From Octopus sinensis (taxonomy: Eukaryota), in NCBI RefSeq assembly GCF_006345805.1, contig NC_043021.1, positions 26,784,001 through 26,848,000 on the forward strand: DNA of 64,000 nt, written 5' to 3'. Positions within the stretch are counted from its first letter, which is position 1; each line of letters opens with the position of its first letter. Both the position numbers and the translations under genes were made by a program. The notes below the pieces were generated by a model, which was given only the letters and a program-made list of their open reading frames with translations, was not told where the DNA came from and searched no databases. This document shows positions 1 through 64,000 of this stretch, one piece after another.

Positions 1-1
1 C

Positions 2-618
2 AGTCAATGTACGTTACTAGCCCAGAAAGAATATAAGAGACGTCATGACAACATAGAAAGAATTGTCCCTTGGACACATTGCAACAAGTATGGACTTGAC
101 AGAGCAAAAAAGTGGTACGAATATAAACTCGAAGGCATTAGTGAAAATGGTAATGCAAAGATCCTATGGGATTTTATGATTCAGTGTGACCATGAAATAG
201 AGAATAGGAAGCCAGACATAGTGTTAATTGAGAAAGAAAGCAAACGATGCTGGAGCATAGATATAGCATGTCCAGCTGACAACAAGGTGTGTGATAAGGA
301 AAAAAGAAAAGTCGATAGATACGACAGGTTAGCTTGGGAGGTTAAGCAGTTGTGGTCACTGAAAGAAGTGGTAGTAGCACCAATAATTGTCGGAGCCCTG
401 GGAACAGTGAGTAAAAATCTTGAGAAGTACATGGAACAAATAGGGGCTGCAATAAGTGTGGAGAACATGCAGAAAACAGCACTGCTTGGAACCGCTCGAA
501 TACTCCGGATGGTGCTTGAAAAATAAGGGGTGCTACCTTAGTTCACTGGGAGTGAACAGCTGGCACCATAGTACTTCTCCAGCGTTAGAAACTGTGCAAA
601 GACAATAAATAATAATAA
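2..618 (+). mobile_element. 3' end of an R4/Dong-clade non-LTR retrotransposon (end of zinc knuckle, restriction-like endonuclease domain, 3' UTR, (TAA)n tail)
   Basis: Frame open 2-526: ..CTLLAQKEYKRRHD..KILWDFMIQCDHEIENRKPDIVLIEK..IDIACPAD..PIIVGALG..LLGTARILR; the RHD and PD..D motifs are typical of RLE-type LINEs; ends in aataataataac at ~604-618. Confidence 0.9.
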
Positions 619-619
619 C

Positions 620-875
620 ACTACACTGATTTTGGATAGTGAGACTGAATCGTTGAATGCTGAGAATGTAAGAATTTCATGTGGCATTTTCCAGGGCGAC
701 TCTCAATCACCACTCCTCTTTTGTCTAACTTTAATACCTCTTTCCAAACTGCTCGATGAGGCACAATGTGGATATTAAAATTTTTGACAAAACTATAAAT
801 CATCTCTTTTGCATGAATGATTTAAAGCTTTTTACAAAAAATGACCAGCAACTACAGGGCTTACTAGCAACTGTA
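620..875 (+). mobile_element. Degenerate R4/Dong-type reverse transcriptase fragment
   Basis: Manual translation GIFQGDSQSPLLFCLTLIPLSKLL, then after a frameshift INHLFCMNDLKLF (decayed YMDD box). Confidence 0.8.
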
Positions 876-894
876 TAACAGTATGTGTGTGTAT

Positions 895-1075
895 GTGCCT
901 TCATGCTTGCATGAAGTTGGTCCCGACGATGTTGGAATCGACTTTGCTCAAATCTTTGAACCGAGGAGAAGCAGGAATGGCACCAGCTCGTGCGTTCTGA
1001 TGCTTTGTTTTCCGAGGAAGAGAAGGGAATGTTGCATCGCTTCACATTATCTTTTTGTTTGTCTTTGAAGCGCAA
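895..1075 (-). mobile_element. RTE-clade LINE C-terminal fragment
   Basis: ORF 800-1156(-) contains PLLRFKDKQKDNVKRCNI..SENKASERTSW..VQRFEQSR, resembling the RTE/BovB ORF C-terminus. Confidence 0.65.
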
Positions 1076-1096
1076 GAGTGGCTTTTCCGAATATTT

Positions 1097-1228
1097 AGGC
1101 ACAGGCGTAATCGTATGGTTTGCTTCCCAACCACATAACTCCGGGTTCAATCCCACTTAGGCAAGTGTCTTCTACTATAACTTCGGGCCGACTGAAGCCT
1201 TGTGAGTGGTTTTGAAAGAAGCACGTCG
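1097..1228 (+). mobile_element. tRNA-SINE family A, 5' part (decayed)
   Basis: ttgcttcccaaccac..gggttcaatcccac..ggcaagtgtcttctactata..gccttgtgagtgg; the same sequence recurs many times in the window. Confidence 0.75.
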
Positions 1229-1244
1229 TATATATATCTACATC

Positions 1245-1305
<61 letters not shown>

Positions 1306-1313
1306 TATATATA

Positions 1314-1345
<32 letters not shown>

Positions 1346-1477
1346 AGGCAAGGAAGAAAATGTAGAAGATAATTGACAAACATCAGCTAGATCCATTTAT
1401 TAATTAATTACAATCAAATGAATGTGAATAATTAAATAAATAAATATATAAACAAGAATAAATGAGTGAATATAACT

Positions 1478-1613
1478 CTAATCTTACAGCTGTTTCTATT
1501 TTGGTGAGGTCCAGAATGCCAAAGTTGGCACATCATACCAATATTATACAAAGATTGTACCAAAACTGAACAAAAATTGGCCAGGAATTGAACCCCAAAG
1601 CTTCATCAGAGAG
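1478..1613 (-). ncRNA. Degenerate type I hammerhead ribozyme-like motif (Penelope-type terminal repeat)
   Basis: Minus strand: CTGATGA (1609-1603), long stem II closed by tttgg/ccaaa, GAAAC-AGCT-GT-A (1496-1485); stem I weak. Confidence 0.45.
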
Positions 1614-1622
1614 TCAATAATG

Positions 1623-1890
1623 GCAAGAATTAAACAAATAAAAAAGTAAAATAAAATAATAAAAATACTAAAGAATAAGAAAAAATAAATTCCAAAATAA
1701 TATCCAGAGGTTGTGAGATCACATCTTGTGGGATCAATCTAATGGGGGATATAGACTATATTCCCCCCACACCCCGTTAGAATGAAATAAGATGTGATCT
1801 CACCTCTGGATATTATCTTGGAATTTACTTTTTACTAATCTTTAGTATTTTTATTATTTTGTTTTACTTTTTCTCTTGTTTAATTCTTGC
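1623..1890. repeat. Imperfect inverted repeat, arms ~105 bp, ~60-bp structured spacer
   Basis: gcaagaattaaacaa..gagatcacatctt (1623-1727) is the reverse complement of aagatgtgatctc..ttgtttaattcttgc (1789-1890). Confidence 0.85.
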
Positions 1891-2106
1891 TGGATACGAA
1901 CCTCTGACTCCACGACAATTTATTCCTGTATCCTTATTGACTCGGCCATCCATTCATTAAGTCAATCAAACAGACATCACCTCATAGTCTTTCCTTGCCA
2001 ACCTTCTTCCTATATTTTTACCTTCCTTTAGTCTTTTCTTTTATTATTGGTATTTTTTTGTAAGTCTTTTTTTAAGGTACAAAACGGCAGATTTTCGCAA
2101 AAGCCG

Positions 2107-2228
2107 TCAAGTGTACTCAATGACCCGGCGTGGAGTTTTGTCTGGTTTTTGTTGATATTCCGGATTGGTAGCAAGATTCATTGTGCTCTGCTTGAACATA
2201 AAGTCACTTTGTTCTTTGTTATGGAAAC
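2107..2228 (-). CDS. Candidate terminal coding exon (possibly of the metallopeptidase gene)
   Basis: Strong acceptor ttttctttttttttatcgtcag|GT; phase-1 frame (G)FHNKEQSDFMFKQSTMNLATNPEYQQKPDKTPRRVIEYT* with TGA at 2109-2107; AATAAA at 2045-2040; phase matches the donor at 45491 but linkage is unproven. Confidence 0.4.
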
Positions 2229-2540
2229 CTGACGATAAAAAAAAAGAAAATTTTTACACCTGAACAGAAACAACACCACCAACAACAACAACACCAACAA
2301 CAATGAATCTGCTAAGAGTTTTTCATAAAACAACGCCCAAAACAATTTTCGATTTTCACATTCAATACTGAAGACTCCTTCTTTTCGTTCATTTCCTTCG
2401 TGGCTTTTCTTTCTTTTTCCATCTCTTTCGTAACATTTGTTGCTTTTCCCTTCCTTATTTTATATCGGTTTTCACCCTTGTTTTTTTTATTGTTTTTTTC
2501 TTTTTCCCTATAATTTTGTCGTTCTTCATTCATATCTTAC

Positions 2541-2614
<74 letters not shown>

Positions 2615-3499
2615 GTGTCTTGCTCCAGCAACAATATATATATATTATGTGTGTGTGTGTGTGTGTACGCACATACATGTATTTATGCACACATATACAT
2701 ACGTTTATATATATATATCTATGTATATATGTATCTACATATATGTATGGATATGTACAGTTGCACCCCCCACATTCCCTTCCCCCACAAGCCAGCATTG
2801 CCATACTCCCACACCTATACACATACCGATATCCCACCAACACATGCGGCGCTTTCACCATTCCTCTTTCCACTCGCTTACACAAACACTGATGCGTGCA
2901 CCCCGCCATTCCTCCGTTCTGGAATCTCCGCCCCCCCCCACTCTCTACAATAGCAATCCTTCGACTCCCCCTGCGTCAATTCTGTTTTTAGAATTTCAAA
3001 ATAATTTTTAATATATTTTAATTCTAATTTCCATTTTTTTTTTCGCAAACAGTTTGCGAATTCAAGTGATACCAATTGAAAACCGTGCATACTTTGAACT
3101 ATCAGGCGCCTGGAGTCATTGGGAGAGAATGTGCGCCGTTTGGGGTCCTCCCACTCGACGGCATTATTGTGCATCAGCCCCACTCATTGACATGAAGTCC
3201 CGTTTACTACATCAACTGGTCACAAGTCCTCACTCAATATTCTTCTCGTCATTGTTCATCGTCTCTTTTTAATCTTTCCTGTCATTCAAAATCTCATACC
3301 AAAATAATTTAAGGCCCCGAGGTGTTAATGCTTGCAGTTAATGTTGTCTCGTTCTAATAATTTTATTGATAGTGAAGTTTTTTTCTTTTATTCAGCCGCT
3401 TGAGTTGATGTTTCAAAATTATTCTTTTTCGTCTCAAGATTTTGGGCGCGTAGAATCTTCGGCATATTTTTGGTAATTTCTCCATGAGATGTCTTTGGT

Positions 3500-4270
3500 G
3501 TGTTGTGAACTTAATATTCAGCTTGCATCATCTCACAGTGTTTAAATGTCTGATTCTGTGATGCTGGTTGCTTTCCTCTAGTTTCATTACCGACTTCACT
3601 TGTTTGCCTTAACTTATTAGCAAGTCCACTGCAGATATTTCCCAATTTAGCCAACCTCGTGGCACCCAACATCCAACATATTTCGTCAATGGTACCCATC
3701 CTGGAGTTCATAACCACCTACAAAAAGTTTTACAATCAGAAAGGAGCATTTATTTTGCTCATACTCCACCTATAAATCCCTGGGAATGTTGTGAAGATGC
3801 AATCACTCGCTGTATATAACTTCAGGATGGTGGCCCAGGATGGAGGTAGATTGTCATTAGCTTTGGTTATTATCTGTTGAAGGTTTAGCGAATCGAAAGG
3901 CCTCTCAAGCTTCTATGAGTGAAAGCAGAATCGAATGCTTTCTTAGAAGCTAATCGAATTCTTCTTTTCGTTGTCCTACATTTGTTTTATTGATTAGGAA
4001 TTGCTTAACCTATTTTTAAACACATTCTGTCGTGATTGTGATAATCTTGAGCCGATAATTTCAGACAGGTAGTATATATTTTAGACATTAGATTCTTGTC
4101 TGAAATTAACCGGCAGCTCTTTGCCATTTAACTGACTTGGTTATTTAGTATTGAACTTATTCCTTCCAATGTCAGACAGCTTAGTATATTTATATTCCCA
4201 CCGAGGAAATGTTTAGGCTAATAAGATACCATCGACAGAAAGTCAGGGTTTGTATCACTTCCTGATATTT
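3500..4270 (-). mobile_element. Highly degenerate R4/Dong-like reverse transcriptase relic
   Basis: Manual translation NLMSKIYTTCL..QDYH and RRIRLASKKAFDS (RT KKAFDS motif); many stops. Confidence 0.5.
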
Positions 4271-4595
4271 ATTTGCTGAATTTTTCCTATTACAGTCTCA
4301 GGTGAGAGTGCATGCTTTTGGTGTTAAGCAGGGACAACAATTCTTTTGGATATGTGTACATATGTATGCATCCAATAAAAGAGGTGTTTGTACGCACGTG
4401 TGCGTATATGTATGAGTGTGTATGTGATGTATGTGATGTATGTATGTATGTATGTATGTATGCATGTATGTATGTATGTATGTATGTATGTATGTATGTA
4501 TGTATGTATGTATGTATGTATGTATGTATGTGTGTGAGATATACGTATGCGTGTATGTATGTATGCATTTATGTACGTATGTATATATGTATGTA

Positions 4596-5788
4596 CAGGG
4601 TTGGACAAAATAATGGAAACACCTTAAAATTTCAAACAAATTTATTTTAATATGCGGTAGGGCCGCCTTTGGCAGTAATTACAGCTTGACTTCTACGAGG
4701 TGTGGACTCGTACAAAGTTTAAATCGTTTCCAATATCTTGCTAAAATTGCTGTTTCTTTTCAGTTATCATCAGGAAAAGGCTAAAAGAGTCGCCAGTTCT
4801 TGTAGTGATGATGGTGAAGGATATCGATTCCTTCCTTGTTTTTCTAAAATGCACCATAAATGTTGAATAATATTGAGATCTGGGGACTGTGGTGACCAGA
4901 TAGGATATTCAACTTCACTAGAATGTTCCTCGTGCCATTCAGTAACAACATTAACTGTGTGAATTGGTGCATTATCATCCTGAAAGATTGCACTTCTCTC
5001 CAGAAACAGTTCCGCAACAATAGGATGAATTTGATGAGATAAAATGCTTAAATAGTTTTGACTATTAATTCTGCCATGAAGGGAAACCGTTGGGCCGGCG
5101 GATTTCCAAGATATAGCCCCCTCCCCCCCACCGTATACTCGGCCGGTGGTCGGAAATAAGGTAAAGGATGACTCATCCGAGAAAATAACATTATTCCACT
5201 GCTCTAGGGACCAATTTTGTAGGTTTTTACTCCACTCTAAACACTTTGCAACGTTTGTCTTTGAAAGTAGTGGTTTTCTGATTGCAGCCCTCCAGTAAAA
5301 TCCAGCTTTGTGCAGCCCCCGGCGAACAGTTTAGCTGGAAACTTTGTTCTCGAGGTGATCATTAAGTTCTGCAGAATTTTGGGTGCTTTTCTTTGATGAT
5401 CCTTTCTAACAATTCGCGTAAAAGTCTAACGGTCCCTATCTGAAAGTTTTGGTTTTCTTCGACGAGTTTTGTTTCGACGAGGAGGTTTTTCCCTCTTTCT
5501 CAAAGGCTGTTATTACTTTCGAGACAGTACTTCTTGATACACCAAACATTTTGGCTGTTTTCGTTACGCCAGCGCTTGCGATACAAGCAACAACAATTTT
5601 ACCTCTTTGAAAGTCCAATAGATCTGTCATTTTAATGAATTTCAATTACCTTTTTCTGATGATATCTGAAAAGAAACAGCAATTTTAGCAAAACATTAAG
5701 CAACACTAATAATAAATCAAAAGAGATAAAAATAAACAAGCTTTTGACAGTTTTATAGATAGGTGTTTCCATTATTTTGTCCAACCCC

Positions 5789-5790
<2 letters not shown>
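4596..5790 (-). mobile_element. Tc1-family DNA transposon, defective, inserted at TA in a (TATG)n tract
   Basis: TIRs CAGGGTTGGACAAAATAATGGAAACACCT (4596) / AGGTGTTTCCATTATTTTGTCCAACCCCT (5761-5789), TA on both flanks; minus-strand transposase remnants MTDLLDFQRGKIV..FGVSRSTVSKV, IFSDESSF, FQDDNAPIH, SPDLNII; frameshifts and an internal deletion near 5120. Confidence 0.93.
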
Positions 5791-5820
<30 letters not shown>

Positions 5821-5834
5821 TGTATGTATGTATG

Positions 5835-5865
<31 letters not shown>

Positions 5866-5875
5866 GTGTGTGTGA

Positions 5876-6195
5876 GGGCGCGTGGCTTAGTGGTTAGGGC
5901 ATTCGGCTCATGATCGTAAGGTTGTGAGTTCGATTCCCGGCGACGCGTTGTGTCCTTAGCAAGACATTTATTTCACGTTGCTCCAGTCCACTCAGCTGGC
6001 AAAAAATGAGTTGTACTTGTATTTCAAAGGGTCAGCCTTGTCACTCTCTGTGTCACGCTGATTATCCCTGAGAACTACGTTAAGGGTACACGTGTCTGTG
6101 GAATGCTCAGCCATTTGCACGTTAATTTCACGAGCAAGCTGTTCCGTTGATCGGATCAACCGGGACCCTCGTCGTCGTAACCGGCGGAGTCTTTA
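5876..6195 (+). mobile_element. tRNA-SINE family B, full-length young copy
   Basis: A box TGGCTTAGTGG, B box GTTCGATTCC, then gtgtccttagcaagaca..ccagtccactcagctgg; near-identical copy at 58484-58806(-). Confidence 0.9.
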
Positions 6196-6596
6196 ACATG
6201 TAAGTGTATATATATATATATATATGCATGTATGTATGTAAGTGTATATGTATACTTCCATGTTTCCATGCACGTGTGGGAGATGTATATATGTATGTAT
6301 ATATGTGTATGTGTGTGTGTGGATGTATTTATTTATTACGTATACATTCATGCATATGTATGTGAATGTATGTATGAATGTCTGCATGTAATTATGTGTG
6401 TATATTTATTGGAATTATTTCGTGGAAGACGGAACTGGTTTCTTACAAGGAAATATAAATTCAACCAAACGGATTTGGATAACAGCAGTAATTGTCACAT
6501 ATTTGCTTCATAATTGTCACTTTTAGGTGTCTGTGTATACATATATATGTGTAATATATATTATATATATATATAATATATATATATATTATATAT

Positions 6597-6632
<36 letters not shown>

Positions 6633-6922
6633 GGTATATATTATATATATATATATATATTATAGGTATATATATATATATAGGTATATATATACATATA
6701 TGTATGTATATATATATAGTATGTTATATATATATGTATGTATATATATGTATATATATGTATGTATATATGTATGTATATATATATGTATATATATGTG
6801 TATAAAAAAACATTTAAATAATGAGGGAGATAAATTGAATATTAATTTAATTAATATCAATTTAAAACCAGTAGCCTAGCATACAAAAATCTGAAGAATC
6901 AGAGAAAATTCTAATACGTGTG

Positions 6923-7128
6923 TATATATTTAGAGGGCAAAAAAACCCCTGTGGTCAGCCTAATTCTTCTTTTTTATGTAATATTCATCTGTCTTGCCCG
7001 CATATTGTTCTGGTGTCCGCTGAATTTTTCTCTGGAGAACATTCTTTTCTTTGTAGTTTGATCGCAGATGATCTACTTCTAGCATATGGCTGACCACATA
7101 GTGTTTTTTTTAGCCCTTTAAATATATA
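6923..7128. repeat. MITE-like segment with ~38-bp imperfect terminal inverted repeats
   Basis: tatatatttagagggcaaaaaaacccctgtggtcagcc vs ggctgaccacatagtgttttttttagccctttaaatatata. Confidence 0.55.
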
Positions 7129-7289
7129 TATGTATATATATAATATATGTGTGTTGTATATAATATATAATATATAGATATGTATACTATATACATATGT
7201 ATTATATATATGTATATATATATGTATACATATGTATATATATATTGTATATATAATGTATAATATATGTTATATATATATGTATTATA

Positions 7290-7322
<33 letters not shown>

Positions 7323-7369
7323 GTAATATATATATATATATGTATATATATATGTGTGTATATATATAT

Positions 7370-7604
7370 ATTCTTACTACCCACAAGGGGCTAAACACAG
7401 AGGAGACAAACAAGGACAGACAAACGGATTAAGTCGATTACATCGACCCCAGTGCGCAAATGGTACTTAATTTATCGACCCCGGAAGGATGAAAGGCAAA
7501 GTCGACCTCGGCGGAATTTGAACTCGGAACGTAACGGCAGACGAAATACGGCCAACGGCATTTCGCCCGTGCTGTCATAGCTTCGTTTCTGCCAGTCGCC
7601 GCCT
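7370..7604 (-). mobile_element. SINE family C copy
   Basis: Reverse complement of ..gttccgagttcaaattccgccgaggtcgactttgcctttcatcc..gggtcgataaattaagtacc..; many homologues in the window (e.g. 9740-9950, 14020-14230, 17410-17585, 47450-47770, 48405-48600, 50475-50670, 52420-52625, 53150-53590, 60560-60745). Confidence 0.85.
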
Positions 7605-7666
7605 TTTTGTGTGTGTATGTAGTCTTATATATAATAATCTATATATATATATATAATATATATATA

Positions 7667-7766
<100 letters not shown>

Positions 7767-7779
7767 TATACATACATAC

Positions 7780-7971
7780 ACACTTCACTCTTTTACTTGT
7801 TTCATTCATTTGACTGCAGCCATGCTGGAGCACCCCAGGACTTATTCTTTGTAAGCCTAGTACTTATTCTATTGGCATCTTTTGCCGAACCGCTATGTTA
7901 CAGGGACGTAAACACACCAGCATCAGTTGTCAAGCAATGGTGGGAGGACAAACACAGATAAACAAACTCAC

Positions 7972-8018
<47 letters not shown>

Positions 8019-8185
8019 CACATATACAACGGGTCTCTTTCAGTTTTCGTCTACCAAATCTACTCACAAGGCTTTGGTCGACACGATGCTATAGTAGAAG
8101 ACACTTGCCCAAGGTGCCCCGCAGTGGGAAAGAACCCGGAACCATGTGGTTGGTAAGAAAGCTACTTATCACCCAGCCACTCTGC
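7780..8185 (-). mobile_element. tRNA-SINE family A, near full length with internal (TA/CA)n
   Basis: Head ..accaaccacatggttccgggttctttcccactgcgggcaccttgggcaagtgtc.., tail ggtgctccagcatggctgcagtcaaatgaatgaaac; other copies ~11170-11535, 13590-14010, 26625-27005, 27310-27690, 49500-49980, 50020-50265. Confidence 0.85.
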
Positions 8186-8215
8186 GTATATATATATGTA
8201 TGTTATATATATATA

Positions 8216-8266
<51 letters not shown>

Positions 8267-8332
8267 TTATATGTTGTATGTATGTATGTATGTATGATGT
8301 TATGTAGAGTATAATATATATATAATAATATA

Positions 8333-8550
8333 ACATTCAAAAATATAAGGAATGGCCATAATAGGACATTCGACTCACTAGAAAGAGCAGCCAAACTCAA
8401 ACCGCTGAAATTGAAAGAGAAATAAAAACGGGGTAAGCGTTTTTATTTCTCTTTCAATTTCAGAATTACAACTACTAGCGGTTTGAGTTTGGCTGCTCTT
8501 TTTAGTGAGTCGAATGTCCTATTATGGCCATTCCTTATATTTTTGAATGT
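8333..8550. repeat. Near-perfect palindrome (arms 98 and 113 bp, 7-nt loop) within (TA)n
   Basis: Arm 8333-8430 is the reverse complement of 8438-8550 apart from a ~15-bp indel; loop gggtaag. Confidence 0.92.
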
Positions 8551-8674
8551 ATATTATATAGTCTTTGACTATCATTTCTTTCTCGCTAGACCGCTGGTAG
8601 CGGAGAATTTTTTGTAGAATTTTTTGCTACCCTTATATTTATTAATATTATTATATATATATATATATCTATGT

Positions 8675-8774
8675 NNNNNNNNNNNNNNNNNNNNNNNNNN
8701 NNNNNNNNNNNNNNNNNNNNNNNNNNNNNNNNNNNNNNNNNNNNNNNNNNNNNNNNNNNNNNNNNNNNNNNNNN
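8675..8774. other. Assembly gap (100 N)
   Basis: Run of 100 N. Confidence 1.
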
Positions 8775-8819
8775 CACTCAACACTTATGCATAATTGAGA
8801 TCAAGAAAACTCTATGAGA

Positions 8820-8998
8820 TTTTTTTATTTATTCAGTTTCAGCTCACAAGCTGTGGCCATGCTGGGGCACCACCATTAACAATGTGCTATGCTTACTGCA
8901 CCGAGGTTTCCCAAGCGGTCACCCATCTAAGTACTGACTAGGCTTGACGTTGCTTAACTTCGGTGATGAGACGAGAACCAGTGCTTTCAACGTGGCAT
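8820..8998 (-). mobile_element. Candidate SINE3-like chimera: 5S head + short linker + CR1-LINE-type 3' tail
   Basis: Directly after the 5S part on the same strand: ggtggtgccccagcatggccacagcttgtgagctgaaactgaataaataaaaaa, matching the CR1 3' end at 33693-33733. Confidence 0.65.
8889..8998 (-). pseudogene. 5S rRNA-derived sequence, missing roughly the first 10 nt
   Basis: Minus strand atgccacgttgaaagcactggttctcgtctcatcaccgaagttaagcaacgtcaagcctagtcagtacttagatgggtgaccgcttgggaaacctcggtgcagtaagcat matches metazoan 5S rRNA including the A-box and C-box regions; single copy, no T-run terminator. Confidence 0.9.
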
Positions 8999-9072
8999 TT
9001 TTCAAAACCCAGCTATTACTATAAGTGAACTAGTTAAAACCAGGTTCTGCAATCAGTCAGCCTGACGCTTAC

Positions 9073-9146
9073 CTTTCCATCTTCAGTAATTGCCAATCGT
9101 AAAAAAAATTTCCTACATTGGGTTTCATAAAAATGCTTTGGGTTCT
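9073..9146 (-). CDS. Weak candidate internal exon
   Basis: Acceptor ccttag| and donor AAAG|GTAAGC; one frame reads NPKHFYETQCRKFFLRLAITEDGK; no homology I can confirm. Confidence 0.2.
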
Positions 9147-10760
9147 CTAAGGTTTAGAATGCAACTAAATCTCAGTAACCCAGAACATTTCTTTTACTTA
9201 GACTCTCATCTGACGGAGATCATCATTATAATCATCATTTTAACATCCAATTATCCATGTTTGCATGAGTCAAATGGAGTTTATTGAAGCAGATTTCTAT
9301 TACCTTCCTGTCACCTATTTCCAAGCAAGGTAACATTTATTTCCCCATCACTATGACATGTTCATGCAGAATATAAGAAATTAATTACATTACTTGTATG
9401 ACAGTGACAATCATTTACGACTATCATTTAATGTCAAGACAAGTGGACACACACACACACACGCACGCACACACACACACACATGCACGCACGCACACAC
9501 ACACACACATTTGATGAGCTCCTTTCAGTTTCTGTCTACCAAATCCACTCACAAAGCTTTGATTGGCCTGGGGCTATAGTAGAAGACACTTCCCCAAGAT
9601 ACCAGACAGTGGGACTGAACCCAAAACCATGTGATTGGGAAGCGAACCTCTTACCACACTGTCATGCCAGCACTGATAACCATGCCTGCATGTTCCTACT
9701 CAGTGAGACTAAATTTCAGAACATAGAGACGAACTAAATATTGGTTTCAAATTTTGGTACAAGGCCAGTAATTTCAGAGGAAGGCGAAGTTGATTAAATC
9801 AACCCCAGTGCTCAACTGGTACTTATTTAATTGACTCCAAGTGGATGAAAGGCAAAGCTGACCAATGCAGAATTTGAACTCAGAACACAAACACAGATGG
9901 AATGCTGCTAAGAATTTTGCTTGCTATGCTAACAATTCTGTCAGCATGACACTTTAGATGAACTAAATATTGTGAGGTATTTAGTCCAGCACCCTTCTCT
10001 ATCAAATTGATCTTGTTTTCTATTGTTGTCCTCTTGACAAAATGAAGAAATTATAATTGTCTCTAATTTAGGCACAAGGCCAGCTGTTTTGCAGAGATAG
10101 GAGCTTAAATTGATTTCAGTACCCTAGTGGTACTTTTTTTCATTGACCTTGTCGGAATGACAGGCAAAGTTGACCTCAGCAGGATTTGAATTCTGAACTT
10201 AAAGGGAGCCCCCTAAGCATTTGAAAGAATTTAATTCATGGCTGCTCTTACTGCTAACCCCTCTTGTGCATCTTATATGTCAATATAAGGTCCTTCTTCT
10301 CTAACAACTTGCTTATAATCACACTGCTTCTATTGTACATCTATAGTTTACAGTGGGTACATGATATGAAATTCCAACCAACTCATTTTCTATGTGAATG
10401 ATAATGCTTAAATGAAAGATGTTGATTATGTGAATGAAAACAAACGATTGAAAGAAAAAGATAATGTGAATAAAATGAAAAAGTGAAAAATGCCAATGTG
10501 AATGAAAGTAAAGAAGAAAAAAAAGATGATGATAATACTGTAAATCAAAATGAAGAAGAGAAAGAAAATGATGTGAATGAAAATGAAGAGGTGATAGAAG
10601 ATGATGCTAATGTGAAAGAAAATAAGGAAGAAATGAAAGATGATGATGACACTAAATGAAAATGACAATGAAAAGTGAATGATAATGTGATTTAAAAGGA
10701 AAACATGATAGAAGTAGCCAGATGAAAACAAATAATTCTGATATGATTAAAGTCCCTGAG

Positions 10761-10796
<36 letters not shown>

Positions 10797-11534
10797 AAAT
10801 TCAAATTAAATCCTGAAAAAACAACAAAACAAGGGATCTAAAGACACACCCTAATAAGATTAAATACTCGGAAAAAGAAAAAGGAAAATCATATTGAAAT
10901 TCTTGAAATATGTGTAAAAAATTTCACATATTTCACGTAATTTATTTTTATTTATTTAATTTTCAAATATTTATGGAAACCAAGCAAATAAACTAAAAGA
11001 AAAAATAAACCTGCAAAACATCCCCAAAAGTTAAAAGATAAGAAAGAAGGAAAATTATTACGTTGAGTAAGGAGTGAGATGAAGGATATTTCTTTAGATT
11101 AAAAAGAAACTGAATGATATAAATATATTAGATAATAGATAATACATACGTGTATATAAACACACATCTTTATTTTTTATCTTTTACTTGTTTCAGTCAT
11201 TAGACTGCGGCCATATTGGGGCACACCTTGGATTTCTTTTAGTTGAAAGAATTGATCCCAGTACTTATTTTTTAAACCAGGTATTTATTCTGTCAGTCTC
11301 TTTTGCTGAACCACTATATTACAGGGATGTAAACACACCAACACTGGTTGTCAAGCAGTGAGTGGCGTGTCAAACACACACACACACATAATGGACTTCT
11401 TTCAGTTTCTGCTGACCAAATCCATTCAGAAGGCTTTGGTTGACCTGACACTTGCTCAAGATGTCACGCAGTGGAACTGAACCTAGAATCATCTGGTTGG
11501 GAAGCAAGCTTCTTACCACACAGCTACGCCTGCA

Positions 11535-11574
<40 letters not shown>

Positions 11575-11580
<6 letters not shown>

Positions 11581-13274
11581 GACCCGTCGTTGCCAGGTCA
11601 TAGTGCTAGTGCATGTATATATGTGTATATATATGTGTACTTATTACATGTACATCTATATATATATATACATCTACACATAAAATACAAAGTTATATCT
11701 TGATATCGCTAGTGATAACAATACTCAAAATATATAACAGACTGGAATTGTAGGCCCGTCTCTTGCAATTTCGATCAATTGTATCTACTTCTGGGGGGAC
11801 ATTTTAAACTTTTATCCTGGACGTCCTACGTCCCAGATATAAAAGTGAAAATATAATATTTCCACTATGCAAGGTTCGAGTTGAGTACTTCCTTGGACGC
11901 TCCGTTGACTCGAACCTTGCTTCTATTGTGGCGAATTTACCGCGTCTGGTTAGATATATTTCATAGTCGCACCAAGACACTTTTTGATAGTGCTTTCCTC
12001 CAGGTGTTCAAATCATTTTTTTTCCTCTACATTGTATACTTTATGGACAATAGTCTTTTCTTTAATTTAATTTTTTTATTTCGTTTGGTGGTGTTATCCT
12101 AGATTCACCGTCTTTGTTGGTGATCAATCCGAAATAGGTTTGCATTTCTTCCATTTTAATTTTAATGAGTTCGCACCCGCCGACAGCTGCAGCGAAATTC
12201 ATTTTTGGACTTTCTTCTATCGAAGGCATTCTAACAAAAATGCTTCTGTATAAACGGTGAAAATATTGTCAGTTTCCCCAAACAGGGACACAATTCAATT
12301 TTTAAACAATAACCAAAGCTCCTTCTCCCAAAGGGGGAGGGTTACGGTTTACAATTATTTAACAAATGCAACACAACAACATTTCCCTTTCAAGGAACCA
12401 ACAAACGTGATAACAATAGTTAAGCAGTAATAATAATAACAACAAACCTTACGGTGAATCAAAAAGCAGTACGCAGTTGAGGCTATAGTCCTTTATGTAT
12501 AAGAAGTAAACCAACAGCAGTACTCAGTAGAAGCGGCTGTTCGAGAAAACAGATATTACATACAGCCAAACTTCATATAGATACTTAATGCTAGCTAATT
12601 AGCAGATAATCTAATGTAAAAGCCGTGGTAAACGGTATGTGCACAGCTCCATCTGGACTTTTCCATTTCTGCACACTAATTTTATTTTTAATTTATTCCC
12701 ATTCATGTGAAACCACTTATTCAAGTTCAAGTCATTGATGCAATTTTATACCAATTGCAATTTTTACTTTTGTTATGTTATGATTTAATTATTATATTAT
12801 ACTTTATTTTGATTTTAATTATTACTTACTACTTATAATTCAATTGTTATTATTATCTCTAATTTTTATTGTTAAAGTGAAAGTATCTGACATAAAATAG
12901 AGAAATGTTTTTGTTTCACTTTTAACATGTAATACTGAAATAGTGGAGAAGATATGATATTGCCATGGGCTTGCCCTAGGCAAGAAGTTGAATATTGTTT
13001 TTGCCCATGAAACTACATGGACCCTAAGTAAGGCATGTGTAAAATTTGAATGAAATTGGTTGTGTAGTTCTCAAGTTTTAGGGAATCATAGTGGAGAAGA
13101 TATGATATTGCTGTGGGCTCGCCCTAGGCAAGAAGTTGAATATTGTTTTTGCCCATGAAACTACATGGACCCCAAGTAGGGCATGTGTAAAATTTGATGA
13201 AATTGGTTGCGTAGTTCTCAAGTTTTAGGAAAACACACAAACAGACACACATTCTCAGTTTTATATATATAGAG

Positions 13275-13275
<1 letters not shown>
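11575..13275 (-). mobile_element. Non-autonomous Helitron, long variant with internal cargo and a 148-bp subterminal tandem duplication
   Basis: 5' end a|TCTCTATATATATAAAACTGAG at 13275; 3' hairpin GACCTG-gcaacga-CGGGTC near 11581-11599 (terminal CTAG lost into (AT)n); colinear with the Helitron at 55654-56382; duplicated units start at 12940 and 13088. Confidence 0.85.
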
Positions 13276-13315
<40 letters not shown>

Positions 13316-14984
13316 TATAGAAATTTTTTAACTTAGCATTTTTTTCTTCTGCCTTTAATTGCTTAGTCAAAGAGCAAGACCAACATTCACTCAAATATTT
13401 CCCCAGTAAGGTGGGTAGAATAAAGGCAAAATGTTACTTTCAGACAGAGACTTAACCTGAATATTCAGAACCAAGTGGATTCAGGACTGCCCGAAAGACA
13501 TCCAAGTGCTGAGTAGAGACATTAAGGTGAGCATCACATTACAATTCCTCTCCATCACCACTACCAAATTTTTAAAAAGGCACAACAGGTAGACAGTGTT
13601 TAAGGAGGTTGCTTTGTGACTACATGGTTTGGGGTTCAATCCCATTGCATGGCACCTTGAGCAAGTGAGTTTGACTGAAGAGTGAATCTAATAGATGGAA
13701 AGTGTGTGGAAGTTCAATTGTGTGTATGTATATGTGTATGTGTGTACGTACATGTGTATGTATGTATGTATGTATGTATGTATGTATGAACGTGTGTTAT
13801 TGTGTCTGTCTGTTCACACCAACAGCTTCACAACTAATGCTGGTTTGTTTGTGTTACCAAAACTTAGCAGTTTGGCAAAGACGACTAATAGAATAAGCAT
13901 CAGGCTTAAAAAAAAAAGGAAGTCATAAGGTCAATTTATTTGACTGAAACCCTTGAAGACAGTGCCCCAGCATGGCCACAGTCCAGTGACTGAAACAAGT
14001 AAAAATACATAAGAGAAGATATTGGTTTTAAATTTTGGTACAAGGCCAGCAATTTCAGGAGAGGGTGCAAGTCAATTACATCAACCCCAGCGCTCAACTG
14101 GTACTTATTTTAATGACCTTGAAAGGATGAAAGGCAAAGTTAGCCTCAGTGGAAATTGAACTCAGAATGAAATGCCACTAAGTATTTTGCCTAGTGTGGT
14201 AACTATTCTGCCAGCTTGCCACCTTACAATAAGAGAAAATATTAAAATATATTTTTTCTTTTAATAATTTCAATCAATTTATTGTGATTGTCCATAGACA
14301 ATGTCATGTAAAGCTGAGTCGAACCCAATTGCATATCTGCCACTAGGGCACATGAATCATTTTTAACTACTATTACCCAGTATCTTTTGGTCTTAGGTTT
14401 TCTTTATAACCCAGGCCCCAACCAGTCTGATATAGATTTAATTGGTAATCGTAGTGTCATCCATCCCTTTTCCAGGATAGGGATGCTACTGGTCTGTTGG
14501 CTATCAGGAATTTTGTCATCCACTTTGAGAAGTTTTCTGTTTTACAAAATTTCTGAGTGCCCATAAGGTGGTGAGCTGGCAGAATCATTAGCATACGGGA
14601 CACAATGCTTAACTACATTTCTTCTGGCTCTTATATTTTGAGTTCAAATTCTACCAAGGACAACTCTACCGTTCATCCTCTTTGAAAGAATGACCTTTCT
14701 CCTTGGCATCATCCTCATCATCATTTTAATATCCACTTCTCCATGCTTGCATGGGTCAGAGGAAGTTTATGAAGACAACTTTTCTATGTCTGGATGCTTT
14801 TCCTATTGCTAACCCTCACCTGTTTTGAAGCAAGGTTTTATTTTACCATGGCCAAATATATTCTGGCAGAATATGAGAAATAAATGATACCGCTAATATG
14901 ACAGTGATACTCATTTACAACTATCATGTGACATCAAGACAAGGATACCACACACACACATATGTTAATTGTGAAGGATGATGC

Positions 14985-15990
14985 TTGAGCTGTGAAATCT
15001 TTTAACACTTCTTATTGATAACTGCATTGTTTCTTTCCAGGCAAACTGACATCTTACTGTTCCAAGAAGTCTTCAAAAGAAATTAGTAGAGACTTCTCTT
15101 GAAAATGGACAAAATTTGGTATCATGATGTTATCAAGTACCTGCAGGAAAAGGGTTTAGTCCCCAAGGACATTCATGCTGACATGGTTACTACATTAGGG
15201 GATGATACTTCAGCTTTATCAGTTGGACTAAAGTGGGCAACTGAGTTTAGGAGAGAGTCTTGAAGATGACCCATGATTTGGATGTTCTGCAACTGCTATC
15301 ACTAAGGAAAACATTGACTGTGGTGATGGATGACAGGCAATTGACTATAAATAGCCAATGCTATTAGAATATTCCTTGAGAGAGTTGAGAATATTCTGCA
15401 CAATGAACTTGACGTGAAGATGCCACATCTTCTGACACCTGATCAAAAGTGCACCAGGCTGATCACATCATGGGAAAATCTGACATTGTTTGTGGCAGAT
15501 CCAGCTGGTTTCCTTTAACGTTTCCTGACCCAGGTTGTTGTTAGGTTCATCACTTTGGCCTCAATTGGATCAAAGTGAGATGTGTTTATTGACTCTCTTC
15601 AAAGGGGCCACCCACTCAATGAAGAGTACTACACCAACTTTGTGAAGCAGTTACGAAAGGTGATCAGGATCAAACACCCAAGAAAACTGATGAAAGTCCT
15701 TGGTTTCAATGGCTACTGTGCATGAGTGGCTCCCTATTATCTTGATTTTGCCCATCTGACTATCATCTGTTCTTCAATTTAAAAAAAACACTTGACTGGA
15801 AACCTGTAATGATGAAGTAATATCTGCTGCTGATGAATTTTTCACTAACAAGATGAAAGCTTCTTCACCAATGAAATTCAACCACTGCAACACCGATGGA
15901 AGAAATAAATGGACTACAACGGGGACTATGTTGAAAATTAAACCTCATTTGGTCACATTGGTCAGCCTATGAACTTCTCAGCTGAACCTC
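14985..15990 (+). mobile_element. Mariner transposon fossil
   Basis: MDKIWYHDVIKYLQEKGLVPKDIHADMVTTLGDD (ATG 15105), ESLEDDP; C-terminal ..RW..GDYVE; 3' TIR-like ggtcagcctatgaacttctcagctgaacctc followed by TA; many stops and deletions. Confidence 0.85.
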
Positions 15991-16507
15991 ATATGTACAT
16001 ACATACATACATATACAACATACATATGTATATTGTATATGTATATATGGTCAAGTTTACATAAGGTACATAAATTTCATGTAGCTGCACACCAGTTGTA
16101 CACAAGAAAAGTTCAGTTTCAGGCACTATTATCATTCATCATGCTGAAAACCGATCTTGAGTACAATTTGGCAAGTAGCTATAAGAAAACTAAGTGGCTG
16201 ATTGCTTGAGTTTTCATTCTGATGAATGCTAATGCAGTGAACCATTGTACTTTTCCTAAGTTCAGTTGGTATGCAATTGTACCATCAGAAACTTAAGTGG
16301 CCCTTCTGTATCCTAAGTACTATATAGAGAACATGTCAAATTCTTCTATGAACTGCATTCTTGTAACCAGTTGAAAATTGTTCATATAGTATTCATACAT
16401 ATTGTGTGTGTGTATTTATATACGTAAAATATACAGGATGGTGAATATTTTTAGAAATTTCACCTCCAGTGGCCTAGCATGTATAAAAAGTCAATAGACA
16501 ACATATT

Positions 16508-16770
16508 CTCAATATAAAATAATGTACATTTAAACACAAGAGAAAATTACCTTTAACAGGTAATTTTTACATGCAGTCAAAATGACCAAAACCACATTTA
16601 AGAGCAATATACCCCTCATGACTACCCATGGTAGTCCCAAGGGTAGAAACCTTTCGAAAATTGCTCTTAAATGTGGTTTTTGTCGTTTTGACTGCTTCTT
16701 CTAGCATGTAAAAATTACCTGTTAAAGGTAGGTTTCTCTTGTGTTTAAATGCACATTATTTTATATTGAG
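16508..16770. repeat. Inverted repeat, arms ~100-110 bp, ~50-bp spacer
   Basis: ctcaatataaaat..acctttaacaggtaatttttacatgcagtc..agagcaat (16508-16608) vs attgctct..ttatattgag (16660-16770); 10-bp insertion in the right arm. Confidence 0.88.
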
Positions 16771-16986
16771 TATATATATATAATAATATGTCTGTTTGAA
16801 TTTACAAATAGGAAGGGAAGGGGAAAATAAGTAATACAATAAGGAGAGTTAATATGTATCTTTGTTTCATAAGTGTTATATGAAATATGTGAGAGTAAAG
16901 ATTAGCAATTTTTTTTACTGCTTCAAAATTAAAAAGAACAAATATATTTTGATATAAAATAATAATAATAATGATAATAATAATAA

Positions 16987-17382
16987 GCAAATATTCTGCT
17001 CAATACCACAAATTTGCTTGTCAGTTGTTTGACCGTAACCAGTTGAGCATGTTCCTTGGTGGCTGATGATATGTGGATCTCTGATCACAAGAAGAAGTAG
17101 TGGGGGAGCATCATAGCCATGTGTTGAGAGGAATTCTTTGGGGTTTGAATAATTCACCTTTGGAAACATCAGTGTTTTGTTCAACATCCTTAAACACCCC
17201 TTATTCAGGGACCTTTTGAGTGGGATGGGCTACTCAACTTGAAGGAAATTGTAAAGTAGGCCCCACCTACAAGGTCATATGCCGTTAATCTTGATATGAG
17301 ATCACCATGCCATGCACATATGGTTGTGATGCCTGTGCCTGGTGTACCCTTGTGCCATTTTGATGGCATGCACTGCTCTCTC
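16987..17382 (-). mobile_element. Non-coding interspersed repeat family D flanked by (TAA)n
   Basis: Homologous to 47846-48370(+) (gagagagcagtgca..aagggtacac..ctcaacacatggctatgatgct..gaatatttgc); both bounded by (ATT/TAA)n. Confidence 0.75.
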
Positions 17383-17589
17383 AATAATAATAATAATAAT
17401 AATAATAATAATTATCCTTTCTACTATAGGCACAAGGCCTGAAATTTGTGGGGAAGGGACAAGTTGATTACATCGACCCCAGTGTTTTAAGGCAAAGTTG
17501 ATCTCAGCAGAATTTGAATGCAAAACACAGAGGCAGATAAAATACTGCTAAGCATTTCGTCCGGCATGCTAACAGTTTTGCCATAATAA

Positions 17590-18040
17590 CAATAACTTGG
17601 AACTGCATGCATATTGTGTTAATTACTATCTGTCTGAAGTCCTTGTTGTGACTTGACAAACAATACAAACCCCTAGTAAACACAATATTTTCAACCTCAC
17701 GATATTGTATACTGTGCAACGTCTACAATAATAATGATAATAATAATAATATGTACTGGGACATTTTGGTATATGCAGACAGAACCATCAAAGCTAATAA
17801 ACAGGATATTGATATAAAAGACCAAAATAATAATGTTTGTTTATTGATTGATATGAGTATCCCTTGTGATCACAATATGGTGATCATAATATTGCAAGCT
17901 CAGAAAATATAAAGATTTGCTGATTGAAATCAAAAAATTGTGGCATCTCAAGGAGGTTACAATACCAGTGATTGCAAGGAATGATCGGATAAGGAACTGA
18001 AAATTATTTGATACCTGGCTTACCATGCATGAAAAAGTGG
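17590..18040 (+). mobile_element. Two R4/Dong 3' fragments separated by (TAA)n
   Basis: 3' end-like piece ending in aataataat at ~17730, then YWDILVYADRTIKANKQDI..LIDMSIPCD..KYKDLLIEIKKLWHLK..IPVI. Confidence 0.7.
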
Positions 18041-18843
18041 AAAGATTTTTATAAACTAGTATGACACAAGTGTTGAGAAGAGCATTGTTGCTGTGAGAAT
18101 GATTACCATCCCATGTAAATAATTTTTTTGCATGTGACTTTATTTGATTTTGTAAATGAACAATCAGGTGTGTTTATTTTAATGACATGTGTATAGTGAG
18201 TTTCTTTGCCTATGTATTGAGAAGATGCATGACAAGAAATAGAAACAAATTTGAAAGAATTAAAATAATAATATTTATGTGTGTGTGTGTGAGAGTGGAT
18301 GTGTGTATCTGTCTGTTAGTGCAGTAATACATTATCCTAAAGAAGAATCTGGGCCAATCAAAGTATTGTACTGAATGCAAAAACATGAAAGATTTGGTTA
18401 ATAGTAGTCTGGAAATATCAAATGATTCTTTACATGGAAAACTTTACAAAGAAAGAAAGAAGTAGAAAAATAGAAAGTAAAACTCCGAACTTACATTTGC
18501 GCAACATTCTTAGGAAGGTAGGATTCTGGGGAAAAGTATCCCATGATGCAAAAGGGGAGAAAAGTCAGCCATTTATGGTTTATATTTTCCTTTCTGCTTT
18601 TTTTTTGTTTTTTTTTATAAAAGCATTTCATTTTTTTTCTTTTCTTTTGCTTATCTTAAACCAGCTCCAATTATTTGCAACCATTTTCAGACTGGCCCTG
18701 CACCGATTATGTTTACTGTTATAGGAGATTGGGGTTAGCATATATATATATATATATACACATATATATATATATACATATATATATACACATATATATA
18801 TATATACATATATATATACATATACATATATATACATATATAT

Positions 18844-18890
<47 letters not shown>

Positions 18891-18990
18891 ATATGTATAT
18901 ATATATACATATATACATATATATACTTACATATATCTATATATATATGTGTGTGTATATATATACACAAACATATATATATATATACAA

Positions 18991-19061
<71 letters not shown>

Positions 19062-19381
19062 CATACATATATATACGTATACTTCAGTGGTGTACCACAG
19101 GATGAAACAGGGTGTGCTGAATATTAAAAATATTGATAACAATGAATGGAATTTTATATTAATAATAAATGATGCAATCATCTTAAATAAACAGTATACG
19201 CTTAAGAAGGTACTGCTAACATTTTAACAGGAATTGCTATAAGACATTATAAGCACCAATTTGAGTTCAGAAAGAAGTAGAATTCATTCTAATAAACAAG
19301 CCATGAACCTATAGTTGCTTGCTGAGTGAAGATGCTAAATGGATTATACTACAAAGTTTTATTTCAACTGTTCATTTAAAG

Positions 19382-19597
19382 CAGTGTTTCTCAACCATTT
19401 TACTCAGATGGAACCTCCTAGCTATTCAATGTTAAAAAATATTGTATTATATTTTCATTGTTAAATACTATTAGGAATTGCATTAAAAAATTGTTAGAAT
19501 ATTGTAGAATTATAACCAATTTATTGCACATAAATTTTAACAATAAAATCATATAAGGATCCCTATAGGCCATATGGACCCCAGTTGAGAACCACTG
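19382..19597. mobile_element. hAT (Charlie-like) MITE, 216 bp, 8-bp TSD
   Basis: TIRs CAGTGTTTCTCAAC / GTTGAGAACCACTG; identical TSD ATTTAAAG at 19374-19381 and 19598-19605. Confidence 0.92.
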
Positions 19598-20357
19598 ATT
19601 TAAAGCAACAGAAACTATTTATGATACCTAGAATAGAACAATAATTTTGTAGTGCAATCAGTAATGTGGTCACCAGGCAAGTACCAGATAAATGGTCTGA
19701 TCTCTCACCAGTCTGGCCTGTTACTCATTTCTGTCTAGCAGTCGTGCTTATATTTAACATTGACAGTTTACTGTGCTTTATAAAATACTAACAGATTTTG
19801 GTTGGGCACAAGGCCAGTTTTTGTATAAAACACAGTATATGATAGTCAATAAAATATCAACTCAAATACAATGAAATACTGGTATGTATTTAATTGACTA
19901 TGGAGGGACAAAACACTAGAATCAACCTCCCCACTGAAATAGGATTGGCATTTAGAATAGAGAACTTAAACAGGTATTATTGTACAGTTTCACACTACAT
20001 AACAGGTTTGCTTATCATTTGACACCTGACTATTTAAACTCTTTTTATGTTTTCACTTCTTATGCTCTTTCTTTCACTTTATACCCACCTATAATAACTA
20101 ATAGCTTCTGTGTTTGCCTGACTTGTTAGAAGAAGCAATCAAATCTATCCCAGAATTGGTAAAGATCAAGTTACTTACCCAACAATTGTTTTTATACAAC
20201 TGACTTTAATTACTGCTCCTCTCCCTCTCCCAATTATACTTTTGAATGTTGTACTCATTATTGTTACAATGTCTACTTTTCCATGCTTGCATGCGTTAGA
20301 TGTAAGTATGTATATATTCCTGCATACATGCATATACACATACACATATATATGATA

Positions 20358-20396
<39 letters not shown>

Positions 20397-20539
20397 AAGT
20401 ATGGGGGTTTAGTTCACAGGTGATCTAAATGACTAGGTACACTAGGTAAGTGCTGTAACAGATTACCAAGGCTCCAAGGTTATAGTTGAGATGGTAGTTA
20501 TGGAGCCATTGCAGATTTCTGACACAGCGGATATATAAT

Positions 20540-20699
20540 TGTTAAAGAGGACAACAAACATTAAGGCAAGACAAACATCTCAAGTCGTCTACAATATCAT
20601 TATTGGAAGAATTCAAAGTACTTTGAATTTTTCCAATAATGATAATGTATACGACTTGAGATGTTTGTCTTGCCTTAATGTTTGTTGTCCTCTTTAACA
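20540..20699. repeat. Spacer-less 160-bp palindrome (80-bp arms, 3 mismatches)
   Basis: Centre aattcaaagt|actttgaatt between 20619 and 20620; arms tgttaaagaggacaacaaac.. / ..gtttgttgtcctctttaaca. Confidence 0.95.
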
Positions 20700-20717
20700 G
20701 TCTTTCATATATATATA

Positions 20718-20940
20718 TCATCATCATCGTTTAACGTCCGTTTTCCATGCTAGCATGGGTTGGATGGTTTGACTGGGGTCTAGGAAGGTAGGAGGCTGCA
20801 CCAGGCCCCACTCTGATCTGGCAGTGTTTCTACAGCTGGATGCCCTTCCTAACACCAAACACTCCATGAGTGTAGTGGGTACTTTTTACATGCCACCGGC
20901 ACAGGTGCCAGGGGAGGCTGGCAACGGCCACGATCGGTTG
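20718..20940 (-). mobile_element. RTE LINE 3' UTR fragment with (GAT)n tail
   Basis: Reverse complement of ..ccaacCCATGCTAGCATGGaaaacggacgttaaacgatgatgatg; same 3' end as 38010-38893; similar copies at 25167-25482(-) and 28615-29105(+). Confidence 0.85.
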
Positions 20941-22035
20941 TTTTCCCCTCAGTTGTAAATGGGTAACCTTACAATGGACTCATCTTCCAGTCAAGGGTTA
21001 ATATTGGCCTGCTCATCTAGCCTGTGGGGTGACTTCATTCAAAAAGCTAAAATGAGGCAAAGCACACTGTGACTAGCGGTGTATAACAGTCTGGTTGATC
21101 ATTTGATCGCATGATACATGTATGTGTGTGTGAGTGAGTGTCTATGTATGTATGTGTCTTTGTCACCCCCACCTAATGCTTAACAATCAGTGTTGGTTTC
21201 TTTGTGACACCATAACTTAGAAGTTCAACAAAAGGAACCGGTAGAACAAGTACCTAATTTTAAAATAAAACACAAGTACTGGGGTCAATTTCTTTGACTT
21301 AAAACCCTTCACACCTGTTCCTTATGGCAGCAGTCCAATGACTGACACAAGTTAAAAGATAAAACACCAGGTGAATAATGACAAATCTATTTTACTAAAC
21401 TCTTTGTTATTTTCATGATTAAAGGAAACAAAGTATTTCAACAGAAATACAGCAGTGAAAGGGTTAAAATTTGTATCATCTCTATGTGTAGCTATTCTAT
21501 GTGAGTGAGAAACTGAAGTGAAGGGGTAAACAAAAAGCAGAATTGTTTTGGTGGAAAGAAAAGCATTCTGAAATTGATCTTGTTAGATGTAGTGTGAAAC
21601 TGTTACTAATGACTGAAAATTAAACAATAGACTGTAAAATATTGAATAGAATAATACCCTGTCGATTCTGCTACCTTCCTTGTCCTTGGGGGTTATGAAT
21701 ATTAAAGATAATGTAAATAATTGCAGAAAGCATGTAAAGATGATATTACAAGCACACCCTGACAATACAACCTCTGATATTGAAATGAAACTTAAAACTT
21801 ACAACATTGACACAGATAAAAAAATAATGCAGGCAGCCAAGATTTGAAGCAAATGTGAAAGCTGGCAAAAATAATACATACACACATTACATATATACAT
21901 ACCATATATATATATATATATAAAAACATATATACATACATATATATATATATAAAAACATATATACATACATATATATATGTAAATGTATATATATATA
22001 TATATATATATATATGTGCGTGTATATATATACAC

Positions 22036-22081
<46 letters not shown>

Positions 22082-22609
22082 GCACATACACATAAACATA
22101 TACCTATACATATATACCTATGCATATACATATGTATATATGAACAAGTAAACATCAATGACCCATACAATATAAATTACTAAATGAAAGACTGAAACAT
22201 AACCAAGCATGTTTTTTTTTGTTAAATTTCCTGTTTTTGACTCATATTTTCATCCTAATTTGGTTTGACATACAAAGGTTGATGAATTACAAAGCACAAT
22301 TTTGAAATTCTGATTACAGTCGTCCATTGGACTGCAGCCACACAGAGGCATCATCTTAGAGGATTTTAGTCAATTTTATCCACACGAGTCGATAAAATTT
22401 AGTACAACTTCTGTATGTATGTCAGTCTGAGAAAAGTCCCCCCCCCCCAAAAAAGGAGGTATTATATGAAGGAGGAGCATGTATGGCTTGCATCTTTATG
22501 CCATGAAGAGTTATGTTATGAAGTACAAGAGGGAATACTTAAGCTACTAAACTGGCTACAACAATTTCTTGTGCGTCTCTGGACTATATTTCACAACTTC
22601 TGAAAGATA

Positions 22610-24060
22610 TCTGTTTAGATTTACAGCCAAACATGGAAACATTGATAACTACCATACATGAGGCAAAGTCAGAGAAAGCTCCTGGTGTTGACAACATCTT
22701 CAGAGAAATCTATATGTATGATGGAAGGGAATTACGCTATAGACTTCTCTAATTGTTCAGAGAATGTTGACAATGCAGTGACCAACACCAATAGTTCAAT
22801 GATGCACAGGTAGTCACCATTTACAAGTGGAAGGATGAACAACAGGATTATGGAAATTACGAAGGAATTTTCTTTGAATTGCAGGGAAAAGTCTAGCAAA
22901 AATACTGATCAAGGGATTATAAAATTTATCAGAATGAATTCTTCCTAAAAACCAGAATGAATTCTTCCTAAAAGCCAGTGTAGTTTTCATATGTCTAGGA
23001 ACACCATTGATATGGTTTTCACTTTGTGACAAACTTAAGAAAAGCCTATCAGAAAGTGTATCCCACTTTTCATGGTGTTCACCAACTTAATGAAATTGAC
23101 AGTGTGGGAACAGAAGATCTATGGATCTTCTTCAAAGATATTATTATTAAGTCAAATTTGTGGAGATAGTCAAGTAGTTTCATGCGAATATATTTACTGC
23201 AGTCTCTCGTGAGTATGACTACTTGACATCCTTTCCAATCACCAATGAATTAAAGCAGGACTGTGTACTAGTTCAAATGAAATTTGGATTATTTCTGGAT
23301 ACCATACCTGAAAGGTGAAAGCAAATTCAAAGGTAGAGAGCATATCTGCACAAAAGCAGATAATAGGTTGTAGTCTTAATTTAGCATGAACTGACTCAGT
23401 GTGGACTATTCACAAACATCTCTTTACTAATGACTCAGATCTCATGGCTCAATCCTTAGAAGATAGAAAATGACACTCTATTTTGAATGACTGATGTCAG
23501 ATTTTGGCCTTCCAAGAAGTGCAAAATAATCTAAAGTCTTGTATCAGCCTAAGCCTGGCATGCTCACACACTAACCACTAACTACCATATTGCAAATCAA
23601 CCTCTATGTATGTTGAAAAAGTTCACATATTTAGGAAGTTCAATTTACAATGATAACAGCCTAGATGCAGAGGCAGATTATTGCATACAGTCAACTGCAG
23701 TCACTTTCAGAAAGCCCAATGATTATCAGTGGAAACAAGGCATAATACTCTCAGTAAAATGCAGAGTGTACTGTCCTATGTGTCATAATCTACTGGGACC
23801 TAAATTCTCTATTGCGTCCATATCAAAAAGTTGATAAGCTACCAGTTAAACAAGCTACATATTGTGGTGAATATGTCTTAATGTGATAAAATCTCTAACC
23901 AATAGGTCCTGTGGTGTGGAAATATGCCGGCATCACAATTTCGCTGGACAGGACATATGAATGTGATCTGTATGGAGGAGACTAGGATCTCCAAGACCAT
24001 GCTCCACAGTGGAAGTTGTGGAAGAGGATATCTGAAACTCTTATAAGGATGCCATCAAAT
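22610..24060 (+). mobile_element. Degenerate RTE (BovB-like) LINE reverse transcriptase region
   Basis: Remnants KSEKAPGVDNI, VVTIYK..DYGNY, AGKSLAKIL, SFPITN..KQDCVL, KFTYLGSSIYNDNSLDAE; riddled with stops. Confidence 0.8.
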
Positions 24061-24111
24061 GACCTCTTAGTGAAGAGGGTGACCTAATTATGATAGCATA
24101 AAAGACAATGA

Positions 24112-24736
24112 GGCAGAATTTTAGTTTAAGCACCCCCATATAACCCCTCATAACATTTTTATTTTTGGAAATTTTCAGAAAATTGTTGCATATTTGCGTT
24201 CTACACATGGGAATTCATACATCATGATCACGAACATGATCATCATTTAATGTCTGTTTTCCTGCTGATAGTTTGACAGGGTCTGGCTAGGTAGAAGACT
24301 GCACCAGGTTTCTGTTTTTGTAGGGTTTTTATGGCTGAATGCCCTTCCTAACACCAACCACCATACAGATTATGAAAAAAGAATTTTTTTTAATTTTTCA
24401 AATATATTTTTTTTTTATAAATCTGAGTTTAAAATATGGACAGACCAAATTTTTTGCTTAGATCCCGACAATAAACCATTAACTGTGTTTATAAGGAGAA
24501 AGTTATAGAAAAACATCAATACATCACAGTCACAAAGAAGTGAGGAAGGTATCAGTTGGTGTTAATAACAAAAGCTAACTAGTCCTTAAATCACATGCAG
24601 ATTTTTAAAAATTAGTTTTTTGCATAATTGTATGAATTCCCATGTGTAGAATGCAAATTTGCAAAAATTTTCTGAAAATTCAGAAAATAAAAATGTTAAG
24701 AGGGGTTATATGGAGTGCTGAAACCAGAATTCTGTC
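24112..24736. mobile_element. MITE-like element with ~105-bp TIRs, interrupted by an RTE-tail fragment
   Basis: Arms 24112-24220 and 24630-24736 (gcacccccatataacccct..ctacacatgggaattcatac vs gtatgaattcccatgtgtag..aggggttatatggagtgc); no clear TSD. Confidence 0.7.
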
Positions 24737-26554
24737 AACAATAATTGACTGCAAAGAGTAGCAGAGGCTTCTATAGAAAGGTGAAAATGTTACTGGGTGT
24801 AATAACAATAAGAAAAGAGAGAAAAAGCTAAAACAAGATCCACTATACTAGGCCTAGCAATAGTGTTCTACAACACTAACCATTAGGATTATGGCAATAC
24901 ATTTGACCTACAGTTTCATGAAAGAGCAAAATATCACTGATGAAGTTTCTTATATTTAGAAAACGAAAAAAACATTTTCCTTACTGTGACAAATTCAGAT
25001 TTCATTATGGGTGGCAACCAAGAACAAGAAAAGCCAACCCCTGTAAGTCTGTTAATCAATTCATCACTCCAAAATGATAAGTTATTTACATAAATTTTTA
25101 TGGGTAAACATAAATATAAATGAATACCTATATATGCCTGAGGATGCACATGCACACACACACACAATATCATCATCATCGTTTAGCGTCCGCTTTACAT
25201 GCGGGCGTGGGTTGGATGGTGCAACTGGGGTCTGGGAAGCCAGAAGGCTGCACCAGGCCCTGTCTGATCTGGCAGTGTTTCTACAGCTGGATGCCCTTCC
25301 TAACGCCAACCACTCCGTGAGTGTAGTGGGTACTTTTTACGTGCCACCTGCACAGGTGCCAGACAAGGCTGGCAAATGGCCACGATTGGATGGTGCTTTT
25401 TTACGTGCCATGGGCACGGGGGCCAGACAAGGCTGGCAACGGCCACAATCGGATGGTGCTTTTTACGTGCCACCGGCACGGACACACACACACATATATT
25501 CCCTCTATACATGTATGTGGTTTCCTTCCCAAATCAACAGCATAGATCATTTGCTTACAAGGCAGTTATGAATTAGGCTAGCACCAGGGCAGATACTCTA
25601 ATTTGTATATTTGTGCTTTTGAAGGTTCATCATTAATTGAACGATATTTATTTATGTATAACACATTGTCAATTAGAAGAACTAAAATAAATTTCTAAAC
25701 TATGATGCTTCACTGTAGGTTAAATAAGAAGGGAAGGAAAATGAGCGGATGGTGTTTCTTGATGGACTGTTTCATGGATTGCTGATCACTCCTCAGAGAA
25801 AATGCACTTGGCTTCAGTACACAACCAACAGCATAGATTGGCTGCTTTAAAAGTAATCATAAATTAATTGAACTTAGGAGGAAATAAAGTCAAGACAATA
25901 TTGGTGAAGATTTGAGTTTAGAAGCAGAGGGCCAAAATTAAATAATGCCATTCTTTGTGGTGTGTAGCAATACAAATAATCTAGAGTGTTCTTCATTGTT
26001 AAAGACAATGGAGTTTCATTAAGGGAGAATTTAGCAGTACATGGACAAGTGGTTTAGATATTACACTCATCATTGTAAGGTAATGGTTTCAATTCCCAAA
26101 CCAAACAGTGCATTGAATTCTTGAGCAAAACCCTTCATGCTGCACCAGTACACTAAGTTGTAAATGCATTCAAGCAGTATCTGGAAAGTTTATCCAGTGA
26201 AGGACTGGTGTCCCATTCAGGGTGGGGAAAAGATATTGTAATCTCAGCCATGAGAATCAGATTAATGTCTGGGCTTTATAAATGCTGGGGCTTATGACAG
26301 AGCTAAGAATGCTAAAAATTCCTGGCAGGTTTATGTGGTCTAGTGGTAAGAGTGTTGGACTCATGATTGTAAATTGTTGGACTCATGATTTCAATTCCTG
26401 AACTAGGCAATGCATTGTGTTCTTGCACAAAACACTTCATTTCACATTGCTCCAGTCCACTCAGCAGACACAAATGAGTAATCCTTGCAACAGATCAGCA
26501 TCCTGTCCAGAGGGTAACAATATATATATATATATAATATATATATATATATAT

Positions 26555-27699
26555 GCAATAGAAACTGGGAAACAAGCCATTATGCGTCCATAGGGCTGAA
26601 GAAGGATGGCTTGTCCTTTATCTCTTTTACTTGTTTCAGTCATTTGACTGTGGCCATGCTGGAGCACCACCTTTAGTTGAGCAAATCGACCCCAGGACTT
26701 ATTCTTTGTAAGCCTAGTACTTATTCTATCAGTGTCTTTTGCCAAACCGCTAAGTTACGGGGATGTAAACACACTAGCATCAGTTGTCAAGCGATGTTGG
26801 GGGGGCATAAACACAGACACAGAAACATATATATACATACATACAACAGGCATCTTTCAGTTTCCGTCTACCAAATCCACTCACAAGGCTTTGGTCAGCC
26901 TGAGGCTATAGTAGAAGACACTTGCCCAAGGTGCCACGCAGTAGGACTAAACCCGGAACCATGTGATTGTTAAGCAAGCTACATACCACACAGCCACTCC
27001 TACGCCTATTATATGTATGTGTATATATATATATGTGTATATATATTTTATATATACATATATATATGTATATATATATATACGTATATATATGTATATA
27101 TATATATATATAATATATATATATAATATATATATATATATTGATATTGATATATATATATATAATGATATTGATATATATATGTATATATATATATATA
27201 ATGATATTGATATATATATATAATATATATATATATATATGCAATAGAAACTGGGAAACAAGCCATTATGCGTCCATAGGGCTGAAGAAGGATGGCTTGT
27301 CCTTTATCTCTTTTACTTGTTTCAGTCATTTGACTGTGGCCATGCTGGAGCACCACCTTTAGTTGAGCAAATCGACCCCAGGACTTATTCTTTGTAAGCC
27401 TAGTACTTATTCTATCAGTGTCTTTTGCCAAACCGCTAAGTTACGGGGATGTAAACACACTAGCATCAGTTGTCAAGCGATGTTGGGGGGGGATAAACAC
27501 AGACACAGAAACATATATATACATACATACAACAGGCATCTTTCAGTTTCCGTCTACCAATCCACTCACAAGGCTTTGGTCAGCCTGAGGCTATAGTAGA
27601 AGACACTTGCCCAAGGTGCCACGCAGTAGGACTAAACCCGGAACCATGTGATTGTTAAGCAAGCTACATACCACACAGCCACTCCTACGCCTATTATAT

Positions 27700-27710
<11 letters not shown>
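26555..27710. repeat. Tandem duplication, period ~686 bp, each unit containing a SINE-A copy and (TA)n
   Basis: gcaatagaaactgggaaacaagcc.. starts at 26555 and 27241; unique parts nearly identical. Confidence 0.9.
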
Positions 27711-29445
<1,735 letters not shown>

Positions 29446-29476
29446 TACGCGAGAAAGAAGCAACAAGAATGGATAG

Positions 29477-29572
29477 GTATTTAGTACGATCGTTTCATAC
29501 AAGGACAGGTTTTATTAAAAGTTGCAAAGATTACAGCATATAAACGAGTCCTGTACTCATCAGCTAAAATAC
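29477..29572 (-). ncRNA. Type I hammerhead ribozyme motif (left palindrome arm)
   Basis: Minus strand GTATTTTAG-CTGATGA-GTACAGGAC..GTCCTTGTAT-GAAAC-GATC-GT-A-CTAAATAC. Confidence 0.7.
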
Positions 29573-30587
29573 ATGTAAGTTCTCTAGACATCCTAGTGTT
29601 TGAGGCTATACTCATGAAGTAATGTAGATAATTAAACAGATTTCTAAAGTTCATTAAAGTTCTTTAAAGATGATGTACAGTCTTATCACAGAATTTTAAA
29701 AAAGTTTTGATAGCATCACAGAGAAGGACCTAATCCATATGAATTTCCATAGATATGATGAGGGATTATATACTCACAGAAGACAAATTTATCCATTGTT
29801 AATTACAACGAGGTGGGTCTCATTCCTGCTTATTAGCATTACAGAGAGGGTGAATTAATCCTTTGTATATATGCACAGATTCCAATGGTGTAGATGTAAA
29901 TTTCCAGAGAAATGGAGATGAATTTCATATTCACAGGCGATAAATTTTACAATGGTTGAACACAATGAGGTAGGTATCAATCCTTGTTATATGATTAGGT
30001 GTTTGCCACATTAATCACATTACTGCTATTCACAAGAGGCTGTAGCTATTTAACTCTTAAAGGCTGAAGGGCTTACTAGATCGGCCAAGCCCTTCAGCCT
30101 TTAAGAGTTAAATAGCTACAGCCTCTTGTGAATAGCAGTAATGTGATTAATGTGGCAAACACCTAATCATATAACAAGGATTGATACCTACCTCATTGTG
30201 TTCAACCATTGTAAAATTTATCGCCTGTGAATATGAAATTCATCTCCATTTCTCTGTAAATTTACATCTACACCATTGGAATCTGTGCATATATACAAAG
30301 GATTAATTCACCCTCTCTGTAATGCTAATAAGCAGGAATTGGGACCCACCTCGTTGTAATTAACAATGGATAAATTTGTCTTCTGTGAGTATATAATCCC
30401 TCATCATATCTATGGAAATTCATAGGATTAGGTCACCTTCTCTGTGATGCTATCAAAACTTTTTAAAATTCTGTGATAAGACTGTACATCATCTTTAAAG
30501 AACTTAATGAACTTTAGAAATCTGTTTAATTATCTACATTACTCATGAGTATAGCCTCAAACACTAGGATGTCTAGAGAACTTACAT

Positions 30588-30682
30588 GTATTTTAGCTGA
30601 TGAGTACAGGACTCGTTTATATGCTGTAATCTTTGCAACTTTTAATAAAACCTGTCCTTGTATGAAACGATCGTACTAATAC
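30588..30682 (+). ncRNA. Type I hammerhead ribozyme motif (right palindrome arm)
   Basis: CTGATGA 30597-30603; stem II GTACAGGAC/GTCCTTGTAT; GAAA 30664-67; palindromic stem III ACGATCGT; GTA triplet ending 30675; stem I gtattttag/ctaatac. Confidence 0.7.
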
Positions 30683-30829
30683 CTATCCATTCTTGTTGCT
30701 TCTTTCTCGCTTATAATCACCCCACATTACTGTATTGTTAAATCAGTATAGTTTTTTTTGTGGTGCATCTAAGTTAGGTACCATATCAAGTAAATTTTTT
30801 TAAATTAACTTGAATCTTTATTGCTCTTT

Positions 30830-32135
<1,306 letters not shown>

Positions 32136-33758
32136 ATCCTCCTAAAAGCATGTAAGAGAGTCCTAGCAAGACCACTGCAGTTCCTCTTTCAGAGCTTCCT
32201 TGCAGCTGGCAAACTTCCAGGAAAACTGAAGGAAGGTAAAATATGCCCCATTCATAAAGGAGGTAGCAGAGCGGAAGCCAGAACTATAGACCTATCTCTC
32301 TGACCTCACACATCAGCAAGGTCATGGAACGAATAGTCAGAAGGAAGCTGATCACCTTCCTTGAAGAGAATGACTTGCTGCCCGACACCCAACATGGTTT
32401 CCGACCAGGGAGAAGCTGTTTAACTCAGCTCCTACAACACCATGACTGGGTGCTGAAACGGCTGCTCAACCACTCAAATGTGGAAGTGATATATCTCGAC
32501 TTTGCAAAGGCCTTTGATAAAGTCGATCATGGAATGATATGTCACAAACTGCGTGATCTCAACATAGTTGGAAAACTGGAGAATGGCTTCATGACTTTCT
32601 GAAGGATAAGTCAGGTGGTAGTAGCCAATGGGGCCACCTCCATTAACACACAAATAGTGAGCGGTGTTCCGCAGGGCACTGTTCTGGGACCACTACTGTT
32701 CATAATGGCCCTCTCAGACATGCCCTCAGCCACGCAGAGAGCCACGATCACAAGTTATGCAGATGATACAAAAGTTTCACAGGCAATACAGAACCCTGAG
32801 GACACTAAACACCTGCAATGTGAGCTGGACCGAAATATACAAGTGGGCTGAAAAGAATAGCATGCAGTTCAATGCTGGAAAGTTTCAAGCTTTATACTAT
32901 CAGCATGCAAAACTGAATGCAATACCCAATGAATACACTGGACCTGGAGGGATTGCAATCCCAGAGGCACAATCAGTGCATGACCTGGGTATTCACATGA
33001 GTGATGACGCGACCTTTCATGTACATGTTGCTAAACTGACAATGAAATGTAGACGGCTGGCTGGATGGATTCTTAGAACCTTTAGAACAAGAGAACAAGA
33101 AACCATGATGGTCCTCTGGAAGACACTTGTCCTAAGCCACTTTGACTATTGCTCTCAGCTATGGTCACCATCCAGTGTCAAGTTGATCACAGAACTTGAG
33201 GCGATCCAACGAAGCTACACAAAGAAGATAGCCTCTATGCAGAATGTAAGCTACTGGGAAAGACTCAAGAGATTAAAATTATATTCCCTGGAGCGTAGGC
33301 GGGAAGATATGCCATAATATACATCTGGAAGATCCTGGAGGGAAGTGTCCTGAACTTTGGCATCGAGAGTTACGCAAATGCCAGAACTGGGCGCCACTGC
33401 GTGGTGCCTAGGACTCCAAACCTGCCATCAAGATGTAGGACAAGATTCTGTGATAGCCTGGGTTTCCGAGGCCCACAGCTCTTCAATATCCTCCCAAAGA
33501 ACCTGAGAGACCTGCATGGGGTGGATACAGATGTCTTTAAAATGAAGCTGGATCCTTTCCTGTCAGGTGTCCCAGATGAACCACTTCACGGCAGGAGGGG
33601 CAGATGAGGGCAGCTGCATCGAACTCTCTCATGCACCAAATAGCAGTTGCTAGAAACCCTCCATGAAGTGAAACCAAGTAGCAACACCAAATGGCGGTGC
33701 CCCAGCATGGCCACAGCTCATAAGCTGAAACTAGAATCAATCAATCAATCCATCAATC
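32136..33758 (+). mobile_element. 5'-truncated CR1-clade LINE (RT domain to 3' tail), frameshifted
   Basis: KGGSR..YRPISLTSHISKVMERIV, QHGFRPGRSCLTQL, YLDFAKAFDKVDH, SGVPQGTVLGPLLF, SYADDTKV, LSHFDYCSQLWSP, LKLYSLERRR; 3' UTR ends ggcggtgccccagcatggccacagctcataagctgaaac followed by (AATC)n. Confidence 0.95.
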
Positions 33759-33759
33759 A

Positions 33760-33864
33760 TCATATATATATGTATATATATATATGTATATATAATATAT
33801 ATATGTATAATATATATATATATATAGTATATATATATATATTATATATATATATACATATATG

Positions 33865-33898
<34 letters not shown>

Positions 33899-33941
33899 CA
33901 TATATGTATATATAATATATATATATAGATATACTATAATG

Positions 33942-33972
<31 letters not shown>

Positions 33973-34049
33973 GTATATAATATATATATGATATATATAA
34001 TTATGTAATATATATATATATATATAATATATATATATGTATATTAATA

Positions 34050-34098
<49 letters not shown>

Positions 34099-34116
34099 CA
34101 TATATGTTATATATAT

Positions 34117-34162
<46 letters not shown>

Positions 34163-34220
34163 ATATATATATATATATATAATATATATATATATATGTA
34201 TATATATTATATATATATAT

Positions 34221-34252
<32 letters not shown>

Positions 34253-34514
34253 ATATATTATATATATATATGTATAATGTATATTATGTATATATATGTA
34301 TATCTATGTATATATATATATATATATGTATTATATGTATATATATATGTATATATATGTATATATATATATGTATATAATGTATTATATATATATATAT
34401 GTATATATATGTATATATAGTATATATATATATATATATATATTGTATATATAATGATATTGATATATATATTATATGTATATATATATATAATGTATAT
34501 ATATATATATATAT

Positions 34515-34545
<31 letters not shown>

Positions 34546-34829
34546 TATATATGTATATATATATGTATATATGTATATATATATGTATATATGTATTATT
34601 ATTATATATGTATATATATACATATTTATATTATTACATATATGTATAATCATTATGTATATATACATATATGTATATATACATATGTATATATAGATAT
34701 ATGTATATATAGATATATGTATATAATATATATATGTATATATAGATATATGTATATATAGATATATGTATATATAGATATATGTATATATATAGATATA
34801 TGTATATAATATATATGTAATATAATATG

Positions 34830-34872
<43 letters not shown>

Positions 34873-34882
34873 GTATTATATA

Positions 34883-34950
<68 letters not shown>
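33760..34950. repeat. ~1.2-kb (TA)n-based microsatellite
   Basis: Direct inspection. Confidence 0.97.
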
Positions 34951-34954
<4 letters not shown>

Positions 34955-35094
34955 CTGTCGAAGAGCTTAGGCTCGAAACGTAAAAGACTTGTTTTTTTTC
35001 TATTCCTCAGCGCCATACTAATACAACTGTTTGTTTGTACTGCACCTGCCTTCGTCTTTTGTTTATTTTCGTAAACCTTCCCATTATATATATG

Positions 35095-35095
<1 letters not shown>
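34951..35095 (+). mobile_element. Penelope-like terminal repeat fragment starting with a minimal hammerhead-like motif
   Basis: tttt-CTGTCGA-a-GAGC-ttag-GCTC-GAAAC-GT-A-aaag; core has T at the normally invariant A6 position. Confidence 0.5.
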
Positions 35096-35126
<31 letters not shown>

Positions 35127-35645
35127 CAATAGAAACTGGGAAATCAACCCTTATGAGTCCATAGGGTTGAAGAAGGATGGTTTGTCCTTTTTTAACAACC
35201 AGATAGAGACTACTACATTAGGTTGTGGTAATAGAAAGGCTTTGTCAAACTAACTTACTCTAGTCACACATATATATAGATATGGTCTTCTAGAGATGTT
35301 GTCTCCAAAGATCTTCCTCCCACCCATGACCACCACTTAACAAAAATCAATGTGACATTATGACATGCAACACTATATGGTATAGTACAACAGCAACAAC
35401 AACAGCAGCTATAACAAGACATTTATATCACAGAAGATATCACTGTAATAACATCATCATCATCATCATCAATAGCAGCAGCACCATAAACTGAACACAT
35501 CAAGACATAGATATGGTGACATGAAGCTTCACCACTACATAAACATCCAGCTGTTACAACACATTGACTGCACACAAGAAACTGACCACCTGTCACTTTC
35601 AGCCTCACTCTTTCACTCTCTCTAACTCTTTCTTGTTCTCCCCCC

Positions 35646-35676
<31 letters not shown>

Positions 35677-36020
35677 CTAAACTCATGGCAGTTGAAAGGA
35701 TTCATGATGACACCCATTAGAATATATACAGCATTAGAAAACACACACACACACACAAACACAGCCGCACAAACATAGTCACACATCCACAGATGCATGC
35801 GAGTGTGTATGAGTGCATGTTTGGCTATTATAATACAACAACAACAATAACGGCAGCAACAAAAACAATGAAAAACAAAAAGCACACAAATGAAACACAA
35901 TTTAAAAGACTGTAAAGGCAGCAGCTAGAATTGGAATGGCAGTGTTGATAGTCTGTGTTTTCAAGCAGAGAAGAAAGATATACTGGCAAATGGATGGATG
36001 GATGGATGGATGGATGGATG

Positions 36021-36054
<34 letters not shown>

Positions 36055-36199
36055 GAGAGAGACCAGGATGATATGGGATGAAATAGAAGCAAAATTACAA
36101 AATGCAAAAATGATATAAAAATTTAAAAACTAATAACTGAGAATAATTTATCAATATATATATGCACATATGTATGAATGTGTGTGTATATGTGTATAT

Positions 36200-36245
<46 letters not shown>

Positions 36246-36624
36246 TATAGATATATATGTATATATATATATCTGTGTGTGTGTGTGTGCATGTGTGTGT
36301 ATAAACATATATCTTTATATATATATACATACACACACACATATACACACACATTTGTGTTGTATCTATTGTGTATAGATTACATATGAATATATATGTA
36401 TATATACATGCATAATAGGATAAAAAGTATATATGCTATCTACTTATGATAAAATATAAGCTCAAACATATATATTCACATAGATATATACACACACACA
36501 TATATATTTATGCATAAATATATTTATATATATATTGTTGCATATAAAACCTGAAATACAATAAACATAAATAAATGTAGATAAAACAAAATAAACTGAA
36601 ATAGTAATAAGCCAAAATGTCCAC

Positions 36625-36666
<42 letters not shown>

Positions 36667-36843
36667 TTATTCCTTTTCTCACTTATGCAACAACAATAAA
36701 AACAACAACAAAAACAAAGCTGAAGAAGAATTCATTCACACTTATATATATTATAGCATACATATATATTTACATGCATATACGTATTTATAATAATAAT
36801 AATAAATAATAATAATAATAATGATAACAATAATAATAATAAT

Positions 36844-36908
<65 letters not shown>

Positions 36909-38009
36909 CATATATACATGTGTATACATATATATATGCCATTATATTGCGCAGCCAGAGCAGCAGCATACAGCAAAAGCAAAGAACAAAAATTGATGAA
37001 GGTAAATGGTGAAGAGGTGAATTCTGCTAATCATGAGTCAACCAAAAGTTTCACGAGAGTTGCCAAATAACAAGAATTTATTCAATACAAAGCTAAAAAT
37101 AATTATAAATGATACATATAAACTTAAAAAGTTAATCTGTAATTAGAAATTTTAAGATCTTTATAATGAATAAGAAAAAAAAGAAAAAACATATATTTTA
37201 TAAATTGCCTTCTTTGATCTTTGATTTAATATCCAGACTTCTAATATAGATATAATTATCTCCCTTACAATAACTGGCCACCAGGTTGCACCACATGTTT
37301 AAGATATTTAAACCATTTTTCTAAAAAACATAATATAAATATAATGTAACTTTTGTTTAAAAATAAGACAAAAAGAAAAACACATTTCATGAATGTCTTG
37401 CAAATTGTAATTATTTTCCATCTATAAGAAATATCTTGCTTTGTAAAATGTTTAATGTAGTTTAACTTATTTAACTTGAGCTATATCACACTGATGATTT
37501 GAAATAAGAATGAAATGGTGCTATACATAATTATCTATAATTAGAAATTTCAAGATCTTTGTAATGAGTTAGAAAATGGCTAAATATGCATATTTGATAC
37601 ATCTTCATTGGTTTTTGATTAAAAATTAAAATTTCTTGTGCTAAAATTTTGTACAGTGAAACTTTTGTTAAAATAAAACTTTAACTAAAGAAAATTTTTT
37701 TCCAAAACATGATTTATGGTGAAACAAGACTTTTGCAAAAATAATAAAAGTTTTAAAATATTTCTTTTATTCTTTCATTTATTTCAGTCATTTGACTGTG
37801 GTCATGCTGGAGCACCGCCTTTAGTCGAGTAAATCAATCCCAGGACTTATTCTTTGTAAGCCTAATACTTATTCTATCGGACTCTCTTGCTGAACCGCTT
37901 AGTGATGGGGACGCAAACACACCAGCATCGGTTGTTAAGCAATGTTGGGGGACAAACACAGACACACATGCAGACACACACACACACACACACATATATA
38001 AATAAATAA

Positions 38010-38893
38010 AAGGCAGATTGTATGACGCATGTGTACAAACAGCCATGCTACATGGCAGTGAAACATGGGCCGTGACTGCTGAGGATATGCGTAAGCTCGC
38101 AAGAAATGAAGCCAGTATGCTCCGATGGATGTGTAATGTCAGTGTTCATACTTGACAGAGTGTAAGTACCTTGAGAGAAAAGTTGGACCTAAGAAGCATC
38201 AGTTGTGGTGTGCAAGAGAGACGTTTGCGCTGGTATGGTCATGTGACGAGAATGGATGAAGATAGTTGTGTGAAAAAGTGCCACTTCCTAGCGGTTGAGG
38301 GAACCTGTGGAAGAGGTAGACCCAGGAAAACCTGGGACGAGGTGGTGAAGCACGACCTTCGAACTTTAGGTCTCACCGAGGAAATAACTAGAGACCGAGA
38401 CCTATGGAAGTATGCTGGGCGTGAGAAGACCCGGCAGGACAAATGAGACCATAACCCATGGCCTCTACCTGGGATGTAGCCAGTCCACTTATGCATGCCT
38501 TTCCTTCTTGGGACACAAAACTCCACTTGTGAAGACCTGTTGAGGCAAGTGGAAATCAGAACCAAAATCGAAATCGATCAACATTAATGGAAATTGTAGC
38601 TGTGATACCAGTGCCGGTGGCATGTAAGAGAACCATCCGAACATGGCCGTTGCCAGCGCCGCCCTGACTGGCCTCCATGCCGATGGCACGTAAAAAGCAC
38701 CATCTGATCATGGCCGTTTGCCAGCTCTGTCTGGCACCTGTGCCGGTGGCATGTAAAAAGCACCCACTACACTCACGGAGTAGAAACACTGCCAGATCAG
38801 ACTGGGCCTGGTGCAGCCTTCTGGCTTCCCAGACCTCAGTTGAACCGTCCAACCCATGCTAGCATGGAAAGCAGACATTAAACGATGATGATA
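38010..38893 (+). mobile_element. RTE-clade LINE 3' fragment (ORF end, 3' UTR, (GAT)n), nested inside a SINE-A copy
   Basis: GRLYDACVQTAMLHGSETWA..RRLRWYGHVTRM..GRGRPRKTWDEVVKHDL..RDRDLWK; SINE-A tail half at ~37780-37995 and head half at ~38945-39110 flank it. Confidence 0.92.
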
Positions 38894-39619
38894 TATATAT
38901 ATATATATTATATATATATATACACATACACATGTATATGCATGACGGGCTTCTTTCAGTTTGCGTTTACCAAATCCACTCACAAGGCTTTGGTCGGCCC
39001 AAGGCTATATTAGAAGACACTTGCCCAAGGTGCCATGCAGTGGGACTGAACCCAGAACCATGTGGTTGGTAAGCAAGCTACTTTGCCACACATCCACTCC
39101 TGCACCTAGTATCTTAACTTTTCTTTCTTTTGTAAAATAAGAATTTTGTTTAGACAAAATGATTTCTGTTAAAATACAACTTTTGCCAAAATACAAATTT
39201 CACTGAAACATAATCTCAACTTCTAGCAAATTTAATAATTTTTTTTCTAAAAAAACTCATAGCATTTTAAAAACTATTTCAGTTATTACCTTTCCTCTCA
39301 ATATAACCCTAATTTTTTTCTTTTTATCCTACTATGATGACAACGTTGACAATGGTGATGATGACAACAATGACCACCATGACCACCACCAAATTCTCCA
39401 CCATCATTATTTCCACAACTAGCACAATCAACACTGGAGCTGCTATGTTGTCATATGAACTGCAGCCAAACCTTCCTCAAATAACATCCTCACCATCCTA
39501 GAAAAAACATTGGATAATGTTGCCCTGTGGTTTCTTGCACATTGGGAAAAAATAACACTGTCACAGGTGGAAAGCTTTTAACCATAGATGTGCTCAGTCA
39601 CATTCAACCTAGGGCTAGA

Positions 39620-40010
39620 CATCAACTCTCCTCAAATCTCAAGAGTCTTTCTGAAGATTCTTGCAGAATATAGGATGGTACTTTCTGCAAGTCAACAATG
39701 CAAGTTTCATTTCTAATTCCTTTCAGGCAGCATTTTGGATGTTGTGCCAAGAGCACCTTTTACTACAGAAATAATTGTTGTCTTGGTCTTCCACAGTCTC
39801 CTCAGCATTCTGGCTAGATTTTGGGATTTCTCAATGATTTCAGTTTCCTTGGTACTGACTCTGCTATCATAGAAAATTGAAAAGTCTTGCACCATTTGCT
39901 TTTTTTGTCCTCTATAATCATGCCTGGTCTTCTTGCCTCAATAGTATGGTCAGCCTTTAAAGGAAAGTCCTACAAGATGTTGTAATTCTCATTCTCTATC
40001 ACAGCCTGTT
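39620..40010 (-). mobile_element. Degenerate R4/Dong endonuclease-domain fragment
   Basis: NYNIL*DFPLKADHTIEARRP..DFSIFYDSRV..RRLWKTKTTIISVVKGALG. Confidence 0.75.
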
Positions 40011-40981
40011 TACTATTTTTTTAAAAGTCACATACTTGACTAACATCCTAATGCACCTTTTTGCCTACACTCATATCTACACTTGTATCCCTTTTGTGCT
40101 AGTCTCTTGCACTTACTCAAAACGTGATCAGTACTCTCATCCTTTTCTGCAGATTTTATATTTGTTGTCTGACTGGGCTTTGATGATCTTTACCCTGATC
40201 AAAGCTTTCATCCAGTTGTGCACTAGAATCAATGTAATCGACTAGCATGACTCTCCTAAAAAATTTCAAGCCTTCTACCTATACTAAAGAGGATTGTTGT
40301 TGCTGTTATCATTATAGTAGTGGCCAGTAGAATTTGTAGAATGCTGGACAAAGTAACTTGTACTGTTTAGCTACTTAGTTAATATCCCTTTATATTTTTC
40401 CTTTAAAACATTGCAAAGTTTGACTTTGCTTTTCTTCCTGTTGCTGGGCCTAGTTCAATGATCAAAGACATTCCAACTGTAACCATACACTTTAAAGCTT
40501 GCCAATGCAAGATAATGTCATGCATGAAGAATAAAAACTGGACAAACTAACACCATGACTCAAAGCTAATAAGAATCAACACACCTATATATACACACAT
40601 ACAAAGACCCACACATACATGGTTACAGGCGGGTGCCACATTCACATCATGATGAGCCCACTACAGTGCATTGTCATAGAAATGCACCCCCCTCCAACAG
40701 CCTCTCCTTAGCTTAACTTCATCTGGACCTTCCTAGTATGAGTAAGTATATACACAACCACACACACAATTACACTTACAGATGCACTCACACATATAAA
40801 TATGAGTACACATGTACCAAGATAAAGACCAATGTGTGTATGTTTATGTGTGTATGTGTGTGTGTATCACATCACATACTCAGACTGTGTACAAACATGC
40901 AAAACACAAAATACAGAATAAGTCATACATCTGTGTGTGTATGTATGTGCATGTAAGTCTCTCTCTCCCCCTCTCTCTCAC

Positions 40982-41016
<35 letters not shown>

Positions 41017-41369
41017 AAACATACATTAATACATATATATATAAATATATATATACATATGTATATATGCATGTTGTGCATATATATATATATATGCATT
41101 TATATACATTGTATATATGTATGTGTGTATGATGTATGTATGTAAATACACACACACACATGCACAAATGCACATAAACATACACATGGACAGAAGCACA
41201 TACATTCACCACCAAGATACCATCACTATCACATATACACATACCCATATAAATGCACACACATCATGTGAAAAGCCAGAGGTTACATTACTGTAGAATA
41301 AGATTCCTTTCGGAAAACTTGTGGTTTTTAGCCAGAGGAATGGATTCTGGTTCACTTATTGATTGAAAG

Positions 41370-42400
41370 CAACAACTACAACTATAACAAAAACAACCAT
41401 AACTGCTACAACAATGACAATCATCTACCACCACCACCACCACCATCACCATTACTTCTATCAACTATAAACAATTACTTAATAACCATCACCACCACCA
41501 CCACCACCGCCACAGCCACCATCATCACCACCACCATGACAACTACTGCTAGTACAACCATTGAAGCTATTACAACATTCATTCACAATCAACACCACTA
41601 CTACTACTACCATCATCACAACAACCTCAGTACCACTGCTATCAACCACCACCACCACAACCATTAGAACCACCATCAACTCCATGTGATCTACATCAAC
41701 GCCACCACCACCACTACCACATCTATTACCACAGCGTTAGTACCAACACCATCAGATTGACTTCAATGGTATCTCATCAAGTACCATCACCCCCCACCCC
41801 TGACTACTACAATATGATCCCATATGCCACCATCAACCACTTTTTACAACCGCCATCACCACATCTTCACTTTCCCACCTTCCGTACTCCCACCCCACAC
41901 AGTTTCATTACCAGCACCATTACAAACTGAACACCATCCCATCTGCTACCACTAGAACTGCCAGCACCATGACCACCACTACAATAGCAACACTAATACA
42001 ACTACCATCATCATCATCATCATCATCACAAATACAAATATCATCTCATCATTTACTACAATGATATCACCAACACCACCACCACCAACACCGCCACCAC
42101 CACCACCACAAACAAACAAACACAATGCCATTCAGTCTATTACAACTACCACTGCAACTACCAACAACGAACTATCTTCATGACTACAACAATACCATTC
42201 CATCAACCATCAGCAGCAGCAGCACCACCACCACCACCACCACTGTCACCACTGCCACACCACTACCATTACCACCATCACTACCACATGCAACAACCCA
42301 TCCTACCTCACCATCAACAGCCAACAACTCCACCATCCCCATTCCACCATCTTTCCCACATGTGTAAACTCACACCACCCACGACACCCACACCAAAAAA
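41370..42400. repeat. (CAC/CAA/CAT)n low-complexity tract
   Basis: Direct inspection; similar tracts at ~53600-54390 and 62030-63130. Confidence 0.85.
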
Positions 42401-42919
42401 AAATCAATACATTAGCCTACTAATGTAGCAACCAGCGGTAGGTTAATCTACCATTAATAACATTACAGTAGCAGCTCTCAGACCGTCTCAGATGCCAGTT
42501 CTATACAAGCTAAATGCATCGCATCAGAGTTCTGTCGCTCGTTGCTGCACCAAATGCATCCTGACAGCTGTTTTCAGTTTTCCTTACATTGTGTTTGTGT
42601 GTTTGTGATTGTTTGTTTTCACTGTGTGATAATAATAGACTTTGCACAGATTTACTTCATATTCGGTTTGTTTCCGCGTGTGTATGCACGCATGTGGATA
42701 TGTGCTCGCTTGTGTTTATGTGTGTGTGTTTGTGAGTATGTTTGTGTGTGTCCCTATGGATGTGTGCATTTGTGTGTGTATAACAATATCTCTCTGCAGT
42801 ATATACGTATGTATGTATACTACAGGTACACCTAAACACATGTATGTATGTGTGAGCATACATGTTCCAGTGTTAATTATACACATATACCCACGTATAT
42901 AAATGCATCCATATGTGTG

Positions 42920-42961
<42 letters not shown>

Positions 42962-43070
42962 ATATGTATATAGCAAATGAAAGACAGAAGGTGGAATATA
43001 TGAGAATTCATGACAATTGTTTCGACACGTCTAGCATTGACTGATTCCTCTTTGGTGAGACACTCAACAA

Positions 43071-43183
43071 TTAGTTCAGGAGCATCCAGTAGTGCAGATG
43101 TATCTTGTCCGGTGATAAATAAACACAACTCATTAAAATGACTGTTCCACAATGTAACTTTCCATTTTGTAGAGATGAAATAT
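43071..43183 (-). CDS. Weak candidate exon or decayed exon of the metallopeptidase
   Basis: Pyrimidine tract then aatgaag|; phase-1 frame DISSLQNGKLHCGTVILMSCVYLSPDKIHLHYWMLLN*; overlapping open frame LDAPELIVECLTKEESVNARRVETIVMNSH. Confidence 0.2.
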
Positions 43184-43859
43184 CTTCATTTATATAGAAG
43201 ATCAAAAATAAAATCACAGATGGCAAAAAGAGAAACAAACACGCAATCCAGTGAGAAAAGCATATATATATGCTACAGGCTTCTATCAGATTCCTTCTAC
43301 CAAAACCACTCATAAAGCATTGGTCCACTTAAAGCTAAAGTAGAAGACATTTTACCAAAATGTCATGTACTGAGACTGAACCCAACACCACAAGGTTGGC
43401 AAACAAGCCGTTTAAACACAGCACTGCATAATACATACATACCTGCATCCATACACACACAAACATATATTTTATATATATATACACACACACCCATCAC
43501 ATATATAAAATATACATTTTATATATACATTTACATATGAATTTAAATTTCAGAGTTGTCTACCTTGCCTTTAACAAGAATTATCATTAACAGCAATACT
43601 TTTCTTTCTTTTCATTACAGATGTAATGTTAATAAGTTAAAATTCCTTTTAATGGTGTTCAGAACCTATAAGTTAACTTAGCTCCTATTTTATTGTATAT
43701 CATTTATGCTCAAGATATCTCTGGGAAATTTTTCCTAAGTCATTATTTTAAATTGCTTTATGAATAAATCCTTTTCACTAAATATTTAAATTACATCTCT
43801 GGTGAGTTAACTTGGGCTACCTTGATGACAATATAACCTTCATTTAACAAAGGTATCTT

Positions 43860-43945
43860 CAGCCTGATGAACAGCTAGTGGAGTACTCCTCATTCAGCAA
43901 TTATTACTTCCGAGGTTCTGCTAGCTAGGAAACATCGGTAGCCTG
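43860..43945 (+). ncRNA. Degenerate hammerhead-like motif
   Basis: cagc-CTGATGA-ac-AGCTAG..CTAGCT-ag-GAAAC-atcg-GT-A-gcctg. Confidence 0.4.
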
Positions 43946-44189
43946 GATTTTACCTGTGCCATTCCCTCAATTTGGATTTTTATTCACATTCATAGCAACT
44001 CTACTTTCTAACTGTGAACTATAAAAACTTTCTATAAAAACTTATGAAACTTTGATATGGGAAAAATCTAGAACCTTCTACACCAATAAACTACTATTGT
44101 TCCTGAAAGATGTTTTTTATACCTGTTATGGACTGCTTGAAGCTTACTAGCTTCCTACACCTGGATCCTTGGAACTTACAATTACATAT

Positions 44190-44228
<39 letters not shown>

Positions 44229-44689
44229 GTGCTATACTCCTGGTGGCCAACTGTTACAGGGGAGACAAGCTCCCCTAAATTAAGTTAAGTTGAGGCTAAT
44301 TTTATTGTCTAGAATTTACATCAAAAAGTAAAGTATACAACTTTGATAATTTTATTCTACACATTATTTCTAGTTGTATGTTGGAGAGTGTGAGTTGTAC
44401 AATATTTTGAGGGGGTGGATCTAACTGAACTTAAACATAGCAAGAATTAAAGCTATATGCAGTAAAAAGAGATGCAGTCCCCAACATACACTCACATTCA
44501 ATTTTTGAACAATTAAAATTGAAGAGTCATCTCCCTTGTCTCTTGACATGAAGTATCACTAATGTGCATGTATGTGTATTGGCCATTGCTTGCCATGTTT
44601 TCGAATTATAAATCCACTGTACTGTCTTACAAATATTAATTGTAGAACTGTTTCTGTAATTTGGCAACTTTTGCATACAGTTGGTAGAC

Positions 44690-44698
44690 ACAGAGAAA

Positions 44699-44729
<31 letters not shown>

Positions 44730-45395
44730 GAGTAAGACAAAGGGATGAAGAAAAGAAGAGCAGAGAGAAGAGGGTGGGAGTGGGGAAAAGGTGAGGGGGG
44801 TAAGGAGAAGGAAGTGGTAAAAGAAAAGAGAGTGGTGAAAAGAAAGCTGGATACATGAGAGAGAGTGAGAGAGAGAGAGAGAGTGAGAGAGAGAGTGAGA
44901 GTGACGGACAAAAATAAAGTGAAACTGAGCAAAAGAAAGGAGGAAGACAAACAGACATACAGATAAAGAGATAAAAGGGAGAAAGAGAAAGGCAGATATA
45001 GAGTGAAAAGGAGTAAAAGGAAAGCGGGAGAGACAGAAAGGAAGGAAGGAAGAAAAAAGGAAGGAAGGAAGGAATGAAGAAAGGAAGAAAGAAAGAGATA
45101 GGTAAAGAAAAAGAGAGAAAGAAAGAGAGAGAAAGGAAAGACAGAGAGAAAGATAAAGAGAGAGAGAAAAAGAAAGAAAGGGAGAGAGGAGAAAAAGAGA
45201 AAGAAAGAGAGAGAAAGAAAAAGAAAGAAAAAAGAGAATGAGTAAGAATGAGAAATAGAGAGAGAGTGAGAGTGAGAAATTGAGAAAGAGAGAATAAGAG
45301 AAAGATACAGAGAGTAAGGGAAAGAGAGAGAAAGAGAGGGAGAGAGTAAAAGACAGAAAGAGAGAGAGAGAGTAAGAGAGGGAGAGAGAGACTGA
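44690..45395. repeat. (GA/GAAA)n purine-rich tract
   Basis: Direct inspection; produces the spurious 296-aa LS/LF ORF. Confidence 0.9.
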
Positions 45396-45490
45396 CTCTA
45401 AATCTGGTGCAGGGCAAGTGATGAATAATACTGGTTGAATAGTGAGTTTGGCACTTCAGGGGGTTTTAATGTTGAGAAGCAAATAGCTAC

Positions 45491-45815
45491 CTGTTCGAGT
45501 GTACTTTCTGGCAAGCACCTTACCATCTTGGGAGACAGTCACCTCCTTGACTGTCTCCTGCCTTTCGTCCTGAAGGATGGTCTTGTGCGTCTCTGTACCA
45601 TCGTAATTCTTCACACACATCGTCAATGAGGTCTGTGATGCGACGGGTCGAAAGTCAGTCTCCACCTTCAGCAGCAATGTTGGTGGCGATTGGTTGGCAG
45701 TACTTCTGCTGCTGTTGTTGCTTTTGTTATTGTTGTTGATGTTGGCGTTGTTGGTATTGGTGCTGTTGTGGCTGTTGTCATTGTTGTTGTTCACTGTTGA
45801 GACATGTGACACCAC
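45491..45815 (-). CDS. Coding exon (325 nt, phase 0 to 1) of a YIL108W-like zinc metallopeptidase, Asn-rich region
   Basis: Acceptor ttttgcttcatctttccttgcatag|GTG, donor ACAG|GTAGCT; open frame VVSHVSTVNNNNDN..LLLKVETDFRP..KNYDGTETHKTIL..SQDGKVLARKYTRT; in phase with the upstream exon. Confidence 0.85.
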
Positions 45816-46688
45816 CTATGCAAGGAAAGATGAAGCAAAAACAAAACCAAAAATTGCAAAATTTAAGTGGAAACAACAGCAGCAATAATAATAACAGTGA
45901 GAGAAGTGTGACCCTATCAGGGAGGCTCTACAAGGGCCATGGACAAGCTGTAACCCACAGGGCTTTCTAAATGGCACACCTAACACAAAATTAACTTTTT
46001 GGTGGAGCAACCCACCTGATGATAAGTCATATTTCACGTCGCCCAATACTTGGGAAAGTCTGTCCATGCCTACTCTCTATGTTTGCCTGACCAGCTGGAA
46101 ATAGCAGCCAACTCTTCCTCAAACATAGGAAAAAAGAACAACAGTTACAAGCAGAATGATCATAAGTCTGCTCAGTCAATGCAGGCTTGTCACAATGGTA
46201 AAGATGTTTCTTTTGCAGCCATGATGTCCAAAGTTCAGTCCCAAATGCACAGCATCATGAGCAAATGTTTTACCATTGCATCACTGTGTTGCTACTTAGC
46301 CCCAGATGAGTTTTGATCCAGTAAACCAATGATTAAGCGCCTTCCATTTGTGACCATTCCATCTAATTTTTTGTTTCAAGCAATTGTGTAAATGGATTTG
46401 GTAGATGGAAACTGAAAGAAGCCTGTTATATACATACATATGCGTAGGTGTGTGTGTGCATTCCTCACACCACTTGACAACCGGTGTTGGTGTGCTTAAC
46501 TTAGTGGTTTGACAAAAGAGACTGATAGAATAGGTACCAGGCTTAAATAAGTACTGGAGTTGATTCATTTGAATAAAGTTCTTCAAGATGGTGCCCCAGC
46601 ATGGCCACAGTCTAATGACTGAAACAAGTAAGAGATAAAAGATAAAAGATGATAGAATAATATAAAAACAGAAAAGAAAGGTTCTTAC

Positions 46689-46980
46689 CCTTTTAAAGGG
46701 ACTCCCATAACAGGCATCACGATAATGGCGAGCATGGCTTTCCAGTGGAGGCCCACCAATTTCTCCAAGGGGCAACAACCGTGGTGAACCTGTCTGGTTT
46801 GGTACCTTGTATTCGCGCTCTGAATTGTGAACTTGTGATCTTTGAACCGTGAAGACTCGATGTATGTCATCAAAGCCCCGTGCCATGACGCCAGTTTTAG
46901 TGTGGGCCAGATCAAATGTGTGGCCCAGCTCATGTAAAGATGAACCGAGGCCTGTAGAATAGTTGGCCCAGTAATATTCG
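46689..46980 (-). CDS. Coding exon (292 nt, phase 2 to 0) with HExxH zinc-binding motif; YIL108W-like / Pfam Metallopep-type metallopeptidase
   Basis: Acceptor tctacttccag|C, donor AGG|GTAAGA; EYYWANYSTGLGSSLHELGHTFDLAHTKTGVMARGFDDIHRVFTV..YGSPFKR; HExxHxxxxxH followed by a GVM Met-turn-like motif; family call is from motif recall, not a search. Confidence 0.88.
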
Positions 46981-47079
46981 CTGGAAGTAGATTATTATTA
47001 TTATTATTAGTTGGAATAATAGTAGTAGTTTAGAAGATGTCACACAATATCAATTGTTATATTATAATGTGAAGATATT

Positions 47080-47400
47080 GCATGCAACAGGAATTTGTCT
47101 TGTCTGTCACATCACAAGGATCTCAGGCAGTACTATACACACTATGCCTGCAGTTCCAAGTAAAGCTGATTTTTGAATTACAATTCTACAAGTGTCCAGT
47201 TATTACTTCAGGTTGGGTGGTATTGAACCCAGTGCTTTGAGGACAACAGGAACAACTGTTATGTTTGACTCTTGCTTAGATGTAGCAACAGCAAGAGTCA
47301 AACATAAAGGTGTACTGCAAAAATATGTTTTACTTGGAACTGTACACATTGCGTGAAGCGTGGTCTGTCTGAGGTCCTTGATGTGACTTGACAGACAGTA
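47080..47400 (-). mobile_element. R4/Dong 3' fragments next to (TAA)n
   Basis: VVPVVLKALGSIPPNLK and an LGTAGIV-like piece on the minus strand. Confidence 0.55.
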
Positions 47401-47845
47401 CATTATTATCATTGTTGCTGTTGTTATTATTAATTATTATTATTATTAAGACAGTGAGCTGGCAGAATGCTTAGCAGTATTTTTTCCGCCTTGATATTCT
47501 GAGTTCAAATTCCACTGAGGTCGACTTTGCCTTTCATCCTTTCAAGTTCAATAAAATAAGTACCAGTTAAGTGCTGGGGTTGATGTAATCGACTAACACC
47601 CTCTCCACAAAATTTCAGGCCTTGTGCCTGTAGTAGAAAGGATTATCATTATTATGGCGTTGAGCAGGTAGAATTGTTAGCATACCAGAGGAAATGTTTA
47701 GCAGCATTTCGCCCATCTTTAGATTCTGAGTTCAAATTCTGTTGAGGTTGACTTTGCTTTCCAAAATTTCATGGTCAATGAAATTGCTGCCCTTGTGCCA
47801 AAATTTGAAACCATTATCATTATTATTATTATTATTATTATTATT

Positions 47846-48370
47846 GAGTGAGAGAGCAGTGCATACCAACAAAGTGACTCTGGGGTACAAATATACAAAG
47901 CCCAGTATGCCCATCTGATAAGGGTACACAAGGCACATGCATCACAACCATATGTGTGTGACATGGTGATCTCATGTGAAGATAGACCTTGCAGGTGGGG
48001 CCTAGTTACAATTTTCTTCAGGTCGAGTAGCCCATCCTGCTCAAAAGGTCTCTGAATAAGGGTTTTTTGAGGATGTTGAAAGAAACACCCATGTTTCCAA
48101 AAGTAAATTATCCAAACCTCCAAAGAATTCCTCTCAACACATGGCTATGATGCTTCCCCACTACTTCTGCTTGTGATCAGTGATGCACATATCGTCAGCC
48201 ACTAAGGGACATGCTCAACTGGTTAAGGTCAAACAACTGACAAGAAAATCTGTCGTATTGAGAAGAATATTTGCTGTAGCCCATCATTTATACCAAGACC
48301 AAACATTGATAACACTTCTCATCAGTTAAGATCAGAAGCATTGACAGCCACTGCCTGGTACTGCATCAGG
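47846..48370 (+). mobile_element. Family D repeat, second copy, flanked by (ATT)n
   Basis: Homologous to 16987-17382(-). Confidence 0.75.
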
Positions 48371-49206
48371 ATATTTATTATTATTATTATTATTATTGTT
48401 ATCATTAAGGCAGCAAGCTGGCAGAATTCTTAGCACACAGGACATTTCGCCCGCCACTATGTTTTGAGTTCAAATTCCACTGAAGTCGACTTTGCCTTTC
48501 ATCTTTTCAGGGTCAATAAATTAAGTACAAGGGAAACTCTGAGGAGGATGTAACTGATTAGCTCCTTCCCTAAATTTCAGGCCTTGTGCCTATAGTAAAA
48601 AAGGATTATTATTATTACCATTATTGTTATTATTGTTGTTGTTGTTGTTAGTAGTAGTAGTAGTAATGGTGGTGGTAGTAGTCGTAGAAGTAGTAGTTGT
48701 AGCATTAGTACTACTTTAATAGTTGTAGTCGTAGTCATAGTTGTAGTAATGTTTAGATGTATGCACAAATGTGCAACATTTGGAATCAATGTCCTTAATA
48801 TCAGGTCACAACTAGTTTCCTTAGATATTGAGGACCTTCCAAACAACCCTTGCAATTCCCAATAAAACAGAGTTCTGCATTAATGCCATTTTCATTGTTA
48901 TTCTGATCTCGTTAAGGGAACTACCAAAATCTGTTGGTAATGGTACCTAGTGGCCCTATAACTTTTGAAACAACAGCAACAGAACCAAAACAACAACACT
49001 AGCTGTAAAACCAAAACAATTACTACAGAAGCAGCAATACCTAGAACAGCAACAAAAAGCAATTACAACAGCAGCAATAAGCATCCTCAAAGCAACAACA
49101 AACCCACTATCAAACACTTCCCAAAAGAAAACTTTCAACTGACTCCTTCACCTCTTCCTCCTCAGCAGAAACACAAACATGAATGCACACTTAATCAACG
49201 ACTCAC

Positions 49207-49252
49207 CTCCACACCTCTCTAAATCAGAGATCTTGCAGAGCAAGAGACCAAC
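49207..49252 (-). other. Candidate 46-nt exon
   Basis: Strong acceptor ctctttgtcactgatctctttag| and consensus donor GAG|GTGAGT; only open frame VGLLLCKISDLERCG. Confidence 0.3.
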
Positions 49253-51011
49253 CTAAAGAGATCAGTGACAAAGAGGGGGGGGGGAGAAAAACAGAAAACA
49301 GCTACAACATGTTCACTAGCTTTGTCTCAATCGCATAAATCATAACCACCATCAATCAAACTTCCCCACCAATCTTCCCCGTTCAGCATGTCTCCTAGGT
49401 AACAAAATGTCTCAACACCTTTCACCTTTGAATTATTTCCAAGATCCAACATTCCAACATTCTCTCCATATTCACCTCCCCCCATACACACCTTATCTTT
49501 TATCTTCTATCAGTTTCAGCCATTGGACTGTGGCCATGCTGGAGCACTGCCTTGAAGAACTTCTAGTCAGAAGAATTGACCCCAGCACTTATTCTTTTAC
49601 TTGTTTCAGTCATTTGACTGTGGCCATGCTGGAGCACCACCTTAAGGGGTTTTAGCTGAACAAATAGATCCCAGGACTTATTCTTTGTAAACCTAGTACT
49701 TATTCTATTGGTCTCTGCTACGGGGACATAAACACACCAACATCGATAGCCAAGCAATGATGGGAGAGACAAACACAAATATATATATATATTTACATAT
49801 TTACACACACACACACACACACACATGACAAGCTTCTTTCAGTTTCCCTCTATTATCAAATCCACTCATAAGGCTTTGGCCAGTTGAGGCTATAGTAGAA
49901 GACACTTGCCCAAGCCCCACAATGGGACTGAACCTAGAACCATGTAGTTGGGAAGCAAATTTCTTACCACACAGCTACATCAGAACCTATTTTATATATT
50001 TAAAAAAAATCTGGTCCTTATTCTATCAGTCTCTTTTTGCTGAACCACTAAGTTACAGGGACATATACAAACCAACACCAGTTATCAAGTGGTGGTGGTG
50101 GAGGACAAATGCAGACACACACATGACAGGCTTTGTTTAGTTTCTGTCTAAAAACTCCACTCACAGCTCAAGGCTGTAGTAGAAGACACTTGCCCAAGGT
50201 GCCACACAGTGGGACTGAACCCGGAACCATGTGGCTGGGAAGCAAGCCTCTTACTACGCAGCCTATACATGTAAATGTGGTTGTTATATCAATTGATATT
50301 GTCTTCTACCACTACCTGTTTCAGTGAAGTCGCCCAGAGCATGTACATATAAAAGACTTCACTTTTCGACAGCCTTCTTGCACACTGTACACAGTCACTT
50401 CCTTTCTACTTCCCACCTAATCTTGGGTTTTAATTTTGCCTTTGTCTTGCTCATATTTACTGCTTCCGTAAGACCGTGAGCTGGCAGAATCGTTAGCATA
50501 CCAGGAATAATGCTTAGCAGTCTTTTGTCCATCCTGATGTGCTGACTTGGCCTTTCAACCTTTTGGGGTCAATAAAATAAGTACCAATTGAACACTGCAG
50601 TTGATGTACTCAATTTGCCCCCTCTTCCAAAATTGCTGGCTTTGTGCCAAAATTTGAAATCAGTATTTACTGTCTTCTTCAATCCAACCATATACACTCT
50701 CTGCTACTAACATGATACTTTATGTGTGTGTGTATGTGTATACATGAATGCATGCATACATACATACATACCTACATATATACATATATATAGTAGAAAG
50801 GATTATTATTATTATTCTTATTAAGGTAGTGAGCAGGAAGAATTGTTAGCACACCAGCTGAAATTCTTAGTGGCATTTTGTCCGTCTTTACATTCTGCGT
50901 TCATATATACACACACACTTATATATATGTGTAAGATGGAATCTCCTATTGAAAATGATGCATGAGTGTTTAGCTTTTGCTGAACGAACTACAAAAATGA
51001 TTTGTTTATAG

Positions 51012-51522
51012 CAGGGTTTGCTAAACTTTTTCGACCATCGGCCCCCTTTGCCCACTTCTCCTTCCGCATCAACCACCCTCTTCATTTAAAATATCTTAAT
51101 AACTTACCTTACAGTACCATATCTTAAATGCATACCAGGTACTGATGCTGGCAATTAAAATGTTAGCTAAAATATACATGTATGACAAATTAAGAAATTG
51201 TATTGGAGATGACACTCTTTTTACTTTTAAAACTATGTGGTCGAGTATACCGTATTAAACTTTCAATTTTTATGAAATTGTTTTCACGGTTAGAAAATGT
51301 GAAAAATGCATTGTATTGCTGGAATATCTTTTATTGAAATTGGCAACATGAATGTGAGGGATGAGCATGGTGCTGACCAAGTATTTCAAGCAGTTCGTCT
51401 GGGTGAGCTGGTCTTTCGCACTCTAACCCTCATTCGACCCCTTGGCTATCATCTACCCCCTGTAATCTCTCGCCAACCCCAGGAGGAGGAGGGGGGGCTC
51501 GGACCCCTTTTGGTGACCCCTG
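51012..51522. mobile_element. hAT non-autonomous element, 511 bp, 8-bp TSD
   Basis: Termini CAGGGTTTGCTAAA / TTTGGTGACCCCTG; identical TSD GTTTATAG at 51004-51011 and 51523-51530. Confidence 0.88.
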
Positions 51523-51738
51523 GTTTATAGTGATCAAATTTGCTGTACGTTAGCTCACTCCCTTCAAATCAACATTGCCTGTACAGATACACAAATGTGT
51601 CACTCATCAGATGTGGAAATCATTGCAGAGCAATGTGAAATGAGGTGCCTGGTCCAGCAATTGAACTATGATCTAGTAATCAGGACTGTAATACCTTAAC
51701 TACTAGGCCATATATATGTGTGTGTGTGTGTGCCTATA

Positions 51739-51796
<58 letters not shown>

Positions 51797-54700
51797 TTAT
51801 ATGTGAGTATGTGTATCTACATCCACATATATATACATACATATATACATACACATGTATGTACACATGTATATGTATATACTCACACATACATATACAT
51901 ATAGATACATACATACACAGAGACACAGATGCACACACTCATTTACATACATGCACACATACACATATATTTGAATATGTCTGTTGTTTATATTTCATAA
52001 TCAACCCAAACCATGCTGCCATTGACTAGCCCACACAAACACCAACAAATCCATTCTTCTGCATATTACTCACAGTAATAGCACATACAATGATTAGTAG
52101 ATTGGCAGAAGTGGTAGAGCAACACACAAAATGCCTTGTGTTAAATCAACCACGGCTCTCTTTATGTGTCTGATTTCAAATCATACAATGACAATTCTAA
52201 CTTTCATCTTTTTCCTTTCCAATTGATGGTAGTTAAGCCTTATACTATGGAAATTAGATATATCTCCTCAAAATTTCATTACTTTAAACTGCAAAAAACA
52301 GTTTTATACATCAATTTATCTTTTGTAGAAGAATGTCAATGTTTGAAACGGGTTTCTTTTGAGATATATCAAGTGTATTGAAGCAAGGTGACTTGTAGAA
52401 AATAGCAATTCTATTTATTCATTTCAAATGTTGGCACAAGGCCAGCAATTTCAGGGTGCAGTCAATTACAGCGACCCCCATTGCTCAGCTGGTACCTATT
52501 TTATCAACCGCAAAAGGATGAAAAAGACAGTCACTTGACAGAATTTGAATCCAGAAAGTAAACACAGATCAAATGTTGCTAAGCATTTCACCCTGCATGC
52601 TAATGATTCTGCCAGCTCACCACCTTCATTCATTTTATTTATTGGTAGATATTTAGTATCATTACTGGAGTAACAATGAAGTTTAATTTCACAGTGAAAG
52701 GGATAAGATTCATTAATTACAATATGAAGAGAATAAGGAACGTCATCAATATTATAATCTATTTCATTGGTGTAAACATCACCATTGTTGCTATCATTGG
52801 TTAACCCTTTTATGGTGGAAATTCCATTTCCCTTAGCTGTGGAAATTCTATTACTCTTAACTGCAGCAGACAGTTTTAACTACCAATCTATTTTTTGTTG
52901 TGGAAGGTCATATTTGAATCTGTTTTTTCTTTGAGATATGTCAAGTTTATTGAGACAGAAGATATTGATCCTATTTTTTTTTTTTGATAGATATTTAATA
53001 TAATTACAGGAATAACCATGAAATTTAATTTTGCAGTTAAAGTGTTAATAAAGAAAGTACCAGTGAAATACTGATGTTGATTTTAATTGATGGTACCCCT
53101 CTCTCCATCCTTCGATTTGTGTCTCTCTTAGAAATCAATATTAGAACACACAAAGATGGTGAGCTGATTGGATTGTTAACATGCCGGGCAAAATGCTTAG
53201 TGGCATTTCATGTCTTTATGTTCTGAGTTCAAATTCCATCGAGGTTGACTTTACCTTTCAACCATTCAAGGTTGATTAAATAAGTACCAGTTGAAAGTTA
53301 GGGTTGAAGTAATTGACTTCCCCACTCACCTGAAATTACTGGTCTTGTGCCAAAATTTGAAACCAATATTAGAACACAAAAGCAGCATGCTGGAAGAAAT
53401 GTTGGCAAATCAGACCAAAAATACTAAGCGAAATTTCTTACAGCTTTGTTATGTTCAGGATTCAAATCCTACCGTGGCTATCTTTCATTCTTGTAGGTTT
53501 GATAAAATAATGTACCAGTCAAGTACTGGGGTCAATGTAATCGACATTCTCCCTCTCTTCAAAACTGCTGATTTGGATGCCAAAATATGAAGCACTACAA
53601 CAAACACATTGCACACATAACACCACTACACACACACATAACACACAAATACAGCAAGAACAATACTATCAACAACAATAACTACACAAACGACAACAAC
53701 AACATCAGTAGCAAATGAACAATAAAAGCAGCGATGGCGATGGGGATAGAAGTTAAAATAAAGTAAAATATTTTTTCTGTTTTTCTTCACCTCAGATAAG
53801 TGAATGGTGGTGGTGGTGGTGGTGGTAGTGATTACGGATATGATGATGATAATGATGATGATGATGACGGGAGGTGATGAGAAGTACAAAAAAAAAACAG
53901 AACCTACGAAGAATGTTTGGAAGCTGATGTAACATGGCAAACAGCAAATTATGCAACTTTTTTTGTGATGAGGTGGTGGAGACGGTGGTGGAGAGTAACA
54001 ATCCTGATCTCCCTCCCCTCCTCAACTCCACCAATCACCAGGCAACAACCCCCTCCTCTGCACCCATTCTAGCACTACACACTCCTCCCACTACCACTAC
54101 CACCAACTAATGCATGCCCTACCCCCACACCTCCTTCACTATCTCCCCTCACTACCACAAATAACAACACCACCACCACCACCGCCAACAACACCTTAGC
54201 TACAAACGCTACCACAACCACTGTTGGTATCATTACTGTCACCACCACCACCACCACCACCACCGCCGCCATCTCAACCCCCACCACTAACACTATTGCC
54301 ACCATCACCAGTATCAGCATCACCACCAGTACCACTGCAATAACTAACATCATAAACACCACCACCATCACCATCACCACCCACAATCTGCATGTGATAC
54401 CCAGAAGAGCTGGCAGGTAGTGGTGCTAGGGAGTCTTTCAATGTTACTCATTCACCAAGTTCATTCTTTAATCAAACACACACACACACACGCACGCACA
54501 CACATACACACACACTTATTTATATATACTCATATATACCCACACTCCTATCTCTCCAGACAAATAGATTTATAATAACACACACACACACATGCACACA
54601 CACACACAGAGGCACACACACACACACAATCACACATTCTTTGTACATGCATTCACACATTCCTTGCATATACATTCCTAACATACACACATGTCTGTCA

Positions 54701-55653
54701 TACAACATTCATGCAACATTCACATTCATGCAATCACACTCAACATGTTTACACAACTTTGTTATTACACACAGGAATCATACACATATATGCATTCACA
54801 TGCACACACAGATACTTGTATGTATATACAAGCAAACACACAAAACCTCATACACACACACAAACATACACATGCACATACTTATGACTACATATTATAT
54901 ACAAAAGCACCCATCCATGTTACGCACAAACTCACCCAAAATAGTACACAGACACACACACACACACACACAACCATGCACACACACACATGTACATAAG
55001 CACATACATGCACATGTATGTACATACACACACACACACAAACACACAGCACCTCTACAAACCAACAAAGAAGCTCTATACATAACCGCAACCTGCTAGA
55101 AATAGTAGCCAAACCTCCCTTATATCACACGTTGCCATCTTTAATGTACTCTAAGGTACTCTTATAAGTATATGGGATGGTGATGGCCAGAATACTTTTG
55201 ACTCTAGCTCTGCTTGATCATAACTGACCAGTGGCTGAATTAATCCATTGCTTGGGTTACAGCCACCAGATGTTTCTTGTCATTAGCAGAAAAGATTTTG
55301 TTTGTAAGAATTTGGCTGGCTAGGGGGCCAAGTCTGTGGCCTAAATATACAGTGCTTTTTGAGCTCAGTGATCCTTAGGTCTCTGAAAAGGGTCAAGAGT
55401 GAAGGGCATTGACCTTCATCCTCTGACTAAGAAGGAAAAACTTAAACAAAAAAAAAAAAATTGAAGTTGTAAGTGCATAAGTTTGTGGTGGCATCTTGGG
55501 CAGGTGTCTTCTGCTATGGCCCTGGGCAAATCTATGATTTGTGAGTGACATTGGTAAATGGAAACTGCTTAGTGGAAGCCAGTTGTGTGTGAGTGTGTGT
55601 CTGTGTCCATGTGTGTGTGTGCATGTGTATGCATATATGTGTATGTGTGTATA

Positions 55654-56382
55654 TCTTTATATATATAAAACTGAGAATGTGTGTCTGTCTGTCTGTCTGT
55701 GTGTTTCCCTAAAACTTGAGAACTACACAACCAATTTCATTCAAATTTTACACATGCCTTACTTAGGGTCCATGTAGTATCATGGGAAAAAAATGTTCAA
55801 CTTCTTGCCTAGAGCGAGCCCATAGCAATATCATATCTTCTCCACTATTTCAGTATTACGTGTTAAAAGTGATACAAAAATATTTCTCTATTTTATGTCA
55901 GATGCTTTCACTTTAACAATAAAAATAATAATAACAATTGAATTATATGTAGTAAGTAATAATTAAAATCAAACTAAAGTATAATATAATCGTAACATAA
56001 CAAAAACTAAAAATAGCAATTGGTATAAAATTGCATCAATGATTTTAACTTGAGTAAGTGGTTTCACATGAATGGGAATAAATTAAAAATAAAATTAGCG
56101 TGCAGAAATGGAATAGTCCAGATGGATAATAAAAAATTAAATTAAAGAAAAGACTATTGTCTATAAAGTATACAATGTAGAGAAAAAAGAAGAGCTAACA
56201 ATTCCAGTCTGTTATATATTTTGAGTATTGTTATCACTAGCGATATCAAGATATAACTTAGTATTTTGCATTTTATGTGTAGATGTATATATATAGATGT
56301 ACATGTAATATGTACACATATAAATACACATATATACATACACTAGCACTATGACCCGGCAACGACGGGTCTTTAATGCTAG
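55654..56382 (+). mobile_element. Complete non-autonomous Helitron (729 bp)
   Basis: A|TC 5' end, (CTGT)n near the 5' end, 3' hairpin GACCCG-gcaacga-CGGGTC (56353-56371), CTAG|T terminus, no TSD. Confidence 0.92.
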
Positions 56383-56482
56383 TATATATATATTTCCCTA
56401 TATACTCCTTATTTGCTTCCTTTTCCAAAATAACTCCTCATATTGAACTCTACTATTTCCCTCTATTTAACCATCTCACATC

Positions 56483-56531
56483 ATCTCTGATGAAAGGATA
56501 TCCCTAATATGCCAGAAACAGCCGTAAGACA
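56483..56531 (+). ncRNA. Hammerhead-like motif (Penelope-type), partly decayed
   Basis: atct-CTGATGA-aaggatat..atgcca-GAAAC-agcc-GT-A-agac; stem II imperfect. Confidence 0.45.
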
Positions 56532-57180
56532 ATCTCTTTATAAATGTCTTGAAAATTCCACACAGCCTTGGCTTTGTTATCTCATTTTATTCAACACATA
56601 CACACACACACACCACACACACACACAAGCATTCATGCACTCGTCTCCTGTTTCTTCAGACAGCAGGTCATCGGTCTGCTACAAGTAGCAGTCAAAATCC
56701 TCCCTTTGGGATGACCTATGATGACATATTGAAGGGTGGGCAGGCTGAAAGAGTGTGAGCAGAGAGAAAGAATGTGGATGTAGGGGAGACAAGTGGTGGC
56801 ACAAGCGTGACTGCAAAGTTCTATATCTTCAAATTAATTTCTCTCCTCTCAATTTTTCCCTGAAGAAAGACTCTGTCCAAAACGTTGGATTTTTCATTGC
56901 CCATAGCAAGCTAATGATACAGACTTTGTTGATTTTACTAAATAATACAACTTTGCTGACACAGCCTAATTGGAAACCTTTCGGAGTTTGTTTGAGCTTC
57001 TATATGGTGATGATGATGATGATGATGAAGAAGAAGAAGAAGAAAAGATGCAATGATTTTCTATTGTTTGTTGCACTTAATACACTGAAACCTTGAAGAG
57101 CAAAGACATACATATCTACATACATACACACATAAATACATACATATGTACATAATATACATACACTCATATATATATAT

Positions 57181-57775
57181 GAATTTGGCGAAACTGCAGT
57201 ATAAGAAAAGTTAAGTTTGTAAAAGTTTTTAATTTTCATCTCACTAAATTTATCCAGCTATTGTGTATCTAGTGCACTCTTCGCCTTGAATGTAATGATA
57301 TATGTATAATATATGGCGTGTACTGGTACACCGGCGATTATAATTAATTTTATTGTATCGCATTTATCTTTGTTTACATATTCTCTCGATAAATTTCTGA
57401 CCGTTAGACGATATACCACAATCCCCTATTTTGTCGGGTTTGTTCTGAGTCTGCGCAGTGTTTTTAATAGTTTAGAAAGAGCATTTCGATAGACGCACAT
57501 GGGTCTATTGATATGGTCTTCCCATCATTAACAGGAATCTTACTGAAGAGCCAGCCTGAGTAAATAAATACTATTTTAATTACTGAATTTGGCGAAACTG
57601 CAGTATAAGAAAAGTTAAGTTTGTAAAAGTTTTTAATTTTCATCTCACTAAATTTATCCAGCTATTGTGTATCTAGTGCACTCTTCGCCTTGAATGTAAT
57701 GATATATGTATAATATATGGCGTGTACTGGTACACCGGCGATTATAATTAATTTTATTGTATCGCATTTATCTTT

Positions 57776-57780
<5 letters not shown>
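57181..57780 (+). mobile_element. Retrozyme- or Penelope-like partial tandem (period 405 bp) containing a hammerhead
   Basis: 57181-57375 is repeated exactly at 57586-57780; flanked by (TA)n. Confidence 0.8.
57538..57610 (+). ncRNA. Intact minimal type I hammerhead ribozyme
   Basis: TCTTA-CTGAAGA-GCCA..TGGC-GAAA-C-TGCA-GT-A-TAAGA: perfect stem I, complete core, palindromic stem III; predicted cleavage after 57605. Confidence 0.8.
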
Positions 57781-57817
<37 letters not shown>

Positions 57818-57820
<3 letters not shown>

Positions 57821-58093
57821 TATGTATGCATATACATAAATACATACATATATAAACATATATAAATATGTAATTACATACACACTTAAATTTATGCATA
57901 CATACATATGTGTGTGAGCATCTATATGTGTGTGTGTGTGTGTGTCTAAATATATTTATACACACATATCTGCCGGTATACATAAGTATAGATACATATA
58001 TATATATATACCCATGCTAGCATGGAAAACGGACGCTAAACGATGATGATGATGATGATGATGTATGTATCTGTACTTATGTATGCCATATAT

Positions 58094-58137
<44 letters not shown>

Positions 58138-58410
58138 TATGTATGCATATACATAAATACATACATATATAAACATATATAAATATGTAATTACATACAC
58201 ACTTAAATTTATGCATACATACATATGTGTGTGAGCATCTATATGTGTGTGTGTGTGTGTGTCTAAATATATTTATACACACATATCTGCCGGTATACAT
58301 AAGTATAGATACATATATATATATATACCCATGCTAGCATGGAAAACGGACGCTAAACGATGATGATGATGATGATGTATGTATCTGTACTTATGTATGC
58401 CATATATATA
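57818..58410. repeat. Tandem duplication, period ~317 bp, of microsatellite DNA plus an RTE 3' tip
   Basis: Units start at 57818 and 58135; each contains cccatgctagcatggaaaacggacgctaaacgatgatg. Confidence 0.88.
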
Positions 58411-58483
58411 TATATATATATACATACACACACACATAGACACATACTCAGGCATATATGTGTGATTAGGTTAACAACAGCGA

Positions 58484-58806
58484 TAAAGACTCCGCCGGTT
58501 ATGACGACGAGGGTCCCAGCTGATACGATCAACGGAACAGCTTGCTCATGAAATTAACGTGCAAATGGCTGAGCATTCCACAGACACGTGTACCCTTAAC
58601 GTATTTCTCGGGGATAATCAGCGTGATGCAGAGAGTGACAAGGCTGACCCTTTGAAATACAAGTACAACTCATTTTTGCCAGCTGAGTGGACTGGAGCAA
58701 CGTGAAATAAAGTGTCTTGCTCAAGGACACAACGCGTCGCCGGGAATCGAACTCACAACCTTACGATCATGAGCCGAATGCCCTAACCACTAAGCCACGC
58801 GCCCTC
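58484..58806 (-). mobile_element. tRNA-SINE family B, full-length young copy
   Basis: Near-identical reverse complement of 5876-6195. Confidence 0.9.
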
Positions 58807-58875
58807 ACTACAACAGCGATATAACATCTATATAAACAAAATATTTTTCCTCCCAAATGATAAAGTTAACATTGC

Positions 58876-58916
<41 letters not shown>

Positions 58917-59347
58917 TCATTATCATCATCTTCATTTCAAGATGAAAAAAGGGGAAAAATATTAACTGAAATATTATATAAATAATAAAATAAAAAAAAC
59001 AAAAAAAAGCAAAAGACAAAAAGAAAATTGCTAAATCTAATATAATTTTTTTTAACAATTTATTTTCTTTATTTGGATTATATTTATCTAAATATCAGTT
59101 GTCTAGAAACTTTTAAACTGAAAATATTTTGGTGAGAAATTTTCGTTTTATCTATATTTGGGTGTCTTATTTATTCTTTCAGATTATTTATTTGTTGGTT
59201 TATCTACTTTTAAATGTGTGTGTGTGTGTGTGTGTGTTCGGGGTGGGTACTCATATTTGTGTTTGTGTGCTTGTTTCTATGTTTCTATATTTTACATGCT
59301 TTTGAAGGGGTTAAGTATGAGTATTTAGGTATGTGTGTGTGTGTGTG

Positions 59348-59380
<33 letters not shown>

Positions 59381-59889
59381 ATGCATGTATGTATGTATAT
59401 GTATATCAATATGGCTATGCATGCTTGTTGTGGATAATATTATTTCTATGAATATGTTTATATATTTTGGACATTTTGGATGAATTTAAGTCTGAGTTTG
59501 TATGTGTATGTATATTTATATATGTGTGTGTGATTGTGTGTGTGTGTGTGTGTGAAAACAGGCATGAACACGTGTAGGTTTCAGTTTTGGAGTTTCACTT
59601 TCTAATAGCAATCACTACAACCACCACCACACCACAACAACAACAACACTAGAACCACTACCAACACCAAAATCAATAAGTGATCATCAATGTTATTTGC
59701 TGATATCTTTCTTTCATTTCTACCTTTCTGTTTATCCTTCCTTCTTTCCTTCCTTCCTCTGATCCCCTTCCTCCCCTCTCTCTCACCTTCTCTCCCACCT
59801 CTGTTCCTATCATCCATCCATCCAGCCAGCCAGCTTTCTTGATATCACAAAATGTTTTGCAACAACACTGATGATGTCTTTCATTGAAA

Positions 59890-60335
59890 ATAATTCTCTC
59901 ATCCCAAAAAGTCTGCTTCACCTCACTTCACCACATTCCATCACATCTCACTCTACTCTGCCTCACTCAATTCCACTACACTCCATTCTATGCCACACAC
60001 ACACACTCCATTCTACCTCAGCCAACTTCATGCCACCTCACACATTACACAGTACCACTCCTATCCACCTACTCCACTCCACTCTGCCATACTCAAACTC
60101 CACCCACTCTACCTCAATAAAGTCTACACCACTCCACCAGACTTACCTCCTCTCCACCTCAATAAGTTCTACTCAATTACACCCCCTCCACTCACCCACT
60201 TCAATAAACTCCACTCTACTCCACCTCACTCCAACTCAAGCTCTACTCCACTCCACTGCAATAAACTCTACTCCACCACATTCCACTGTACTCTCCTCCT
60301 CTCACTCCATCTCTAAAACCTCCACTCCACTCCAT
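59890..60335. repeat. Degenerate (CTCCA/CACTC)-rich low-complexity tract
   Basis: Direct inspection. Confidence 0.75.
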
Positions 60336-60780
60336 GTCAAATAGATTGTTATGTTATATCCTTTTTAAACAAATGAAATCAGAAGCTAACCCACAATCAT
60401 CATAATCACTTGACGTCCACTTTTCCATGCTAGCATGGATCAGAAGAACTTTGTTGAGGTAGATTTTCTATGACCAGAAGCTCTTCTGTTTCCTTGGAAG
60501 GAATTAGTGTGTTGAGTCAACAGTTTTGCAATATTCTTTTGGTAACTTACTAAGGTGGAAAACTTGCAGAATCATTAGTCTGTCAGGCAAAATGCTATCT
60601 GTCCCTACATTCTGAGCTCAAATGCTGCCTTTAATCCTTTCAGAGTTGATAAATAAAGTACCAGTTGAACACTGAGGTCAATGTAATCGATGTAACTCCT
60701 ACCCTGAAATTGCTGGCCTTGTGCCAAAATTTGAAACCAATATTTTGGTAACTTATTTGTCAAGTTATAAAAAAAACAAC

Positions 60781-61258
60781 CACCCAAGCATTCAAAGTAG
60801 AGGCCACCACGTTGCACAGTTTGAAGTCACCTCTCTGCCAGGTCTTTGATCTCATGCTGATACCAGTTCTTATTCTTCAAGGAGCAGAAATTCTCCATTG
60901 AAGCTGTCATCTCCTCTTGGTTTGTTGGTTCCACCTCCTCTTGGTCTGTGAGCACAGGATGTGAGCCGTGGCGTCAATGGTTTGACCATCCAGAATGAAC
61001 TTGTAATGAATGACCCCCTCATCACCTTGTGTTTGAAATGCCCATGTTTGGCATCAAGTTCCTGAAGTTGTCCCTTGCTTAACTACTGCTTATGCACATC
61101 AAGGCTACTTGTCCTGATCTATGGTTCACATCCTGTGCTTGCAATGCTTCATCATCCAAAAGGAGGCAGATGCTTCAGTAAAGGAGTTCTTTGCTTCAAA
61201 GGACAAGGACTGGTATCAACATAGGATCAATGAACTGGCAAAAAGGTGGCCCAGGTCC
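60781..61258. mobile_element. Two mariner C-terminal fragments in inverted (divergent) orientation
   Basis: Minus: GVIHYKFILDGQTIDA..NKNWYQHEIKDLAER*LQTVQRGGLYFE; plus: SMVHIL..SVKEFFASKDKDWYQHRINELAKRW. Confidence 0.75.
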
Positions 61259-61766
61259 ACATTAACCAGTTTCTAAGCCCTATTCTTTCAGGTTCAGTTC
61301 CACTATGAGACACCTTGGTTGAGTTCTACTATATCCCCAGTCTTCAGAGTGATTTTGGAAACTAAAAGAATCCCATCATATGAGTGTATGTTTTATTGTT
61401 TCCTTCCCTTGGCATTGACTGATAGGTGTAAACAAGTGTCACCATTATGAAAGCAATGCATTTTGTTGTTTACCGATTTCTGCGGAAGCATGTCCGATTA
61501 TGAGGAAATATTTTCTTATGTGGAAAAAGGTAAGGATTGGCAATGAGAAGGTCATTTAGTCACAGAAAAATCAGCCTTGACATATTTCATCTGACTCATG
61601 CAAGCATGGAAAAATAGACATTAAAATGATGATGTTGATTGATGTAAGGTATGATTCCAGCCATGACCATCCCATCTTTCTATCTATCTGACACTCTATT
61701 TGCTTGTTGCTGTTTAGCCCTGGGAGTAGACAACAGCAATCAAAGCAATCAAAAATCAAAGAAGTG

Positions 61767-62022
61767 TCTACATGGTCATTCGACCTCCTAGAAATAGCAG
61801 CCAAATCTCCTTCAGACCACACCCCTTGTTACTGTTTGCTTCATGCTCTTGCTTGATGAGGCTAGGGTCATTCCAGATTAGTGGACCCAGAGACATCATC
61901 ATGTGTAGAGCCGACAAGGTCTATGCATGATCAAACTTCTCTGTGATAGAAAAGAACACAGTAAAGATGTGGTTCAAGGAGGATTTAGCTGCTATTTTTA
62001 GCAGGTCTTATGATCATGTAGA
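61767..62022. repeat. MITE-like segment with ~54-bp imperfect TIRs
   Basis: tctacatggtcattcgacctcctagaaatagcagccaaatctcctt vs aaggaggatttagctgctatttttagcaggtcttatgatcatgtaga. Confidence 0.6.
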
Positions 62023-63139
62023 AGCTACCCATTTGGTAGTGGTGGTTGTTGTCTTTGTTGCATTGCTTGAACTGTTGGCAGCATTTGGTGAGATGGTGAC
62101 AGTTGTTGTTGTTGGTAGTGGTGTTAATGGAAGTGGTAATGTTGGCAGTGGTGGTGGTCACAGTTGGCAGTGGTGCCAAAGTTTCAGTCATACCTCTTCG
62201 CCTTTGTCAGTTAAGTTCAAGTAACAATGATGATCCACAGAGACAGCAGTTACAGTGGGGTGGTGTAGGTGGTTGTGGTGATGGCTATAAGCAGCGGCAG
62301 AGGTGGGAGTGGTAGTGATGGTAGCATTGGTAATGGTGGTGCTGGCGGCTGTGGTGACAACAGCAATGGTGGTGATAGCAGTGGTGGTGGCGGTGGTAGT
62401 GGTGGCGGTAGAGGTGGTGGTAGTGATGGTGGTGGTAGCAGTTGTGGTGGCAATGGTGACAGTGGCAGGAGTGGTGGTGGAAGTGATGGTAGTGACAGTG
62501 CCAATGGTAGTGGTGGTGATGGGGTCAGGAGCAGTGGTATAGGTACTCCTAGCAACAGTGCTGATGGTAGTGGTGATGAAATGCTGGTGGTGGTGGCCTC
62601 AGTTTCAGCCATGCCTCCTTTCCTTTTGTCAATTAACTTAACAATGATGATCTTAGAAAAGGAATAGGAAGAAACCTTTGCTTTGTGTACAGCACCGAAC
62701 CAATCCCTGATCCCTTTTTAGCAAAGGCAGCAGTTAAAACATTTCCTTTTATCAAGACCTTAAAAGGTTCCATGCAAAAGAACGCAACCCATATTAAAAC
62801 ATTGTGTCATTACTTCCTTTTAAGTCCCCACATTCATTTACCACAACTACTACCACCACTGTTACTGTTGCCACTGCCACCACTGCTGTCAATACCACTA
62901 CCAGAACCATCACCTTATCACTGCCACCACTACCACCACCTCTATCAGCACTACCAACTGCCACTATCCCCCATCACCACTGTAGCTGCCGCCACCACCA
63001 TCGCCACCACATCACCACCATGAGTGACACTGCCAACACCACACTGCAATGACTGACACCACCACCACTACCACCACTACCACTACTGGTGCCGCCATCA
63101 CCACAACAACCCTGCTGCTGCCGCCATGATCCCTTGCCA

Positions 63140-63395
63140 CCATCCTTACCCACTGCTTAACATTTTGAGTTCAAATACTGCTGAGATCAACTTTGGAAGC
63201 TGGCAGAGATGTTGGTGTAGGGACAAAATGCGGAGCAGCATTTACATTCTGAGTTCTAATTCCACTAATGTCAACTTTACTTTCCTTTCAGGGTTGAAAA
63301 AATAAAGTGCCAATTGACTAATTGAGTACTGGGATGATGTTGTCAACTAGCTCCCTCCTCCCAAATTTCAGGCCTTGTGCCTAGAGTAAAAAGGA

Positions 63396-63426
<31 letters not shown>

Positions 63427-64000
63427 AGGTGGTGAACCGGCAGAATTGTTAGCATGCCAAGCAAAATGCTTCACAGTATTTCGTCTGTCTCCAATGTTCT
63501 GAGTTCAAATTCCAGCAAGGTTGATAAAATTAAATACCAGTTGAGTACTGGGATCAATGTGATCAACTGTCCCCCTCCCCACATAATCCAGGCCTTGTGC
63601 CTATAGCAGAAAGAATTATTATTATTATTATTATTATAGGTGGTGAGCTAGCAGAATGCCGGTGGGCATGCCAGGTAAAATGCTTAGCGGTATTTCATCA
63701 ATCTTTACATTCTGAGTTCAAACTCCACTGAGGTCGACTTTGCCTTTCATCCTTTCGGGGTCGATAAATTATGTACTAGTTGCATACTGGGGTTGATGTG
63801 TTCGACTGTCCCCCTCCCCACATAATCCAGGCTTTGTGCCTATAGCAGAAAGAATTATTATTATTATTATAGGTGGCGAGCTGGCAGAAATGTTAGCACA
63901 CCAGGCAAAATGCTTCATCTGTCTTTATGCTCTGGGTTCAAATTCCACCGTTGTTGACTTTGCCTTTCATTCTTTCAGGGACGATAAAATAAGTACCAGT
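63140..64000 (+). mobile_element. Head-to-tail chain of SINE-C copies separated by (ATT)n
   Basis: Units ending ggccttgtgcct..gaaag(a/g)attattatt followed by ataggtgg(t/c)gagct; four or more units. Confidence 0.85.

What the first reader, a model, noticed from the sequence alone, without database searches (positions are those of the whole stretch)
8820..8998. 5S rRNA head fused to a CR1-LINE 3' tail: candidate SINE3-type retroposon
Seen: ~110 nt of 5S rRNA (A- and C-box regions retained, first ~10 nt missing), a ~14-nt linker, then GGTGGTGCCCCAGCATGGCCACAGCTTGTGAGCTGAAACT and an A-rich end, matching the tail of the CR1 LINE at 33693-33733. Known: zebrafish SINE3 has this architecture (5S Pol III head, CR1-like tail). 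Inference: a 5S-derived SINE family, or a one-off template-switch chimera, mobilised by this CR1. I do not know whether it is already catalogued for this lineage.
Basis: partly seen in the sequence, partly recalled or inferred. Interest (0 to 1): 0.8.

Follow-up and report, generated by a model that had tools for sequence, protein, structure and literature searches.

The report
5S-headed SINE with LINE tail
A roughly 180-base element made of a 5S ribosomal RNA copy fused to the 3' end of a LINE family from the same window is really there, but it is a familiar kind of genomic parasite (a 5S-type SINE) and probably an ordinary, slightly truncated copy of a family that octopus repeat catalogues already list.

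Summary
On the MINUS strand, window 8998-8889 is a 5S rRNA copy (Rfam RF00001, 63.8 bits, E=4e-11). It covers 5S positions 11-120 without gaps and keeps boxes A, IE and C. An 11-nt linker (8888-8878) follows, then a 55-nt tail (8877-8823) that is 87% identical to the very 3' end of the RT-encoding LINE fragment at 32267-33745. The tail includes two hairpins and a terminal 4-mer repeat. Two compensatory base pairs show that the tail is of the LINE type, not copied from the abundant SINE in the window, which uses the same tail module. The 5S part ends at the RNA's natural 3' terminus with no T-run terminator, which points to an RNA-level fusion. It is not a mis-join at the N gap, which lies more than 100 nt from the junction. 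Copy number, the property that separates a SINE family from a one-off template-switch chimera, could not be tested because no accessible collection holds the host genome. The window's repeats look octopod (from memory). Two published octopus annotations list multi-copy "SINE/5S" families, so I favour a family copy (0.6). 5S-headed SINEs have arisen many times, so this is at most a new member of a known kind.

The parts
8889..8998 (-). 5S rRNA-derived head (5S positions 11 to about 120; the first ~10 nt are absent)
   Evidence: Rfam RF00001 63.8 bits, E=4.3e-11. Gap-free 75-81% identity to metazoan 5S sequences over 98-108 nt.
8945..8959 (-). Box A of the internal Pol III type-1 promoter (AGTTAAGCAACGTCA)
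   Evidence: Maps to 5S positions 50-64 in the gap-free alignment. 11/15 match human and 12/15 match Drosophila 5S. The box positions come from established knowledge of Xenopus 5S genes.
8937..8942 (-). Intermediate element (CCTAGT)
   Evidence: 5S positions 67-72; 5/6 match CCTGGT.
8912..8929 (-). Box C (TAGATGGGTGACCGCTTG)
   Evidence: 5S positions 80-97; 15/18 match human and 17/18 match Drosophila 5S.
8878..8888 (-). 11-nt linker AGCACATTGTT of uncertain origin
   Evidence: Lies between the 5S 3' terminus and the start of significant LINE homology. It only weakly resembles the LINE's TAGCAACACCAA.
8854..8875 (-). Tail hairpin 1 (UGGUGGUGCCCCAGCAUGGCCA)
   Evidence: Same fold predicted in the element, the LINE and the SINE tail. 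85% of cells pair across 9 tails.
8840..8853 (-). Tail hairpin 2 (CAGCU-UGUG-AGCUG)
   Evidence: 100% of cells pair across 9 tails. Two pairs are changed on both sides, and these separate {element, LINE} from the 7 SINE tails.
8823..8839 (-). 3'-terminal A-rich, 4-mer-periodic end (AAACTGAATAAATAAAA), matching the LINE's AAACTAGAATCAATCAATC
   Evidence: Alignments. Homology to the LINE runs to the LINE's own terminal (AATC)n repeat.
8997..9002 (-). Candidate 5' target-site duplication AAAAAT (weak)
   Evidence: The only direct repeat of 6 nt or more between the two flanks. It sits in A-rich context and could be chance.
8819..8824 (-). Candidate 3' target-site duplication AAAAAT (weak)
8806..8809 (-). 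First TTTT downstream on the sense strand, a possible Pol III terminator for this copy
   Evidence: T-run scan. There is no T4 run inside the element.
32267..33745 (+). 5'-truncated, frameshifted LINE fragment (RT, C-terminal region, 3' UTR), a representative of the presumed partner family
   Evidence: RVT_1 at 32267-32848. The ORFs sit in three frames. 225 database relatives with E<=1e-3, many carrying PF00078.
33690..33744 (+). LINE 3' tail: two hairpins plus (AATC)n, the source type of the element's tail
   Evidence: 87% over 55 nt to the element. Fold z=-2.97. No 5S similarity in the LINE 3' UTR.

Best explanation
This is a slightly 5'-truncated, decayed genomic copy of a 5S rRNA-derived SINE (SINE3-type, a 'simple' SINE with head, 11-nt linker and tail but no body). 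The family arose when the reverse transcriptase of a CR1-like LINE, having copied the last ~55-65 nt of its own RNA, switched template to the 3' end of a 5S rRNA. How it works: the internal type-1 promoter in the head (box A, IE, box C) recruits TFIIIA, TFIIIC and TFIIIB, so Pol III transcribes a master copy. Because the 5S terminator T-run is missing, transcription reads through into the tail and stops at the first T-run in the flank. The two tail hairpins and the terminal short repeat mimic the LINE's 3' end, so the LINE's RT recognises the RNA in trans and inserts it by target-primed reverse transcription. Insertion often truncates the 5' end, as in this copy. SHOWN: the three-part anatomy, the intact promoter boxes, the absence of any internal T4 run, the shared and covarying tail hairpins, and a tail of the LINE type. 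INFERRED: Pol III transcription, recognition by the LINE RT, template-switch origin, and multi-copy status.
For: 5S head with promoter boxes. The head ends at the natural 3' terminus of 5S RNA (position ~120) and no T-run follows, as expected for an RNA-level fusion and as required for read-through. The tail is 87% identical to the LINE's extreme 3' end, including its terminal repeat. The same two-hairpin fold appears in element, LINE and SINE tails. 91% of cells pair against 16-45% in slid controls, and two compensatory pairs group the element with the LINE. An abundant SINE in the window uses the same tail module at least 8 times, so this tail demonstrably supports trans-mobilisation in this genome. 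Hairpin plus terminal microsatellite is the documented CR1 recognition module, and new SINE heads are documented to arise by template switching (PMC5729268). 5S-headed SINEs arose independently many times (PMC10886601, PMC5786205). Octopus annotations list SINE/5S: 4 families covering 9.83 Mb of the 2.8-Gb O. vulgaris assembly, about 0.35%, which predicts ~225 bp per 64 kb, roughly the one copy seen (PMC13282606). They also give 0.03-0.04% of repeat copies in O. bimaculoides and O. vulgaris (PMC8967140). Family copies should therefore far outnumber one-off chimeras.
Against: Only one copy was seen, and no second copy turned up in any accessible collection, although those collections evidently lack the host genome. 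There is no body region and no diagnostic substitution that would separate SINE-derived copies from a fresh 5S fusion. The TSD is weak (6 nt, A-rich). The host attribution to an octopod rests on my memory of its repeats, and string searches of the literature found nothing. The published 'SINE/5S' classes are automated labels. At least one looks like arrays (7 'recent' insertions covering 42 kb), and their consensus sequences could not be compared with this element.
Confidence: 0.6

Rival explanations
1. One-off chimeric retropseudogene. During a single LINE retrotransposition event the RT switched from the LINE RNA, after copying its last ~55-65 nt, to a 5S rRNA molecule and integrated the chimera. 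It never amplified, so it is a proto-SINE that went nowhere.
For: The anatomy is the same as for the best explanation. The 5S part ends at its RNA 3' terminus and the tail is of the LINE type, closer to the LINE (87%) than to any SINE tail (77-84%). Only one copy is seen. Small-RNA/LINE chimeras made by template switching are an established class (Buzdin et al. 2003, as cited in PMC4758252).
Against: Such chimeras are rare per genome, whereas published octopus annotations report about 10^3 or more SINE/5S copies. The 11-nt linker is not colinear with this LINE copy, which fits a diverged family consensus or a different LINE subfamily as well as untemplated bases.
Confidence: 0.26
2. Two independent events. 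A solitary 5S pseudogene or orphan 5S gene relic had a heavily 5'-truncated LINE 3' fragment (~70 nt) inserted by chance a few bases past its end.
For: A 5-nt direct repeat CATAG flanks the linker+tail block (sense strand, at the 5S end and again just after the A-rich end; read). Removing the block would leave a TTTT run 8 nt after the 5S end, loosely like a terminator. Very short 5'-truncated LINE copies are common for CR1-type LINEs.
Against: It needs an insertion within about 15 nt of the 5S 3' end and in the same orientation. That is roughly 2-3 in 1000 even counting all ~10 tail-bearing insertions in the window (my estimate), multiplied by the rarity of solitary 5S pseudogenes. A 5-mer repeat in two ~15-nt windows is expected by chance about 10% of the time. 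A 5'-truncated 5S pseudogene with no poly(A) itself needs a retroposition mechanism.
Confidence: 0.08
3. Assembly artefact: a chimeric contig or mis-join near the N gap joined a 5S sequence to a repeat tail.
For: A 100-N scaffold gap lies at 8675-8774, and the region is repeat-rich.
Against: The junction is more than 100 nt from the gap, inside continuous sequence. Both halves are in the same orientation, and the join falls exactly at the 5S 3' terminus and at the start of the LINE tail module, a biologically meaningful breakpoint that a random mis-join would not produce.
Confidence: 0.03

Closest known systems
SINE3 of zebrafish (Kapitonov & Jurka 2003), the founding 5S rRNA-derived SINE class
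   Same: 5S-derived head carrying the type-1 Pol III internal promoter, and a LINE-related 3' end that lacks poly(A). SINE3 as a class is defined by the 5S head (PMC5786205, PMC10886601).
   Different: The host is almost certainly a different phylum, and SINE3 families are reported to be born independently, so this is not the same family. This element has no body (about 180 nt in total). No sequence comparison was possible.
TguSINE1 / PittSINE of passerine birds (CR1-mobilised SINEs; PMC5729268)
   Same: Head, then directly a CR1-type tail with an RT-binding hairpin and a terminal microsatellite. Two elements with different heads share one tail type, and template switching is the proposed origin.
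   Different: The bird heads are tRNA-derived, and PittSINE took its tail from the older SINE. Here the head is 5S, and the diagnostic (compensatory) tail positions match the LINE, not the co-resident SINE.
Lepidopteran HaSE3 and related SINE3 families, coelacanth CoeSINE5, python SINE-1_Pmo
   Same: 5S head joined to LINE-derived 3' sequence. HaSE3 shares its 3' part with a tRNA-headed SINE of the same genome (HaSE1), as this element shares its tail module with the window's abundant SINE.
   Different: Those tails derive from RTE-clade LINEs and often include RTE 5'-UTR pieces as a body. Here the tail comes from a LINE with a CR1-style 3' end, and there is no body.
'SINE/5S' families in published octopus repeat annotations (PMC13282606; PMC8967140)
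   Same: The class label fits (SINE with 5S head), the host lineage is probably the same, and the density is compatible with one copy per ~64 kb under the 2026 estimate.
   Different: Those are automated classifications without a described structure, tail or LINE partner. Some entries may be 5S arrays.
Small-RNA/LINE chimeric retrogenes (U6-L1, 5S-L1; Buzdin et al. 2003)
   Same: A small Pol III RNA copied up to its 3' terminus, fused to the 3' end of a LINE through RT template switching.
   Different: Those are L1-driven, poly(A)-ended, single-copy and have clear TSDs. Here the LINE has a stringent-type structured tail, the TSD is doubtful, and single-copy status is unknown.

Membership tests
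SINE (formal SINEBase definition, PMC3531059) | Short (<1 kb), interspersed, non-tandem repeat | tested here: met
   About 176-190 nt and solitary, with no tandem 5S units or second 5S in the 64 kb.
SINE (formal SINEBase definition, PMC3531059) | [quoted passage not shown] | not testable with these tools
   There is one copy in the window. The host genome is absent from every searchable collection. Literature figures for octopus SINE/5S are indirect.
SINE (formal SINEBase definition, PMC3531059) | At least 60% identity with 5S rRNA over at least 60 nt | tested here: met
Rfam covariance model 63.8 bits against a gathering score of 38.
SINE (formal SINEBase definition, PMC3531059) | Not a plain RNA pseudogene: extra non-RNA-gene sequence, or diagnostic changes shared with a SINE source gene | tested here: inconclusive
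   Extra LINE-derived tail is present, but with one copy no diagnostic substitutions can be defined, and a one-off chimera would look the same.
SINE3 (5S rRNA-headed SINEs) | 5S-derived head retaining the type-1 Pol III promoter (box A, IE, box C) | tested here: met
   Boxes at 8959-8945, 8942-8937 and 8929-8912 match at 11-12/15, 5/6 and 15-17/18. Transcription itself was not tested.
SINE3 (5S rRNA-headed SINEs) | Loss of the 5S terminator, so that Pol III reads into the 3' part | tested here: met
   No T4 run anywhere in 8998-8823. The first TTTT is at 8809-8806.
SINE3 (5S rRNA-headed SINEs) | 3' end shared with a partner LINE of the same genome | tested here: met
   87% over 55 nt to the 3' terminus of the LINE at 33690-33744, with a shared two-hairpin fold and covariation.
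SINE3 (5S rRNA-headed SINEs) | Sequence homology to a described SINE3 family (zebrafish SINE3, HaSE3, and so on) | not tested
   No Repbase, Dfam or SINEBase sequences are on hand. An independent origin is expected.
CR1-clade LINE (as the partner) | LINE reverse transcriptase | tested here: met
   PF00078 RVT_1 in two ORF pieces at 32267-32848. 225 relatives with E<=1e-3.
CR1-clade LINE (as the partner) | 3' UTR ending in hairpin(s) plus a short microsatellite instead of poly(A) | tested here: met
   Two hairpins (z=-2.97) followed by (AATC)n at 33731-33760. The feature is as described for CR1 in PMC5729268.
CR1-clade LINE (as the partner) | Placement of the RT within the CR1 clade, separate from L2, Rex1, Jockey, RTE and the rest | not testable with these tools
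   No reference LINE library, and Pfam gives only RVT_1. The C-terminal motif pattern resembles CR1 from memory only.
CR1-clade LINE (as the partner) | N-terminal apurinic-type endonuclease and ORF1 | tested here: inconclusive
   This copy is 5'-truncated at about 32267 by a microsatellite, so the region is simply absent.
Template-switch chimeric retrogene (Buzdin type) | Whole chimera flanked by one target-site duplication | tested here: inconclusive
   Only AAAAAT (6 nt) at 9002-8997 and 8824-8819, in A-rich context. No empty-site paralogue exists in the window.
Template-switch chimeric retrogene (Buzdin type) | Single-copy (not amplified) | not testable with these tools
   Same limitation as for copy number.

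The most novel reading that the evidence does not exclude
This could be a copy of a cephalopod-specific SINE3 family that arose independently of the vertebrate and insect ones by fusing 5S rRNA directly to the minimal two-hairpin recognition module of a CR1-like LINE. It would then be the first structurally characterised 5S SINE of a mollusc, with an identified LINE partner and a natural head-swap pair (5S-headed and tRNA/CORE-type SINEs using sister versions of one tail).
Probability: 0.45. Interest if true: 0.35.

Novelty: new member of a known kind. Interest (0 to 1): 0.25.

Why it matters
If it is a family, it adds one more independent origin of 5S-headed SINEs, this time in a mollusc. It also gives a compact example of the minimal requirements for trans-mobilisation by a stringent LINE: a Pol III head plus a ~55-nt two-hairpin tail and nothing else. 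The compensatory differences between this tail and that of the co-resident abundant SINE could serve as a natural experiment on RT-tail specificity in octopus genomes, where SINE expansions dominate genome architecture. It does not change any general concept, because both the SINE3 class and template-switch genesis are well established.

Tried and rejected
(1) Six-frame pseudo-protein of the junction region searched against the 5.8-billion-protein index: 74 word-sharing candidates, none with E<=10.
(2) Exhaustive HMMER scan of 1.84 billion representatives with the 48-aa junction-spanning ORF (8795-8938): 0 hits.
(3) Composite DNA pattern (box C, gap, tail core) scanned in metagenome, viral and prokaryote-genome collections: 10 hits, all chance matches in GC-rich bacterial coding sequence.
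(4) LINE relatives fetched from ENA and Logan (L011-L016): other lineages at 72-77% nt identity or unrelated, with no shared tail and no composite.
(5) Organism identification through a PF12044 peptidase exon: best hit 59% identity, with no species names.
(6) Literature searches with sequence strings from the window's repeats: nothing.
(7) Apparent 5S-like similarity in the LINE 3' UTR suggested by MAFFT: rejected, since Rfam finds no 5S signal there even at E<=10.
(8) An 18-nt match to the linker at 62325-62342: (GGT)n low complexity, not a second copy.
(9) Empty-site paralogue for the flanks: none in the window.
(10) tRNA origin of the co-resident SINE head: ARAGORN finds none, and Rfam finds no tRNA in the one copy scanned, so I call it only 'tRNA/CORE-type' from the literature and memory.
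(11) Cephalopod 5S rRNA reference (PMC326244) and the octopus genome paper (PMC4795812): not held.

Full report
OBSERVATION. The feature is real and lies on the minus strand. Rfam's 5S rRNA model matches 9007..8893(-) at 63.8 bits (gathering score 38, E=4.3e-11), and this is the only 5S-like sequence in the 64 kb. 32 of 41 of the most conserved Rfam consensus positions match. The first ~10 nt of 5S are absent; TTTTGAAAA stands in their place. The internal type-1 promoter elements map to 8959-8945 (box A), 8942-8937 (IE) and 8929-8912 (box C) and are largely intact (box positions from established Xenopus 5S work).

After the natural 3' end of 5S (…GCAGTAAGCAT, 8889) come 11 nt of uncertain origin (AGCACATTGTT, 8888-8878). 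Then 55 nt (8877-8823) are 87% identical to the extreme 3' end of a LINE fragment at 33690-33744 (E=3e-11 within the window). The 22-mer core of this tail is identical in the two, and it occurs nine times in the window with up to 3 mismatches against none expected. The scaffold gap (8675-8774) is 45 nt beyond the 3' end and more than 100 nt from the junction.

SURROUNDINGS. The other seven tail matches belong to an abundant SINE ('SINE_A', at least 30 fragments covering 3.3 kb of the window). Its tail is 77-84% identical to the element's tail. The LINE fragment (32267-33745) encodes a reverse transcriptase (RVT_1) in three shifted frames, followed by a ~140-nt 3' UTR that ends in the tail and an (AATC)n repeat. 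It has no 5S similarity.

Element, LINE and SINE_A tails all fold into the same two adjacent hairpins. Across nine tails, 91% of pair cells are standard pairs against 16-45% when partners are slid. Hairpin 2 is paired in every sequence. Two of its pairs are changed on both sides (C-G/U-A in the element and the LINE; U-A/C-G in the SINE_A tails). So the tail is a conserved structured module, and the element's version is the LINE's, not a copy of SINE_A's.

The element has no internal T4 run. The next TTTT on the sense strand is 14 nt past its 3' end. The only candidate target-site duplication around the whole element is AAAAAT, and it is not convincing in this A-rich context. The immediate flanks are unique in the window, so no empty-site paralogue exists.

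WHAT IT IS. The 5S part stops at the RNA's own 3' terminus, lacks the gene's T-run terminator, and is followed almost at once by the minimal 3' recognition module of a LINE. This is the signature of an RNA-level fusion: reverse transcriptase starting on a LINE 3' end and switching to 5S RNA. It does not look like two DNA segments that happen to be adjacent. This is the accepted route both to one-off small-RNA/LINE chimeras (Buzdin et al., cited in PMC4758252) and to new SINE families (PMC5729268). In that paper, CR1-mobilised bird SINEs show the same plan of head, hairpin and terminal microsatellite.

What separates a SINE from a chimera is amplification. SINEBase requires at least 100 copies and distinguishes SINEs from RNA pseudogenes (PMC3531059).

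COPY NUMBER COULD NOT BE TESTED. None of the DNA collections contains animal genomes. A composite pattern scan returned only chance hits in bacterial genes. Two protein-space tricks found nothing: the six-frame junction query and the exhaustive HMMER scan with the junction-spanning ORF. The window's own LINE ORF and a genuine-looking peptidase exon also have no near-identical entries. The host genome is therefore simply not represented, and these negatives carry no weight. LINE relatives fetched from ENA and Logan belong to other lineages.

INDIRECT EVIDENCE. The window's repeats look octopod to me: SINE_A with a CORE-like segment, and 'REP_B' with …CATGCTAGCATGGGTTGGACGG…. This is from memory, and I could not verify it.

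If the window is octopod, two published annotations are relevant. A curated O. vulgaris annotation lists four SINE/5S families covering 9.83 Mb of a 2.8-Gb assembly (0.35%; PMC13282606), which predicts about 225 bp per 64-kb window, roughly the single copy seen. An earlier RepeatModeler-based study lists SINE/5S at 0.030-0.039% of repeat copies in O. bimaculoides and O. vulgaris, on the order of 10^3 copies (PMC8967140).

These are automated labels. One 'recently active' 5S family has 7 insertions covering 42 kb, which looks like arrays. Their consensus sequences (Zenodo) were out of reach. Even so, they make family copies much more numerous a priori than one-off chimeras.

VERDICT ON MECHANISM. 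Best explanation (0.6): a 5'-truncated, decayed copy of a 5S-headed simple SINE. It would be transcribed by Pol III from the internal 5S promoter, read through into a LINE-mimicking tail, and be inserted in trans by the CR1-like LINE's reverse transcriptase. Rivals: a one-off template-switch chimera with the same anatomy that never amplified (0.26); independent insertion of a ~70-nt LINE 3' fragment next to a solitary 5S pseudogene (0.08); and mis-assembly (0.03). The second rival is supported only by a 5-nt CATAG repeat and requires an unlikely coincidence of position and orientation. The anatomy, promoter boxes, missing terminator and tail structure are shown. Transcription, RT recognition, template-switch origin and amplification are inferred.

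COMPARISON AND NOVELTY. The architecture is that of SINE3-type elements. These are reported to have been born independently many times (PMC10886601) in fish, coelacanth, python, Lepidoptera and fungi, usually with RTE- or CR1/L2-type tails. This one differs in having no body and, probably, in its host phylum. The 'CR1' label for the partner fits its 3'-end style and RT but was not established phylogenetically.

The class SINE/5S is already listed for octopus genomes, though without any structural description. I therefore rate it a new member of a known kind, of modest interest. The one instructive detail is the natural pair of heads (5S versus SINE_A's) on sister versions of one two-hairpin tail, distinguished by compensatory changes.

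Noticed in passing
window 26524-27048 and 27210-27733: Two stretches 99.2% identical over 525 bp (period 686 bp), each carrying a SINE_A copy with identical flanks. This looks like a recent local tandem duplication rather than two insertions.
   Followed up: partly
window 8321-8560: A ~240-bp self-complementary (84%) foldback with a perfect 25-bp inverted repeat around 8407-8465, 115 nt left of the N gap. It is MITE-like or a hairpin-forming repeat, and it caused weak 'Plastid-psbA' Rfam hits.
   Followed up: partly
window 13961-13982, 26647-26668, 27333-27354, 37795-37816, 46590-46611, 49527-49548, 49617-49638, 11176-11224: The abundant SINE_A ends in the same two-hairpin module as the LINE at 33.7 kb, but with compensatory changes in hairpin 2 (CAGT/ACTG against CAGC/GCTG) and a different terminal repeat ((AAAGAT)n-like against (AATC)n). 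This suggests its partner is a sister LINE subfamily.
   Followed up: partly
window 46689-46991 (-): An exon-like ORF with an HExxH motif matching Pfam PF12044 'Metallopep' (E=4e-18). The same open frame continues downstream into antisense SINE_A sequence (46299-46640). The best database relative is only 59% identical.
   Followed up: partly
window 4773-5330 (-): Tc1/mariner transposase relic (DDE_3 and HTH_Tnp_Tc3_2 domains).
   Followed up: partly
window 38156-38443 (+) and 2-523 (+): Two further LINE C-terminal ORF fragments of other families. The first has an RTE-like 'RLRWYGHV…GRPRKTW' motif (from memory). Neither has a Pfam hit.
   Followed up: no
window 28630-29090 (-), 25179-25488 (+), 38582-38870 (-), 20727-20937 (+): A second interspersed repeat family ('REP_B', beginning …GTCCGTTTTCCATGCTAGCATGGGTTGGACGG…) with internal ~63-bp tandem sub-repeats. 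From memory it is a hallmark octopus repeat, and it is the main basis of my host attribution.
   Followed up: partly
window-wide, for example 51715-51797, 36268-36355, 1262-1344: More than 200 sub-threshold Rfam matches to mir-297, mir-466, mir-3149 and similar families. All lie in (TA)n/(TG)n microsatellites and are compositional artefacts, not microRNA genes.
   Followed up: yes
window 62320-62440: (GGT)n-like low-complexity tract that produced a spurious 18-nt match to the element's linker and tail start.
   Followed up: yes
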